From assembly GCA_965262785.1 (NCBI GenBank), contig OZ253559.1, positions 1,819,571-1,883,570 of the forward strand: a DNA stretch of 64,000 nt, given 5' to 3'. Below are positions 1-64,000 of the stretch, one piece after another. Made by a program: the position numbers and the translations under genes. Source of the DNA: Rhodothermales bacterium. GTDB taxonomy: Bacteria > Bacteroidota > Rhodothermia > Rhodothermales > Bin80. A model generated the notes under the pieces. That model was not told the DNA's origin. It did not search any database and saw nothing but the letters and a program-made list of their open reading frames with translations. Position 1 is the stretch's first letter; each line of letters opens with the position of its first letter.

Positions 1-962
1 CCAATTCTCCTGTGCCGCTGCATGTTCGTACGCCTGATGGAGCATGGACGGGCTTGCCACCCTTGTCATGCAGCCGGCTGGGAACGACCACGGCACTGGG
101 GTCTATCATAATAGATTCCTCGGGACTTAAGTGGATTGTCGTTCGTGACCAAAACGACCTTAGGGTAACCACCGGTATTCTCGTACTCAACACCGGCGAC
201 ACTCCTACCGACCCTTCCGACGATGAGTGCCAATATTTCGGGGGAAGGGGTAGCGCCGGTCGAGGCCTTCCCAGCAAGCAAATCAATGCGGTCGCGGAAG
301 ATAGTGATGGTCGGATATGGGTCGGTACCGATGAAGGCCCAGCGTATTTCGTCTCCAGTTCGCTTGCCGCAACGGATGCATCAGTTCAGGCTACGTGGCC
401 GGTCTGGTCGGACAGGTCCCAGGACCCGTACATGTTGCGTGGGCTGAGTATTAACGACTTAGTCCAGGATCCCTCCGGGCGCCTGTGGGTCGGCACCAAT
501 GAGGGAGCGTACCTGGTCGACGACCAGGGCGGGTTTGTCATGGTGGGGCACTTTTCTGTGCGAAATTCGCCGCTGTTTTCTGACATCGTCAATTCGATTG
601 CAGTGGATGGTAGCAGCGGATTGGTCTTCATAGCAACCGACAAAGGGCTGATCAGCTACCAGAGCAATGCGATCAATCCCGCTCCTGCGGCGCAGGAACT
701 CTTCATATATCCCAATCCGGTGAAAGTATCGGGCGAGCAGGCTACCGAGGTTTTTATTGAAGGGCTCGTCGAGGCAACGGACATCAAGATTCTTGCTGTG
801 CATGGCGAGATGGTGGCGGAGTTTGCCGCCCGCGGCGGGAAGGCCGTATGGGACGGCCGCGACCGAAACGGGCAGTTTGTGCCCTCCGGGATATATCTGG
901 TTGTAGCGGTAGGCCGCAACGGGGAGGGAGCAGCCTACGGCAAAGTAGCCGTGATTCGCTAA
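1..962 (+). CDS. 3' part of a secreted propeller-repeat protein with a T9SS (Por) C-terminal sorting domain; the 5' end lies outside the window
   Basis: The frame is open from the window edge. It has repeated D..GxxWVGTxEG motifs (DSDGRIWVGTDEG, DPSGRLWVGTNEG). The C-terminal tail IYPNPV...GIYLVVAV...GKVAVIR is typical of T9SS CTDs. Confidence 0.7.
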   Translation, partial: NSPVPLHVRTPDGAWTGLPPLSCSRLGTTTALGSIIIDSSGLKWIVVRDQNDLRVTTGILVLNTGDTPTDPSDDECQYFGGRGSAGRGLPSKQINAVAEDSDGRIWVGTDEGPAYFVSSSLAATDASVQATWPVWSDRSQDPYMLRGLSINDLVQDPSGRLWVGTNEGAYLVDDQGGFVMVGHFSVRNSPLFSDIVNSIAVDGSSGLVFIATDKGLISYQSNAINPAPAAQELFIYPNPVKVSGEQATEVFIEGLVEATDIKILAVHGEMVAEFAARGGKAVWDGRDRNGQFVPSGIYLVVAVGRNGEGAAYGKVAVIR

Positions 963-1030
963 AGTTTAGCAGAGGAGTTTAGGCAAACTTGCGTGGTCGT
1001 GGGTAACTTCCAAATTGCAGAACGATCCAT

Positions 1031-1105
1031 GGTGACCGTAGCTCAGGCGGTTAGAGCGCCAGGTTGTGGCCCTGGAGGTCGGGGGTTCAAGTCCCCTCGG
1101 TCACC
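1031..1105 (+). tRNA. tRNA-His (GUG)
   Basis: Hand-folded cloverleaf. G-1 pairs with C73, the acceptor is GTGACCG/CGGTCAC, the anticodon stem is CCAGG/CCTGG with loop TTGTGGC, and the T arm is GGGGG-TTCAAGT-CCCCT. CCA is not encoded. Confidence 0.85.
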
Positions 1106-1108
1106 CAT

Positions 1109-1181
1109 GCCGCGTTCGTCTAGGGGTCTAGGACGCCGGCCTTTCACGCCGGTAACACGGGTTCAAATCCCGTACGCGGTA
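1109..1181 (+). tRNA. tRNA-Glu (UUC)
   Basis: Hand-folded. The acceptor is GCCGCGT/ACGCGGT, the D arm is GTC-TAGGGGTC-TAGGAC, the anticodon stem is CCGGC/GCCGG with loop CTTTCAC, and the T arm is ACGGG-TTCAAAT-CCCGT. It closely resembles the canonical bacterial tRNA-Glu and lies 3 nt after tRNA-His. Confidence 0.85.
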
Positions 1182-1609
1182 CGAATTGTGTTGCCTGCGT
1201 ATCCGCTTCTAGATGGAATCTCCGGTCATCTCTCCCTAGATGTCTACCCGCGGAGCGACTGCTGGACGGTACACGAAGCTCGAATCCAGTGCTGGCCTAT
1301 GTCCCGTACCGGATTGATTTCTTTCTTGCTCCCGCTGCACTAACTGCCTTTCGGCTAGAATCCTTGGCCTGCGAAGCAAGGGTCTCGTCGTACACCGCTC
1401 CAACGGCGGACTGGGCCGAGAGAAGCCGAATGCGGAGAGTCTCACCTGTGATTGAGTGAGGGCTTGGGGTAAATCCGCGGGCTACTCGGCTACGGAGGCT
1501 GTGGGTTGATGTGCGGCCCGCCAGAGCGCTGAAAGGGCGAGACCTCTGGTTTGTGCGCCGAGGCTTCTCACCGGCCTTCGATTCCAGCCATTGCGCCGGT
1601 ACCACGGGT

Positions 1610-2749
1610 TCACTTCGCGGCCCTTTGCAACGCGTGGTACCCGCTTCTGAGGGCTATCAGTATGATCAGTGGAAGTGCTGCGCTTGGAATGCTTTGGGGA
1701 AGAAGTGGCACAGCAAGCACAAAAACTGCTGCCATCGCTGCGGCAGCTGAATGGTATATCCGTAGCCACTTTGCCCCTGGTCGCCACCAGGCTACGGCCA
1801 TATGCGTCGGCCACAGCCAAGCTGCATGCAGGTTGGGCTGCGTGACGTTGTGTAGCGACACCAGCCACAGAAACGCGATAAGGAGGCCGGCTGCGCCCAG
1901 AGTGGTGTAGCACACGCGGTCAAAATAGCGCATCGCGCGTGCCTTGCCCCGCAGGGTGATCCAAATGCCGAGACCGAGTGCCAGCAAGGCGGCCACCGTA
2001 GCCCACGGGTCGGACCCGCCGGTGTCATTTGGACCCAGGTAAACGGTGTCCGTTCGGGCAACAAGCGTACCGGAGTCCGAATGCATGGAGGCTGCAACGT
2101 CCATCAGCTCTAACGGCAGAAAGGTGCGGTCCGCAGCCAGCTCGTCAGCTGGCAGTCCCATGCCGAGGTTGATGCCCAGGCTCAGCAAGGACTTACTCGC
2201 TGCATACGGATGCAGAAGCGCGCGGTATGTGTGGTCGGATGCCGAAGAGGAGGGCAGCGGTATCCCCAGGGTCTCAACAAAAAGGTCACGGATGCGAGTA
2301 GAGCAGTTGTCAAAGAGGAAGTCGTAGCGGTACGTGCGATTCTCGGGAAGCGCATTGTGCTCAAGGAATTGGAATAGCATGTTCTTCTGCTCACTGCTAA
2401 GCCGCAAATGTTGCTCAATTGTGGTGCGCCCCTGTACATTTTGCGCTTGGTCTGCAAGTGCCGGATAGTGCTGACGAGAAAGGCTGTAGTCGAGCTTGCC
2501 ATATGCGAATCGCGCGGCAAAGACCAGCGGATTGCCAAAGTTGAAAGTTCCGTAGTTGTAGGCGATGTCGAATCCCAGAACCGGGTCATGTACACGCAGC
2601 GCACTATGGCCCCAAAGCGAGTACACAGCCTCGCCCGGATAGATTGTGATGAGCGACATCTGGGCCTGCTCCGACAGCTGCGCCGGGGCGGAGGGCACCG
2701 CCAGCAGCGTTCCTGCCAACAGCATCCATATCCAACGAAACGACCGCAT
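1610..2749 (-). CDS. DUF4105 (Lnb N-terminal domain) membrane protein
   Basis: Signal peptide MRSFRWIWMLLAGTLLAVPSAPAQ. The N-terminal block LITIYPGEAVYSLWGHSALRV...YNYGTFNF is characteristic of DUF4105. The C-terminal third is hydrophobic. Confidence 0.55.
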   Translation of the reverse strand: MRSFRWIWMLLAGTLLAVPSAPAQLSEQAQMSLITIYPGEAVYSLWGHSALRVHDPVLGFDIAYNYGTFNFGNPLVFAARFAYGKLDYSLSRQHYPALADQAQNVQGRTTIEQHLRLSSEQKNMLFQFLEHNALPENRTYRYDFLFDNCSTRIRDLFVETLGIPLPSSSASDHTYRALLHPYAASKSLLSLGINLGMGLPADELAADRTFLPLELMDVAASMHSDSGTLVARTDTVYLGPNDTGGSDPWATVAALLALGLGIWITLRGKARAMRYFDRVCYTTLGAAGLLIAFLWLVSLHNVTQPNLHAAWLWPTHMAVAWWRPGAKWLRIYHSAAAAMAAVFVLAVPLLPQSIPSAALPLIILIALRSGYHALQRAAK

Positions 2750-2766
2750 ACGGAAGAGGTTACAGT

Positions 2767-3633
2767 GTGCCCGCTATGAAAAATGTGACCTTGAACCGGA
2801 CGCAACGCGCCGAATTTACGTTAGGGCAGCTTCGCAAGGTCATTGAACGCCCGGCTACTGAGTTGTCGTATGTGGACGAGTACCAGCTCATCGTGGCCGT
2901 GATCCTGTCGGCCCAGTGTACGGATGCACGCGTAAACTTGGTTACGCCGCCCCTGTACGCAGCATTCCCTTCGTTTGCGACACTGGCCAAGGCCGATCCT
3001 ACGGATGTCTTGCCGTATATACGCAGCATCTCCTACCCGAACAACAAGTCGAAGAGTCTTGTTCGGATGGCTCGAATGGTTGTGCGAGAGTACGATGGCC
3101 AGCTGCCTCAAACACAATCGGAGTTGCTGACCCTTCCCGGTGTGGGTCGCAAGACGGCGCAGGTCGTCGCTTCTGTAGCCTTTGGCGACCCGAATGCGCT
3201 ACCGGTAGACACGCATGTATTTAGGGTGGCAAATCGCATAGGGCTGGTAGCAAGCGCACCAACGCCGTTAAAAGTAGAGCGCGGACTCAAGGCCATCCTG
3301 CCGCGAGGCACCTGGGGCGAGGCCCATCACCTGCTGATCCTCCACGGACGATACACATGCACGGCACGCAGCCCCAAGTGCGCCTCCTGTGTGGTAGCAC
3401 CAGCCTGCAGGTACTATGCTTCCGTCCAGGCACTACCAGCACCTATAGAGGGGCTCGACCCGAAGAGTGGCATGTACTACTGCAAGACGCGGCGACACTA
3501 TTTCAATGACATCACCAGCCGAGCTGACCGCTATGGCGTGTCGCAGGCTTCGTGTCCACGGTGCGGGTCCATGAACGTATATCGATCCAAGACCGGGGTT
3601 TCGACCAAGGTCGTGCGCGACTATAGGGTATGA
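2767..3633 (+). CDS. nth: endonuclease III (Nth) with a C-terminal extension of about 70 aa
   Basis: HhH-GPD core with SAQCTD...LPGVGRKTAQVV...VDTHVFRV and a [4Fe-4S] Cys cluster C..C..C..C (CTARSPKCASCVVAPAC). An ATG at 2776 is an alternative start. Confidence 0.85.
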   Translation: MPAMKNVTLNRTQRAEFTLGQLRKVIERPATELSYVDEYQLIVAVILSAQCTDARVNLVTPPLYAAFPSFATLAKADPTDVLPYIRSISYPNNKSKSLVRMARMVVREYDGQLPQTQSELLTLPGVGRKTAQVVASVAFGDPNALPVDTHVFRVANRIGLVASAPTPLKVERGLKAILPRGTWGEAHHLLILHGRYTCTARSPKCASCVVAPACRYYASVQALPAPIEGLDPKSGMYYCKTRRHYFNDITSRADRYGVSQASCPRCGSMNVYRSKTGVSTKVVRDYRV

Positions 3634-3664
3634 CTATCTTTTGCCAGCCACATACAAGTATCGC

Positions 3665-5185
3665 ATGAAGCGAAGTCAGCGTCATATCCTCATCATTCTG
3701 GACGGATACGGGATCGCTGAAGACCCCAGTGTGAGCGCCATTGATAGCGCGTACACGCCGTTTCTGGACCACCTGTTCAATGCATACCCGCATGCAACGC
3801 TGCGTGCCTCTGGCCGCCCGGTGGGGCTGCCGAAGGGCTTGATGGGCAACTCGGAGGTAGGTCATATGAACTTAGGCGCCGGGCGGACTGTGGACCAGGA
3901 GATCACGCGCATTGATTTGGCGATAGAGAGCGGTGCCTTTGTTGATAATAGCGTTCTGCTGCGCGTGGCGCGGCATGCTATGAGTCACAGCAGCACGTTG
4001 CACCTTATGGGGCTGTTTTCCGATGGGGGCGTGCACAGTCACCTGGATCACCTGGTAGCCCTCTGTGAGCTGGCAAGGCGGCAGGGCATTCCCGCGAAGC
4101 GTGTGTGCGTGCATGCCTTTACGGATGGCCGTGACACGGACCCACATGGCGCCCTTGGCTATGCGCAGTCTTTCCAGAAGCGGGCGGGGCACGCTGCGCG
4201 CATCATGAGCGTGATCGGTCGCTACTATGCCATGGACCGCGATCAGCGCTGGGAGCGTACGCGCAAAGCTTTCGACCTTCTGGCTTCGGGCACGGGAAGC
4301 AAATTCAATAGTCCCGCGGCTGCAATGCAGGACAACTACGACCGCGGCATCACGGACGAGTTTATTGAGCCCTGCCTGATCGACTACGGGGACGGCATCT
4401 CCGGGCGCGTTGCTAATAACGACGCTGTGCTCTTTTTTAACTTCCGCGCAGACCGAGCGCGGCAGCTTACTAGTACCTTTACGCTTGAGACGCCCATTCA
4501 GGCCCCCCGCCCGGAGAATCTTCTGTTTGCCACGATGACGCCCTATGACCACAAGTTCGCGTTACCTGTTGTATTTGGGAAGGTGGACTTAAGGCAGACG
4601 CTAGGCGAGGTGCTGTCCGCACGGGGAGCTCGCCAACTGCGTGCGGCCGAGACTGAGAAATACCCGCACGTGACGTACTTCTTCAATGGCGGGCGCGAAA
4701 CGCCTTTCGTCGGCGAGGACCGACTCCTGATCCCTTCGCCCAAGGTTCCTACGTATGATATGCAGCCCGAGATGAGTGCGCCCGAGCTCGCACGTCGCTG
4801 CGCAGAAGCGCTCGCCTCAGAGAAGTATCATTTCGTGTGCGTGAATTTTGCGAACCCGGACATGGTTGGGCATACTGGCGTGTTTGAAGCAGCCGTCAGG
4901 GCTGTGGAGGCTGCCGACACTGCCACGCACACGGTTGTCGAGGCGGCACGTTCGCACGGGTACAGCATCTCCATCCTGGCTGACCATGGTAATGCCGACA
5001 AAATGCGAAATCCAGACGGGAGTCCGCACACCGCGCATACTACCGCACTGGTCCCACACCTCATCATTAAGGATGGCTTCGAAGGTCCCATCAAAGACGG
5101 GAAGCTGGGCGATGTTGCGCCCACCATCCTCGCGCTCTTGGGAGAATCCGCGCCGCCAGAGATGACGGGTGACGTCCTCGTGTAG
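3665..5185 (+). CDS. gpmI: 2,3-bisphosphoglycerate-independent phosphoglycerate mutase
   Basis: ILIILDGYG...GNSEVGHMNLGAGR...ADHGNAD motifs, about 506 aa. The ATG at 3665 is preferred to the upstream TTG at 3641. Confidence 0.9.
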   Translation: MKRSQRHILIILDGYGIAEDPSVSAIDSAYTPFLDHLFNAYPHATLRASGRPVGLPKGLMGNSEVGHMNLGAGRTVDQEITRIDLAIESGAFVDNSVLLRVARHAMSHSSTLHLMGLFSDGGVHSHLDHLVALCELARRQGIPAKRVCVHAFTDGRDTDPHGALGYAQSFQKRAGHAARIMSVIGRYYAMDRDQRWERTRKAFDLLASGTGSKFNSPAAAMQDNYDRGITDEFIEPCLIDYGDGISGRVANNDAVLFFNFRADRARQLTSTFTLETPIQAPRPENLLFATMTPYDHKFALPVVFGKVDLRQTLGEVLSARGARQLRAAETEKYPHVTYFFNGGRETPFVGEDRLLIPSPKVPTYDMQPEMSAPELARRCAEALASEKYHFVCVNFANPDMVGHTGVFEAAVRAVEAADTATHTVVEAARSHGYSISILADHGNADKMRNPDGSPHTAHTTALVPHLIIKDGFEGPIKDGKLGDVAPTILALLGESAPPEMTGDVLV

Positions 5186-5190
5186 TCGGG

Positions 5191-6981
5191 CTACTGGATA
5201 GTGACATCCAGCAGCATGCGGGCCTGCGGCACGCCCTGCATGCGGACGACTTCTTCAATGAGATCCTGGTGCGACCGGAGTCTGGCGCTGCCAAACGCCT
5301 CAGCGGATATGCCGAGCACACGCGCAGCGCGAGTCATGAGCGCATCTTCAAGCTCCTCAAAAAGACTCTTGGGCCTTGGCAGGCGCATAATGCTGTAGGT
5401 GCCTTCCTCCAGCCCTGCTTGGTCGGCGGCGATTCCGATGGCCACATCCATTCCGCCCAACAGGTCAACGAGCCCTATCTCCAGCGCGTCTGCACCGCTC
5501 CAGACGCGGCCTTGGGCGATTTCATGGACGGCGTCTACCTCAAGTCCGCGACTGTCAGCGACAAGTTCGAGGAAGTCTGCGTACGTCGAGTCAATGATGC
5601 TCCCAAGCATAGCCTGCTCCGCGGGGCGAAGGGGACGCAGCCCGGAGAACATGTCGGCATAGTCGCTGGTGGCCACATGGTCAAATGACACGCCGAGCTT
5701 GGAGTCCAGCATTTCGCCAATGCTAAAGTGCATCCCGAAGACACCAATTGAGCCGGTGATCGTGACAGGGTCGGCCACAATCGTGTCGCCGGCCGTGGCG
5801 ATCCAGTACCCGCCGCTGGCCGCGAGGTCACCCATGGAGACTATCACAGGCTTGACCTGCGCGGTCTGGTCGATGGCCTGCCACATGGCGTCGGAGGCCA
5901 CGGCGGAGCCGCCTGGAGAATTGATCCTGAGCACAACGGCCTTCACGTGGTCATCTTCCCGGACTTTTTCCATAGCGCGGTTAAAGGTGGCCGATCCAAG
6001 TGTGCCTCCGCCGTAGCTGCTTGCTCCGCTCATGATGGTCCCGACTGCATAGACGATTCCTATGGCCCCTTCGTTGCTGCTGCGAGGACCGGCGGCAGGA
6101 GCGTCCACGTAGGAGCGGAAGCGAACGGTACGCAGGTCGCCTCGCTCCGTGGAGTCGATGCGGGCCTTGATTTTCTTTTCTACAGCTTCGTCAAACAGGA
6201 GACCGTCAAGAAGTCCGGCATGGTATGCACCCTCTACAGTGATGAAGGCGTCGTCGCGCATGAGGGTCTCCAGGTATGCCGCCGTGGTATCCCGGCTCTC
6301 TGCGATCGCTGTGGTAAGCACGTCGCTATGGGTGTCCAAGAGGGCCCCAAGCTGCAACCGGCTTTCTTCGGACATATCGGTCCGGGTAAAGGGCTCCACC
6401 GCCGACTTGAATGAGCCGGCACGCACAATAGTGGGTTCTATACCGAGCATGTCCATGAGCCCTTTATAGTAAAAGGCTTGGGCGTATAGGCCATTGAATT
6501 CGAAGAATGAGCCGGGCGCGGCGTAGACTTCGTCGGATACTGAGGCCAGGAAATAGTCCCGTTCGGTCATGAATGACTCGCCACTAGAGGCGATCACTGG
6601 CTTGCCGCTTTGCTTGAATGCGAGCAGCGCTTGCCGAATTTCCTGGAGTGTGCTCCATGGCGCGAACATGCCGCCCGTTCGCAGCCAGACGGCTTCAACG
6701 CGATCATCGTCCGCGGCCTTCTTGAGCCCGGACTTGAAGTCGGCGAGGTCGTACCGCGTGCCTAAATCAAAGAGCTCCTCGAAAGGATCATTTGACGCCA
6801 GCTCTGGGATCGTGCCCGACAAATGGATTTCCAGCACGGTCCCGGTGCGCACGTTGGTGGTGGACGAAGAGCCTGTGGTGGCCACCAGAGCGGCCATGAA
6901 CATAAACCCGATAAAAATGACGAGAACCAGCGCAACAAGGGTTCCCAGGGCGCTCGCTGCCAGGGTAGAAAAGAAGCGCAC
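5191..6981 (-). CDS. sppA: signal peptide peptidase SppA, 67K type
   Basis: N-terminal TM helix and two S49 domains. Motifs NSPGGSAVASD and LAASGGYWIA are present. Confidence 0.85.
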   Translation of the reverse strand: MRFFSTLAASALGTLVALVLVIFIGFMFMAALVATTGSSSTTNVRTGTVLEIHLSGTIPELASNDPFEELFDLGTRYDLADFKSGLKKAADDDRVEAVWLRTGGMFAPWSTLQEIRQALLAFKQSGKPVIASSGESFMTERDYFLASVSDEVYAAPGSFFEFNGLYAQAFYYKGLMDMLGIEPTIVRAGSFKSAVEPFTRTDMSEESRLQLGALLDTHSDVLTTAIAESRDTTAAYLETLMRDDAFITVEGAYHAGLLDGLLFDEAVEKKIKARIDSTERGDLRTVRFRSYVDAPAAGPRSSNEGAIGIVYAVGTIMSGASSYGGGTLGSATFNRAMEKVREDDHVKAVVLRINSPGGSAVASDAMWQAIDQTAQVKPVIVSMGDLAASGGYWIATAGDTIVADPVTITGSIGVFGMHFSIGEMLDSKLGVSFDHVATSDYADMFSGLRPLRPAEQAMLGSIIDSTYADFLELVADSRGLEVDAVHEIAQGRVWSGADALEIGLVDLLGGMDVAIGIAADQAGLEEGTYSIMRLPRPKSLFEELEDALMTRAARVLGISAEAFGSARLRSHQDLIEEVVRMQGVPQARMLLDVTIQ

Positions 6982-7188
6982 GGTATTTTTCGCGTTGGTG
7001 ACTAAGGACGGCGTAGGTCAGGTAGAAGATACGGTATGGGCTGTGACGTGTTGCGCACACTCGGGAAGGCACGCGAAACAGGAAATGCCCCCAAAAGTAC
7101 TGCACAGAATGGCAGACATGGGTTGCTGTAAGCCATTTCCAGCATCCTCGACTGCGGTGGCAAGACTCTTGTTGTAGACTGAAAAACA

Positions 7189-8256
7189 ATGACCACTGCT
7201 GCGTCTTATGAGATTTCCCGCCCGCTAAAGGCCCGGGAGCAGATGATATTGCGTCTGGTAGTGCGCAGCTTCATCGATACCGCGGGGCCGGTCGGGTCGC
7301 GCACGCTGACCCGGCGTCATCCACTGGGGCTGAGCCCGGCCTCCGTGCGAAACACGATGGGCGACCTGGAGGAGCTTGGATACTTGCGTCACCCTTACAC
7401 TTCGGCTGGACGCATGCCAACGGAGCTGGGGTATCGAGTCTTTGTGAATGACCTGATGGAATTGCCGGACTTGCCGGCAGTAGAGAAGCGGCTGCTTAAG
7501 GCCAAGCTGGACCGGCTGATGGGCGATGCTGATGAGTTGCTTCGGGAGAGTTCCAGAATTTTAAGCCGGATGTCAAGCCTGTTGGGCGTCGTGCTGAGCC
7601 CGCGGATATCTACAGGGATCCTGGAGCGACTGGATGTGGTGCCCTTGGCGTCACCGCGCGTAATGATCGTTATCAGCGTGCGCAGCCGCCTGGTACAGAC
7701 GATCATCTATGAAACGCGAGTAAACATCAAGCGGCACGACCTGGACCGAGTCGTGGCGCTCTTGAATGAGCGTCTGGCGGGGCTGCGTCTGGACGAGATT
7801 CGGCGCAGCTACGCCGACCGGACGCGGGACCTGGATGACAAGACTGGCATGGTGCAGTTGATTCTCAACGAAAGGGCAACGGTGTTCAGTGATCCCATCC
7901 AGGGCCGCGTAAGTCACGGCGGGACGGGGCAACTTTTGCAACAGCCGGAATTCAAGAATACTGAGGCCGTACGGCGCTTCATACAGATGATCGAAGACGA
8001 GGGCTTTGTCGTTCAACTCTTTGAGGGCCAGGGCCAGACGACGAAGATGGGCCAAGCTGCTGTCAGCATCGGCAGCGAGATCAATGAGACCACTGCCAGC
8101 GCGTACTCACTTGTCACGGCCCGGTATCGGCTCGGCGCAACCGTGGGCACCGTGGGCGTCCTGGGCCCGATGCGCATGGATTATGAGCGCGCCATCGCGC
8201 TGGTGGAGCATATGGCTTCGTTACTGAACCGGCCTGCGATTCAGCAACCGGGCTAA
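7189..8256 (+). CDS. hrcA: heat-inducible transcription repressor HrcA
   Basis: N-terminal winged-helix block LVVRSFIDTAGPVGSRTL, 355 aa, directly upstream of grpE-dnaJ. Confidence 0.85.
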   Translation: MTTAASYEISRPLKAREQMILRLVVRSFIDTAGPVGSRTLTRRHPLGLSPASVRNTMGDLEELGYLRHPYTSAGRMPTELGYRVFVNDLMELPDLPAVEKRLLKAKLDRLMGDADELLRESSRILSRMSSLLGVVLSPRISTGILERLDVVPLASPRVMIVISVRSRLVQTIIYETRVNIKRHDLDRVVALLNERLAGLRLDEIRRSYADRTRDLDDKTGMVQLILNERATVFSDPIQGRVSHGGTGQLLQQPEFKNTEAVRRFIQMIEDEGFVVQLFEGQGQTTKMGQAAVSIGSEINETTASAYSLVTARYRLGATVGTVGVLGPMRMDYERAIALVEHMASLLNRPAIQQPG

Positions 8257-8263
8257 CACGGGT

Positions 8264-9487
8264 ATGGAGAAGATGACGGATTGCGGTGCGGAACAAACCA
8301 ATAGTGTAGAAGAGCGGATTGACATGGAATCCGCCTCGACGGAAGCTGCCACCAACTCCAAGAACGACACCCTAGACGGCGCCAGCCATCCGCTGCCGTC
8401 AGATGGTCCGTCTTGTGACGGCAACGATGCGGCGGGAACCGAGGAGCAGGCCGTGCCGGAGTGCCCTGATCCGATGGAGGCCGTTTGCAATGCGGCCGAC
8501 GCTGAGCCTAGCGCAGCAAAGCACGGCGAAGGATATACAGCGTGGAGCGAGCCCGACACCGCAGCCCCCGGGCATGAGGTAGAAGTGGATGCTCCTGTGG
8601 AAGTGTACGCGGTGCCCAGTGACGCGGAGCTCAGGGAAGAAGCAGAACGTCTTGCTGCCGTGGTGGTTGAGTGCGTGGAGATCAGGGAGCAAAGAGCGAG
8701 GCTTCAGAGCGATTTTGACAAGTTCAGAGTCCGCACAGAGGAGCAGCGTGCCTCGTGGGTGCCACGTGCCAAACGGAAAGTACTAGAGGCGTCATTGACC
8801 ATTTACGATGACCTGCATCGCTGGCTGGAGGCTGCCCCGATGCCGGGCGACGAGGGACTCTCGGCTCAGGCCTATCAGGCGCTAAGGCACGGCGCGGAAT
8901 TGGGGTGTGACAGCCTTGCTGACATGGTAGGGCGTTTTTCTGCTTCGCTGCCGGAATCTCTGCCACAGACAGACTTCACGGAAGCAGCGATTAAGCACAC
9001 CGAGTCCGCCCCGGATATAGCGGATTCGTATCAGCCGGAAGCGGAACTGGAACAGGAGCGTATAAGTTTTCGCCGCACCGTTTCAGACTACAAGGCGTAC
9101 ACGAAGCGCGCGAAGGCTGAACGAGAAGAACGAGAGCAGCAGGCGAGGGCTTCGGTCGCGCAGGCGTTACAGGCGGTCTTGGACGGGTTTCGCTCAACAC
9201 TGGACCGCATCAGCGACAGCGATCCAACGGAGGCACCGGACGAAGCGTATGCTCAATTGGAAGGCGCCATGGTGCAGGTATCCGACGACTTTGGGAAAAC
9301 GCTGGAGCGGTTCGATGTAACCCTGATGGAAGTTCTGGACCGGCCCTTTGAAGTTGAGCGGCACGAAGCGGTGGGGCAGGCCTCAGTGCCGGAAAAGGAG
9401 CCGGGCACTGTGATCTACGAAGTGCGGCGTGGTTATATGTTCAGCGACCAGGTGCTGCGCTATGCGCAAGTCATCGTCGCGGCATAA
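8264..9487 (+). CDS. grpE: GrpE nucleotide-exchange factor, atypically long (407 aa)
   Basis: The C-terminal GrpE beta-domain is RFDVTLMEV..RPFEVERHEAVGQ....GTVIYEVRRGYMFSDQVLRYAQVIV. It sits between hrcA and dnaJ and has an acidic N-terminus. See the related finding. Confidence 0.8.
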   Translation: MEKMTDCGAEQTNSVEERIDMESASTEAATNSKNDTLDGASHPLPSDGPSCDGNDAAGTEEQAVPECPDPMEAVCNAADAEPSAAKHGEGYTAWSEPDTAAPGHEVEVDAPVEVYAVPSDAELREEAERLAAVVVECVEIREQRARLQSDFDKFRVRTEEQRASWVPRAKRKVLEASLTIYDDLHRWLEAAPMPGDEGLSAQAYQALRHGAELGCDSLADMVGRFSASLPESLPQTDFTEAAIKHTESAPDIADSYQPEAELEQERISFRRTVSDYKAYTKRAKAEREEREQQARASVAQALQAVLDGFRSTLDRISDSDPTEAPDEAYAQLEGAMVQVSDDFGKTLERFDVTLMEVLDRPFEVERHEAVGQASVPEKEPGTVIYEVRRGYMFSDQVLRYAQVIVAA

Positions 9488-9501
9488 ATGCATAGACTGT
9501 C

Positions 9502-10674
9502 ATGAGAGACTACTACGAAATTCTGGACATTGCGCGTGACGCATCTCCAGAAGACATCAAGAAGGCGTACCGCAAGAAGGCGCTGCACTTTCACCCGGAT
9601 CGCAACCCTGACGACAAGAAGGCGGAGGAAAGATTCAAAGAGGCTGCTGAGGCCTATTCGGTGCTTGCGGATGACGAAAAGCGTGCCTTGTACGATCGCT
9701 TTGGGCATGACGGAGTGCGCGGCAACGGAACTGCAGGCGGCCCGCAGTACAGAGATGTCAGCGATATCATGCGGGCATTCGGCGATGTCTTTTCGCATGC
9801 AGCGGGTGGCGGCAGCCCCTTTAGCGAATTCTTCGGCGGTGCCGGATCCCGGTCAAGCCAGCGCACGCGAGGACAGCGCGGTGAGGACTTGAGGCTGCGG
9901 CTCAAGCTTACCCTGGCGGAAATCGCAAATGGCGTCGATAAAAAGGTCAAGGTGCCCCGGTTTATCTCCTGCAATAAATGCCAGGGCACCGGAGCCAAAG
10001 GTGGCAAGACGTCCCTTAAACGGTGTGCCACATGCCAGGGAAGCGGAGAGCAGCGCCAGGCACAGCAAACCATGTTAGGCCGGTTCGTCAGCGTGCAGCC
10101 GTGCAGGAATTGTCGTGGCGAGGGTCAAGTAATAGCAGAAAAATGCCCCGAGTGCTGGGGCGAAGGACGTGTTGAGGCATCCAAGACGGTCAGCCTGAAA
10201 GTGCCCTCAGGCGTCCGGAGCGAACAGTACATCACCCTACGAGGGGAAGGCAACGCCGGGAAGCGGGGCGGGCCGCCCGGTAATCTGCGCGTCGTAATCA
10301 AGGAAGCCCCTAGCGAGGAATTCAGGCGTGAGGGCGACAACCTGTTTTATGAACTCTATATATCATTCCCGGATGCAGCACTGGGCACGGAGGTGGAAGT
10401 ACCAACCCTCCAGGGAAAGACCCGCATAAGTATCAAGCCCGGAACTCAGTCAGGAGAAATCATATGCTTGCGCCGCAAGGGGATTTTGGGCCTGGACTCC
10501 TCAGCTCGAGGAGACCTTCTGATCAACGTGAATGTCTGGACGCCAAAGGCGCTTTCGCGCGAAGATCGCAAGGTGCTGGAAAGTCTGCGTGATAAGTCTG
10601 CATTCACTCCCGACCACAAAATCAAAGGCAAGCGTTGGTCCCTTAAGGATCGGATGACGGAAATATTCACTTAG
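9502..10674 (+). CDS. dnaJ: molecular chaperone DnaJ
   Basis: J domain with HPD (HFHPDRNP), a G/F-rich linker and four CxxCxGxG repeats (CNKCQGTG, CATCQGSG, CRNCRGEG, CPECWGEG). Confidence 0.95.
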   Translation: MRDYYEILDIARDASPEDIKKAYRKKALHFHPDRNPDDKKAEERFKEAAEAYSVLADDEKRALYDRFGHDGVRGNGTAGGPQYRDVSDIMRAFGDVFSHAAGGGSPFSEFFGGAGSRSSQRTRGQRGEDLRLRLKLTLAEIANGVDKKVKVPRFISCNKCQGTGAKGGKTSLKRCATCQGSGEQRQAQQTMLGRFVSVQPCRNCRGEGQVIAEKCPECWGEGRVEASKTVSLKVPSGVRSEQYITLRGEGNAGKRGGPPGNLRVVIKEAPSEEFRREGDNLFYELYISFPDAALGTEVEVPTLQGKTRISIKPGTQSGEIICLRRKGILGLDSSARGDLLINVNVWTPKALSREDRKVLESLRDKSAFTPDHKIKGKRWSLKDRMTEIFT

Positions 10675-10682
10675 GCCTCTCC

Positions 10683-11204
10683 ATGATGCATGAGGCTGCA
10701 GTGGACTTCAGGGCAGTCATGCGCCGGGTGCCGTCGCCTGTCGCGGTGGTGACCGCCGCCGGCGGTCACGAAAGGCGCGGAATCACGATAGGCTCCTTTA
10801 CCAGCGTTTCGTTGGTGCCGCCTCTAGTCTCCTTTAACGTCATGCATGTCTCGCGCATGCATGACGTGATTGCGCGGGCCCGTCACTACGCGGTCCATAT
10901 ACTTGCTGAAGACCAGGTCGCACTATCGACCAGCTTTGCTGAACCTGAACGCAGTGGTGCGCAGCAGTTTGCGCACGTTGCCCACACCCTGGATGCCAAC
11001 GGCGTACCGATTATCGGAGGCACCGTAGTGATATTGCACTGCACAGCGCACGCTGTGCATGAGGCAGGCGATCATTCGATTTTGATCGGACAGGTACGGG
11101 GAACTACGGACGGGCCGCGCAGCAGGCCTCTAGTCTATCACCAGGGCGCCTACCGGCGCCTTGGCCAGCATATTGCGGAGTGCGTCCAGCCGTTTCACGG
11201 ATAG
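10683..11204 (+). CDS. flavin reductase family protein (FMN-binding split barrel)
   Basis: The block VPSPVAVVTAAGG..RGITIGSFTSVSLVPPLVSFNV is typical of the HpaC/RutF-type flavin reductase domain. 173 aa. Confidence 0.7.
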   Translation: MMHEAAVDFRAVMRRVPSPVAVVTAAGGHERRGITIGSFTSVSLVPPLVSFNVMHVSRMHDVIARARHYAVHILAEDQVALSTSFAEPERSGAQQFAHVAHTLDANGVPIIGGTVVILHCTAHAVHEAGDHSILIGQVRGTTDGPRSRPLVYHQGAYRRLGQHIAECVQPFHG

Positions 11205-11287
11205 TGTTCAGCAATTCTTAGCTACGCCAGTCGAATGCAAATGCCACAACCGCTTAAATTGACTGGTCTATACTGGTAGCAATTCTG

Positions 11288-13885
11288 ATGGCTGGGTACC
11301 CATTCAAGGAGATTGAGCGAAGGTGGCAGGCGTACTGGGAGGAGCACGGTACTTTTCTGACGCCGACCGAGGTCGACATGTCGCGGCCGAAGTACTACGT
11401 GCTGGACATGTTCCCGTATCCAAGCGGCGCGGGTCTCCACGTCGGGCATCCAGAAGGGTATACCGCCACCGACATCGTTGCGCGCTACAAGCGCATGAAG
11501 GGCTTCAACGTGCTGCACGCGATCGGATGGGATGCCTTCGGGCTGCCAGCTGAGCAGTACGCGCTACGTACGGGCACGCACCCGCGTGTCACGACCGAAA
11601 CCAACATCGTGCGGTTTCGTGCGCAGCTGAAGTCGCTGGGATTTTCCTATGACTGGAGCCGAGAGGTCGATACCACGGATCCTGCGTACTACCGCTGGAC
11701 CCAGTGGATCTTCCTCAAACTGTTTGAAAGGGGCCTGGCCTATGAGGCGGAGGTACCTGTGTGGTGGTGCGAGGCGCTGGGCACGACGCTCGCTAACGAA
11801 GAGGTCATAGACGGCAAGAGTGACATCGGGGGGCACCCCTGCGAGCGCCGCAACCTGCGGCAGTGGATGCTGAAGATTACCAGCTACGCAGAGCGGCTCC
11901 TGGCCGGATTGGACGAGACCGACTGGCCCGCCAGTACCAAGGAGATGCAGCGCAACTGGATCGGGCGCAGCGAAGGGGCGGAAATAGACTTTCCTCTGCC
12001 AAATGCTTCTGCGTCGATTCGTGTCTTTACGACCAGGCCCGACACGATTTTTGGCGCGACGTACATGGTGTTGGCGCCGGAGCACCCCCTGGTGGAAACG
12101 CTCACGACGGAAGCCCAGCACGAGGTAGTGATGGCTTATCGCGACCAGGCCGTACGTAAGAGCGAGCTTGAGCGTACCGGGACGCGAAAGGAGAAGAGCG
12201 GCGTCTTTACTGGGGGCTATGCTGTCAACCCGGCCACGGAGTCGCTTATTCCGGTCTGGGTGGCTGACTATGTGCTTGGCACCTACGGTACCGGGGCCAT
12301 CATGGCAGTTCCCGGGCAGGATGACCGGGACTGGGAGTTTGCGGATGTCTTTGGCCTGCCGATCGTCCGTACCGTAGCACCACCAAAAGGATACACGGGC
12401 GATGCCTATACCGGCGACGGTCTGGCAATCAACAGCGGCTTTCTTAACGGACTTCGGGTTGAGGAGGCCAAAGCGCGCATTCTGGACTGGCTGGAGGCCA
12501 CTGGCACGGGAACGCGCCAGGTGAACTACAAGCTGCGCGATTGGCTGTTTTCACGGCAGCGCTATTGGGGCGAGCCCATCCCAGTGATTTTCTCCGACGG
12601 TGCGGCCAAGGCGATTCCGCTGGAGGATTTGCCCCTAACGCTACCGGCGCTGGAAGAGTTCAAGCCGAGTGGGTCCCTGGAAGGGCCGCTGGCATTGGCG
12701 CGCGACTGGCTGCGCACCGTGGACCCCGATACCGGGCGCGTTGCGCGCCGCGAAACCAACACCATGCCGCAGTGGGCGGGGTCCTGCTGGTATTTCCTGC
12801 GCTTTATTGATCCGCACAACACCGAAGCGCTTGTGGATCCGGTGCTGGAGCGCTACTGGATGCCGGTAGACCTCTACGTGGGCGGTGCAGAGCATGCGGT
12901 GTTGCATCTCCTCTACGCACGATTCTGGCACATGGTGCTGTACGATGCGGGTGTCGTGTCATCACCCGAACCGTTTGCCAAGCTCGTTCACCAAGGCATG
13001 ATTCTGGGTGAACTTGAGTACACGGCATACAGAGGCATGCAGACGGGGGAGTTGGTGTCCGCCGTTGCGGTCGAAGGCGGCATGCATACCCCGTCCGGCA
13101 AGGCGGTGGAGGCAGTGCGCGTTGACGACGAAGCGGTTCAGAAGGCGGGAGAGCACTTCGTGCTGAAGAACGATGCGGGCATACGCCTAGATGTGCGGGC
13201 TCACAAGATGAGCAAGAGCCGGGGCAACGTCGTAAATCCCGACAACATTATCGAGCAGTACGGTGCGGACGCATTTCGGCTGTACGAGATGTTTATGGGC
13301 CCCTTGGAACAGGTCAAGCCGTGGAGCACGCGGGGTGTTGCCGGCACGTTCCGGTTTCTGAGCCGGACATGGCGCCTTTTGTCCAGTGAACGGGGCGCGG
13401 TTGTCGGTTCTGAGCCAACGCGCGTGCAGTGGCGCATGCTACATCGAACGCTGCAACGTGTCACGCACGACATTGAGGCGTTGCGCATGAACACGGCGAT
13501 TGCGGCTCTGATGGAATTCGTCAATGCGGCCTATAAATGGGAGGCAGTTCCGCGACTGGTGGCCGAACCGTTTGTACTGATGCTGAGTCCATTCGCGCCG
13601 CATACCGCGGAAGCGCTATGGGAACGACTGGGCCACCACAAGTCGCTGGCGTATGAGGCGTGGCCCGCGGTCAATGAAGCTTACCTTGCCGAAGACTCCA
13701 TGGCGATTCCGGTCCAAGTAAACGGGAGGGTGCGCGCTACCATACACGTCCCGGCGGGGGCACCCAGGCAACATGTGCTTGATCTCGCCCGCAAGGAGGG
13801 CAACGTCCTGCGCTTCTTGGACGGGCACACGGTGCGGAAGGAGATTTATGTGCCGGGGCGAATTGTCAACTTCGTTGCCACATGA
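11288..13885 (+). CDS. leuS: leucine--tRNA ligase
   Basis: HIGH-type motif ([10 protein letters not shown]), KMSKS (HKMSKSRGN), 865 aa, LeuRS-type N-terminus YPFKEIE..WQ.YW. Confidence 0.95.
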
Positions 13886-13889
13886 TGCC

Positions 13890-14624
13890 ATGGCGAATCC
13901 GCTGGACGTTCTCGCAGTGGGGGCGCATCCTGACGACGTGGAGCTGGCAGCAGGCGGCACGTTATGCCTGTTGGCGCAGCGGGGCTACTTGGTGGGGGCG
14001 CTTGACCTTACAGAGGGCGAACTCGGCTCACGTGGCACCGTAGCCTCGCGGCGTGTTGAGGCGCAGGCTGCCGCGGGAATTCTGGGGCTTGCGGCACGGG
14101 AGCAGTTGGGCTTGCCGGACGGCAACATTATGGCCGACCCCAGCAGCCGCGAAAGGCTCATCCGAGTAATTCGGCGCCTGAGGCCACACATCGTGCTGAC
14201 GCACCCGACCGATTGTCGCCATCCGGATCATGCAGACGCGGCAAAGCTGGTCCTTAAGGCTTGTTTTTACAGCGGGCTGCGCAAAATCGACACCGGACAG
14301 GAGCCGTGGCGACCGCAGCACATCGTGCACTTTGAAGAGGTTCTGCCGTTTAAGCCGACGATTGTGGTTGACGTGACGGACGCGTGGAAGCAGCGCACGC
14401 AGGCGGTCCAAGCATATGCGTCTCAGTTCTATAACCCAGCGTATAACACGGACGAGCCCGATACCTTTGTTTCCAATCACGGCTTCTTTCAGTGGATCGA
14501 GGCGCGTGCCCGCACGCACGGCTTCGCCATTGGGGCGACTTACGGCGAAGCCTTCCAGTTGGGCGTCCCTATTGGTACGGACGATTTGGTGCAGTTGCTG
14601 AAGCGGGAGAAAGCCTTTCGCTAG
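13890..14624 (+). CDS. bshB1: PIG-L/LmbE-family deacetylase, BshB1-like (bacillithiol biosynthesis)
   Basis: LDVLAVGAHPDDVELAAGGT...DLTEGELGSRGT motif pattern. The internal ATG at 13890 is used because the ORF-track start at 13773 overlaps the end of leuS. Confidence 0.65.
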   Translation: MANPLDVLAVGAHPDDVELAAGGTLCLLAQRGYLVGALDLTEGELGSRGTVASRRVEAQAAAGILGLAAREQLGLPDGNIMADPSSRERLIRVIRRLRPHIVLTHPTDCRHPDHADAAKLVLKACFYSGLRKIDTGQEPWRPQHIVHFEEVLPFKPTIVVDVTDAWKQRTQAVQAYASQFYNPAYNTDEPDTFVSNHGFFQWIEARARTHGFAIGATYGEAFQLGVPIGTDDLVQLLKREKAFR

Positions 14625-14671
14625 TGTGCCGCGCCAGCGGCGCTTGTTTGACCAGACATGGGCTGAGTGCC

Positions 14672-16213
14672 ATGGATCAGGATCTAGTTGCAATACAGCA
14701 GGCGCGGGACTTGGTTCGCAGCGCACGTGCCGCCAAGGAGCAGTACGTGTCGTACAATCAGAAGAAGGTGGACGCCATCGTTCAGGCTATGGCGGAAGCC
14801 GGCGAGCGGGCCTCTGAACACTTGGGGCGCCTGGCGCACGAAGAAACCGGCTTCGGGCGCCCGGAAAGCAAGAAGGTGAAGAACCTCTTCGCCACGAAGA
14901 TGCTGCATGAGGCGCTGAAGGGCATGAAGACCGTCGGCGTAATCAGCAAGACGGAAGACGGCAGCACCTGGGAGATCGCCATGCCGATGGGCGTGGTTGC
15001 GGCGCTCATACCATCCACCAATCCCACCTCTACCGCGCTTTATAAAGCAATCATTGCGGCCAAGGCGCGGTGCGGAATCGTCATGAGTCCCCACCCCAGG
15101 GCGGTGCGCTCCACAGCAGAGGCGCTCAACGTGGTTGCGGATGCGGCCTATAAGGCGGGAGCTCCCAAGGGGCTGTTTGGATGCATGGGCACCTCAACAC
15201 TGGCTGGCACCAACGCGCTACTGGAACACCCTGAAACGGATGTAATCCTGGCCACAGGCGGCGGCGCCATGGTGCGCGCTGCATATTCCAAAGGCAAACC
15301 AGCCTATGGCGTAGGTTCGGGAAATGTGCCCGTGTACGTGGACCGGTCGGCGGACATTGCCAAGGCAGCGCGCGACCTGCTCTTTGGGACGTCCTTTGAC
15401 TGGGGGACGCTCTGTTCCACAGAGCGCTCGGTCGTAGCCGACTACCCCATCAAGGCGCGCCTGGTAGACGCTATGAAGCAGGAGGGCGCACACTTCTGCA
15501 GTGATGCTGAAAAGACCAAGCTACGTGCCGTCGTTGCTCAAAGGGGACGCCTGAACATTGAACAAGTGGGGCAGTCGCCGTGCAAGATCGCGTCTCTGGC
15601 GGGCTTTACTGTGCCCGAGGACACCAAGGCCCTCGTAGCCGAAGTCGACGGTGTCGGACAAGCTGAGCCGCTGTCGATGGAGACGCTGTCGCCGATCCTG
15701 TCATTCTATACCGCTGACGGGTGGCAGGCGGGGTGTGCCCGCTGCATTGAGGTACTGCACTTTGGTGGGATTGGGCACACGCTAGGCCTGCACTGCACGA
15801 GCGAAACGGTGATTGAAGCCTTCGGACTGCAGAAGCCAAGCATGCGTATCGTGGTCAACACGGTGGCGGCGCTCGGGTCGGTAGGCTATACCACGGGCTT
15901 GTTTCCTGCGATGACGCTCGGGCCAGGAACCATCGGGGGATCCATCACCAGTGATAACATTTCCCCGATGCATCTGCTTAACATCAAGCGGCTCGCTTTT
16001 GAAACGAAGCCGATCCATGAGGTGGCAGCGGCTTCGAAGCCGAAGCAAGGCAAGAGCCGCATGGACGAAATTGAGGCGCACCTCCGAGCCAGGGCGGGCA
16101 ACCCTCAGCACCGTCGGATGGCCACACGCCGCGCAGCCGGCCGGCCGAATCCAGGGACTGCGCCTCTGTCGGATTCCAGCATTGAGGCGTTGGTGCGCCA
16201 GCACCGCAAATAG
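14672..16213 (+). CDS. CoA-acylating aldehyde dehydrogenase family protein (EutE/PduP/AdhE-N-like)
   Basis: The blocks IPSTNPTST, ATGGGAMV..AYSKGKPAYGVGSGNVP and LCSTE (catalytic Cys region) are present. The ATG at 14672 (MDQDLVAIQQARDLV) is preferred. The C-terminal tail is basic. Confidence 0.7.
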   Translation: MDQDLVAIQQARDLVRSARAAKEQYVSYNQKKVDAIVQAMAEAGERASEHLGRLAHEETGFGRPESKKVKNLFATKMLHEALKGMKTVGVISKTEDGSTWEIAMPMGVVAALIPSTNPTSTALYKAIIAAKARCGIVMSPHPRAVRSTAEALNVVADAAYKAGAPKGLFGCMGTSTLAGTNALLEHPETDVILATGGGAMVRAAYSKGKPAYGVGSGNVPVYVDRSADIAKAARDLLFGTSFDWGTLCSTERSVVADYPIKARLVDAMKQEGAHFCSDAEKTKLRAVVAQRGRLNIEQVGQSPCKIASLAGFTVPEDTKALVAEVDGVGQAEPLSMETLSPILSFYTADGWQAGCARCIEVLHFGGIGHTLGLHCTSETVIEAFGLQKPSMRIVVNTVAALGSVGYTTGLFPAMTLGPGTIGGSITSDNISPMHLLNIKRLAFETKPIHEVAAASKPKQGKSRMDEIEAHLRARAGNPQHRRMATRRAAGRPNPGTAPLSDSSIEALVRQHRK

Positions 16214-16304
16214 CGCGCTCACCGCCGCGCTTAGCACTACTGATCGGCACATCGTATATTTGCAGTCCTCATCTGGCGAGAAGGCCTGCACAAATCGTTA
16301 GCGT

Positions 16305-16871
16305 ATGGCAAACACAACGAGCTTCCGAAACGGCTTTGCCATGTTACTTGGGAAGGAGGTCTGGCAGATTGTCAAGTTTCAGCATGTAAAGCCGGGGAAG
16401 GGCGGCGCGTTCGTTCGTACAACACTCAGGCACGTCAAAACGGGGCGCGTGGTGGACAAAACGTTTCGTGCCGGTGAGAAGGTAGCCGAGGCGCGGGTGG
16501 AACGGCGCGAGCACCAGTTCCTGTACGAAGACTCGCTGGGGCTCCACTTTATGAGCACGGAAAATTATGCGCAGTTTACGCTGCCCAAGGGCCGGGTTGG
16601 GCGTCGCGAGTACCTAAAGGAGGGCGGCACGATTGATATCTTGATTCACGCGAACACGGATGAAGCGCTGTTGGCCGAATTGCCGCGCAGCGTTGAGCTC
16701 GAGGTGACGCGTTCCGACCCGGGCCTCAGGGGGGACACTGCCACGGGTGCTACCAAACCTGCGACGCTGGAAAGCGGCGCGGTGGTCAACGTGCCGCTTT
16801 TTGTCAACGAGGGTGACGTCATTCGGGTAAACACCGACACGGGCGCCTATATCACGCGCGTCAGCTCTTAG
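16305..16871 (+). CDS. efp: elongation factor P
   Basis: 188 aa with the KPGKGGAFVRT loop, upstream of accB-accC as in many bacteria. Confidence 0.9.
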   Translation: MANTTSFRNGFAMLLGKEVWQIVKFQHVKPGKGGAFVRTTLRHVKTGRVVDKTFRAGEKVAEARVERREHQFLYEDSLGLHFMSTENYAQFTLPKGRVGRREYLKEGGTIDILIHANTDEALLAELPRSVELEVTRSDPGLRGDTATGATKPATLESGAVVNVPLFVNEGDVIRVNTDTGAYITRVSS

Positions 16872-16877
16872 TAGCCC

Positions 16878-17405
16878 ATGTTCAGATTGGATCTTGCGCG
16901 CATTCGAGACCTGATCAAGGTCGCTACGGAGAGCGGTGCCGCGGAAGTGGAAATAGAGGAGAAAGGCGTACGTATTCTCGTGCGAAGCCAGTCGACGCCG
17001 GTCGTGTTGCAGGCGCCCTACATGTCACCGCTGCATCCGGGGTTGATGCCGCCAAGTATGCGGCAGCAGTCTGGCTACATGCCGCAGATCGTGACGCCCC
17101 AGCCGGACACATCACCTGTGGCGCCACCGGCAGCAGAAGCGCAGCCTGCGGAAGAATCCTCCGAGCCGAAAGGCACCGTGATTCGTGCGCCCATTGTGGG
17201 TACCTTTTTCCGGAGCCCTTCGCCCGATGCCGAGACGTTTGTGGAGGTGGGATCCACTGTCGCAGCCGGTGACACACTGTGTATCATTGAGGCCATGAAG
17301 AATATGAACGAGATCGAATGCGAAGTGGCCGGCACCATAAAGGAAATTCTGGTCCGGGATGCCGAACCGGTATCATACGACCAGCCTCTATTCGTTATCT
17401 CCTAG
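16878..17405 (+). CDS. accB: acetyl-CoA carboxylase biotin carboxyl carrier protein
   Basis: Pro/Ala-rich linker and a biotinyl domain with CIIEAMKNMNEIE. Confidence 0.9.
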   Translation: MFRLDLARIRDLIKVATESGAAEVEIEEKGVRILVRSQSTPVVLQAPYMSPLHPGLMPPSMRQQSGYMPQIVTPQPDTSPVAPPAAEAQPAEESSEPKGTVIRAPIVGTFFRSPSPDAETFVEVGSTVAAGDTLCIIEAMKNMNEIECEVAGTIKEILVRDAEPVSYDQPLFVIS

Positions 17406-17471
17406 GGTGGCCACCTCCGCGGGACAGGTCGCCTGACTTCTCTTCCTGGCAGCTGTTTTCAGGCCAAATAC

Positions 17472-18815
17472 GTGACCAAAAAGGTCCTTATTGCCAACCG
17501 TGGCGAGATCGCCTTGCGCGTGATACGCACATGTCGTGAGTTGGGGCTGAAGACTGTAGCGGTGTACTCGAAGGCCGATAGTGACGCCCTCCATGTGCGC
17601 TTTGCCGACGAGGCTGTCTGCATAGGGCCTGCGCCCTCACGCGAGAGCTACCTACGCATTGACCGCATCATAGCCGCGGCTGAGGTTACGAGTGCTGACG
17701 CGATTCATCCAGGGTATGGCTTCCTGTCCGAAAGCGCGCTCTTCAGCGCCATTTGCGAAGACCACGGACTCATCTTCATTGGGCCTGCGCCAAAGACGAT
17801 TGAGCTCATGGGAGACAAGAGCATAGCCAAGGACACGATGCAGTCCGCGGGGGTACCGGTCGTGCCAGGCTCCGAAGGTGTGGTAGCCACCCTGGATGAA
17901 GGCCTGCGAAGTGCAGCCTCTATCGGATATCCGGTCATGATCAAGGCCAGCGCCGGCGGAGGTGGCCGCGGCATGCGGGCCGTGCAGGCGGAAGCGGAAT
18001 TTAAACGTCATTTTCACTCTGCGCGCGCAGAGGCAAAGAGTGCCTTTGGCAATGAAGACGTTTACCTCGAAAAGCTGATTGAGAAGCCACGGCACGTCGA
18101 GGTCCAGATTATGGGCGACGGCCAGGGTACGACCATGCATCTGGGAGAGCGCGAATGTTCCATCCAGCGACGTCACCAGAAGCTCCTGGAAGAGTCACCA
18201 TCCCCCGTTGTTACAAAAGAGATGCGCGAGGAGATGGGCAAGGCGGCCGTGGCTGGGGCGCAGGCCGTGGACTACAGAGGGGCCGGGACGGTAGAGTTTC
18301 TCGTGGACGCCCACGGCAATTTCTACTTTATGGAGATGAATACGCGCATCCAGGTTGAGCACCCGGTCACGGAAGAGGTGGCCGGAGTGGACATTGTCGC
18401 CATGCAGGTCGCAGTGGCCATGGGAGAGCGCCTGACCAATGATGCCGTATCGTTGCGGGGGCATGCGATAGAGTGCCGAATCAATGCGGAAGACCCGTTC
18501 AAAGACTTTCGGCCCGCTCCGGGATGCATCAAAGCCTTCAATGTGCCGGGGGGCCTAGGTGTTCGCGTAGACACGCACGTCTATGCGGGTTATACGATTC
18601 CTCCGTATTACGACTCGATGATCGCCAAGCTGATTGTGCGTGCGCCTTCTCGGCCGCAAGCAATCAGCAGGATGCTTCGTGCACTGGAAGAGTTTGTACT
18701 TGAGGGCGTGCCGACGACGATTCCGTTTCATAAGCAACTGCTCCGCCATCCCGACTTTGAGCGAGGCAACTTTGACACGCACTTTGTGGACCACTTTGCG
18801 CTGATAGAAAGTTGA
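17472..18815 (+). CDS. accC: acetyl-CoA carboxylase biotin carboxylase subunit
   Basis: GTG start, [12 protein letters not shown]-terminus, ATP-grasp core, 447 aa. Confidence 0.95.
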
Positions 18816-18846
18816 ACGGCCCCTCATCATTATAAATCTCAGGCTC

Positions 18847-19230
18847 ATGAAGTGTCCGGCGTCTCTTGGCTATACAAAAGACCACGAATGGGTGCGCGTA
18901 GCGGAAGACGGCCAGACAGCAACGGTCGGCATCACCGACTTTGCCCAGGGAGAGCTTGGTGACATCGTCTTCGTTGAACTTGAGCCTGTTGAAGAGATCT
19001 TCGCCAAAGATGAGCCATTCGGCTCGGTGGAGGCGGTAAAGGCCGTGTCGGAGCTGTTCATGCCGGTTTCCGGGACTATTGTGGAGCACAACGAGTGCCT
19101 GGAAGACCACCCTGAGCTGGTAAACGTTGATCCCTACGGAGAAGGCTGGATGATTAAGATTGTGCTTAGCGACACATCCGAGCTTGATGACCTGCTAACC
19201 GCGGAAGCGTATGCGGCCTTGGTGGGCTGA
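18847..19230 (+). CDS. gcvH: glycine cleavage system protein H
   Basis: 127 aa with YTKDHEWV and the lipoyl-lysine region [10 protein letters not shown]. Confidence 0.9.
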
Positions 19231-19238
19231 TCCGGCCT

Positions 19239-20807
19239 ATGGGTGAGCGCATCGCAATCCTGGATTTTGGGGCGCAGTACACGCAGCTGATCGCTCGCCG
19301 CGTAAGAGAAGCAGGTGTTTTTGCCGAAATCTACCCCTGCACGATAGCAGCTGCCACTCTGCGCAGCATCGGGCCCGCGGGTGTGGTTCTTTCCGGGGGG
19401 CCGAATTCCATCTACGACGATGGTGCGCCGCAGCTTGACCCGGCTGTGCTGGCGCTGCGGCGCAGCGATGGATCCGCACTGCCAATTCTCGGCATCTGCT
19501 ACGGACTGCAGGCTATGGCGCACCTAGAGGGTGGCACTGTAGCTGCGGCCAACCATCGGGAGTTCGGTCGCGCCGTCCTGCAGATCGACACGGCGGGTGA
19601 TCTCCTCTCCGGCGTACCTGCCGGCTCGCACGTGTGGATGAGCCACAGCGATGCTCTGATGGGGGTGCCACCGGGATATGAGGTGCTCGCGCATACGGCG
19701 AATGCGCCCATCGTCGCCGTGCGGCACAAAGGTTTACCTCACTATGGGGTGCAGTTCCATCCAGAGGTGGTGCACACTGATCATGGCCGGCTGATTCTGC
19801 AAAACTTTGCCTTGGGCATATGCGGATGCAGCGGAGACTGGTCACCAGCCTCGTTTGTGGAGGAAAAGGCAGCTGAACTGCAGCGCGTCGTGGGGGAGGA
19901 ACATGTTATCCTGGGTCTCTCGGGTGGCGTGGATTCGTCGGTGGCAGCTCGCCTCTTGCATGAGGCCATCGGGGATCAGCTGACCTGCATCTTTGTCAAT
20001 AACGGCTTGTTGCGCAAAGGCGAATGGGCAGGAGTGCAGGCAACCTTCCGTGACCACTTCAAGGTGCGACTTGAGGCGGTGGACGCATCCGCGCTGTTTT
20101 TGGAGCGGCTGGCAGGCGTGGTGGACCCTGAGCGCAAGCGTGTCATTATCGGCAACACATTTGTCGAGGTTTTTGAGCAAACGACTACGGCTATCGCCGG
20201 ATCGCTTGGGCGCAAACCCAAGTTTTTGGCGCAGGGCACGCTGTACCCCGACGTCATCGAAAGCATTTCGCTCAGGGGCCCCAGCGCCACCATCAAGACG
20301 CACCACAACGTCGGCGGTTTGCCCGATGAGCACCAATTCACGATTCTGGAGCCTTTCAGGGAGCTGTTCAAGGATGAGGTTCGTACCATCGGACGGCACA
20401 TGGGTCTCGATGAGCAGATCATTGGTCGGCATCCCTTCCCGGGCCCCGGCTTAGCGGTTCGAGTATTGGGCGCGGTTGAGCCGCGCTCATTGAGCCTGCT
20501 CAGAGAGGCGGATGCCATCTTCATTGACGAGCTGCGCCGCCATGGCCTCTATGACAAGGTATGGCAAGCATTCGCAGTGCTACTGCCGGTACAGACCGTA
20601 GGAGTTATGGGCGATTTGCGGACATACGAGAATGTTTGTGCCCTGCGTGCGGTCACTAGCCAGGACGGCATGACGGCCGACTGGGCCCGCCTCCCTCACG
20701 AGTTTTTAAGCCACGTTTCCAGTCGCATCGTAAACGAAATTCGTGGCATCAACCGAGTGGCGTACGACATCAGCTCAAAGCCGCCCGCTACGATCGAATG
20801 GGAATGA
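19239..20807 (+). CDS. guaA: glutamine-hydrolysing GMP synthase
   Basis: GATase Cys (GICYGLQ), the ATP-PPase P-loop SGGVDSS, and the C-terminal ...PPATIEWE. Confidence 0.95.
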   Translation: MGERIAILDFGAQYTQLIARRVREAGVFAEIYPCTIAAATLRSIGPAGVVLSGGPNSIYDDGAPQLDPAVLALRRSDGSALPILGICYGLQAMAHLEGGTVAAANHREFGRAVLQIDTAGDLLSGVPAGSHVWMSHSDALMGVPPGYEVLAHTANAPIVAVRHKGLPHYGVQFHPEVVHTDHGRLILQNFALGICGCSGDWSPASFVEEKAAELQRVVGEEHVILGLSGGVDSSVAARLLHEAIGDQLTCIFVNNGLLRKGEWAGVQATFRDHFKVRLEAVDASALFLERLAGVVDPERKRVIIGNTFVEVFEQTTTAIAGSLGRKPKFLAQGTLYPDVIESISLRGPSATIKTHHNVGGLPDEHQFTILEPFRELFKDEVRTIGRHMGLDEQIIGRHPFPGPGLAVRVLGAVEPRSLSLLREADAIFIDELRRHGLYDKVWQAFAVLLPVQTVGVMGDLRTYENVCALRAVTSQDGMTADWARLPHEFLSHVSSRIVNEIRGINRVAYDISSKPPATIEWE

Positions 20808-22207
20808 GCTATACGGCACGGCGTGGCTTAATGCTGGCATGCGCACTGGTTGCGTGTGCCAGTGTGCTGTATGCGCAAACGCCTTCGGAGGAGCGCTTCA
20901 CGGCTGCACTCGAAGCATTTGAGGCTGAAGCGTATGATCGGGCCTACGCAGAATTTGTAGCACTTTACAGGCAGGAGCCAGTCCATGACCATACGGCGGC
21001 TGCGCTTCTTATGGCGGGCAAGGCGCTGTACCGCCGTGGACGCTACCAGGAGTCGATGGATCTGCTGGAGCAGTTTAGGGTGGCGTTGCCTAGAAGTAGG
21101 TACCTGGCTGAGGCGGAGCAGGTCATCGCCTACGCACGGTTGCGCCTGCGGCATGGCGAGGTGCGGGCCGGTGCGCTGCGCTTGGGGGTAGCGCTGCCCC
21201 TTAGTGTCACAGATCCCTCCACGACGCAGGCGCTCTTCAACGGGATCCACGTAGCCGTGGAACTGCATAACCAGAGGAGTGCCCGCCCCGTGCAAATCAT
21301 ATTTAGGGACACGCACGGATCGCGCAATGGGGCATACGATGCCGTGCGGGCACTCATTGGCCAGCGCGTTGACGCAATTATTGGGCCCTTGTACAGCGGA
21401 GATGTGAAGCGCGTGGCACCTGTTGTTGATGAAGCCGGCGTGGCAATGGTTGCCCCGCTTGCGAACGCTGCAAATGTGACCGGCAACTGGCGTCATGTAT
21501 TTCAAGTCAACCCGACGTTTGCAGAGCGGGGACGATTTATGGCACGCCAAGCCATACGGCGATTCGGCTATACGAGGCTGGGCATTGTCTCTGAGCCGAA
21601 GGTAGGGCGCAGTGAGGCAATGGCGCGAGGATTTGAAGAGGAGGTCCTCGCACAGGGCGCAGAGGTAGCCTTTCACTTAAGGCTTGATTCTGAAAGGGAC
21701 TGGGCGCGCATTCCAGAGCTCATGAGTCCAGATACGTTGACGAGCGTCGAAGCCGTGTACCTGCCGTTGCATCAGGCTAGCACGAATCAGGAGATTCGGG
21801 TGATTGAATCAGTCCTTACGCGCCTCGGGCGCGTGCAGGGTGCTCCGCACATACTGGGTACGGAATCCTGGGGCGATGTCTCCGTAGGCTCGTTTGCCAA
21901 TCGGCTGAAAATCTCCTATGCAGATGTCTCTCATGTTCGGCGTATGAGGCCCGATGTCCGCGCCTTTCAGCGCCAATACCGGGTACTTGGTGTTTCCGGG
22001 TTGCCCGACCGTCTCGCTTACGTCGGATATGATGTGGCATCTTTTTTGATAGGGCTTATGGATGTGGGGGAACCGCTGGTGGATGCAATCGGCCGCGGCA
22101 CACCCTATGAGGGACTCGGAACGCGCATTCAGTTTGATAGCCAACGCCAGAACACAGCCATGTTTCTATTGCACCTTGATGGTCGGGGGAGCCGTCTTGC
22201 CAGGTAA
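20804..22207 (+). CDS. TPR plus periplasmic-binding-protein (type 1, Leu/Ile/Val-binding-like) domain protein
   Basis: Signal peptide LMLACALVACASVLYA, an N-terminal TPR-like helical region, then a PBP-like alpha/beta region (GALRLGVALPLS...IIGPLYS). The start is taken at the ATGA overlap with the guaA stop; 20798 is an alternative. Confidence 0.5.
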   Translation: MSYTARRGLMLACALVACASVLYAQTPSEERFTAALEAFEAEAYDRAYAEFVALYRQEPVHDHTAAALLMAGKALYRRGRYQESMDLLEQFRVALPRSRYLAEAEQVIAYARLRLRHGEVRAGALRLGVALPLSVTDPSTTQALFNGIHVAVELHNQRSARPVQIIFRDTHGSRNGAYDAVRALIGQRVDAIIGPLYSGDVKRVAPVVDEAGVAMVAPLANAANVTGNWRHVFQVNPTFAERGRFMARQAIRRFGYTRLGIVSEPKVGRSEAMARGFEEEVLAQGAEVAFHLRLDSERDWARIPELMSPDTLTSVEAVYLPLHQASTNQEIRVIESVLTRLGRVQGAPHILGTESWGDVSVGSFANRLKISYADVSHVRRMRPDVRAFQRQYRVLGVSGLPDRLAYVGYDVASFLIGLMDVGEPLVDAIGRGTPYEGLGTRIQFDSQRQNTAMFLLHLDGRGSRLAR

Positions 22208-22253
22208 GGGGCATACAGGAACAGCGGCATCAACCCAGAGTTAGCATCACTCA

Positions 22254-23078
22254 ATGGAACATTATCGTACGATGGCGCGAATTGGTGTTCTGATCCTCTT
22301 GTTTTGCATCGCGGGTTGCGCGGGCCAGGGTCGAATCAACTACCTCTCACCACAGGAGGCCTTTGATAAGGGAATGGTGGAGTATGAAAGGGGTCGCTAT
22401 TCTCGGGCCGCCCAATACTTCCGGGGGGTGTTTGACTTTGGGCGTGACGTACCGATCGCTGCGGATGCACAGCTGATGCTTGCCCGGTCCTATCGTGGCA
22501 GCAAGGATTATCTGCTTGCAGGGGACGAGTATTCGCGCTTCGGCGACCTCTATCGAACGGACCCGCGTGTCGCCGATGCCGAGTTTGAGCGGGCGATGGG
22601 CCACTTTGAGCAGTCGCCGAATTTTGAATTGGATCAGCGGCCTACCTTGCGAAGCATTGAGCAATTCAGCCTATTTATGCGTCGTTACCCACAGCATGAC
22701 TCCATTCACGCTGCGGAGCGCCGAGTGGCGGAACTACGCGAAAAGCTGGCCTACAAGCAGTTTTTCAACGCGCAGCAGTACGAACGACGGGGGCTATTTG
22801 AAGCAGCCGGCCTGTCGTATGAGGTGGTTTTTAACCAGTATCCTGAAACGCCGTTGGCCGATGATGCCCTCTTGGGTGCCATGCGCAGTTATATCAGCTT
22901 TAGTGACCAGAGCATCGCGCAGCGGCAGGCTGAACGCTTGCAAAAAGCGATCGACAGCTACGAGCGGCTTGTACAGATTTTCCCTGATAGCGAGCTGATT
23001 GGCACAGCGGAGCCGATGTACCAGCGCGCGAACGCGCGTATTGGGGAGCTATCGGGTGGAGCACCGGGCCCTTCATGA
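22254..23078 (+). CDS. bamD: outer membrane protein assembly factor BamD
   Basis: Lipoprotein signal (LLFCIAGCAG) and the TPR-like YfiO/BamD pattern (YERGRYSRAAQYF..., ...DDALLG...). 274 aa. Confidence 0.75.
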   Translation: MEHYRTMARIGVLILLFCIAGCAGQGRINYLSPQEAFDKGMVEYERGRYSRAAQYFRGVFDFGRDVPIAADAQLMLARSYRGSKDYLLAGDEYSRFGDLYRTDPRVADAEFERAMGHFEQSPNFELDQRPTLRSIEQFSLFMRRYPQHDSIHAAERRVAELREKLAYKQFFNAQQYERRGLFEAAGLSYEVVFNQYPETPLADDALLGAMRSYISFSDQSIAQRQAERLQKAIDSYERLVQIFPDSELIGTAEPMYQRANARIGELSGGAPGPS

Positions 23079-23168
23079 CCGCTGGGCTAGATGAGGACCT
23101 CGTAGCACAGTGTGCATGCGGGCGTGATAAAAGCCGGTGGCGACGGTGCGCGAAGGACGCTGCATCCC

Positions 23169-23753
23169 ATGAAGATCGCCCTGTTTGGTGGCACGTTTGA
23201 TCCGCCGCACCGGGCGCACCGGAGTGTAGCGGAGGCCGCGTCCGAAGAATTTGGGTTGGACCAGGTCTGGTGGATTCCCTCCTATGAGCCACCGCACAAA
23301 GCGGAGCGTGCGATCACACCGTTTGATCATCGTCTGGCGATGGTTCGGCTGGCGGCAGCGGGTAATCCGGCATTTCGCGTGAAGGACTTCGAGCGAAAAC
23401 GGCACGGGCCCTCGTACACGGTGGACACCGTGCGGGCCGTACTGGAAGCGAGCCCGCAAGATGCATTCTGGCTGCTCATTGGCGAGGACAGCCTTCAGCA
23501 ATTCCATTCTTGGCGTGATCCCAGGCATATTGTGGCCCAGATACCGCTTATAGTCTACCGGCGTGCCGACTCCCCGGTGGATACCCCTGTGGCGCCATAT
23601 TTGAAGGGGCGCGTTCAGTACTGCGAAGCACCGCGCATACGGATAGCTGGAACACTCATTCGCGAACAGTTGGCTAACGACGCTAACGTTGGCAATTTCG
23701 TCTCCGACCGCGTCAAGGCGTATATTGCAAAGCACGGGCTGTACAATACTTGA
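23169..23753 (+). CDS. nadD: nicotinate-nucleotide adenylyltransferase
   Basis: MKIALFGGTFDPPHRAH nucleotidyltransferase motif. The internal ATG is preferred to the ORF-track start at 23112. Confidence 0.85.
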   Translation: MKIALFGGTFDPPHRAHRSVAEAASEEFGLDQVWWIPSYEPPHKAERAITPFDHRLAMVRLAAAGNPAFRVKDFERKRHGPSYTVDTVRAVLEASPQDAFWLLIGEDSLQQFHSWRDPRHIVAQIPLIVYRRADSPVDTPVAPYLKGRVQYCEAPRIRIAGTLIREQLANDANVGNFVSDRVKAYIAKHGLYNT

Positions 23754-23779
23754 ATTGACCCGAGCGCGCGGGCACGCTA

Positions 23780-24454
23780 ATGGGATTCCTGGACTTCTTT
23801 ACGGGAGACCAGCCTCCGCTTATAAAGGGGGCGCTGGGCGATGTCTCTGCCATGCTTGACACCGGGCGCGACATGTTCGCGGCCGCTTCTGCGCATCTTC
23901 TGGAGAACGAGATATTGGAGGTAGACCTCGGAGCGCAGCATGTGACAATAGAGGCACGGGAGCGCTCAGCGAGGCGTGCGGTGCTTGAGCACCTTAACCT
24001 GGATCCAAAGCGTGAGCTTGTGCTATGCATCAAGCTCATCACCGTCGTCTATGAAGCTGAGCGCATCGGGGAAGTAGGCATGATGATGGGTCGTGCTGCG
24101 TGGCTGGCACACCGGCCAAGGCTTGGCTTGATGGCAGACAGGCTGCGCGAAATCCGCACGGTCACGCACGGATTCTTTGACGTGGCGCGTGATGCATTTC
24201 TGGAGGGCGATCAAACGAAGGCGCGCGTACTCCTAGCGCAGCAGCAGCCGGTGAAGTCCACGCTGGAGGGGTACATTCATGATCTTGCTGCCATGGAGAT
24301 TACGTCAAATGAAGCGGTAGTGTACACCATGGCCACGCATGCGCTGGAGCGTACCGGTGCGCATCTTGCAAATATTGCCAGCGTAGTGACATCACCATTC
24401 GATCAAATACGCAGCGGAGCGAGCGGCCCAAGCGACGGCAGCACGCAAGGCTGA
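23780..24454 (+). CDS. PhoU-domain protein
   Basis: Two helical repeats carry the ..ERIGE../..LERTGAHLANIA signatures that resemble the PhoU ERIGDxAxNIA motif. Confidence 0.5.
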   Translation: MGFLDFFTGDQPPLIKGALGDVSAMLDTGRDMFAAASAHLLENEILEVDLGAQHVTIEARERSARRAVLEHLNLDPKRELVLCIKLITVVYEAERIGEVGMMMGRAAWLAHRPRLGLMADRLREIRTVTHGFFDVARDAFLEGDQTKARVLLAQQQPVKSTLEGYIHDLAAMEITSNEAVVYTMATHALERTGAHLANIASVVTSPFDQIRSGASGPSDGSTQG

Positions 24455-24551
24455 TGAATGCGCGGCTGGTTCTGATTGGCGACTCACACAGTAGTGCCGT
24501 CAGTGGTTACCTTTGCCTCGGCCCATTCTCCACTAATACCGCTATTCAGCA

Positions 24552-25112
24552 ATGGCACTCACCGAATCAGTGATGACGGCCCTCGGCATGCCAGCGCCTG
24601 CCTTCGACCTCCCCGTTGCCAACCCGAACTCCCGGGAGTCCTCGGTCAGCCTGGCGGACTATGACGGTGCACCATGCCTGGTGGTAACCTTCATATGTAA
24701 TCACTGCCCGTTTGTGGTGCACATTGAAGATGCGCTCTTGGAGGTAGCCCGCAGATACCAGGCCCGCGGTGTTGCCTTTGTTGGAATCAGCGCCAACGAT
24801 GCCCATCAATATCCAGCGGACTCCTTTGAGAACATGGCGCGGCGAACCAGGGAGAAGAAATATCCTTTTCCATATCTGTACGATGAGTCGCAAGAGGTCG
24901 CGCGTGCCTACGGGGCAGTATGCACGCCCGACTTCTTCGTGTACGACAAGGACCGGAAGCTGGCCTATCGAGGGCGTTTCGACGCAACGCGCCCAGGCAT
25001 GGGGGCGCCTAAAGGGACAGACCTTTGTCGCGCATTGGACGAGTTGATCTCTAACGGGTTGGTCAGTATGGTACAGCGACCATCCATGGGGTGCAACATC
25101 AAGTGGAAATAG
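24552..25112 (+). CDS. thioredoxin-fold (AhpC/TSA-like) protein
   Basis: The block VVTFICNHCPFV (CxxC) lies in a thioredoxin-fold context. 186 aa. Confidence 0.65.
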   Translation: MALTESVMTALGMPAPAFDLPVANPNSRESSVSLADYDGAPCLVVTFICNHCPFVVHIEDALLEVARRYQARGVAFVGISANDAHQYPADSFENMARRTREKKYPFPYLYDESQEVARAYGAVCTPDFFVYDKDRKLAYRGRFDATRPGMGAPKGTDLCRALDELISNGLVSMVQRPSMGCNIKWK

Positions 25113-25136
25113 GGCGGACCTCGCTCTGCTGACAGC

Positions 25137-26558
25137 ATGGACTGGATTGTACTTCTGCCGCCCATCGTAGCAATTGGCTTGGCGTTATGGACACGCCAGG
25201 TGTTCCTGTCGCTCGTGGCTGGGCTATGGATAGGCACCACGATCCTGGGTGGGGGCAACCCGCTTGCCGGGCTCAAGGGGATGGCGGACGTGATGGTCGA
25301 AGTGTTTGGGGACGCGTCCAACAGCCGGATAATCTTGTTCAGCCTCTTGGTGGGCGGGCTTATCGCGCTGGTCCAGGTGTCTGGCGGTGTGGCCGCGTTT
25401 ACGCGATGGGTGCAGCAGCGCGGATGGGGTAAGACGCGGCGCAGCGCCGAGCTCTTGGCTTTTGTGGTCGGCATGATCATTTTCGTTGAGTCAAGCATCA
25501 CTTCGCTCATCGTCGGGACGCTCAACCGCCCGTTTTTTGACAGTCTCAAGCTCCCGCGGGAGAAGCTTGCTTACTATTGTGATGCCACAAGTGCGCCCGT
25601 TTGCATGTCCATTCCGCTGAATGGTTGGGGCGCATTTGTCCTTGGCCTAATCATCACGCAGGGCTACGCAGCAGAGTCGGTGTCGCTCTTGATGCGGTCG
25701 CTTCTTCTCAACTTCTTTTGCCTGTTCGCAATCGCTTTTGCACTCATTCTGGCGCTAACGGGGTGGAGCTTTGGGAGCATGAAACGAGCCCAGATCCGTG
25801 CTGCTACTACGGGTCATGTAACGCGGCCAGGCTCAAGCCCCATGATCGCGGACGATGTGGCGAACCTTGCACCTGTTCGACCCGGGGTGGGTAATGCCGG
25901 GGACCTGATTATCCCCGTGGCCGTGATGATTGCGATGATATTCGTGAGCCTCTGGATCACCGGGGACGGCGACCTTATGGAAGGAAGCGGATCAACAGCC
26001 GTGCTCTGGGCGGTTGGGGCGGCAATCGGCGTGGCGATGGTGCTGTACACGATGCCGCGGCGTGGGAGCCCGCTGCTTTCCCCTGCCAAGTCAACGGACT
26101 ACGTTATCAAGGGCGCGTCCGGGCTTGTCGGCGTGGTGGCGCTGCTTGTCTTGGCCTTTGCTCTGGGAAATGTGTCGCGTGAGCTCGAGATGGGCCCGTA
26201 CATTGTGTCGCTTATTGGCGAAACAGGACAGACATGGTGGTTGCCGGGACTCGTGTTTCTGGTGGGGTGCGTGGTATCATTCACCTTGGGGTCGTCGTGG
26301 ACCGCGTTTGCCATTCTCATTCCACTTGTGTTGCCGCTGGCTGACGGGCTTGATCTGTCTATGCCGCTAATGCTGGGCGCGGTGCTATCTGGCGGCGTGT
26401 ACGGCGACCACGCTTCACCGTTGTCGGACACTTCGATTATTTCGTCTATGTCAGCGGCCTGCGACCACGTTGACCACATCAACACGCAGCTTCCGTATAC
26501 GCTCACGGTAGCCGGCGCTTCGCTGATCGCCTTCCTGATTGCTGGTGTGGCGTTGTAG
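25137..26558 (+). CDS. Na+/H+ antiporter family (NhaC-type) membrane transporter
   Basis: 473 aa and polytopic. The block REKLAYYCDATSAPVCMSIPLNGW resembles the Na_H_antiporter family signature. Confidence 0.55.
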   Translation: MDWIVLLPPIVAIGLALWTRQVFLSLVAGLWIGTTILGGGNPLAGLKGMADVMVEVFGDASNSRIILFSLLVGGLIALVQVSGGVAAFTRWVQQRGWGKTRRSAELLAFVVGMIIFVESSITSLIVGTLNRPFFDSLKLPREKLAYYCDATSAPVCMSIPLNGWGAFVLGLIITQGYAAESVSLLMRSLLLNFFCLFAIAFALILALTGWSFGSMKRAQIRAATTGHVTRPGSSPMIADDVANLAPVRPGVGNAGDLIIPVAVMIAMIFVSLWITGDGDLMEGSGSTAVLWAVGAAIGVAMVLYTMPRRGSPLLSPAKSTDYVIKGASGLVGVVALLVLAFALGNVSRELEMGPYIVSLIGETGQTWWLPGLVFLVGCVVSFTLGSSWTAFAILIPLVLPLADGLDLSMPLMLGAVLSGGVYGDHASPLSDTSIISSMSAACDHVDHINTQLPYTLTVAGASLIAFLIAGVAL

Positions 26559-26739
26559 ACCAACACTGGCGCAGTAGCCGTTACAAGATATTCAGTGGCG
26601 TACCTAGTGCCTGCCCGAAAATACTTTAAGTCTTTACACAACAACCAGTTATATCTACCTATTGGCGGTGAATATGAGGGACATATAGCCGATTTGGACG
26701 TTTAAGGGCACAGAACGGCTCACATTCGCCAAGAAAGCC

Positions 26740-28173
26740 ATGCGCAAGATTGTCCCGGAGTGCCGTGCACTCGACAGTACGCCGATTGAGGAGATTGCCA
26801 TAGACCCGAGAATGCGCGACGACATGAGTGCGGTGCTCAAGGGTCTGCAGAGCGTCTACTGCAAGGCGGAATCGCGTGCGGCCTTGTTCACGATTCTCAA
26901 GACGCATTTTCAGCCGGGAACGCGCAGAGACGTGGGGCGACCGGGGTTGGATCTATGGCGACTCATCGTGTTTGCCATTGTGAAGCAGTGCCTGGATCTG
27001 GACTACGATGCTTTGTTGTACCGGGCGAACAACGATCTTTTGCTGCGGGAGCTGTTGGGGCATGGCGAGGCCGGGTTTGATGCGGTGAAGTACAGCAGAC
27101 AGCGACTGGTGGACAACGTTCAGCTTTTGACGCCGGAGCTGATCGACGAGGTGATCCATTTGATCGTGCGGACCGGGCACGAGGTGGCTGGCAAAAAGTC
27201 TGGAGCCGCGCTACGCGGTCGCTGCGATTCCAGGGTGGTTAAGACGCATGTGCACTATCCCACCGATGTGAGCCTGTGCTGGGATGCGGTTCGGGGTCTG
27301 ATACGAGTGAGTGCACGATCGGCTGCGGCGTTCGGTCTTGCGGGCTGGCGCAAGCATGCGGATCGCACGAGGAAGGCATACCAGGCCTTCAGCCGGGTGC
27401 GGACGGCCCCGCGCTACCGGCAGAATCCGAAGGGAGTGAAGGCGTACTTGCGCCGGTGCACGCAAAATACAGCGCATGCCCGGACGCTGCTGGATGCCCT
27501 GGCCACGGTGGAGAAATCGGCGGCGGCACAAGCGGAGATCACGTATTACCTGCGCTACGTGGACCTTTTGGTGGATCAGATCAGGCGACGCATCCTGTTG
27601 GGCGAGAAGATTCCGCATGCGGAGAAGGTGTTTTCCATCCACAAGCCACACACGCGGTGGATCAGCAAAGGCAAGGCAGGGGTGCTGGCGGAGCTGGGCC
27701 TACCAGTTGCCGTGGTAGAAGATGAGCACCAGTTCATATTGGCTTATCACATCCTGTGGGACACGTCGGATGTAGAGGTGGCGGTACCGATCATTGACGC
27801 GGTTCAGGCAGCTTTTCCAGAATTCAATACGTGCAGCTTTGACCGGGGCTTTCACAGTATGAAGAATCGAGCGGCATTGGATACGCGGCTGGTGGTCAAT
27901 GCGCTTCCGAAGAAGGGCAAGCTTTCTCTGGCGGAGCGAGCGCGGGAGCGCGCGCCTGCGTTCAAGGCAGCGCGGCAGCAGCATCCGGCCGTCGAGTCGT
28001 GTCTAGCCAATTTTGGACTTCGCGGCGGTGCGCTGGTGCGGGAGAAGAGTCCAGAGAACTTCGCGCTGATGGTGAGCCTGTCGGTGCTGGCGGTCAACGT
28101 GCACCGGCTGGGCTGCCTGGTGCGCGACCAGGAACGGGCACGCATAAGGCGTCGGCGAAAGCGCGCAGCGTAG
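26740..28173 (+). CDS. DDE transposase, ISNCY-type
   Basis: 477 aa and a paralogue of 40234..41658 (shared blocks ...P.EEI..D.R.RDD..AVL.GLQ.., GRPG..LWRI.V.., HV..PTDV.L.WDA.R.LIR, KIPH..K.FS.H.PHTRWI.KGKAG). The family name comes from memory of this signature. Confidence 0.65.
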   Translation: MRKIVPECRALDSTPIEEIAIDPRMRDDMSAVLKGLQSVYCKAESRAALFTILKTHFQPGTRRDVGRPGLDLWRLIVFAIVKQCLDLDYDALLYRANNDLLLRELLGHGEAGFDAVKYSRQRLVDNVQLLTPELIDEVIHLIVRTGHEVAGKKSGAALRGRCDSRVVKTHVHYPTDVSLCWDAVRGLIRVSARSAAAFGLAGWRKHADRTRKAYQAFSRVRTAPRYRQNPKGVKAYLRRCTQNTAHARTLLDALATVEKSAAAQAEITYYLRYVDLLVDQIRRRILLGEKIPHAEKVFSIHKPHTRWISKGKAGVLAELGLPVAVVEDEHQFILAYHILWDTSDVEVAVPIIDAVQAAFPEFNTCSFDRGFHSMKNRAALDTRLVVNALPKKGKLSLAERARERAPAFKAARQQHPAVESCLANFGLRGGALVREKSPENFALMVSLSVLAVNVHRLGCLVRDQERARIRRRRKRAA

Positions 28174-28433
28174 GCTCGCTACCACCTCGCAGAAAGGCCC
28201 CCAATTCGTGGCCCTGCACAGGGCACAAGGGACACGTATGCCCTCCCGATAGGAATACAACGCCATTGGGGCCGCAAACTGCCCGTGCGCGAACGCAAGA
28301 GACGCCAGTCTGGCCGAAACACTCGAAGCGGACCGTGAACGAACTCAAAAAACGACTGCACCTACGCGCCCTACCTCTACTTCGCCATTTTATGACTCAA
28401 ACAGTATAGGTGGACACATTCTCCACATATAAG

Positions 28434-30499
28434 AAAAGGGTGTACTCCCGCCTGGCTGGCACTACTTTTCTAACGCCTTGCGCCCGCCCTAGTCCTGGCG
28501 CACGTAGCGTTGCCGATGCAGGCTGGGCGTGACGCCGCAGATCCGCGCTATCTGAGCCAGCTCTGCTCTTGGGCGCTCGTCCTGCACGTTGACAATCACT
28601 TGACCTTGGGTGTCCTTTATGGTCGTCATCACCCGCTGCCAGGCGCTCAGCTTCTGGCGAAGCGTCTTCCAGCTGGCGTGGATGCCCTGCGCCTTCAATT
28701 GTGTCCGGATCAGGTGCACGGCGTGATAGGCATACACGGCAATGCTGATGTGCGCCGCGATGCGTGCGTCCTTGCTGTGGTATAGCGGCCGCATCCCCAG
28801 TTCCGACTTCAACGAGCGGAAGGTGGCCTCCACCTCGGACAGCCGCCAATACGTGGCTACAATGTGCTTAAGGTCCCATCCCGTCTGACTGGTGCGCAGC
28901 ACGTAGCCCCCCAGGGCCTCATCGGCCTCTTCCCACTGCGTCTTGCGTGCAAACTTCACGGCCTTGGCGTTGGGGCCACTCCCTTCTACAACCGTCACTT
29001 CGTACTGATGAGATACGCGGGCATATCGCTCTTTTATGCGTCCGACCTGCTCTACGACCTTCTTGAGCCGCTTGGTATGGTAGGGCTTCTGCAGCCCTTC
29101 GTGCAGCGAGGTGAGGGCTGCTTCCAGTAGCGTGCGCCGGCGCTGGAGGATCTGCTCTTCCTTGTGCTTTCTGGCTTCGCTGACGGCATAGAGCAGCATC
29201 TCCTGCTTCTTTTGCTGCAACTGCCACACGCGTACGGCGTGTCCAGCCTGCGTGGTCAGCGTACTGTCGGGCTCCCGCTCTGGCGGCAGGGGCCGCTTAC
29301 CCCGGTGTACGCAGATCCAGTCGTAGCCCTGTTCTGCCAGCCAGGACACGTTTGCTTCCGTAGCGATCCCTGCATCCATGACCACCGTCGGCTTCTGGCC
29401 GTCCACGCTGGCGTTCAGACGCTCGATAGCGTCCTGCAGCGTGCCGGGCTCCGAGACGTTGCCGGGCAAGATCTCGCAGGTGCGCGGGAAGCCCGCGCCA
29501 TCGAGCACCAGCCCGAGCGTCACCAGCGGACAATCGGAACGCTTTTGCTTCGAACGTCCATAGGCCAGGTACTCGCCGTGCTGTCGGCCATGGTAATGGG
29601 TGTTGGTCAGGTCATAAAAAACAACGGTCTCCGGCAGGCTCAAGAGCGTCCGCTCCTTTTGGAAGAGCGCTTGCTGAATCGCTTGGTTGTGCTCCCAGAG
29701 CAGGTCCCCAATGCGATACAGCTTCGCTAACGACACTTTCCTGCCGGGGCGCAGCCCCAGCAGGTCCAGCGTCGTCGACCTGCTTTGCAACCACTGAAGC
29801 GTAGCCCGTTCGCTGTTGGGATGCAGCATGCGTGCGACCACCAGCGCTACGGCCAGGCGCGCGTCGCGCTCCTTGGCACCGGCCTGGATCAGCGTGTCTT
29901 TCAGTCCCAGATCCTCAAGCGCCTGAAGGCAGACGCGCTCTGCGCCCACGCTGCGAGCATGCTCCGGGTGCTCAAGGGAGTCCATGTCCACCGTCATGAC
30001 GCTGTCAGGCTCACCCTCCGGCTTCGCGTGTGCACCTATGCCGCGTGCGCGTAGCTGCGCGACAATGGCTTCGGCGGTGTGCTGCAGGTCGGGATCGAAC
30101 ACGAGCGTCGGCTGCCCCTGCAACAAATTCTCTATGTGAAGCACCAAGGTGCCCCACTGGTCACGGGGCGTGTCAAAGTGGACGCCCAGGTTCAGCAGGG
30201 TCGACTGGCGCACCTTCCCGCCGATGCGGTCGCTGCGTACCAGGCGGTAGCTGTGTCGCGCTTCACCTTTCTTTGCGTGGGTCTTGGTCGCCCGTATGTA
30301 CATGGTGTCTGCAGGTCAATGCCGACTCCAAGATAGTGCATGGGCGCACCTGTAGCAAGTCCCCACCAACAATCCTGGCACTACAATGGCCTTTTTCAGC
30401 CGAATACGCTAAACTTCACGTATTCTTCACCATATAGCCGAGAAATACGGCTGAAAAGCGGCTGAAAAGGGCGAAAAGTGGGCTGGGAGTACCTGGTTT
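28434..30499 (-). mobile_element. IS1634-type insertion sequence nested in the 3' part of ISNCY copy 1 (ends approximate)
   Basis: Imperfect inverted ends AAA.GGGTGTACTCCCGCC (about 28434-28452) and GGCTGGGAGTACCTGGTTT (30481-30499). I could not identify a TSD. Confidence 0.55.
28489..30303 (-). CDS. IS1634-family transposase
   Basis: 604 aa. The N-terminus MYIRATKTHAKKGEARHSYRLVRSDRIGGKVRQSTLLNLG is the typical IS1634-family opening, followed by a DDE region. Confidence 0.7.
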   Translation of the reverse strand: MYIRATKTHAKKGEARHSYRLVRSDRIGGKVRQSTLLNLGVHFDTPRDQWGTLVLHIENLLQGQPTLVFDPDLQHTAEAIVAQLRARGIGAHAKPEGEPDSVMTVDMDSLEHPEHARSVGAERVCLQALEDLGLKDTLIQAGAKERDARLAVALVVARMLHPNSERATLQWLQSRSTTLDLLGLRPGRKVSLAKLYRIGDLLWEHNQAIQQALFQKERTLLSLPETVVFYDLTNTHYHGRQHGEYLAYGRSKQKRSDCPLVTLGLVLDGAGFPRTCEILPGNVSEPGTLQDAIERLNASVDGQKPTVVMDAGIATEANVSWLAEQGYDWICVHRGKRPLPPEREPDSTLTTQAGHAVRVWQLQQKKQEMLLYAVSEARKHKEEQILQRRRTLLEAALTSLHEGLQKPYHTKRLKKVVEQVGRIKERYARVSHQYEVTVVEGSGPNAKAVKFARKTQWEEADEALGGYVLRTSQTGWDLKHIVATYWRLSEVEATFRSLKSELGMRPLYHSKDARIAAHISIAVYAYHAVHLIRTQLKAQGIHASWKTLRQKLSAWQRVMTTIKDTQGQVIVNVQDERPRAELAQIARICGVTPSLHRQRYVRQD

Positions 30500-31380
30500 A
30501 GCCCCCCTTGGGCCACGGTTGGTTCCCAAAATGGCGAAGTCGGGCTACGCCCGGCAAAGGGGGTTTTCGGTCAATCACTACCTAGGCTGTGCGCGAGGTT
30601 GACGTGAGAGACAAACCGGAATGGCAACGAGACGCACCGTGATGTGTAAGCACTTGGCTACGCAACTAGCCCCTCAGTCCTCAACTGTGTTACAAAGCCT
30701 ACCGTGCCAACGCCATAAACGGCCGAGCCGGTGCCAACCGGTACAGCAGGTTCATAGCAAAAGAGCCTGGGCCGCGACGCATTGTGGCATGGACGGCGCG
30801 CCACATACCTTGGGGTATACACCGCCGATGCGATGGCGGGCCATACTGTCGCATCAACTACGGTTATTGTGCGAATAGGTCGGACTCAGGTCGCACGAGT
30901 TACGGCCAGCCGTAGGCAATTGCGCCGGGTCTATGCCGCGACCTGAAGCCCACCTAATCTTGGTCGCTGCTATCCTGTGTCCTGAGCGCCACCAGTGAAT
31001 CTGCTTCATGGAAGTGGATATTCACCCGCAGATGCATGCCAGGTAGCTCGGCAAACGAGCATCAGATTGTTGAGCAGGTGTGGGAGCCGGTTGTAGCGCA
31101 AGGTCAAGCCTGTCAAACAGGCTCGATGCACTAAGGCCCTGGCGCTAGATACCTAGCCGGCTTCCGTGTGTCCGTTGATGGGCACATTTTGGTGCCGTTG
31201 CCCGCAGGGTCTAATGATCCTGCGGCACTGCATCGACCCATAGAGTAAACAGCAGTCCAAATCAATTCTGTCATTGCGCCAGGAATTCGAGTAGTGGTCG
31301 GCTTCCTACGGAATAGGTGGCCAAATTCCATCGGAAAGCGTAATAGGTCAAATAAACTGCTAAAAAATCAGCATTTGGCC

Positions 31381-31409
31381 TTGACCACAGGGAAACCTCG
31401 TCATATATT
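31381..31409 (+). promoter_or_regulatory. candidate sigma70-type promoter for the blaI/blaR1-like operon
   Basis: TTGACC-N17-TATATT lies about 70 nt upstream of the blaI-like ATG. It is followed by the imperfect palindrome GCTAGTATGATAGC (31417-31430), which could be an operator. Confidence 0.35.
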
Positions 31410-31480
31410 GGTCGTAAGTGCTAGTATGATAGCATGTCCGCAGTGCATGATTGGACCTTCTCCCGGTAAGGGTGGACGTA

Positions 31481-31873
31481 ATGAAGAAGAAGAAATCTCC
31501 GATGGACCTGGGGCGTCGTGAGCGTCAGATAATGGCGTTTGTCTACCAGCATAGTCAGGCCACGGCCGCCGAAGTGATGGAGGGCATCGACAGCCCGCCG
31601 AGTTATTCGGGTGTGCGGGCGATGCTGCGCATTTTGGAGGAGAAAGGCCATTTGCGGCACCACCGGGAGGGAGCGCGCTACATCTACACACCGACGCTTT
31701 CTCCGGAAGAAGCAGGGCGTTCGGCCATGAACTACATGGTGCAGATGTTCTTCAACGGCTCGGCCGAGCAAGCTGTGGCGACGCTGCTCGAGCTGAAGAG
31801 GACAGATCTCACCGCAAGCGACCTCGACCACCTCTCCGGCTTGATTGAACAGGCCAAACAACAAGGGCGATAG
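31481..31873 (+). CDS. BlaI/MecI/CopY-family transcriptional repressor
   Basis: 130 aa. Winged-helix block LGRRERQIMAFVYQHSQATAAEVMEGI.......VRAMLRILEEKGHLRH..EGARYIYTP. It ends 2 nt before the M56 gene. Confidence 0.8.
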   Translation: MKKKKSPMDLGRRERQIMAFVYQHSQATAAEVMEGIDSPPSYSGVRAMLRILEEKGHLRHHREGARYIYTPTLSPEEAGRSAMNYMVQMFFNGSAEQAVATLLELKRTDLTASDLDHLSGLIEQAKQQGR

Positions 31874-31875
31874 GC

Positions 31876-34713
31876 ATGAATACGTTGATGGAATTCACTC
31901 ATTTCCCCGCCAGCATGAGCTCCTGGTTGGTGCTGATGCTGACGTTGTTTGTCAAAGGCGCTTTGGTGCTTACGGCTGCCGGGCTTCTGGTTTACGCCTT
32001 GCGGCGCAGTTCGGCGGCCGTCCGCTATGTGGTGTGGTGCGCGGGGCTGTTGAGCCTGCTGGCGCTGCCGGTGCTTTCGGTGCTTTTGCCGCAGTGGCAG
32101 ACGGGTCTTCTGCCGCAAGCGGCCGTTCTGGTTCAGGAAGCTCCCCGCGCGGTTCCACACGTGGCTCCTGCCTCTGTGCCGCTCCTGGATGTCCCGACGG
32201 CTGCGCCCGCCATACCACCGCCGGTCATCGACGAAGCTGCTGCTCCCGTCGCTGTGGCATCGCCGCAGACAGGCCGGGCTGAAGCCCCTGCAGTGGGGGT
32301 AGCCTCTGGGCCCCTTTTTGCCGCTTTCGACTTTCACTGGTCGACGTGGGTGTTTATGGTGTGGCTGGCCGGTCTGCTGTTCGTGCTGGTTCGAATGGCT
32401 ATTGCGCACGCCGGGGTACACCTGCTCGTCCTCCGTGGCACGATGGTGCAAGACGACGATTGGCGTCAGCTGGCCAGCGATATGGCTAACCGGCTGGGTA
32501 TCCGGCGGTTGGTGCGGCTGCGCTGGAGCGCGTGGACGGCGGTCCCGTTGAGCGTTGGCGTGTGGCGGCCTACCATCATCTTGCCGGAGACGGCGAAGCT
32601 GTGGGACGAGCAGCATCGCCGCACGGTGCTGCTCCACGAACTGGCACACGTCAGACGCCGCGATTGCCTGATGCAGTTCTTGACGCAAGTCGCCTGTGCC
32701 TTCCACTGGTTCAACCCGCTGGCGTGGGTAGCTGCTCGCCAGTCGCGCTTCGAACGAGAGCGTGCTGCCGACGACATGGTGCTGTTGGCCGGTACGCAGG
32801 CCTCCACGTATGCCGAGATCTTGCTGGAGACCGCCCGTTCGCTGCACTCGGCAAGATGGACAGCGGTGGCGTCGCTGGCCATGGCGCGGCACTCCCAGCT
32901 GGAGAGCCGCCTGATGGCCATTCTCGATCCATCGTTGCGCCATCGGAGCCTGAGCCGGGCCGGCGCTACCATGGCTGTCGTCATAGCGGCGTGCATAGTG
33001 CTACCGCTGGCCGTGCTCAATCCCGCCCAAGCCCAGCGTGATACCATCGAAAGGACAGACGAGGTTGCTGTTGGCACCGTGTCGCCACTCAACGATGCAC
33101 GCTTCACAGTCACCAAGGACATCAAGAGTGATTCCGAAGCTGTCGTCAACATCGAGCCGAAGGTCGTCCTTGATCCAGGCGTCGTTACTGACGACTACAT
33201 CGATACCAGCTACGACTACATCCCAGCTGCTGGCTCAATTTGGGAGGGTGCATCTATGGATACTCTTACCGCTGAGCAGCGCAAGATGCTGCGCAGCAAG
33301 TATGGCATCGATAGCACATTTATCCATGAGATAGAAATGCTAGGCTTCACGGACTTGACCTTCAGCGAACTGGTCGCCCTGGCCAACTACGACGTCGACC
33401 CAAGCTATATCCGGGGCATGCAGACGGCGGGCTTCACAGACTTGACTAAGAATGCACTGATCACGCTGGCCGGCAGTGACGTTGATGCAAAGTATGTCCG
33501 TGGAATGCAGGCCGCGGGGATCACGGACTTGAGCGTAAATGAGTTGGTCACCTTGGCTGAAAGTGACGTTGACGCAAAGTATGTCCGCGGAATGCAGGCC
33601 GCGGGGATCACGGACTTGAGCGTAAATGAGTTGGTCACCTTGGCTGAAAGTGACGTTGACGCAAAGTATGTCCGCGGAATGCAGGCCGCGGGGATCACGG
33701 ACTTGAGCGTAAATGAGTTGGTCACCTTGGCTGAAAGTGACGTTGACGCAAAGTATGTCCGCGGAATGCAGGCTGCGGGATTCACGAATTTGAGCGTAAA
33801 TGAGTTGGTCACCTTGGCTGACAGTGACGTTGACCCAAACTATGTCCGCGGAATGCAGGCCGCAGGGATCAAAAACTTGAGCCTGAACAAATTGGTCACC
33901 CTAGGCAGCAATGACATTGACCCAGACTATATCCTTGGGATGCAGGCCACGGGCTTCACAGACTTGACCACGAATCAATTGGTCACGCTGGCCAATTATG
34001 ACATTGACCCAGGTTATATCCTCGGAATGCAGGCCGCGGGCTTTACAGACTTGGGTGTGAACGAATTGGTCACATTGGCCAATACTGACATCGACCCATT
34101 CTACGTCCGCGAAATGCAGTCTGTCGGCTTCACAGATTTGACCATGGCTGAACTGGCCACCTTGGCCGACTATGACATTGACTCAGAATATATCCGGGGT
34201 ATGCAGGCCGCAGGTCGTGCAGACCTGACCATAACTGAACTGGCCACCATGGCCGATTGGGGCATTGACCCAGATTTTATCCGAGGAATGCAGGCTGCAG
34301 GTCGCACAGACTTGACCGTGAACGAACTGATCACCCTGGACGATCATGACATTGCCCCAGACTACGTCCGCGGCATGCAGGCCGCCGGCCGCGCAGACTT
34401 GAGCGTGAATGAACTGATCACCCTGGACGAATATGACATTGATCCAGGCTTTATCAGCGGAATGCAGGCCATCGGCCGCGCAGGCTTGACCGTGAATGAG
34501 CTTGTCACTCTGTTCAAGCATGAAATCGATTCTGATTATGTCCGGGGTATGCAGGCTGCAGGCCTCGCGGACTTGACCGTAAATCAACTTGTCGTTCTGG
34601 CCAGGTATGAGATCGACCCAGACTTTGTCCGAGGACTCCAAGCCTCAGGATTCACGGAACTAACAGTGAGTGAAGTCGTCGCTCAAGCCAGGAAATCTAT
34701 GCACCAAGAATAA
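31876..34713 (+). CDS. BlaR1/M56-family membrane metalloprotease sensor with a 16x29-aa C-terminal repeat array
   Basis: N-terminal TM helices and the M56 zinc motif HELAHVRRRD. It is adjacent to a BlaI-type repressor. The C-terminal 463 aa are tandem repeats. Confidence 0.8.
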   Translation: MNTLMEFTHFPASMSSWLVLMLTLFVKGALVLTAAGLLVYALRRSSAAVRYVVWCAGLLSLLALPVLSVLLPQWQTGLLPQAAVLVQEAPRAVPHVAPASVPLLDVPTAAPAIPPPVIDEAAAPVAVASPQTGRAEAPAVGVASGPLFAAFDFHWSTWVFMVWLAGLLFVLVRMAIAHAGVHLLVLRGTMVQDDDWRQLASDMANRLGIRRLVRLRWSAWTAVPLSVGVWRPTIILPETAKLWDEQHRRTVLLHELAHVRRRDCLMQFLTQVACAFHWFNPLAWVAARQSRFERERAADDMVLLAGTQASTYAEILLETARSLHSARWTAVASLAMARHSQLESRLMAILDPSLRHRSLSRAGATMAVVIAACIVLPLAVLNPAQAQRDTIERTDEVAVGTVSPLNDARFTVTKDIKSDSEAVVNIEPKVVLDPGVVTDDYIDTSYDYIPAAGSIWEGASMDTLTAEQRKMLRSKYGIDSTFIHEIEMLGFTDLTFSELVALANYDVDPSYIRGMQTAGFTDLTKNALITLAGSDVDAKYVRGMQAAGITDLSVNELVTLAESDVDAKYVRGMQAAGITDLSVNELVTLAESDVDAKYVRGMQAAGITDLSVNELVTLAESDVDAKYVRGMQAAGFTNLSVNELVTLADSDVDPNYVRGMQAAGIKNLSLNKLVTLGSNDIDPDYILGMQATGFTDLTTNQLVTLANYDIDPGYILGMQAAGFTDLGVNELVTLANTDIDPFYVREMQSVGFTDLTMAELATLADYDIDSEYIRGMQAAGRADLTITELATMADWGIDPDFIRGMQAAGRTDLTVNELITLDDHDIAPDYVRGMQAAGRADLSVNELITLDEYDIDPGFISGMQAIGRAGLTVNELVTLFKHEIDSDYVRGMQAAGLADLTVNQLVVLARYEIDPDFVRGLQASGFTELTVSEVVAQARKSMHQE
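33322..34710 (+). repeat. 16 in-frame tandem repeats of 87 bp / 29 aa, consensus Y(V/I)RGMQAAG(F/I/R)TDL(T/S)VNELVTLA.(Y/S)D(I/V)D(P/A).
   Basis: Counted directly from the translation. The register is constant from IHEIEMLGFTDLTFSELVALANYDVDPS to FVRGLQASGFTELTVSEVVAQARKSMHQE. Confidence 0.95.
33486..33833 (+). repeat. four youngest 87-bp units of the array
   Basis: Units 33573-33659 and 33660-33746 are identical by eye. Unit 33486-33572 differs at 2 positions (T/C). Unit 33747-33833 differs at several positions. Confidence 0.9.
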
Positions 34714-35390
34714 TTTGGGCTTCCCCGTCAACACGGACAATACTCAGCTAGCCAAGCCGCACTACCACTGTGGATTGGTCTGCGGCCGTTTGCTGGGCGG
34801 ATTCGTCCAAGGTGAAACAACACTTCACTGTAGCCCACTGCTCGCTCAACTCTTTTAGGATTGCGCCCATCTATCGGATCACTGGTGCTACGCCGGGGAA
34901 GATCTGAATCACGCGCCCGCGACGCCGAAGTCCCTTTGTCACGCCCATTGCCATGTTGGCCGTCCGGGCGGGCCCTCTATAGGACTCTCTACTCGGAGAG
35001 AGCTCGGGAGCACTATCTCACCATTCCGGAGCACCGCCAATCGCTGAGTTATGAGGAATTCATGCGCGGCCTCAAGATCCAGGATCACTGGTACGATTTT
35101 CCATGGACAGCTTCTGACTCCGCTGCTTGGAATACCATAGCCACACGGAATTTGTGCCCAAGCGCGAGGATACCGCTAGGCACACACTGCCACAGAATCC
35201 CAACTTGCCGGCGGAGAAGGGGGCGGCGCTTGGCTCGAAATGGTGAGAGGTACAGGAGGCTTGGCTGCACAACCTGGCCAATGTGACACTTGCTGACTAC
35301 GACGCCAAGTACCGTTTACATGCCCTTAGCCTAGAAGCGCGACACGCAGGGCAGGTTCTTGGAAATTCCGATAAGAGCAATTGTCAGACG

Positions 35391-35580
35391 AAACTCTGGG
35401 GCCCGAAGTTGCCGGCTACCGGCGCGAAACCCTGAGCGTTGCCGCCCCAATCTGAACCCCGTCTCCAGTATGGCCGTTCGCGTGCCGATGGCCGAATCGG
35501 CCTTTGAAACCGGCCGTCTGGACGCGCGAATCTGAATAGGGCAAGGGGGCCTCGGTCTTCGGCCAGTGATGAAAAACAAT
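35391..35580. repeat. copy 1 of a diverged direct repeat of about 190 nt
   Basis: The core GAAACTCTGGGGCCCGAAGTTGCCGGCTACCGGCGCG matches 36502-36538. A looser match extends to ...GATGAAAAACAATGCC. Confidence 0.6.
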
Positions 35581-35773
35581 GCCGATTTCTTTCCTTTCCC
35601 CGGAAACCGGCCCTAGCCACGGTTGTTAACAAGATGCAACCAATGTTAACGACCGGATGACGAAACCGAAATCAACGGCGCTACGGCTGACGCCGCGCGG
35701 GCGGGCGGACTTGGAGCGCATCCAGCGGGCGATACGTCCGGAGCTGATGCGGACTCGGAGGGAACGACGACGA

Positions 35774-36319
35774 ATGAAGAGATCAATAACGATACTAGCT
35801 CAAGGTGTTTTCCTGTTGATGGGTTCGGTGGCAGTTGCTCAGATTCCATCACCTGATTGGTTACAATCAGATTGGCCCGGCATGACGCTGCAACAGTTTG
35901 CAGATATCACTGTGTTAGGGGATAGCGCGGTAGTTATTGAGCAACTAGACAAAGATAGCGTTACCCAGAAGGTCGTGCTGAGTGCTCCCAGTGTAAAGCT
36001 TACAGGTAGACTGGGAGAAGTATTCTATGTTGGTGATAGAAATTCACCTCCCTCTGGCTTCTTACTCGAGGGCAATGCAGTTGCTTATCTCGGTGACTTG
36101 GAACTTCAGACAACAGTAAATCCCGATTCGTCCAAATCAGATTATTGGCGCGTTACCGTTTATAACTCACTAGTCGAAATTCGGACAGAATTGGTAACGA
36201 ATAGCCATGCCCAGAAGAATCCTACTGGTTCTTTGGGTGTGGATGTGGAACTCCTGAACCAGGGAGCGGAGCATACTAGAGCAGTGGTAGAAGAAATTAG
36301 GAGACGTAGGAATCAATAA
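35774..36319 (+). CDS. hypothetical secreted protein (orphan, AT-rich)
   Basis: Signal peptide MKRSITILAQGVFLLMGSVAVAQ. About 181 aa with no motif I recognise. The ATG at 35774 is preferred because the upstream 39 codons are Arg-rich, GC-rich and look non-coding. Confidence 0.5.
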   Translation: MKRSITILAQGVFLLMGSVAVAQIPSPDWLQSDWPGMTLQQFADITVLGDSAVVIEQLDKDSVTQKVVLSAPSVKLTGRLGEVFYVGDRNSPPSGFLLEGNAVAYLGDLELQTTVNPDSSKSDYWRVTVYNSLVEIRTELVTNSHAQKNPTGSLGVDVELLNQGAEHTRAVVEEIRRRRNQ

Positions 36320-36501
36320 GTACCCATTCGGTGAGGCCCTTCCCGTGTAGCCGGATTGGTATTGGTGACCATGTACGGTAGAATCTAGGTTTGGCCTATT
36401 GATTGGATGTGGTCAGTGCCGCAGCGGATTGCGAGCGGTTTCGGCCTGTTGGTGGACGCCGCCTTGTCACGCAACCCGCGCTCTATGGAAGTTATCAAAT
36501 G

Positions 36502-36690
36502 AAACTCTCGGGCCCGAAGTTGCCAGCTGCAGGCGCGCAATCCTGCGTGTCTCTACCCAAGTCCTGAAGGCCCGCCCGGCACTGCCTCCGGGAATACGAT
36601 GGGCCGCGACACCGTGGTCGGCGGATTCCCTGCCCACTGCCACGCTCAAGAAAGGCTGCGCAGCGGCGAAAAATCATGGCAGTCCGCATC
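36502..36690. repeat. copy 2 of the diverged direct repeat
   Basis: The core is GAAACTCTCGGGCCCGAAGTTGCCAGCTGCAGGCGCG. The distal part ...GGCGAAAAATCATGGC is in the same orientation as copy 1, 1111 bp downstream. Confidence 0.6.
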
Positions 36691-36841
36691 ACCTACTGCA
36701 ACGGTACTCCTCAAGTCGTAGTACCGGACACGAGCGTCGGACTTGTCAGTGTCTGACATGAAACTGCTCTGACCGGCTTGGAACGAGCACACTAAACCAA
36801 TACGACGTCTCCCTGCAGCTGACGGCCTGCCTCATTCGGCG

Positions 36842-37332
36842 CTACTGCCTGGACCGTATGACTACTTGCGGCGCCGAACCTCTTTCTTGTCTCACGCGGA
36901 CGATCATGTCTCGTTCCGTGACGTATCCAATGTAGCCATGTCCGATGTGCGTAAATGCGCCGCTGAGTGCATCGACCCGGAATACGAAGTGGCGCCACAG
37001 CTCGTCGCCGAGTGACCTTGAGACACCCAGATAGAAATTGCCATCGCTGTATGCTTCCGACAGGGTGAGGTGTCCACGACCCTTTTCCTTGGCGTCGGCA
37101 ACAGTGTAGCGGATTGACGGACGGCCATTCTCCGACATCGATTCCAGGGTGTTGATGGCTGGCTTGACGCCCACTACCCTGAGGTGCCAAAGTAAATCGC
37201 CATGTTCACTGTAGGCCGTCACAACCGGTATGTTGTCCCGGATATGTCCGACAACGCCGTGCTGCGCAATGCACGAAAGCGATCCGCCGCTGGACAGCCG
37301 TTCGACAACCATTGAATTTGTCGATTTGTAGG
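36842..37332 (-). pseudogene. beta-propeller (NHL/6-bladed type) gene, 3' segment (1 of 3)
   Basis: It aligns with the C-terminal third of the intact paralogue 45838..47181 (ERLSSGGSLSC.. against RALLSDGPLGC..). It joins in frame to 39824..39992 when the IS256-type element is removed. Confidence 0.8.
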
Positions 37333-37347
37333 GGTGGTGCGCCATTC

Positions 37348-38640
37348 TCAGTTGGTGGAAGGCGTCCTCAGTAGCGTGGAGGTAGTATTCAATTGTGCTG
37401 TGCAACTTATGTGTTCATGTAAAGCCATGCGTAGCTTCGGAAGATGCTCTGCTTGGGGAATCCGCTGCAAGTTACGAAGGGATTCCATGGCCCCCAGCGC
37501 CATCCACCGTTGAATCTGATCCGAGTGCATCCAGTGCGTCACGTTGTGGAAGAGGCGACTGAAGGCACTGTTCAGGTTCTCGATGCTGTTGGTAGTTCGC
37601 AAGCTTCGGCCCAGCGGTTTGGCCAGTCCGAGTTGATGCAGCTTCAGTGTCTCTTCCATGCCCTCCGCGAGACTCGAGGCAGCCTTGGGTGCGCTGGTCT
37701 TCAACGTCTCTTGGATCATCGTCAGCGCAGCCTTGGCCTCCGCGTAAGTGGGCTTTCGATAGGCCGCCTGCAGACGCTTACGCCAGTGATCCTGATCCTC
37801 TTTGTTCAGATGAGCCACCACGTTTTCTTGCTTGTGCCAGCAGCAGCGCTGAATGAGCGCGTACTTTCCAAAGACTTTGTCTACAGCCGCGTGTATGCCC
37901 TTGGACCCATCCACCATGCAGAGCAGTCCTTGCTGGAAGCGTAGCCCACGGGCAATCAGGGCTTCCAGAAGCCCCTGGATGGCCTCGGTATTCTCCGAAG
38001 GTACCTGCGCAAACCCCAGTACTACCTTCTCGCCGGTAAGGGTCAGCCCCATGACGACCATCATCTGGTACTTCGCAAAGTGCTTGCCGTCGATCCACAG
38101 GCCCACCAGGTCCAGGCTGTCCAGCCGACGCTCAAAGAACGCTTCCAGCGTCTGGGCGCCACGCTTGATAAACCTGCGCCGGACCGAGGTCGCACTCAGA
38201 CCAAAGGCCTCGGCAAACTGCCGGGCGGCCCGCTGGTAGTTGCGCTGGCTGATTCCCATGAGCAACATCTCGGTCAGCTTTTCATCATCTACCTTCGTGC
38301 TGCGAAGTCGTTGGTAACTCTCAAGGGGGCGCGCCTTGTTCGTGCGGGTGTCGTGCACGCGCGGCACGCGGATGCGTACCCGCTGCCCCCACAGTCGGAT
38401 GGACCCTGGATTGTAGCCCCAGCGCAGGTAACGCCCCTGGTGCGGCCTGTGGCGTCTGCTGCGGTAAGTTCCGCAAAGCGCAGCTACCTCGTCACTGATG
38501 ATCTGCAAGGCCATGTGCTGGATAAACGTGCCGATGTTCAGCACCGCGTTGATTTTCGCCTGCATGCTGCACGGGCTGAAGGCACGCATGAGCTCTCCGA
38601 AGAGGTCCAAAGGAAAAGAAGCGGTGGTAGGGGTCTTCAT
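37348..38640 (-). CDS. IS256/Mutator-family transposase with an intact DDE
   Basis: 430 aa with LWIDGKH, MVDGSKGI, QRCCWHKQEN and TTNSIENLN signatures. The stop codon lies inside the left IR. Confidence 0.85.
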   Translation of the reverse strand: MKTPTTASFPLDLFGELMRAFSPCSMQAKINAVLNIGTFIQHMALQIISDEVAALCGTYRSRRHRPHQGRYLRWGYNPGSIRLWGQRVRIRVPRVHDTRTNKARPLESYQRLRSTKVDDEKLTEMLLMGISQRNYQRAARQFAEAFGLSATSVRRRFIKRGAQTLEAFFERRLDSLDLVGLWIDGKHFAKYQMMVVMGLTLTGEKVVLGFAQVPSENTEAIQGLLEALIARGLRFQQGLLCMVDGSKGIHAAVDKVFGKYALIQRCCWHKQENVVAHLNKEDQDHWRKRLQAAYRKPTYAEAKAALTMIQETLKTSAPKAASSLAEGMEETLKLHQLGLAKPLGRSLRTTNSIENLNSAFSRLFHNVTHWMHSDQIQRWMALGAMESLRNLQRIPQAEHLPKLRMALHEHISCTAQLNTTSTLLRTPSTN

Positions 38641-38655
38641 AGGTACAAGGGTGGA

Positions 38656-39750
38656 TTAGCATTCAGTAGTACGTTCGCCGAAGAGGGTATTGCGAAGGCG
38701 CGCAAGGTATGCAGCGTGGGCCAGACGGTACAGGCCTGTTTCCATTTCCAGCAGTCCCAGGGCCATGCACGCCTCGCGCTGCTCCGGTGGCATCCACCGG
38801 GCATACTGCCTCAAGCGTGTGACTAAGCGTTGGCTGACACGGCCAATCACGCTGGTGGTCTTAAGGCTCCGACCCAGGGCGGCAAAGACTCCGGCCCGGT
38901 GCAAGGTCAGCGTCTGCTTGAGCCCCTCCTTCAGGCAGCAGCCCGCGGTGCGGTTCTCGCGGGCCACCGTGCTGTGCACACGCATCAGCGCCCGTAGGGC
39001 CGTCTCGTAGTCGGCTGCCTCCCACGCGTGACGCAAAGCGCAGCGCACCTCCAGACGCTTCTCCTCGGGCAGATAGCTCAGCACACGCCGGGTCTTTTGC
39101 ACCTGGCACCGTTGCACCTGGGCGGAATCGGCCAGGCGGGTCGCGAGTGCCTCGCAGAGGCCGCTTCCCCCCGGGATCACGCACAAGATTCCTCGCTCCG
39201 TGCAAAGCCCCCGCTCGGTGAGCTGCTGCAGCATCCGACTCAGAAGTGCGGCGTCCTCCAGCGACGAAGCTACAAAGCTCAGGATCCGTCTGTGTCCCGT
39301 CATCGTAGCGCCTATGCAGAAGACATACTGCGTGCCCAGGACATAGGCGGCGTCGATCCACAACGCCCCGAAGTCGTCCTGTGACAATGGCCGAGTAGTG
39401 AATACTTCCAGGGCCCGCTCCGCGTGGGCTGACACCAAAGGGTCCAGTGGCTGCGCACCAGAAGGCGCGAGCTTCGGCCCCTCCCGCGTGGATACGCAGC
39501 TCGCACAGCAGGTACACGCTGCGGTATCGGCGCTGGCTACAGGCGCTTCCAGTTCCAGACCATCAGCCCCGCCTGCATTGGCGCGCTCATGCCGCGCTGC
39601 CCCCTCTCGGCCGAGCAACTCCATGATCTCGCTGAACTGCCTGACCAGGTAGAGACGCCAGTCACCAGAGGCGCGCAGATCAGCGCCAGAGACGCTGTCA
39701 AGATGGGTGGGATGCGTGTGTAGTCCGTGCATAGAAAGCAGAATAGACAT
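38656..39750 (-). CDS. IS256/Mutator-family transposase paralogue lacking the second Asp and the Glu of the DDE triad
   Basis: It is collinear with the 37348..38640 product over about 230 aa (LWIDAAY, RGL, QRC, LGRSLKTT, MALG). However it has VIPGGSGL, QRCQVQ and TTSVIGRVS at the catalytic positions. A start at 39732 is also possible. Confidence 0.7.
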   Translation of the reverse strand: MSILLSMHGLHTHPTHLDSVSGADLRASGDWRLYLVRQFSEIMELLGREGAARHERANAGGADGLELEAPVASADTAACTCCASCVSTREGPKLAPSGAQPLDPLVSAHAERALEVFTTRPLSQDDFGALWIDAAYVLGTQYVFCIGATMTGHRRILSFVASSLEDAALLSRMLQQLTERGLCTERGILCVIPGGSGLCEALATRLADSAQVQRCQVQKTRRVLSYLPEEKRLEVRCALRHAWEAADYETALRALMRVHSTVARENRTAGCCLKEGLKQTLTLHRAGVFAALGRSLKTTSVIGRVSQRLVTRLRQYARWMPPEQREACMALGLLEMETGLYRLAHAAYLARLRNTLFGERTTEC

Positions 39751-39815
39751 ATGTGGAAAATGACTCCATCATCTAACTGTTTCTGCCTTTTAACAACTAA
39801 GAATGGTGCACCGCC

Positions 39816-39992
39816 TTTGTAGGGCTCGCCAAATCCCGTTACATACTTTCCGTCTACTGTGTACTTGTGAACGATGCGGCCATTCTCCGGGCCGTATCCC
39901 AGCAGGTATACGTGGCTACGCATGACGCAGGCATCGCTTGGCCTGATCCGGGTATCCCAGGACTCTACATACCTATACACCCCCTTATCTAG
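39816..39992 (-). pseudogene. beta-propeller gene, middle segment (2 of 3)
   Basis: It encodes LDKGVYRYVESWDTRIRPSDACVMRSHVYLLGYGPENGRIVHKYTVDGKYVTGFGEP. This aligns with PKALCVIGDQLFFSGDWPVRPNDAVHVFDLSGEHLRSFGAT of the paralogue. Confidence 0.8.
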
Positions 39993-41899
39993 TGCTTGCC
40001 CGAAAAATGCCTGATCGGCTCTGCAGACCGGCAGTCTTGGGCGCATAGGGCGGATGTACGGGCGCGTGCGGCGGAAAATCGGGCATTTTGGAGTGTCGAG
40101 CGGCTGTTATCGGGGCAGTTTCCCCAACGGCTGCCTGCGTTGTTTTAGCGAATGTTGCGCCGTTTTCCGATCTTAGTACCGTTATTGGCGTGATTAGTAC
40201 GCTTCTGCCCCAACATTCGCCCGATTTACTGCCATGCGCGCGATCTTCGAGTCACAGTTTGAGCTTGGCCACACTCCCATTGGAGAGATCAGCTTTGACG
40301 CTCGGTCCAGAGACGATATTCCGGCCGTACTCCGTGGACTGCAGGACATCTTCACGCACCGCGAGACCCGCGAGCGGGTGTTCGCGATTCTGCGGGAGCA
40401 GTTAGGCGCGAAGGTCAATTTGCGGCGTGGTCGCCCCGGGCTGTGTCTGTGGCGGATCTTCGTGCTGGGCACGCTGCAGAAGGCGCTTGACTGCGACTTC
40501 GACCGTCTGGTGGAATTGGCGAACTTTCACACGGCGTTGCGCCAGATGCTGGGGCATGCAGATTTTGGAGATAAGCACCAGTATCGCCTGCAGACCGTTA
40601 TTGACAACGTGCGTCTGCTTACCGAGGAGGCGCTGCAGCAGATCAATGCGGTGGTGGTGGCCCGTGGGCATCAGCTGTTGAAGCACAGAAACTCGGATCC
40701 GCTTCACTGCCGGGCCGACTCAGCGGTTGCGAAGACCCATGTGGAGTGGCCCACCGATGTCCGTTTGCTGTGGGATGCGCTGCGCCGTCTGATCAGGAAG
40801 CTGGCGCGTCTTTGCCAGCAGCATGCGATAGCGGGCTGGCGCAAGTCGCAGGCCTGGATCAAGAAAATGGAGCGCGCCTTTTATCGCGTGCGCACTTCCC
40901 GGCAGTGGCGTAGTACGTCGAAAGTGGCAAACTACCTGGCACTTTGCCGCACTATCGTGTCGAAGGCAGCGGCCACGCAGGCGATATTGAGGCAAAACGA
41001 TGTTGAAAGCGCGGAGGTGTCGTGGTATTTGCGGACTGCGGACAAGCTGATAGACCAGGTATTGCGCCGTTTGATCAAGGGCGAGAAGATTCCGCACGGC
41101 CAGAAGCTCTTCTCCGTGCATGAGCCCCACACGCGCTGGATCGACAAAGGGAAGGCGGGCGTGATGGCAGAGTTGGGGGTACCGGTCTGCGTGCTGGAGG
41201 ATCAGCACCAATTCATTCTGCGCCACTACGTGCAACACGAAGGTGGCGACCAGGACATGATCGTACCATTCCTTGCAGAGGCGAAGCGGCGCTACCCGGC
41301 GCTGGCATCATGCAGCATGGACAAGGGGTTTTACACGCCAGAGAATCGCGAGCAGCTTGACAAGTTGTTGGACCTGAACGTGATGCCCCGGAAGGGGCGG
41401 CACCGTAAAGCGGACCGCGAACGGGAGACCCATCCGGACTTCGTGGCAGCCCGGCGTCAACACCCGGCCGTAGAGTCGGCGATCAATAACCTCCATCACC
41501 GGGGCATGTCACTAGTGCGCACCCACGGCAAGGCTGGCTTCGACAGGACGCTGGCGCTGGTAGTGGTGGCCACCAATGTGCACCGCATAGGTCAGGTCCT
41601 GAAGCAGAAGGAAGCGCGCCGACGAAAGTGGCACCAGGCACGCAGTAGGGCGCAGTAAGGCCCTACCAGCGCCGCCACGGAAGCAAGCCAGACTCCTTGC
41701 AATGGGGAGAGCGCAAACCTATATCCTCTTTGTAGTGCAATGGCATAAAAAGCTGGCTGAAGACCACGGATTTGTGCCGAATCCACTCATATTCGGGGGC
41801 TGCACACCTTGCGTACACCCCTGACCGCGACTACAGGCTTACCGCCCACCCCCAATCTGCCGGCATATTGCTCCCAATAGGCCTTTTTCGGGCAATCAC
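39993..41899 (+). mobile_element. ISNCY-type insertion sequence, copy 2 (1907 bp)
   Basis: IR-L is TGCTTGCCCGAAAAATGCCT at 39993. IR-R ends ...AGGCCTTTTTCGGGCAATCAC at 41899. The 6-7-bp TSD TATCTAG lies at 39986-39992 and 41900-41906. Confidence 0.8.
40234..41658 (+). CDS. DDE transposase, ISNCY-type
   Basis: 474 aa and a paralogue of 26740..28173. Confidence 0.65.
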   Translation: MRAIFESQFELGHTPIGEISFDARSRDDIPAVLRGLQDIFTHRETRERVFAILREQLGAKVNLRRGRPGLCLWRIFVLGTLQKALDCDFDRLVELANFHTALRQMLGHADFGDKHQYRLQTVIDNVRLLTEEALQQINAVVVARGHQLLKHRNSDPLHCRADSAVAKTHVEWPTDVRLLWDALRRLIRKLARLCQQHAIAGWRKSQAWIKKMERAFYRVRTSRQWRSTSKVANYLALCRTIVSKAAATQAILRQNDVESAEVSWYLRTADKLIDQVLRRLIKGEKIPHGQKLFSVHEPHTRWIDKGKAGVMAELGVPVCVLEDQHQFILRHYVQHEGGDQDMIVPFLAEAKRRYPALASCSMDKGFYTPENREQLDKLLDLNVMPRKGRHRKADRERETHPDFVAARRQHPAVESAINNLHHRGMSLVRTHGKAGFDRTLALVVVATNVHRIGQVLKQKEARRRKWHQARSRAQ

Positions 41900-42398
41900 T
41901 ATCTAGCCACTCAAACACATCTACCTCACGTTCGGCGCGACCCGCGATCAGTATGCGGTCGCCGCCATCATCAACTAGAATGTGCGAGGGATGCATGAAT
42001 TCGCCAGGTCCCTCGCCCGCACTACCGAATCTGCCCAAGTACTGTGCCTCGGTATCGATGACATGTACGGTCTTGACACGTGAGGCCGCGTCCAAGACGA
42101 AGATGGATCCATGTCCGTCGGAGGCAATGTCCTGGATAAGGCCTAGAAGTTCGTACAATTCGCCGTCCTCGCGCCCGAAAATCGCTGTCTTCATTCCGGT
42201 AGTATCCGGTACAGGAGGTCCTTCCTCCCACTGATCATTGTCGGATACGTCAATGATCAGACTGGGGTCAGTGGCGTCTGGAATGTTCTCTGGTGTCGGG
42301 TGTTGTGTACCCCGATTCACCTGACCGGCTGCGCTCCGGGTCCCCAGCGGTTGGCTCAGCAGGCAAAAAAGACACAGCGTGCTCCAAGCCGTATTCAA
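41900..42398 (-). pseudogene. beta-propeller gene, 5' segment (3 of 3), with signal peptide
   Basis: MNTAWSTLCLFCLLSQPLG.. signal. GSAGEGPGEFMHPSHILVDDGGDRILIAG matches GAPGEGPGEFQYPQAVYIDIRDRVFVVD of the paralogue. Confidence 0.8.
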
Positions 42399-42703
42399 AA
42401 CGAATCGTACATCAACCTCCTGGTTGCTAGTGGTCTGGTTGCAAGATCGCTTGCCTCACGTCAGCAAAAAGCCAGAGACTGGGCCAGCTTCGCAGCACAA
42501 ATGTGTCGTACGCTGCATCAAGTTTCACGTTCGCATCGGCCCTGCTGCATGCTACCAAGCCTGGTCGTTCTCCTACTGCATGGCAGCATGGCCGGCCAGT
42601 CTTATCCACACTTGGCTCGCGGGCTTCGCAGCCAACTGGCCAATTTCCATATGCACACTCCGAGCGGTAATGTTGTACATCTATAGGGCTGCCTTAAACT
42701 CCT

Positions 42704-44005
42704 ATGCGCTATCTGATCCCATGCATTCTGGTTTTCCTTCTGCTGTTACCTCCGTCTCAGGCGCCTGCACAGGTTAATATCAGTGGAACCCTGCTGGGAG
42801 CTGATGGCCAGCCTATGGCCATGGCCCACATGATCGTCAAGAATGGCCCACGTGATACGACGGTTATTGCTCCAGTCGAGGCGTCCGGCCGATTCGGCTT
42901 TACGCTAAATGAACCGGGGGGCTACGGAGTGTATGCGACCGGTGTGCATCACGCGACTCTGACAATGCCGCTTGTCCTGATGTCACGCGAGGACGTAGTA
43001 CTCAATATCAGGCTCGGCACGCACCGGCTGGACCCTACTTTGGACACGGTCCGGGTGGTGATGTCCACCTCTGAAGAAGGCGTGGCCATGCAGCGGCTAC
43101 CGGATGGCACATTTGCCGTCCAGGTGGAGACGGACGCTGATACGATTGCGTACCAGATTCATGGCGCGAGTGTGTTTTCATCGTGGGGCTCGGATGTTCT
43201 GGTCGCAGGCACAAGCCAGGACCGCTTTGCATTTATGGAAGCGGGCCCTTTTTGGCGCAGAGATAGGAACGATTACTATAGCGTTCTGGACGTTGACAAC
43301 AGACAGTTCGTGGACATAACCCTGGATCCGTCAGCACTGCCGCAACACGTTGTTGAGCCAACCGTCAGCTCAGTTCCGTCCACAGCCGGCGAGGTTGCTG
43401 CCATACATCTGGACGTGGACTGGCGATCACTGCGAAGAGCCGTGGCACGCCGAGACAATAACAGCCAATATGCTGAGATTGAGGAGCAAGAGAGGGCTGT
43501 GGTTGAGGAGAGGCTCGACCGGGAGCGGGATCCGGTTCTTCGACAGTGGCTCATTATGCGGTACTTCGACAAAATGATGCCCCTGCCCTCCAAGAAAAAC
43601 AGGCGTCTGGCCCGTGAAGCACTCAAGACCATTCCGCCAGATTCGCCGTTTTGGTCCTTCGAAGCCTGGAGCTCAGTAGGTGCATACGACCTCATGTTCT
43701 CCATTGGAGAAATGGCAGAGGATTATAAACGGGTCAAAGCCTACATACGGAGGGTCATTGCCAGCCACCCTGATCCGGATGTCCATCGGCACTTTCTTGC
43801 TAGGGGACTTGACGAAGCTGCCTTTCAAGGGGATGAGGAGGCAAAATGGCGTTACTATGCCGAGCTTCAGGCTGTTTATCCAGAATCGGGGGATGCGGAA
43901 CGAGCACGGCGGACTTTTGCCCCGGACAGAAGGCTACAGACCGGCAATCCCGTACCCCCGTTCTCATTCGTCTCCTTGGAGGATCCCGCCGTTATCTTCA
44001 CAGAC
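42704..44005 (+). pseudogene. CarboxypepD_reg-like + helical + TlpA-type thioredoxin fusion protein, 5' segment
   Basis: Signal peptide and a carboxypeptidase-regulatory-like N-terminus (ISGTLLGADGQPMAMAHMIV...GRFGF). It ends at ...NPVPPFSFVSLEDPAVIFTD, where the IS5-type element begins. Confidence 0.7.
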
Positions 44006-44218
44006 GAGCCTTTTGCAAAATTCACTTCAGTCCTTGATTTGGGAGTAGGAGCTTCGTCAAGCCAGTGTGATTCTGCACGTATCAACTTGTTCGACCTTTG
44101 CATTGCGGAAGTCTTGCTCGAATGGGGGTGACGAACTGCGCAGGGAGGCATGACACGGCATAGCTGACCCGGCCCGCGCTGATGGCGAGACGGGCCCTAC
44201 GTGAGGGTACGGGTGCGC

Positions 44219-44998
44219 TTAGAGCACCAGGCGCATCAACTGGTCGACGGTCAGCGCCAGGATGCCGAACATCAGGTGGCAGTAGACCTTGCTATGCCCG
44301 CGTACCCGCACATACCGTCCGCCGAACTCGTCTTTGAGTCGTCCATTGACCCGCTCCACCGTCGAGCGCTCTCTGAAACGTCTCCTCTCTGGCGTAACGT
44401 GTCCGATGCTGCGTTGCGCCCGCGCCTCGCGCTTTAGCTCCTCATTGCCACGCGGGTTGATATCAATGATCGGCACATGCCCCAGCGATCTGCTATGCTC
44501 TCGGATTTCCTTAGCATCGTACGCACTGTCCATCAAGTCGTACAGACTTTGTACCCGAGCGGCCGTCATCACTGCCAGCGGGATCGCCACCTGGCTGTCA
44601 TGGACCGAAGCCGATGTTAGCGCAGCGCTGATCGGAATCCCCCCGTCAATCACATCCAAGTGCAGCTTGAAGCCGACCCAGCAGTGCCCGTGACCCTTCG
44701 AATTGCGTTTGGTCCCGACATTGCAGTCCTTCGGCAGTTCTTCCAGCATATCATCCAGCTCCATGGAGCGTTGACGCTGCAGGCGGGTAGGGGTTTTCGG
44801 TTGTTTGCCGTCGTTGGCCTTGGGCACAGACCGCTTCGGCTTCTCGCGTGCCGGAATCGCGGTCGCGTCCCGCGAAACGTGCCCGGCCAGATGATCCTCC
44901 AGCGCGCACTCCAGCAGCACTGCGTGCAGCCGCCCCGGCAGGTCACTGTTGGCAAATTCCGCGAACGCCCGCGAAAACGACGATTCGCTCGGTACCAT
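44219..44998 (-). CDS. IS5-type transposase, DDE catalytic part
   Basis: It starts at an ATG immediately after the TAG, in the same frame. PSESSFSRAFAEFA..., DSAYD and ERVNGRLKDEFG signatures are present. Confidence 0.65.
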   Translation of the reverse strand: MVPSESSFSRAFAEFANSDLPGRLHAVLLECALEDHLAGHVSRDATAIPAREKPKRSVPKANDGKQPKTPTRLQRQRSMELDDMLEELPKDCNVGTKRNSKGHGHCWVGFKLHLDVIDGGIPISAALTSASVHDSQVAIPLAVMTAARVQSLYDLMDSAYDAKEIREHSRSLGHVPIIDINPRGNEELKREARAQRSIGHVTPERRRFRERSTVERVNGRLKDEFGGRYVRVRGHSKVYCHLMFGILALTVDQLMRLVL

Positions 44999-45334
44999 CT
45001 ACGACCACTCCCAGCCGCATAGCTGGTGCAGTACCGGATCGCTCTTTAGTCGCTCCACCAACGCCCGCGTGGTCGGGATATCGAATACGGACTTAGCCAA
45101 AAAAGCCCGCGCCAGCGCAGCCCGGTCCGCCTTCGGACGGCCTGGACCCTTGGACTCGCACCCCGACAACAGCTCCTCCACGCGCACTAATTCCACCACA
45201 GAAACGAATCGTCTGTGCTGTTCACTGAGCTCGCCAATAGTGAGCTCCAGCAATGGAAACAATCTGAGCTGGAATGTGGACCAGTACCTGGACAACTCTG
45301 ATCGCAATTGCATCTGCACGTTTATTGTATACAT
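44999..45334 (-). CDS. IS5-type transposase, N-terminal (DUF772-like) part, ending at an in-frame TAG
   Basis: ...GRPKADRAALARAFLAKSVFDIPTTRALVERLKSDPVLHQLCGWEWS* resembles the N-terminal domain of IS5/IS1182-type transposases. Confidence 0.6.
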   Translation of the reverse strand: MYTINVQMQLRSELSRYWSTFQLRLFPLLELTIGELSEQHRRFVSVVELVRVEELLSGCESKGPGRPKADRAALARAFLAKSVFDIPTTRALVERLKSDPVLHQLCGWEWS

Positions 45335-45458
45335 TTATGATTCTCACGTGTTCAAGTATACGACTCACGACGCACTTAATCCGCATTATTCTCACCCACG
45401 CCCTAACTTTCTACGCCCGGTTTCGCGCTCTCAGCCTATTTTTGCAAAAGGCTCAGAC

Positions 45459-45836
45459 AAGAACCTTCGAGGAAGGATCTACCTCATTGACTTCTGGGGA
45501 ACGTGGTGCGGGCCGTGCATCGAAGAGTTGCCAGCGCTCCACGAAGTGCGTGACAAATACAAGGAGGCCGGGTTTGATATTTTGAGCGTTGCGATGCGGG
45601 ATAAGAAAGTGGCCATTGAAGAGTTCCGTAAGGACCGTTACTTCATGCCCTGGATGCACACGCTCGTGGAGAAGGCTGATCACGAGGCCGTCAGCACAGC
45701 TTTCGAGATCACCAGCTACCCGAGGCCCATCCTGGTAGACGAAGAAGGCATTATCATTGCCATTGACGGCGAACTCAGGGACGGCAAGATCCAAGACTTC
45801 ATCAGCCGTGTAATGAAGCGGCAGTCCGGGAATTAA
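45459..45836 (+). pseudogene. same gene, 3' segment encoding the thioredoxin CxxC domain
   Basis: KNLRGRIYLIDFWGTWCGPC... It is in frame with 42704..44005 after removal of 44006..45458. Confidence 0.75.
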
Positions 45837-45837
45837 T

Positions 45838-47181
45838 GTGGACCAACTTTGTCTCTTGTGGAATTGCGCTGGAGGGCTGACACCTACGGGCGGGCAGTCC
45901 GGCTTCGTGGAAAACCTGTCGGATGGCGGCGTCTTGAGTTCACCAGTTGTGACTGCGCATGACGTCGTGGCCAGCCAGGAAGCTGGTCACGTCCACTGGC
46001 GGACATCAAGGAGTAGCTACATCAGCTCGTACTCGCTAGTCCGGGTAGGGCTACTTTCCCTTTTGTTCCTTGTGCTGCTAGGCTGCGGAGACAGCAACAC
46101 ATCGGGCCGCATCTATCACCCGACACCAGATGCCATACCATCGCCTGATGCGCTAGCCCACATCATCAAATACACAGATGTTGCCAGCATTGATGTGGAG
46201 ATGCAGTACATTGCTCGGTTGGTCGGGGACGCGCGTCAAGTTGCTACTATCGGTGTTGATCAGGGTCCTCGCCATGCTATGCTGGGCGAAGTTCGGAGTG
46301 TAGCGCTAAGCAGTGCAGGCGACGTGTTCCTATTGGACAGCAAACATAGAGAGTTGTTTGTATATGGTCCGACGGGGCAATATCGTTACACGATCGGGGC
46401 GCCTGGTGAGGGGCCCGGTGAATTTCAGTATCCGCAAGCGGTGTACATAGATATACGTGATCGCGTCTTTGTGGTGGATCGCAAGGGGGGTCGCATCTCT
46501 GTTTTTGCAAGTTCTGATTCCACGCATTCACTGGTGTCTACTTCGTCGGTAGGCTTCACACCGAAGGCACTATGTGTGATTGGCGATCAACTGTTTTTTA
46601 GCGGAGACTGGCCTGTTCGGCCGAATGATGCCGTCCACGTCTTTGATTTAAGCGGCGAGCATTTGCGCTCTTTTGGAGCGACCTATTCGTCTCCTGCTGC
46701 GCATGTTCGGGCGCTTTTGTCAGATGGCCCACTTGGTTGCCACCCCGATAGTAAAGCGCTGGTATACATGTTTTCGCGCTTACCACTACTGTATGGCTAT
46801 GAAGTCACTGGGGGCTCTCTGTGGACTTCCATGTTTGGAGATTTTAGTCCTGGGGACATCATCGAAGAAGGGCGTGGCAGTGATTCCGAGATGGTATTGT
46901 TTGGTTCCGGCGGGAGAGAGTATGACCGTGCAAGCAACGTATTCCATGTATCGGACCATTTCTTCATTGTCCAAACAAGACACATCATTCCACGAACCAC
47001 GACCCAGGACAAGTCCGAAACTTATCACACCTATGTGGTTAACGGTAAGACGGGGCAAGCCATGTACATAGGCACGGAGTTGCATCGCATCCTTGCGGTT
47101 AAGTCGGGGATGATAGTGACCTATGGAAGGGCTCGCTTCCCCCAAGTTCACATTCACGAGATGGTGAATTGGGGGCTTTGA
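45838..47181 (+). CDS. 6-bladed beta-propeller (NHL-like) lipoprotein, intact paralogue
   Basis: Lipobox LLSLLFLVLLGCGDS and the GAPGEGPGEFQYPQAVYID blade motif. The true start is probably downstream (for example the GTG at 45967), because the first 60 or so codons do not look like coding sequence. Confidence 0.65.
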   Translation: MDQLCLLWNCAGGLTPTGGQSGFVENLSDGGVLSSPVVTAHDVVASQEAGHVHWRTSRSSYISSYSLVRVGLLSLLFLVLLGCGDSNTSGRIYHPTPDAIPSPDALAHIIKYTDVASIDVEMQYIARLVGDARQVATIGVDQGPRHAMLGEVRSVALSSAGDVFLLDSKHRELFVYGPTGQYRYTIGAPGEGPGEFQYPQAVYIDIRDRVFVVDRKGGRISVFASSDSTHSLVSTSSVGFTPKALCVIGDQLFFSGDWPVRPNDAVHVFDLSGEHLRSFGATYSSPAAHVRALLSDGPLGCHPDSKALVYMFSRLPLLYGYEVTGGSLWTSMFGDFSPGDIIEEGRGSDSEMVLFGSGGREYDRASNVFHVSDHFFIVQTRHIIPRTTTQDKSETYHTYVVNGKTGQAMYIGTELHRILAVKSGMIVTYGRARFPQVHIHEMVNWGL

Positions 47182-47393
47182 GAATCTTGGGAGAATCACG
47201 CGGAGACACGTTCTGGCTTAGACGTAATGAACGGCGCTCCAAATACCTGATGAGTGTCAATAGTCTTTCCAGGTTTGCGACAACTAAGAGTATCGGTCTG
47301 TTGAGGGGAGCAGGGGGACGCGCCCCTGGGGTTGGCCGGCCCCAGACACGCGAATGATTCTTTGCAATAGGGCTGTGCTTGCGGCGCTTCAGA

Positions 47394-48227
47394 TCACTGG
47401 CGTGGTCGCAGTGGGTTGCCGCGGCGAAACGCCTGACGGCTGACGAGGTCGAAGGTGTCGCCCGGTGCCAGGAGGTAAAACGGTACTTTGTCCTGCTGCA
47501 TCGACTCATGGTCGTAGATGGCTACGTACGATGCACCAATGACCTCAAAAGAGTCGCGCTGCACCACGATAGCAGTATTTTCATCTATGCCGATTCCCAG
47601 CAAGCCTGGATGAGCGTCAACAATCTCCATCAGGTCAAACTGCCGGTTTCGCTGCAGAAGATGCTGGTCTATGGCAGACTGTCTTAAGAAGGCAAACCCT
47701 TCTTCATGGTCTCCCATCATGATGGTGTTGGTTCTTGAATCACCTCGTGCCAGGTAGGACCCTTGGATGGTGGCTCCTGCGGAAGAGCCTCCAATGACGC
47801 CTCCACGCTCAAGAACGCCCCAAAGCGCAACTTCCGTCCTGGTGTCCAGGTAGGCGTCCGCCAAGCGCCACTGGCGCCCGCCGCTGAACCATACGCCCTT
47901 GGCGCGGTGGATGGCCGAAACAAATGAGTCCGACTCCGCAGTCGCACGATCGCGGGTATGAAGCAGAGTGAGGTCGGCGACGCCGCGCTCCCGAAACCCC
48001 CGGAGACCACCGAATGAGTCATCGTATTCGTCGGCACCGCCAGCCGTCGGGATCACGACAAATGGCTGATCCGCACCGCCCGCCAGCGCAATGAAACGGT
48101 CAAGGATGGCCGGATCCTGCATGCTGCCACCGACGACAACGAGCGCGCCCTTCTCCGGGCCTACATTCTGCGCCTGAGATGCCGGTACAAAGGCAGCAAC
48201 CAGCAATGTTGTGGCGAAGAGCTTCAT
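47394..48227 (-). CDS. peptidase S51 family, cyanophycinase-like
   Basis: Signal peptide MKLFATTLLVAAFVPASQAQ. Blocks VVIPTAGG, GVWFSGGRQWRL and GGSSAGATIQG are present. The ATG at 48227 avoids overlap with the upstream gene. Confidence 0.7.
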   Translation of the reverse strand: MKLFATTLLVAAFVPASQAQNVGPEKGALVVVGGSMQDPAILDRFIALAGGADQPFVVIPTAGGADEYDDSFGGLRGFRERGVADLTLLHTRDRATAESDSFVSAIHRAKGVWFSGGRQWRLADAYLDTRTEVALWGVLERGGVIGGSSAGATIQGSYLARGDSRTNTIMMGDHEEGFAFLRQSAIDQHLLQRNRQFDLMEIVDAHPGLLGIGIDENTAIVVQRDSFEVIGASYVAIYDHESMQQDKVPFYLLAPGDTFDLVSRQAFRRGNPLRPRQ

Positions 48228-48240
48228 GGCGCAGGGCCCA

Positions 48241-48963
48241 CTAGTCACCAAAGACATGTGCGACGAATGACTTGAGCAGGTAGTTGGCACGCGGCGTTTC
48301 CCGTAGCGCGGCAATGAATGACTCTATGGACATACCTGCAATGCCCTCCGTGTACTGCGGATAATTCCGCAGGCGGTCTTTCATCTCCTGAATTCGCAGC
48401 TCAGGGTGAAACTGTGTCGCATAGATCGGCTTGCCCAGTATGCAAAAGGCGTGATTGTCCACCAGTGGGCTGCCTGCCAGCCGGATAGCATCGGCCGGCA
48501 GGACGTCAACAGTGTCATGATGTCCTACCTGAGCATAGAAGGATGCACCCAAGTGGCGAAACACCGGGTCTCGTTGTCCAGCTTCCGTAAGCTGAAGCTC
48601 ACAGGTGCCAAGCTCAGCGCGCGTGATGTCGGTGACGACCGATCCGCCTAGGGCCTCGGCAAGCGCCTGAAACCCCCAGCAGGAGGCAAACGTCGGCTTA
48701 CTCAGGGCATGCAGATTTCGCATGGCATCAAGCGCATTCTCTAGCCAGAGGCCGCCCTCCGGTACCGAGTAGTCACCTGCGCCACCGATAAGTACCATGT
48801 CATGTGCCGCGAGAGCTGACGAAGTGGGCGGCTCCCTAATGAGGTCTATCGCCGTGATCTCCCCAGGGAAACAACCGAGCGCCCTCGCAAAGGCTCCGAC
48901 CTCGTGCTCGCGCATGGTGTCGTCCGGCCGCCGCATCTGAAACAGCAAGTAACGTATGCTCAT
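48241..48963 (-). CDS. class I glutamine amidotransferase-like protein
   Basis: Nucleophile elbow SCWGFQALAE and QFHPE are present. 240 aa. Confidence 0.7.
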   Translation of the reverse strand: MSIRYLLFQMRRPDDTMREHEVGAFARALGCFPGEITAIDLIREPPTSSALAAHDMVLIGGAGDYSVPEGGLWLENALDAMRNLHALSKPTFASCWGFQALAEALGGSVVTDITRAELGTCELQLTEAGQRDPVFRHLGASFYAQVGHHDTVDVLPADAIRLAGSPLVDNHAFCILGKPIYATQFHPELRIQEMKDRLRNYPQYTEGIAGMSIESFIAALRETPRANYLLKSFVAHVFGD

Positions 48964-49025
48964 GTCCTGTCTGCCGTGCTTTTGCCTTGAGCTACTGTAC
49001 TTATTCTGCGCAACTAGTGATCAGA

Positions 49026-50414
49026 CTAAGGAGACTGGTGGTTTGGAGCGACCCCCATGGCGGCCGCCAGCGTGATCTGGCTTACGCGGTAATTATACAC
49101 CGCTTCATCCCGCAATTGCAGCGCCTTCAGATAGTTGCGTTGCAAGTCTATAAGCACCGTCAGCGACGCCTCCCCCAGCGTATACGCCGTCTGGATCCGC
49201 TGTTGCAGGTCTTCAACCCGGACTAAGTACTGCTGTTCTATGAGTCTCACGCGCTCAGCTGCGGTGTTGACTGCGGCTACCGCTAGTGAAACCTCGGTCT
49301 TCACGGAAGCCCCAATTTGGTGCAGCTTGGCCACCAATTCTTCGTGCGCCGCCTTCGCGTGCGCCAAGCCGCCGCCGTCCAGTCCGCCCCAAAGCGGCAG
49401 GCCGACCGCAATTCCTGCATCCAGCCGGTTGCCATTAAGGTCGCTGCGGTATCCGCCTGCGAGTTTCAAGTTTGGGATACGCAAAGCACGTTGCAATGAC
49501 ACGTTTACCAATGCTCGGTCCACTTCGTGTGCTGCCGCTTGCAGGTCCGGGCGGTAGCGCATGGCCGCACTCTGCACGGCTTCCATCGGGTGTAGCACGC
49601 CATCGAGGGTTGCGATAGGTATGCCCTCGGGGTCTACCAGCGTGGCCACCTCGAGTGAGTCGGCGGCATGCACCGGCTGCCGTACGTTACTGGCACCAAT
49701 GAGTGACAAGAGTACTATCTGTGCTTGTCCCAATGCAAGAGAAGCCTGTAGCATGTCGTCCTGCAGACGGACCTGCTCAGTCTGAAGTCGCAAGAGCTCT
49801 GTGGCCGCGGCATCGCCTTCAGCAACCCGCTCGGCAACCAGGTCGATGACCGTGCCGATCCGGTCGTGTGCAACGTTCATTGCACGGAATTCTGACTCGG
49901 AACGTGCCAGTGAAAAGTATGCGACGCCCACTGCTACGTGCAAAGTGCGCCGGACATCTGCGATGCCGGCGCGTGCAACCTGGAGGCTGGCCTCGGCAGC
50001 TTCCACGCGATAGCGGCGCTTGCCGGCAGTTTCGATCTTCTGTCCAAGGAGTGCGATCCACTGGGCCAGCGCCGGCGAGCTATCCCCGCGCTGGGAAAGG
50101 CTATAGACGTTTTCCGACTCGAGAATTACTTCGGGATTCGGCCGTGCACGGGCTCGGAGAACCTGAGCGTCAAAAACCCCCTCTCCACGTTGTGCAGCTA
50201 GATAATGGGGGTTCGCCGTTTCTGCAAGCCGGATGGCGTCGTCAAAACGTAGCGACGTGGGTATATCCTGCCCCGCTGCGCTCGGCGTTAGCCAAAAGCA
50301 CAACAGTGCTGCTACGCTCCAAATGAACACCTCGCAACTGCGTCGCAACCCCGCGTATTCAATGCTTGGTTCCGCACCGGGCCACGCGATGATCAAAGCA
50401 GTTTGCGAACTCAC
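49026..50414 (-). CDS. TolC/CzcC-family outer-membrane efflux protein
   Basis: Two OEP-type repeats with long coiled helices (..YLAAQRGEGVFDAQVLRARA.., ..DLQAAAHEVDRALVNVSLQRA..). The start is uncertain. Confidence 0.65.
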   Translation of the reverse strand: MSSQTALIIAWPGAEPSIEYAGLRRSCEVFIWSVAALLCFWLTPSAAGQDIPTSLRFDDAIRLAETANPHYLAAQRGEGVFDAQVLRARARPNPEVILESENVYSLSQRGDSSPALAQWIALLGQKIETAGKRRYRVEAAEASLQVARAGIADVRRTLHVAVGVAYFSLARSESEFRAMNVAHDRIGTVIDLVAERVAEGDAAATELLRLQTEQVRLQDDMLQASLALGQAQIVLLSLIGASNVRQPVHAADSLEVATLVDPEGIPIATLDGVLHPMEAVQSAAMRYRPDLQAAAHEVDRALVNVSLQRALRIPNLKLAGGYRSDLNGNRLDAGIAVGLPLWGGLDGGGLAHAKAAHEELVAKLHQIGASVKTEVSLAVAAVNTAAERVRLIEQQYLVRVEDLQQRIQTAYTLGEASLTVLIDLQRNYLKALQLRDEAVYNYRVSQITLAAAMGVAPNHQSP

Positions 50415-50432
50415 AGGCCCTGATTTGTCGCG

Positions 50433-51062
50433 TTACGCGTGGCCATGGCCATTGCCGTTATCGTGGCGATGGTGGCTGAGGCTTCGATGGAAGATGACAT
50501 GGAGCAGTGAGCCGCTCACGAAGAACTGATAGAATTCTGCCGTCTCGTTGTCAGCCATGATATCACCAAGCAGCGTGTAGCCCAGAATGGTTGCCACCAG
50601 GATTGCAAGGACGCTAAGGCTGGCCAAGTAGAACCCGTATTTCGGGCGCACGAGCCAGTAAACCATAAGACCAACAGCCGTGCGGTGCAGCACGAGCGCC
50701 AAAATCAGGTCCGTGCTGTCGCCCTTCAGTACGGCTGACTCAATGATTACGTGTACGGCCAACCCGGAAATTCCAATGGCCAGCGCAGCGGAATCCGTCT
50801 TCCTGGCAAAGAAGTTGGAGGCACGCTCAAGGACCAGAGGTGCGCCCAGACCGCCCAGCACCAGCATGGATGCAATGAGGATCTCGTCAGGCCACGCGTG
50901 CGAATAGATGTGGAATAAGACGAGCAGCGGTACGGCGAAAAACATGAATCGGTCGAACCACCTGGTAACCGTCGGCAGCGTGTGCAACACCGGGTAAAGC
51001 AAGGCGCCAAACGCAGGCGCCAACAGCGCCGCTATTAGCGCTGAAGTGAATTCAAACGGCAT
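50433..51062 (-). CDS. polytopic membrane protein with a His-rich C-terminal tail (putative metal transporter)
   Basis: About 6 hydrophobic helices. The C-terminus is HRSLSHHRHDNGNGHGHA. It lies immediately upstream of the TolC/CzcC-like gene on the same strand. Confidence 0.4.
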   Translation of the reverse strand: MPFEFTSALIAALLAPAFGALLYPVLHTLPTVTRWFDRFMFFAVPLLVLFHIYSHAWPDEILIASMLVLGGLGAPLVLERASNFFARKTDSAALAIGISGLAVHVIIESAVLKGDSTDLILALVLHRTAVGLMVYWLVRPKYGFYLASLSVLAILVATILGYTLLGDIMADNETAEFYQFFVSGSLLHVIFHRSLSHHRHDNGNGHGHA

Positions 51063-51423
51063 AGTCGTAGGCTATTGCGGTGATGCAGGCTTCTTGTGTG
51101 CTCCTTACGGTGCAAAAGAGCGGTAAGCACCTGGTCCAGATCCGTGTTCAAGTATGTGAGGGCGCGGTCACCCGGTTTCGTACCATCACGCGGAGGAAGA
51201 AGGCCAATATCCCGGGCGAAGATACCGTTTTAGACTGTAACTGCGTCGTTTGGCATCTCGATTCATTTCTCTAGCAGTCATTCCAAGCCGGGGCGGTTCA
51301 CTGGTACCTCGGTCCCCGTGTCCGTGAAAATAGTTTGGCGCATGTGCAGTTGCAACCGAACCGCCAGAAGGGATGGTCCATAACGTTGACCCATGCGTAG
51401 AAAGCCCGAAATCAGCATGTGCT

Positions 51424-52326
51424 ATGGACAGGCTACTCATCTCGGACTCACGAACACTACCTGCGGATCTGCGGCAGTGGGGTGCGCTACTGGACGCAGG
51501 CACCCTGGCCCTATCGGATGCCACCGTGCCGTTGCCTCGACGCGCGGCAAGGTGGCTGCTGGAAGGCATCCTGGGGATAAGCGCGGCCAGCCTTATCGCT
51601 TATCCGGAGCAAGAAGCGAGTGCCGATGAAGTGGAGCGTTTCTCTGAAGCCATCAGGCGCTGCCGCCATCATGAGCCGCTCCAATATGTCTTGGGACATG
51701 CTGACTTCTGCGGCCTCAGGCTGCACGTGACACCGGATGTCCTGATACCGAGACCCGAAACCGAGCTTCTTGTTCAAGCTGCTCTCGCGCGCATGGCCAA
51801 ACTTCCTAACCCCCGTGTGCTTGATGTGGGCACCGGCAGTGGCTGTATCGCGTTGGCGCTCAAGCACGCGCGATCAGATGCCTATGTGGTGGCATGTGAT
51901 AATAGCCGCGCCGCGCTTCGCGTCGCTAAAGGGAATGCGCGGCTGCTAGGGCTGGCGGTGTCTTTTGTGCATGCAGACATATTGGCCTCTTTGCTAGAGC
52001 CGGCAGCCAAAGGGCCCTTTGACCTCATTGTGTCCAATCCTCCGTACGTACCAGATGCGGAATTCGGAGCGCTGCCAGCCAACGTGCGCGACTTTGAACC
52101 TGTCGAGGCGCTCGCTTGTGGAGATGACCCGTTACGTTTCTACCGCGCCATCGCCAAGCAACGCCGCCACCTGTGTCCAGGTGGCTACCTGGTGCTGGAA
52201 GTGCATGCTGACTACGCTGCCCAAGTGCGACAACTGTTGGTGGATTCTGGCTTCAGTACTTCGGCCATGCATCAGGATTTGGCAGGAAGGCCACGTATGG
52301 TCACGGCCGTCTCGGCAGGCAACTAA
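51424..52326 (+). CDS. prmC: release factor glutamine methyltransferase
   Basis: SAM-binding VLDVGTGSGCIA and the NPPY motif (VSNPPYV). An internal ATG is preferred. Confidence 0.85.
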   Translation: MDRLLISDSRTLPADLRQWGALLDAGTLALSDATVPLPRRAARWLLEGILGISAASLIAYPEQEASADEVERFSEAIRRCRHHEPLQYVLGHADFCGLRLHVTPDVLIPRPETELLVQAALARMAKLPNPRVLDVGTGSGCIALALKHARSDAYVVACDNSRAALRVAKGNARLLGLAVSFVHADILASLLEPAAKGPFDLIVSNPPYVPDAEFGALPANVRDFEPVEALACGDDPLRFYRAIAKQRRHLCPGGYLVLEVHADYAAQVRQLLVDSGFSTSAMHQDLAGRPRMVTAVSAGN

Positions 52327-52351
52327 CCGCAGAGCCAAGTTCAACCAGCTC

Positions 52352-53191
52352 ATGACAACAAGAATCGCACTCATTCAGCAGCAGGCAACGCACGACCTGG
52401 ATGGCAACCTCTTCCGAGGCCTGAAAAAGCTTGAAGAGGCCGCTGCAGGCGGTGCTGTGCTCGTAGCATACCCGGAGTTGGCATTTACGCCATTCTATCC
52501 TCAACATGTAGCAGGCCCGCGCGTGTTGGACCTTGCTGAGCAGGTACCCGGGCCTACGACGGCAGCCTTTTGCGAGGCCGCGCGTCGACTGGGCGTCGTC
52601 GTCGTACTCAATCTCTACGAGCGTGCGGGGAACCTAGCCTATGACACCTCGCCCGTCATCGACGCGGACGGCACGATTGTAGGCCGCACCCGCATGATGC
52701 ACATCACCGACTATGAGGGGTTTCACGAGCAGGGCTACTATGCGCCTGGTAACACGCTGGCGCCGGTTTACCAGACGGCTGCCGGACGAATTGGCGTGGC
52801 GATCTGCTATGACCGCCATTACCCTGAATACCTGCGCGCGCTGGCGCTGGGTGGTGCGGACCTGGTAGTGGTGCCGCAGGCTGGCGCGCTTGGCGAATGG
52901 CCAGAAGGGCTCTTCGAAGCTGAACTTCGCGTGGCCTCCTTTCAGAATGGATACTACATGGCACTCGCAAACCGCGTGGGCAAGGAAGATGTGCTTCACT
53001 TCGGAGGCGGTTCCTTTGTCACCGATCCCGCGGGCTACGTCATTGCGCAGGGGCCCGAAGACGAGGATGCGATTGTCTACGCGGACATAGATTACGCGCG
53101 CTGTGCCACTTCGCACGCCAGGCGCCTCTTCTTACAGCACCGCCGCGGCGAGGTCTACGAGGGCGGTGCGGTACGCCTTATCACGGACTAG
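52352..53191 (+). CDS. carbon-nitrogen hydrolase family protein (nitrilase/amidase superfamily)
   Basis: IALIQQ..., AYPELAF (Glu) and VAICYDRHYPE (Cys) are present. The internal ATG at 52352 is preferred to the ORF-track start inside prmC. Confidence 0.8.
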   Translation: MTTRIALIQQQATHDLDGNLFRGLKKLEEAAAGGAVLVAYPELAFTPFYPQHVAGPRVLDLAEQVPGPTTAAFCEAARRLGVVVVLNLYERAGNLAYDTSPVIDADGTIVGRTRMMHITDYEGFHEQGYYAPGNTLAPVYQTAAGRIGVAICYDRHYPEYLRALALGGADLVVVPQAGALGEWPEGLFEAELRVASFQNGYYMALANRVGKEDVLHFGGGSFVTDPAGYVIAQGPEDEDAIVYADIDYARCATSHARRLFLQHRRGEVYEGGAVRLITD

Positions 53192-53718
53192 TCTGTGGCA
53201 TAGCCTTCTGGTGGCGCATTCCTATACGCACCGCTGGCGATGTACTGCAAGGCCTGTCCAAACGGCTCAAGCGCCGTGTAGCCATCCAAGCGCGTGACAT
53301 ACGTGCCTTCTTCATTCAGGAAAACCGTTGTGGGCGTCCCTGAAGCACCAAGGGCGTATCCGAGCTCCTGTGATGTGAAGGTATATCCCATAAAGTCGTG
53401 CTGCGTCTCGCCGTCATCAATGTTGAGACGACCGTATGCAAAATTATGCTGTACATAGGCAGCAAGGGTCGGGTTGCCGTAGACTTCTTGTTGCATCCTG
53501 GCGCACCAACCACACCACGGCGCGTAGATATCAATCAGGACCGGCTTGTCCTGCTCTTTGCCCACCGCTACCGCTTCATCAAAGGACGGCCATGGAAACG
53601 GCGTGATGTTCGCTACCGTCATCGGGTCCGATGAGGGAGGTGGTCCCTCGGCCTCATCGGACTGCGCACAGCCTGCAGCCAGCGTCACGACCAACAAGAA
53701 TACTCTGCTACGGGTCAT
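53188..53718 (-). CDS. thioredoxin-fold lipoprotein
   Basis: Lipoprotein-type signal LVVTLAAGCAQ and the block VLIDIYAPWCGWCARM. Confidence 0.7.
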   Translation of the reverse strand: MTRSRVFLLVVTLAAGCAQSDEAEGPPPSSDPMTVANITPFPWPSFDEAVAVGKEQDKPVLIDIYAPWCGWCARMQQEVYGNPTLAAYVQHNFAYGRLNIDDGETQHDFMGYTFTSQELGYALGASGTPTTVFLNEEGTYVTRLDGYTALEPFGQALQYIASGAYRNAPPEGYATD

Positions 53719-54845
53719 CTCTGAAGAAGTGCGTGGTAAGCCGTCGTGAAGCGCTGTGATGCAACGGACCAGCTGTACGTCTCAAATACACGCGGCGTGT
53801 TAGCACGCCATTTTTTGCGTAGCTCCACGTTATTGGCGCACTGCTGCAGCGCTTGCACTAGCGAATGGCGATCGGATGGGCGCACGACCATACCCACCTG
53901 AAAGTGCTCAACAACGCGCCTCATCTCGCGCAAGTCGCTTGCCAGAACGGGTACACCTGCCATCAGATACTCAAACAGCTTGTTGGGCAACGCATACTGA
54001 TGGTTGAGGCATGTGTCTTCAAGCAGTGTGACGCCGAGGTCTGCATCCGCGGTTACTGGCAACAGTGCATCAGGAGGCATCGGATCCACCAGTCGAACGC
54101 GCTTGTGGATGCCATGCTCCCGTACCGCCCGTGCCAGCGCAGGCATTTGTGGCCCCCTGCCCATGAAGACCAGGACGGCCCCATCGACATCGCGCATCGC
54201 ATCCAGCAGCAAAAAACACCCCCGGCTCTTCTGGATGCTGCCCTGGTGCAGTATGAGAAATGAATTGCTATCAATCTTGGCCCTTTGGCGCAGGGTACCG
54301 GAGGGACGGGGACACTGCGATTCTGGCACGTTGTATAAGACATCCGGACGGGCAATGCCGTAGGTCGTTTGCAGCTGCGCCGCTATGCTGTCGCTTACCG
54401 TGAATACCGTGTCCGCAGCCCGAATGTCGCGGCGCTCAATCCGGTGCCAAAAGGCACGAACCCATGGCCTCCCGGCCGTTGACGCAACATGGGGATACAA
54501 CTCTCGCGCGTCATAGACCAGAGCGCTCTCGTACTTGGTGGCCGCCAAGCGCATGGCACGCAGGCAGTAGAGATCGCTTGCATGAAAGACGCGCGCCTTC
54601 TGGCCGCGAGCGGCCTCAAGAAACAGTCGGTGTACCTTCCAAAAGAAGCGGGGACCACCGCCCGTTGGGCGCGGCAAATAGCGCAGATGCACCCCGTCGT
54701 CAAGGAAAGGCGTTCCCGCATCGTGGCCCAGTGCAAAGACAGTCACCGTAAGCCCAAGCGAGCGAAGAAGTCGAAGCTGCCTGATGGCCCGGGAGTTGCG
54801 ACGAACATCGCCCGTGAGCGTAAACACTACATCAGTTGGTGGCAT
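53715..54845 (-). CDS. glycosyltransferase family 4 (GT-B)
   Basis: C-terminal EX7E-like region LPNKLFEYLMAGVPVLAS. 376 aa. Confidence 0.75.
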   Translation of the reverse strand: MPPTDVVFTLTGDVRRNSRAIRQLRLLRSLGLTVTVFALGHDAGTPFLDDGVHLRYLPRPTGGGPRFFWKVHRLFLEAARGQKARVFHASDLYCLRAMRLAATKYESALVYDARELYPHVASTAGRPWVRAFWHRIERRDIRAADTVFTVSDSIAAQLQTTYGIARPDVLYNVPESQCPRPSGTLRQRAKIDSNSFLILHQGSIQKSRGCFLLLDAMRDVDGAVLVFMGRGPQMPALARAVREHGIHKRVRLVDPMPPDALLPVTADADLGVTLLEDTCLNHQYALPNKLFEYLMAGVPVLASDLREMRRVVEHFQVGMVVRPSDRHSLVQALQQCANNVELRKKWRANTPRVFETYSWSVASQRFTTAYHALLQR

Positions 54846-54905
54846 CAGGCCTAGCGCTCGATTTGGATGCGTCCTTGCGTGCGATTATACTTGTAGCACA
54901 TCCGT

Positions 54906-55736
54906 TTGGGCCGCCAACGCGAAGGTGCCCCGATACAGATTCTGCGGCGCTTGCTGAGACTTATGCGAACTGTACGCGGCTGGACCCGAATTCTGTGGGT
55001 AATCGCGCTGATGACCGGCTGGGCCGTCATCACGACGGCAGGAGCCTGGCTGCAGCATCCGTTGAATCGGGCACGGTTTCGGGCCCGGCAGCAGCGTATC
55101 GCGGCGCGCATTCTGTGCAGGGCAGCGGGTTTTCGGGTTACAACGGCAGGCAAGGCACCTCCCGCAGGGCCTATGCTGTACGTATCCAACCACATTACCG
55201 CGTTGGACCCAATCTGGATCGGCACCCAAGTCGAAGTATCTTTTGCGGGCAAGATGGAGATCACCGGGTGGCCGGTTTTGGGGTGGATTGCCAACACGCA
55301 CGGTATCATCGGCGTAGAGCGCGGCCGGCGTAGCTTTGCCCGCGATTTTGTTGACGCGATCAGGCGCCGCCTGGCGGCGGGCGTGCCAGTAATGGTGTTC
55401 CCAGAAGGGGGGATTGGTTGGGGGGACACGTTGCTGCCCTTTAAGACCAGTGCGTTCGAGGCGGTCGCGGGCAGTGAAACAGGTCGCGTGCAGCCGGTAT
55501 TCATGGATGTTGTTGCGTTGGACGGGCAGCCGACACCGGACGGCGAGGGACGATTTATGCTTTCATACAACCATCATGACACCCTGTTCGGGCATCTGGC
55601 TCATGTCTTCAGCTACCGCCGCGTGGAGATAGAGGTGCACTTCGGTCAGCCACTCAGCGCAGCGCTCATGAAGCGAAAAACACTGGCAGACAAGACGCAT
55701 GCTGCGGTGGTACTGCTCCAGCAGCAGAAACAATAG
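54906..55736 (+). CDS. lysophospholipid (1-acyl-sn-glycerol-3-phosphate) acyltransferase family
   Basis: HX4D motif (VSNHITALDP) and the block FPEGG. The start is uncertain. Confidence 0.7.
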   Translation: MGRQREGAPIQILRRLLRLMRTVRGWTRILWVIALMTGWAVITTAGAWLQHPLNRARFRARQQRIAARILCRAAGFRVTTAGKAPPAGPMLYVSNHITALDPIWIGTQVEVSFAGKMEITGWPVLGWIANTHGIIGVERGRRSFARDFVDAIRRRLAAGVPVMVFPEGGIGWGDTLLPFKTSAFEAVAGSETGRVQPVFMDVVALDGQPTPDGEGRFMLSYNHHDTLFGHLAHVFSYRRVEIEVHFGQPLSAALMKRKTLADKTHAAVVLLQQQKQ

Positions 55737-55775
55737 CATGGACAAAAGGGTACTTCGAACGCTTAACTTGGGGAC

Positions 55776-57296
55776 ATGGAAATACCTGGCGGTCAACTGC
55801 TCCACCGGAATCTGATCGGTGTCGGCCTGGTCCTTGCGGGACTGCTGGCGGGCGTACTCCTTATGCAGTTCACTCAGCAGGCGCGTCCCGATTTCCCGGC
55901 TGAACTGCGTACGGTGGAGTTCCACAAGAACGCTCCGTTGCTGGCGGAGCGGGAGGTAAGCACCGCCGGCGTATTGCAACTCAATGAGCAGTTCAAGCAG
56001 GTTTCACACGATGTAAAGCGTGCCGTAGTGTCCATCCACGCGGCCAGTAGCTGGTACAGTGTACCGTGTGCCATCCTCAAACGGCGAAGCAAGGAGTACC
56101 GGGACCGGGAGAGTTTGGGCAGTGGCGTGCTGATCAGCCCGCAGGGTTACATCGTCACCAACTACCACCTTGTTGAAGATGCGTGTGGGCTGCGAGTGAC
56201 GTTCTTGGACAAGGAGGAGTACGAAGCCGAAGTGGTGGGGGTAGACCAGTCCACTGACCTTGCCGTGGTTCGCATCATGCTGAAACCGGGCAAAGAGGTG
56301 AAGCCGTTGCCTTTGGGCGACTCAGACGAGGTGCAGACCGGAGAATGGGTGCTGGCAGTGGGAAACCCCCTGGCCCTTACTTCTACCGTAACGGCCGGCA
56401 TCGTTAGCGCCCTCGGGCGACATGTCAACATCATTCAGGACGAGTCCAACGTTGAAGACTTCATCCAGACCGATGCCGCAATAAATCCGGGCAATTCGGG
56501 TGGGGCACTCGTAAACCTTCAGGGAGAACTTATCGGCATCAACACGGCGATTGCTACGCAGACAGGATACAACGAAGGGTACGGGTTTGCTATCCCGGTC
56601 AACCTGGTCAACCGCGTCGTGCGAGACTTGATTACTTACGGTGAGGTGAAGCGCGGCTATGTGGGCGCGCGCTTCGAGCGTGTAGATGCCCGATTTGCTG
56701 AAGAACTTGGCCTGCAGGAGGTTCGCGGCGTGTACCTGGACTACGTGGTACGAGAGGGCGCAGCTCACCAAGGGGGGTTGAGGGACGGCGATGTCATCCT
56801 GGCATTAGAGGGCAGGCCGGTCAATGAGCCTAATGAGCTACAGAGTGCCATTGCACAGTATCACCCGGGGGACAGTCTCACGGTACGCGCCTGGCGCCGT
56901 GGGATTACCCGGAACCACTTTGTTATCTTGGCTGGACAAGATGACCCGGGCGTTGCTGCATGGGTCAACAGCTTCCTCCGGCAAGAGCCGATCAGCGACC
57001 CGCACGGCGGAGAGTTGTTTCCCGTCGAACGCTGGGGGCTGGCCTTGCGGCAGCTGAATGACGAGGATAGGCTTCTTTTTGACGTAACTAGTGGTGTTTA
57101 TGTCTTCCACGTGCGTACCGGGTCGATTGCCAGCCGCGCAGGCGTCCTAGATCACGTCGTGCTGAAAGAGATCAATGGCGAAGCCGTCACCTCGGCGAGG
57201 GAAGCACAGAAGAAGCTGGAGGACGCGGAAGAGGTGCTTTTGACAATTCTGCATGAAGACGGGCAAGCCGTAGACCTTCGTTTGTCCGAAGGGTAA
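55776..57296 (+). CDS. HtrA/DegP-family serine endoprotease with two PDZ domains
   Basis: Triad context TNYHLV, DLAVVR and GNSGGALVN. An N-terminal TM anchor is present. Confidence 0.9.
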   Translation: MEIPGGQLLHRNLIGVGLVLAGLLAGVLLMQFTQQARPDFPAELRTVEFHKNAPLLAEREVSTAGVLQLNEQFKQVSHDVKRAVVSIHAASSWYSVPCAILKRRSKEYRDRESLGSGVLISPQGYIVTNYHLVEDACGLRVTFLDKEEYEAEVVGVDQSTDLAVVRIMLKPGKEVKPLPLGDSDEVQTGEWVLAVGNPLALTSTVTAGIVSALGRHVNIIQDESNVEDFIQTDAAINPGNSGGALVNLQGELIGINTAIATQTGYNEGYGFAIPVNLVNRVVRDLITYGEVKRGYVGARFERVDARFAEELGLQEVRGVYLDYVVREGAAHQGGLRDGDVILALEGRPVNEPNELQSAIAQYHPGDSLTVRAWRRGITRNHFVILAGQDDPGVAAWVNSFLRQEPISDPHGGELFPVERWGLALRQLNDEDRLLFDVTSGVYVFHVRTGSIASRAGVLDHVVLKEINGEAVTSAREAQKKLEDAEEVLLTILHEDGQAVDLRLSEG

Positions 57297-57333
57297 AGCG
57301 TAGGGCCACAATACGGGTACGGCGTCCACATAA

Positions 57334-58521
57334 ATGCCAGCACTTAGATTTCTGACAGCCGGTGAATCCCACGGTGAGGCGCTCATCGGAATCGTGGAAG
57401 GCATGCCTGCGGGCGTGCCTGTGACAGCAGAAGAGATAAACTGTCACCTCGCGCGGCGCTGGCTAGGGTTTGGTCGTGGTGGCCGGTCGAAGTTTGAGCG
57501 GGACCGGGTTCACATCTATTCAGGTGTCCGGTTCTGCAAGACGATTGCAGGTCCTATCGCACTCCGCCTGGATAACGCGGCCTACGCCAAAGACCGCGCG
57601 GGCTGGCCCACCGTCATGGCCGTGGACGGTGCCGGGGGCGAAGTTAAGCCCGTCACTTTGCCCAGGCCAGGCCATGCAGACTTGGTCGGTGTCCAGAAAT
57701 ACGGGTTTGATGACATTCGGCCCGTGATAGATCGGGCCAGCGCACGTGAAACAGCAATGCGCGTGGCCTGCTGCACCCTGGCACGGCTGTTCCTGAAGCA
57801 GTTCGGCATTGAGGTTGGCAGCCATGTGGTACGAATCGGGCAGGTCGGGTACGCCGCAGCAAGCGACTGGCGGAGTGCTGTGGATGCGCTCGTAGAAGCA
57901 TCCGGAGCAGAAGCCGTCAGCAGTCAGGCGGACAGGAGCGAGGTGCGAATGCTCGATAAAACCCTGACAGCCGAGTGCGTGGACCACATCAAGAACACAA
58001 AGCGCCAAGGGGATTCGCTAGGCGGAGCGTACGAAGTCTTGGTGTCGGGCGTACCTCCCGGCCTGGGTTCCTACGTGCATTGGGAGCATCGGCTGGGCGG
58101 GCGGCTGGCGCAGGCCATTCTGTCCATCCAGGCCCAGAAAGCAGTTGAGATCGGTGATGGCATTGCGGGCGCAATGACGCCGGGTTCAATGGTTCATGAT
58201 CCAATCTACAAGGCGGAAGGAGCCTTCCGGCGGCGCACGAACCATGCCGGTGGCATCGAGGGAGGCATCTCCAACGGAATGCCGATAATCGTGCGTGGCT
58301 TCATGAAGCCGATTCCCACGCTCATCAAGCCGCTTGAAACGGTTGACCTCGACACAGGCGAATCGCAGCCGACACGCTATGAGCGAAGTGACGTAACGAG
58401 CGTGCCGGCGGCATCTACGGTTGCCGAAGCCACAGTAGCCTTTGTTATAGCCAGCGCATTCCTTGAAAAGTACGGAGGAGACAGCCTGCAGGAAGTCAGG
58501 GCGCACTATGCTGGAGCGTGA
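57334..58521 (+). CDS. aroC: chorismate synthase
   Basis: LTAGESHGEAL, GRGGRSKFERD.. and RASARETAMRVA signatures are present. Confidence 0.9.
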   Translation: MPALRFLTAGESHGEALIGIVEGMPAGVPVTAEEINCHLARRWLGFGRGGRSKFERDRVHIYSGVRFCKTIAGPIALRLDNAAYAKDRAGWPTVMAVDGAGGEVKPVTLPRPGHADLVGVQKYGFDDIRPVIDRASARETAMRVACCTLARLFLKQFGIEVGSHVVRIGQVGYAAASDWRSAVDALVEASGAEAVSSQADRSEVRMLDKTLTAECVDHIKNTKRQGDSLGGAYEVLVSGVPPGLGSYVHWEHRLGGRLAQAILSIQAQKAVEIGDGIAGAMTPGSMVHDPIYKAEGAFRRRTNHAGGIEGGISNGMPIIVRGFMKPIPTLIKPLETVDLDTGESQPTRYERSDVTSVPAASTVAEATVAFVIASAFLEKYGGDSLQEVRAHYAGA

Positions 58522-58606
58522 GTGGTAGAGGGCTTGTCTGCGTTGGCGCGCAGGAGAAACCATCAGTGTTTGCACCAGAAGCCGAGTAGCAATAGGGATA
58601 CGCCAG

Positions 58607-61297
58607 ATGAGGAAGGACCAAGTACAGGGCAAGGCCTTTGCGGCCTACAAGCCGGTGGACATAGAAGAAAAGTGGTATCGCTACTGGGAGGAGAACGACT
58701 TTTTTGGGGCTGATCGCCATTCAGGCAAGGAGCCACATGTCATCATGATGCCGCCGCCCAATGTCACCGGCGCATTGCATATGGGGCATGCCTTGCAGGA
58801 CACCATTCAGGATGCACTCACGCGCATTCGGCGCATGCAGGGGCGGGAGGCGCTATGGATGCCCGGGAAAGACCACGCCGGCATCGCCACGCAGAATGTG
58901 GTGGAGCGTGCACTGAAGGAGGAAGAGAATCGCACGCGCCATGAACTTGGGCGCGACGCTTTCGTCGCACGCGTCTGGGAATGGGTGGGTGAATACGGCG
59001 GGCGCATCCTTCAGCAAAAGCGGCGTCTGGGGGACTCATGCGACTGGAAGCGCGAACGTTTTACAATGGATGCGCGCTACGTAGAAAGCGTGCAGCGCGT
59101 CTTTGTAAAGCTCTACGAAGATGGGCTCATCTACCGGGGCTATTACCTGGTAAACTGGTGCCCGGTTGACCGCACCGCGTTGTCCGATGAAGAGGTCGAC
59201 AACGTTGAGCGTGATGGCTTTCTGTGGCACATCAGGTACCCGCTGGTAGATGGCACGGGCCACATCACCGTAGCCACCACCCGCCCCGAAACTATGCTTG
59301 GTGACACCGGCGTTGCCGTGAATCCCGAAGACGACCGATACGCAGGCCTCGTTGGAAAGGAGGTGCATCTGCCACTTACCAGCCGGATCATCCCGATCAT
59401 CGCGGACGACTATGTGCAGCCAGGGTTCGGAACGGGTGCACTGAAGGTCACGCCGGGCCACGACAAAAACGACTACGAGGTCGGCAAACGCCACAACTTG
59501 GAACCCGTCAATATGATGGCGCAGGATGGCACCATCAACGAGGCGGGTGGCATCTACGAAGGCCTGGACCGCTTTGTAGCCCGGGACAAGATGGTTGCCG
59601 ACATGACGGCGCAGGGCCTGATTGAGAAGGTCGAGCCGTACCGCGGCACGGTGCCCGTGTCGCAGCGCTCAAAGGCAATCATAGAGCCCATGCTTTCCCG
59701 GCAATGGTTCGTGCGGATGAAGCCGCTGGCGGCGCCTGCGATGGCCGCCGTGCGGGATGGGCGTGTGAAGTTTCATCCCAGGCGCTGGGAAAACGAGTAT
59801 TTCCGGTGGCTGGAGGAGATTCGTGACTGGTGTATCAGCCGGCAGCTCTGGTGGGGGCATCGCATTCCAGTGTGGTACTACACCAATCAGGATGGCGACG
59901 TTGACGAGTCTCGTGGCTTCGTGGTCAGCGTGGAGCAGCCTGAAGCGGGCATGGTCCAGGACGACGACGTGCTAGACACGTGGTTTTCGTCGTGGCTCTT
60001 CCCCTTTGCCACGCTGGGCTGGCCGAGTGAGGATGAGAACACCAAGGCCGACTTGGCCTTTTTCCATCCAACACATGTCCTGGTCTCGGGCTACGACATC
60101 CTATTCTTCTGGATCGCACGGATGATCATGGCGTCGCTCTACGTCATGGGCGAAGTGCCGTACCGCGACATCTTCATCACGGGGATGATCAAGGATAAGC
60201 TCGGAAGGTGGATGTCAAAGAGTTTGGGAAACGGGATTGACCCGCTAGACATGATCAACCAGTACGGGTCTGATGCGGTTCGCTTTTCGCTAACAGTGCT
60301 GTGCGCCCAAGGGCAGGACATCAAGCTGGATCCCACCGTCTTTGAGATGGGGCGCAACTTCGCCAACAAGGTCTGGAATGCCTTCAACGTCTTCGGGCGC
60401 TTCATGCAGCCGGGGCAGCAGTTCAAGAGAACACTTGCGTTGGAGGAGTTGGGCCTGGTGGAGCGGTGGATGCTTACACGGTTGGATGATGGCATCCAAG
60501 CCATCGAAGCAGACCTTGAGCGCTTTCGCCTGAACGAGGCGGTTACAAAGCTTTACACGCTGTTTCGCGGCGACTACTGCGACTGGTACTTGGAGCTCAT
60601 CAAGTCGCAGAAGGGACGAGCAATGGATGAAGACACCATCGCGCTGGCGGCAGAGGTCTACGAGAAGTTGCTGAAGCTCCTGCACCCATTTATGCCGTTT
60701 ATCACGGAAGAGCTGTGGCATCGGTTGCGGGCTCGTGCGCCCGGAGAGGCTTGCATTGTGGCTGCGTGGCCCGCTCGCACCCATGAGCGTGACGACTGGG
60801 CGCTTGAGGTCTTTGGCGAGGTGCAGGAGATGATTTCGAGTATTCGCAACATTCGAAGCCAATACCATGTGGCGCCCGGCAAGCGTATTAGAGCGATCAT
60901 TAACCTGCCGGAGGGTTTGGAGCAGCTGCAGGAGGCGCTAGAGGGCTGTGCCGACTATTTCGCTCGCCTGTCGGGTGTAGAAGAACTGGTAGTCGAATCG
61001 GGGGCCCAGCGCCCTGCGGCATGTGCTGTCGTCGTAACCAGCAGGGGCAACGAGGTTTACTTGCCATTGGCCGGGATGGTGGACATAGCGAAGGAGCTAG
61101 CCCGCCTAAGGGCTGAACTCGAGAAAAAACAAGCGTTGCTGGAGCGCGTTAAGCGCAAGCTGGAGAATGAGAAATTCATCGCGCGCGCGCCGAGTACGGT
61201 TGTAGCCCGCGAGCGTGAGAAGGAGGCAAAAGTAATTAGCACAATCAATATGCTGACGGCCAACGTTGAGATCTTGAGCAATGGAGCTGCTGGCTAG
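58607..61297 (+). CDS. valS: valine--tRNA ligase
   Basis: PPPNVTGALHMGHAL, an MSKSLGN (KMSKS-type) motif and a C-terminal coiled coil. 896 aa. Confidence 0.95.
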   Translation: MRKDQVQGKAFAAYKPVDIEEKWYRYWEENDFFGADRHSGKEPHVIMMPPPNVTGALHMGHALQDTIQDALTRIRRMQGREALWMPGKDHAGIATQNVVERALKEEENRTRHELGRDAFVARVWEWVGEYGGRILQQKRRLGDSCDWKRERFTMDARYVESVQRVFVKLYEDGLIYRGYYLVNWCPVDRTALSDEEVDNVERDGFLWHIRYPLVDGTGHITVATTRPETMLGDTGVAVNPEDDRYAGLVGKEVHLPLTSRIIPIIADDYVQPGFGTGALKVTPGHDKNDYEVGKRHNLEPVNMMAQDGTINEAGGIYEGLDRFVARDKMVADMTAQGLIEKVEPYRGTVPVSQRSKAIIEPMLSRQWFVRMKPLAAPAMAAVRDGRVKFHPRRWENEYFRWLEEIRDWCISRQLWWGHRIPVWYYTNQDGDVDESRGFVVSVEQPEAGMVQDDDVLDTWFSSWLFPFATLGWPSEDENTKADLAFFHPTHVLVSGYDILFFWIARMIMASLYVMGEVPYRDIFITGMIKDKLGRWMSKSLGNGIDPLDMINQYGSDAVRFSLTVLCAQGQDIKLDPTVFEMGRNFANKVWNAFNVFGRFMQPGQQFKRTLALEELGLVERWMLTRLDDGIQAIEADLERFRLNEAVTKLYTLFRGDYCDWYLELIKSQKGRAMDEDTIALAAEVYEKLLKLLHPFMPFITEELWHRLRARAPGEACIVAAWPARTHERDDWALEVFGEVQEMISSIRNIRSQYHVAPGKRIRAIINLPEGLEQLQEALEGCADYFARLSGVEELVVESGAQRPAACAVVVTSRGNEVYLPLAGMVDIAKELARLRAELEKKQALLERVKRKLENEKFIARAPSTVVAREREKEAKVISTINMLTANVEILSNGAAG

Positions 61298-61602
61298 CAC
61301 TGATTGGAATCGATTACGGCAATTGCACGATTCCCTCTGAACACGGCAGCCCTGTCGTGCGTGCCAGGCTCCGCTCCAACAGGTAACGGGCCAAGACCAA
61401 CGCACCTCCTTGCGAGCGAGAATGGTTGCTGGGTACCCAAAAACCCAGCTTGGCTCAGTGCCCTGCGGTAGAGGCGCAGGGACTCGTTGTAGACGGGTGC
61501 CTCGTCGATTTGCAAATCCGGGCACTGCCAGCGCGCAGCATCAGGCGGGCATTCTGTATCATCACGAGAGTCTACGCGGCCATTCGCCAGGGCGCAGAGC
61601 GG

Positions 61603-63342
61603 ATGGAAATACTTGGAATCTCCTGCTGGTATCATGATGCTGCAGCGTGCCTTGTGCGCGACGGCGTCATCGTGGCTGCGGCGCAGGAGGAGCGCTTCAC
61701 ACGCATCAAGCACGACGCCTCGTTTCCCAGGCATGCCATCGCGTATTGCCTGGACGCGGGTGGCCTGCAGGGTAAGGACCTGCACGCCGTGGCCTACTAT
61801 GACAAGCCGTTTCTGAAGTTTGAGCGTCTGATGGAGACGTATCTGGCCTACGCGCCACGCGGGTTGCCATCCTTTCTGAAATCGATGCCGCTCTGGCTAA
61901 AACGAAAGCTGTGGATCCCTGAGCTCCTTCGAAAGGAACTTGACTTCAAGGGAACACTGGTCTTTTCGGAGCACCACGAAAGCCACGCAGCCAGCGCGTT
62001 CTTTCCGTCACCCTTCACGCAGGCTGCCATTATCACGACAGATGGCGTGGGGGAGTGGGCTACCACAACCTACGGAACGGGCATGGACGCCGGGCTGGAG
62101 CTCATGGCGGAGATGCATTTTCCGCACTCGCTGGGGCTCTTGTACAGTGCGTTCACGGCTTTTTGCGGCTTTCGCGTGAACAGCGGCGAATACAAGCTTA
62201 TGGGGCTGGCCCCCTACGGTGAGCCGACTTTTGTTGACGTGATGCGGCGTCAGCTAATAGACCTCAAGGCGGACGGCTCCTTCCGCCTGAATATGGACTT
62301 CTTCACGTACCCGGCGGGGCTGCGCATGACGGGACGACGCATGGCCCGGCTGTTCGGGGGTCCGCCACGACAGCCTGAAGCTGCCCTGACGCAGCGCGAA
62401 TTGGACCTGGCCAGAAGCGTCCAGGTTGTCATCGAAGATGCCGTCATGAACATTGCCCGGCATGTCAAGCATGTCACGGAAGCACGCAACCTCTGCATGG
62501 CGGGCGGCGTGGCCCTTAACTGCGTGGCCAATTGCAAGCTTCTGCGCTCCGGGCTATTTGAGCGGCTATGGATTCAACCTGCTGCAGGAGACGCTGGTGG
62601 TGCGCTGGGCGCCGCCTTCATGGCGTGGCATGTGCTGCACGGGCAGCCGCGAACGCCTCAGCAGCCCGACGCGATGCGCGGCAGCTACCTGGGCCCGTCA
62701 TTTGAGGACGAGGAAATCGTTGCTTTTCTCACGGAGCGGGGCGCTTCATTTGAATTCTTGGATCATGATACGCTGTGTCGGCGTGTGGCCACGCTCCTGG
62801 CGGAGGGCAATGTCGTAGGCTGGGTTCAGGGGCGCATGGAGTTTGGTCCGCGGGCACTTGGCGCCCGAAGCATCCTGGCAGATCCACGCAGCAAAGACAT
62901 GCAGCGCCTATTGAATCTCAAAATCAAGATGCGGGAGAGTTTTCGCCCCTTTGCCCCGAGCGTAAAGGCGGAAGCGGCTCCGCGGTACTTTGAGCTGGGT
63001 TCTGAGAGTCCCTACATGCTGTTGGTCGGCGCGGTTCGGGGCGCTCGCTGCGACGGCAAGGGGTTGGACCAGCTTCAGCAAATCGCTTCCGATATTCCGG
63101 CCGTTACCCATGTTGACGGGTCGGCACGGGTTCAGACGGTCGAGGAATCCGCCAACCCGCTCTACTGGCGCCTGCTTGACGCGTTTGAAGCGCTGACTGG
63201 GTGTCCGGTCCTGGTAAACACCAGCTTCAACATGCGCGGCGAGCCAATAGTATGCACGCCGCAGGACGCCTTTACCTGCTTCCAGCGCGCTAACCTTGAT
63301 GCACTTGCCATGGGATCCTGCTTGCTGCTGCGGTCTGGCTAG
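61603..63342 (+). CDS. carbamoyltransferase (NodU/CmcH family)
   Basis: MEILGISCWYHDAAACLVRDG and SEHHESHAASAF are present. The internal ATG at 61603 is preferred. Confidence 0.8.
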   Translation: MEILGISCWYHDAAACLVRDGVIVAAAQEERFTRIKHDASFPRHAIAYCLDAGGLQGKDLHAVAYYDKPFLKFERLMETYLAYAPRGLPSFLKSMPLWLKRKLWIPELLRKELDFKGTLVFSEHHESHAASAFFPSPFTQAAIITTDGVGEWATTTYGTGMDAGLELMAEMHFPHSLGLLYSAFTAFCGFRVNSGEYKLMGLAPYGEPTFVDVMRRQLIDLKADGSFRLNMDFFTYPAGLRMTGRRMARLFGGPPRQPEAALTQRELDLARSVQVVIEDAVMNIARHVKHVTEARNLCMAGGVALNCVANCKLLRSGLFERLWIQPAAGDAGGALGAAFMAWHVLHGQPRTPQQPDAMRGSYLGPSFEDEEIVAFLTERGASFEFLDHDTLCRRVATLLAEGNVVGWVQGRMEFGPRALGARSILADPRSKDMQRLLNLKIKMRESFRPFAPSVKAEAAPRYFELGSESPYMLLVGAVRGARCDGKGLDQLQQIASDIPAVTHVDGSARVQTVEESANPLYWRLLDAFEALTGCPVLVNTSFNMRGEPIVCTPQDAFTCFQRANLDALAMGSCLLLRSG

Positions 63343-63422
63343 TCCCCGTCGCACCTGGCCGGCAGGGAGTTGTGCGCGGCAATGGAGAATACGGGCCCAG
63401 TGGGCTTTTTTGCAGCGAGCAC

Positions 63423-64000
63423 TTAGTAGACGGGAACCGTAGCATCCACGTCCCGACTCCAAGCCTGGATGCCGCCGGCGAGGCTTACCACGTTCGAAAA
63501 GCCTGCGCTCTCAAGCATTCGGACGGCCTTCCTGGAGCGCGCGCCGGAGCGGCAGTGCACTACGACGAGGTCTTTGCGGTGACAGTCCAATTCGGCCAGA
63601 CGCAGACTTAGCTCCGGCAGTGGAATCAGCAGGTCCGCGCCCAAGGAGGCGATGTCCGCTTCAAACGCGTGACGAACGTCCAAAACGAGCGGCGCGTGTC
63701 CGCGTTGGCGCAGCAGCTGCAGCGTTTGCACGGATATTTCGGGGACATTGGCAGCGCCCACCCTGCAGAATGCCTCATAGTCAATCAGGCCGGTGATGGT
63801 GGGAGCATCGCCACAAACAGCACATGCAGGAGAAGGGCGCACCGCAAGCGTCTGAAATGTGGCCCCAAGCGCATCAACCAGCAGCATGCGCCCGACCAGT
63901 GGAGCGCCGATTCCAAGAAGCAGCTTTATGACCTCGGTCGACTGTAGGCAGCCCACAATGCCGGGCAAGACACCCAAGACACCGCCTTCGGCGCATGACG
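63423..64000 (-). CDS. moeB: MoeB/ThiF-type adenylyltransferase with a C-terminal rhodanese domain; the 5' end lies outside the window
   Basis: GVLPGIVGCLQSTEVIKLLLGIG, CAVCG and a rhodanese active-site loop VVHCRSGARS are present. The frame is open to the window edge. Confidence 0.75.
   Translation of the reverse strand, partial: SCAEGGVLGVLPGIVGCLQSTEVIKLLLGIGAPLVGRMLLVDALGATFQTLAVRPSPACAVCGDAPTITGLIDYEAFCRVGAANVPEISVQTLQLLRQRGHAPLVLDVRHAFEADIASLGADLLIPLPELSLRLAELDCHRKDLVVVHCRSGARSRKAVRMLESAGFSNVVSLAGGIQAWSRDVDATVPVY

Follow-up and report, generated by a model that had tools for sequence, protein, structure and literature searches.

Organization of the element and its insertion site

The DNA analyzed here (the window, a 64-kb stretch of a Rhodothermales genome) carries at positions 37333-39815 a two-gene IS256-family element of 2,483 bp, read on the reverse strand, whose limits were set by its inverted repeats, by an 8-bp duplication and by a second copy of equal length. 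The left terminal inverted repeat (39785-39815, reverse strand), located upstream of the first gene, begins on the gene strand with GGCGGTGCACCATTCTTAGTTG and pairs with the right one (37333-37363, reverse strand); the repeats are 31 nt long and agree at 25 of 31 positions (81%), and no inverted pair in the region is longer. Beside the gene-proximal (left) end lies the target-site duplication TTTGTAGG (39816-39823), identical to the second copy read in the sequence at 37325-37332, and thus the initial proposal of one repeat pair and one 8-bp duplication enclosing both ORFs was reproduced. Within the 64-kb window the repeat core GGTGCNCCATTCTNAGTTG occurs at the two element ends only (chance expectation, 0.2 matches), and no other copy of the element was found there. 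A terminal motif, GG(C/T)GGTG..TAGT(T/G)G, is common to the window element and to loci L001, L002, L006, L007 and L008.

The insertion interrupts a host gene for a DUF5128-like beta-propeller paralogue, whose 3' part (36842-37332, reverse strand) joins in frame with a middle part (39824-39989, reverse strand) that is flanked by two insertion sequences. When the element and one copy of the duplication are removed the host ORF is restored exactly and in frame; the restored ORF gave no family match in Pfam or NCBIfam. This exact restoration supports the earlier claim of a recent insertion. Positions 37333-39815 constitute one active, recently mobile IS256-family insertion sequence of a two-gene subgroup.

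The upstream gene (38656-39732, reverse strand) encodes a catalytically dead transposase paralogue, here termed pseudo-transposase, of 358 aa counted from Met7, an assignment based on PF00872, the catalytic columns, an AF2 model and dN/dS. Its ORF has a maximal extent of 38656-39750 (reverse strand, 364 aa), and translation probably starts at Met7, since all homologues of the protein begin there. The downstream gene (37348-38640, reverse strand), identified by profiles and catalytic residues, encodes an IS256-family DDE transposase of 430 aa, and its stop codon lies within the right repeat. According to the ORF limits and the repeat-core scan the two same-strand genes have 15 nt between them and the element contains no internal repeat, in agreement with the first description, and no terminator-like or repeat-like site was found in the spacer (38641-38655). 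This spacer leaves both ORFs in one frame in the window and in L001; across lineages the genes are spaced by +15, +43, +25, +59 or about +400 nt, or overlap by 4 and 8 nt, and no frame relation between them is conserved. A scan of the gene strand with a sigma-70 model, which says little for this phylum, found no promoter. A nested or tandem insertion of two insertion sequences was also considered and rejected, the repeat core being found at the two outer ends only and the genes being separated by 15 nt or overlapping.

An intact transposase and a paralogue without its active site

PF00872 matched both proteins, the downstream one with E = 1e-30 over profile positions 31-367 (107 bits, cut-off 21) and the upstream one with E = 4e-20 over positions 141-368 only. 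With the NCBIfam model transpos_IS256 the downstream protein scored 213 bits, over the cut-off of 150, and its sequence also matched PDB entry 6xg8 (E = 2e-10); the upstream protein scored 115 bits, under the cut-off, in a match that begins at position 105. Aligned with canonical relatives, the downstream catalytic columns hold D184, D244, C266 and H269 (CxxH) and E354, hence every motif that it had been said to retain is present, and these profile scores and residues identify its product as a canonical DDE transposase (TnpA). Single-gene relatives of this partner transposase exist at 48-49% identity.

The two proteins share 31% identity over 245 ungapped residues (E = 3e-37), which bears out a collinearity earlier put at about 230 aa. 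The catalytic columns of the upstream protein read D, P, C, Q and G, where the downstream one has D, D, C, H and E. The initial annotation was right in that the first Asp is kept, the His replaced by Gln and the Glu by Gly; the second Asp, for which it gave Gly, is in fact replaced by Pro (VIPGG aligned to MVDGS). In a proper alignment neither the second Asp nor the Glu is found at its column, and the structure-grade model agrees; both are missing from 13 out of 13 aligned members of the upstream family, in which the CxxH His is often lost, the first Asp is sometimes lost, and the same replacements recur at the catalytic columns.

An AF2 model of the upstream protein, built from a 105-sequence alignment, had a mean pLDDT of 85.5, rising to ~98 over residues 100-360. 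Its best PDB match was ISCth4 TnpA (Foldseek probability 1.0 to 6xgx, 6xgw and 6xg8, ~270 columns), and the predicted fold retains the catalytic domain of RNase-H-like type and the four-helix insertion domain; residues 62-95 form a linker that is predicted to be disordered. With the TnpA domain limits defined for NDB and HTH (PMC7780238), the protein is devoid of both DNA-binding N-terminal domains, that is NDB and most of HTH, because its Pfam and NCBIfam matches begin only at the HTH end; its N-terminal 109 residues gave no match in either collection. It retains, besides an amphipathic helix at the N-terminus, the whole catalytic and insertion core.

At the N-terminal position equivalent to the TnpA dimerization helix we found the motif D-x-R-L-x-L-(V/I)-x-Q. 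A local hhalign comparison of the upstream N-terminus with that helix gave P = 6e-4 (0.07 for the reversed control) with a probability of 29%, a weak value, and global alignment of the N-termini gave 3%. Conservation across the dead groups extends to the loop II region, including its Trp, and to RLRxxxxW(M/L)PP, a motif rich in Arg. A CxxC in the linker is invariant in group A and absent from groups B and C; a zinc-binding role for it was considered and rejected, given its restriction to group A, the predicted disorder and its nearly neutral evolution.

Copies and relatives carry both genes

A full-length second copy (L054) with both genes is 99.88% identical to the window element, with 3 differences in 2,483 bp, and lies at another site within its own 8-bp duplication, GTTATTCT; an exact look-up of the window's upstream protein returned no entry, and the copy was located by way of a cluster member. 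L001 shows 79% DNA identity across the whole unit, with both genes and the 8-bp duplication CCGACCGT, and at L042 both genes lie between perfectly matching repeats of 30 bp, within the 8-bp duplication ATGAAACA. The Rhodothermales MAG CATQHT01 contains seven full-length copies of 2,463 bp, five of them with both ORFs intact, the copy number of this genome being at least 7-12; two of its loci, L009 and L012, carry both genes within one repeat pair and 9-bp duplications. No target-site pattern was seen among TTTGTAGG, GTTATTCT, CCGACCGT and ATGAAACA. Among the copies examined none was found in which the downstream gene stands alone between the same repeats. The two-gene copies at other sites, each with its own duplication (L054, L001, L009, L012 and L042), uphold the claim of a single mobile unit that co-mobilizes a dead paralogue.

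More distantly, at L043-L046 the dead gene is followed by a transposase gene 25-59 nt on, and both genes are retained in lineages whose upstream proteins are ~50% and ~45% identical. Few dead-type relatives were recovered by word-indexed protein search; they were found by exhaustive profile search, and metagenomes were scanned with the group B alignment as query. The upstream family comprises about 20 clusters at 50% identity, from Rhodothermales genomes and several metagenomes, with intact ORFs of 345-360 aa in lineages down to 30-45% identity. Frameshifted or truncated upstream ORFs occur at L014, L019, L052, L010 and L017. L010, L017 and L052 were considered as solo dead genes and rejected, being copies truncated or interrupted by other insertion sequences or deletions; likewise the Vicinamibacterales loci L022-L036 proved to be ordinary single-gene IS256 transposases and not dead paralogues.

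Selection and phylogeny of the pseudo-transposase

Comparison of the window with L001 gave an overall dN/dS of 0.31 for the upstream gene, and none of 300 bootstrap replicates reached 1. By parts, the dead core had a value of 0.22 (0.15-0.33) and the active core one of 0.20 (0.13-0.29); the N-terminal helix stood at 0.40 and the linker at 0.85. Judged by these ratios, purifying selection on the dead core is as strong as on the core of the active enzyme. The possibility, raised at the outset, that the upstream ORF is frameshifted or variable between copies is therefore not borne out, the ORF being intact across lineages with these low values. In the dead gene, non-synonymous variants outnumber synonymous ones (24:12) among the near-identical copies of CATQHT01.

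The dead paralogues formed one clade with 99-100% bootstrap in a neighbor-joining tree of 236 columns, a method in which fast-evolving dead sequences could group artificially, and in group A the topology matches that of the partner transposases. On this phylogenetic evidence the pseudo-transposase gene is old and monophyletic, and its divergence has run parallel to that of its partner.

Comparison with known transposition systems

IS256-family elements are one-gene insertion sequences, bacterial relatives of the eukaryotic Mutator transposons, with a single transposase ORF in about 1.2-1.5 kb; they move by copy-out/paste-in via a circular intermediate, and their terminal inverted repeats are imperfect and ~24-41 bp long (ISfinder description). 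The elements studied here resemble them in repeats of ~31 bp starting with GG, in duplications of 8-9 bp, in a downstream gene that passes the curated model with DDE and CxxH, and in the match of the cores of both proteins to the fold of ISCth4 TnpA (PDB 6XG8, 6XGW and 6XGX). They differ from the family in being 2.46-2.8 kb long, where about 1.3-1.5 kb is usual, and in the dead paralogue encoded upstream of tnpA; the window element and all related lineages examined depart from the single-ORF organization. A 2014 survey of 109 IS256-family elements described target duplications of 8-9 bp and simple insertion sequence organization only (PMC3942029). The author of the initial annotation knew of no such architecture in this family, and in full-text articles, as distinct from ISfinder entries, we came across no report of an IS256 element with two genes. 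For ISCth4, the catalytic residues D175, D241 and E348 and the role of the CxxH His have been reported, and its transpososome is an asymmetric dimer in which one protomer holds the end by NDB and HTH while the other gives the active site in trans (PMC7780238).

Other systems offer partial parallels. Tn5 Inh and the P-element KP repressor are transposase variants that lack the end-binding N-terminus and poison the enzyme through mixed oligomers. The upstream protein similarly lacks the DNA-binding N-terminal domains, keeps the rest of the fold, has its gene in the same element as the enzyme and is probably produced in excess; in contrast, one gene gives rise to both Inh and the enzyme, and Inh keeps its catalytic residues, whereas the upstream protein is a separate, ancient paralogue (~30% identity) in which they are destroyed. 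The PgmL partners of PiggyMac in Paramecium and the outer subunits of retroviral intasomes are non-catalytic paralogues or protomers that stand beside an active enzyme. Here too a dead protein of transposase fold is retained under selection beside an active enzyme; however, those are domesticated host genes or subunits of homomers, while the present one is carried within a mobile bacterial insertion sequence.

The Mutator-like ISMich2 group, IS1 and IS3 share with our element consecutive same-strand ORFs in one insertion sequence and an upstream product that is likely a regulator, but their ORFs are successive parts of one transposase and here each contains a full catalytic region. IS21 (IstA/IstB), Mu (A/B) and Tn7 (TnsB/TnsC) likewise carry a two-protein transposition module within the element; their helpers are AAA+ ATPases, encoded downstream and unrelated to the transposase, unlike a dead paralogue encoded upstream.

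Possible roles of the upstream protein

A regulatory, targeting or scaffold subunit had been put forward as a candidate role in the initial annotation. The upstream protein would be a partner of the transposase with no catalytic part of its own; a built-in regulator is the most likely form of it, an obligate subunit a possible one. The reading that we favor, with a probability of roughly 0.45, is that of a built-in, trans-acting modulator which would set the transposition frequency by holding TnpA in complexes that are inactive or delayed. Both proteins would be co-produced, the upstream one probably in excess; the absence of a detectable terminator between the genes and their overlaps of 4 and 8 nt elsewhere point to an operon. 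The pseudo-transposase may bind TnpA by its N-terminal helix, which resembles the dimerization helix, and by surfaces of the catalytic domain. The resulting heterodimer could bind an end and be silent in chemistry, because in ISCth4 the end-holding and active-site roles fall on different protomers, and TnpA would be titrated into inactive or delayed complexes. The logic would be that of Tn5 Inh, executed by a separate paralogous gene. Any inhibition should be mild, given the success of the elements, which number at least 7-12 copies in one genome.

IS1 and IS3 encode a regulator upstream of the transposase; as a hint of a regulator in our element, the upstream gene order is an analogy only. 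An inhibitor working by the dimerization helix alone is not obviously in need of a tightly conserved core of 250 residues, and a structural subunit would account for the conservation of the core no less well than an inhibitor.

Such a subunit is the essence of a reading that we consider possible, though on the unlikely side: a dimer or oligomer split by duplication into an active and an architectural paralogue, both of them needed. In a tentative form of it, the asymmetric IS256-type dimer, with its DNA-shaping and cutting protomers, would have been resolved into two co-travelling genes encoding an obligate heteromeric transposase, and the dead protein might, with no greater assurance, fill those transpososome positions that require the fold and the DNA-bending loops and not the chemistry, in the manner of the outer integrase subunits of intasomes and of the PgmL proteins that accompany PiggyMac. 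The dead core is constrained like the active one (0.22 versus 0.20), loop II with its Trp and the RLRxxxxW(M/L)PP motif are conserved across the dead groups, and ISCth4 provides a protomer whose catalytic domain is purely DNA-shaping through loops I and II (PMC7780238). The two genes have also stayed paired across deep divergence, with topologies that match, their translation is tightly coupled, and the elements proliferate. However, without NDB and HTH the dead protein cannot occupy the end-binding protomer position of ISCth4, and it lacks the active site required at the other; moreover, the single-gene relatives of the partner transposase manage alone, and the genes of the known helpers IstB, MuB and TnsC follow that of the transposase and do not precede it. 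It is more doubtful that the paralogue is directed at DNA or the host instead of TnpA, as a promoter repressor, a factor of target choice or immunity, or a protector of the circle junction, and hardly more credible that it would use for this the DNA-binding surfaces retained in its catalytic domain. The conserved basic core motifs and the invariant CxxC of the group A linker favor such a role, and the similarity to the dimerization helix is too insignificant to require heterodimerization; yet the sequence-specific DNA-binding domains are precisely the part that was lost, groups B and C have no CxxC, which in group A lies in a linker of predicted disorder and nearly neutral evolution, and the target duplications show no site pattern.

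Two further explanations would deny the upstream gene a function of its own. Its loss of catalytic residues, the NCBIfam score under the family cut-off and the damaged ORFs at five loci could mark it as a relic in decay, left when a newer IS256 copy overran or captured an older one, and now a hitch-hiking pseudogene. That is very improbable and is refuted by the conservation of the gene, namely by the intact ORFs in divergent lineages, the dN/dS of 0.31, the monophyletic clade co-diverging with its partner and the identical substitutions recurring at the catalytic columns, to which is added that there are no internal repeats nor room for them. A single transposase split by read-through or by a programmed frameshift, the arrangement of ISMich2, IS1 and IS3, would agree with the frame preserved by the 15-nt spacer in the window and L001, but the spacing varies between lineages without a conserved frame relation and each ORF has its own complete catalytic and insertion domain; this duplicated domain content refutes the split, which we regard as practically negligible.

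Significance for the IS256 family

A subgroup of ~20 clusters with a conserved, selected dead paralogue is a new architecture for the IS256 family, and a bacterial case of a pseudo-enzyme paired with its active paralogue within a selfish element. Annotation pipelines score the upstream protein under the IS256 cut-off, and tools that expect insertion sequences of 1.3-1.5 kb probably mis-delimit the two-gene elements. The pair also represents a natural experiment on the asymmetric transpososome of ISCth4, bearing on which protomer jobs are feasible without chemistry or end recognition. The sign of the effect of the pseudo-transposase on transposition would decide between a new form of self-regulation and a new kind of heteromeric transposase; if the obligate-heteromer reading were true, this would be the first insertion sequence to depend for its transposition on a catalytically dead version of the transposase that it encodes.

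Structure of the element and its insertion site

The element (37333-39815) is bounded by a 31-nt inverted pair, 81% complementary (arms 37333-37363 and 39785-39815), which is the longest within 37200-39950 and is immediately flanked on both sides by the direct duplication TTTGTAGG (37325-37332 and 39816-39823). Two minus-strand ORFs separated by 15 nt fill its interior, an upstream one of 364 aa (38656-39750) and a downstream one of 430 aa (37348-38640), and no terminator-like site was found between them. The upstream gene probably spans 38656-39732 (358 aa), because all homologues begin at Met7. Repeats, duplication and gene arrangement were found as described in the initial annotation, which also reported no internal repeat between the ORFs: in the 64-kb window, the inverted-repeat core GGTGCNCCATTCTNAGTTG was confined to the two element ends (0.2 matches expected by chance), and no second copy of the element was found there. 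The transposase, ends and duplication are those of an IS256-family element, but the single ORF in ~1.3-1.5 kb typical of that family is not what the window element carries.

The host gene, encoding a DUF5128-like six-bladed beta-propeller (36842-37332, 39824-39989 and 41904-42398, minus strand), is split twice, by the two-gene element and by an ISNCY-family element ~170 bp away (39990-41901), whose transposase (40234-41658, plus strand; 410 bits, NCBIfam transpos_ISNCY_1) lies within imperfect 52-nt inverted repeats (39990-40041 and 41850-41901) with the flanking direct repeat TATCTAG. Removal of both elements yields a 402-codon host ORF, collinear across both junctions with a paralogue at 45838-47181 on the plus strand (27% identity, E = 2e-21), the intact DUF5128-type beta-propeller gene 6 kb from the interrupted one. 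As proposed earlier, the insertion of the two-gene element is recent, since taking it out with one duplication copy restores the host reading frame. Two DDE_Tnp_1 (IS4/IS5-type) transposase genes are also present on the minus strand (28489-30303 and 44219-44998), thus the region is IS-rich.

Catalytic residues and predicted fold of the two proteins

Both ORFs match the Pfam Transposase_mut profile: the downstream protein covers nearly all of the profile (positions 31-367, E = 1e-30), and the match of the upstream protein starts only at position 141 (E = 4e-20). The curated NCBIfam IS256 model (cut-off 150 bits) accepts the former with 213 bits and rejects the latter with 115; no other NCBIfam model matched the dead proteins, excepting one marginal IS1249 match for a single member. 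The two proteins share 31% identity over 245 ungapped residues. Alignment to canonical relatives shows D184, D244, C266-x-x-H269 and E354 in the downstream protein, and the corresponding columns of the upstream protein hold Asp, Pro, Cys, Gln and Gly; the loss of the second Asp, the His and the Glu noted initially therefore stands, although Pro, not Gly, takes the place of the second Asp. Judged from its sequence, the upstream protein is incapable of DDE chemistry and devoid of end-recognition domains.

The AlphaFold2 model of the upstream protein (105-sequence alignment, pLDDT 85.5) comprises a long N-terminal helix (residues 31-59, pLDDT 75-87), a linker predicted to be disordered (62-95) and a core (~100-360, pLDDT ~98). 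The best PDB matches by Foldseek were three complexes of the ISCth4 transposase, an IS256-family enzyme (probability 1.0, ~270 columns), entries to which the downstream protein is also similar at the sequence level. The ISCth4 enzyme has a dimerisation domain (1-56), an HTH (108-165), catalytic residues D175, D241 and E348, and an RNase-H-like catalytic domain carrying a four-helix insertion (261-325), the His of its CxxH being expected to touch the scissile phosphate (PMC7780238). Its DNA-bound form is an asymmetric dimer, in which protomer A grips the end through NDB (its N-terminal DNA-binding domain), the HTH and two catalytic-domain loops, while the NDB of protomer B is disordered and its active site works in trans (PMC7780238). 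From these domain limits and the fold match, the modelled upstream protein keeps the catalytic and insertion fold but has no NDB and little of the HTH. At the position of the dimerisation helices it has the N-terminal helix, which bears a similar motif (D-W-R-L-x-L-V-x-Q versus the canonical D-T-R-L-A-L-I-Q-A), the profile-profile comparison being weak (P = 6e-4, probability 29%; reversed control P = 0.07).

Other copies and lineages of the two-gene element

The same 2,483-bp unit, with 3 nucleotide differences, was found at an unrelated site in locus L054 (ERZ25069191) with its own 8-bp duplication, GTTATTCT. This copy adjoins a group II intron reverse transcriptase; in the adjacent region (1-2930) a DDE_Tnp_1 transposase interrupts reverse transcriptase ORFs of that type, so that mobile elements are piled up here too. 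On a 1.9-Mb contig, L001 shows 79% DNA identity across the whole unit, the duplication CCGACCGT and genes of 360 and 430 aa with the same 15-nt spacer; L005 and L008, on the Rhodothermales chromosome OZ244626.1, belong to its lineage, the L008 transposase gene having an in-frame stop. Proteins of the L002/L006 lineage are ~51-53% (upstream) and 58-61% (downstream) identical to those of the window, with genes spaced by 43 nt in L002 and overlapping by 8 nt in L006. The lineage of the Rhodothermales MAG CATQHT01 (~45-50% identity, unit of 2,463 bp) has genes overlapping in ATGA; 7 full-length copies, 91-99% identical, were recovered together with several disrupted ones, 5 of the 7 having both ORFs intact, and L009 and L012 are flanked by clean 9-bp duplications (CATGGGCAC and TGGGTTCAG, respectively). 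A left-end motif, GG(C/T)GGTG...TAGT(T/G)G, is common to these lineages. Every relative that has a name is from a Rhodothermales MAG, which makes this order the probable source of the window as well.

The further full-length copies that the initial annotation proposed to look for thus exist with duplications of their own, and among the loci compared none with the same ends carried one gene, including the downstream gene alone. The two co-oriented, tightly linked genes form one transposable unit. Apparent solo dead genes (L010, L017, L052) proved to be copies cut by other ISs or deletions. Many CATQHT01 copies are themselves interrupted (L010, L017, L018, L020, L021, L025), for instance by an IS30-like element where the transposase gene begins (L010) or a 2.1-kb insertion (L018), and L017 is truncated beside a WD40 gene, which points to heavy IS-on-IS traffic. 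In L003, a dead-gene fragment (3310-4056; 74% identity, ~first 184 residues), probably an insertion remnant, adjoins a cluster of BrxC/BrxD-type and DEAD-helicase genes that is a candidate defence locus.

Selection and phylogeny

Window and L001 form an unsaturated pair (dS ~0.56), for which dN/dS was 0.31 in the upstream gene and 0.25 in the downstream gene (95% intervals from 300 codon bootstraps 0.24-0.41 and 0.19-0.32). Values for the dead and active cores were 0.22 (0.15-0.33) and 0.20 (0.13-0.29), for the upstream N-terminal helix 0.40 (0.18-0.84) and for the linker, which evolves nearly neutrally, 0.85 (0.40-2.08); more distant pairs gave similar ratios, with synonymous sites saturated. 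The upstream protein is under purifying selection, not decaying, and is maintained as strongly as the enzyme. Five near-identical CATQHT01 copies (L007, L009, L011, L012, L016) have 24 non-synonymous and 12 synonymous variants in the dead gene versus 12 and 13 in the transposase gene, an excess reflecting either relaxed constraint in very recent copies, too few sites or long-read errors.

A neighbour-joining tree of 236 core columns, a method in which fast-evolving sequences may attract each other, placed all dead paralogues in a single clade (99-100% of bootstraps). Within group A, the two-gene lineages including the window's, dead and transposase genes gave the same topology, (L007,((window,L001),(L002,L006))). 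This sequence evidence indicates a single, ancient origin of the dead gene, which has accompanied its partner transposase ever since. Dead cores are 30-33% identical to their own partners versus 37-40% to single-gene relatives, so either a tandem duplication or the capture of a second lineage may have given rise to the dead gene.

A wider family of dead paralogues

When 1.84 billion representative proteins were searched exhaustively with a profile, the matches comprised many canonical IS256 transposases and a set of ~330-360-aa proteins with the core starting at ~residue 85-100; by catalytic columns, ~19-21 clusters (50% identity) among the best 150 matches are without the second Asp and Glu. 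In 13 aligned dead paralogues the second Asp is P, S, A or G, and none has Glu in the Glu column (G, T, A, V, H, L or N, Asp in one); the CxxH His is retained in some and absent in others, and the first Asp is often, not always, retained. In all 13, an amphipathic helix at the N terminus, (W/L)R-x-x-L(L/V)-x-(Q/H), is followed by a low-complexity linker and the core. A linker CxxC (residues 76-79 of the 358-aa protein) is invariant in group A and absent from the other subgroups, B and C.

Among five group B metagenome loci with downstream DNA visible and intact, four (L043-L046) have a canonical transposase gene 25-59 nt downstream of the dead gene and L049 has one after a 1.8-kb gap. In L042, also of group B, both genes are enclosed by perfect 30-bp inverted repeats and the 8-bp duplication ATGAAACA; a TraI-type relaxase gene (1-912) adjoins this element, which may thus reside on a plasmid or a conjugative element. 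Outside these groups, the closest relatives examined for the partner transposases (48-49% identity) belong to ordinary elements with a single gene, one of them from Salinibacter ruber.

Possible role of the dead paralogue

We infer that the dead protein acts through the transposase. By analogy with ISCth4, a heterodimer of both proteins could bind an end via the transposase, the dead core then occupying the place that requires the trans-acting active site, and such a complex would be chemically silent. IS1 and IS3 have a classical layout with the regulator gene first, which the upstream position of the dead gene would fit; through re-initiation at the 15-nt gap or the ATGA overlap, the output of dead protein would likely equal or exceed that of the transposase. 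The silent heterodimer and the gene position together favour, with a probability of roughly 45%, a built-in negative or timing regulator, resembling the Inh protein of Tn5 but encoded by a separate paralogous gene.

The main rival, an obligate architectural subunit, is somewhat less likely: the whole dead core is strongly conserved and has an Arg-rich loop II region, which would suit it given the DNA-bending, non-catalytic role of one ISCth4 catalytic domain, but NDB and HTH are missing and the single-gene relatives are self-sufficient. It is quite improbable that the dead protein acts on DNA or the host independently of the transposase. A decaying relic, which fails the copy, conservation and selection tests, is very hard to sustain, and a transposase split by a frameshift, contradicted by the tests run, even more so; a nested pair of ISs also failed them.

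Full-text literature searches turned up no account of a dead paralogue for the IS256 family, ISfinder entries lying outside that comparison. A 2014 survey of prokaryotic Mutator-like transposases reported only simple IS organisation for 109 IS256-family elements, with two ORFs in ISMich2 alone, whose single transposase is restored by a -1 frameshift (PMC3942029), whereas those of the window element are an enzyme and a dead paralogue. The IS256 family and its chemistry are already known, and what is new is the conserved gene for a pseudo-transposase.
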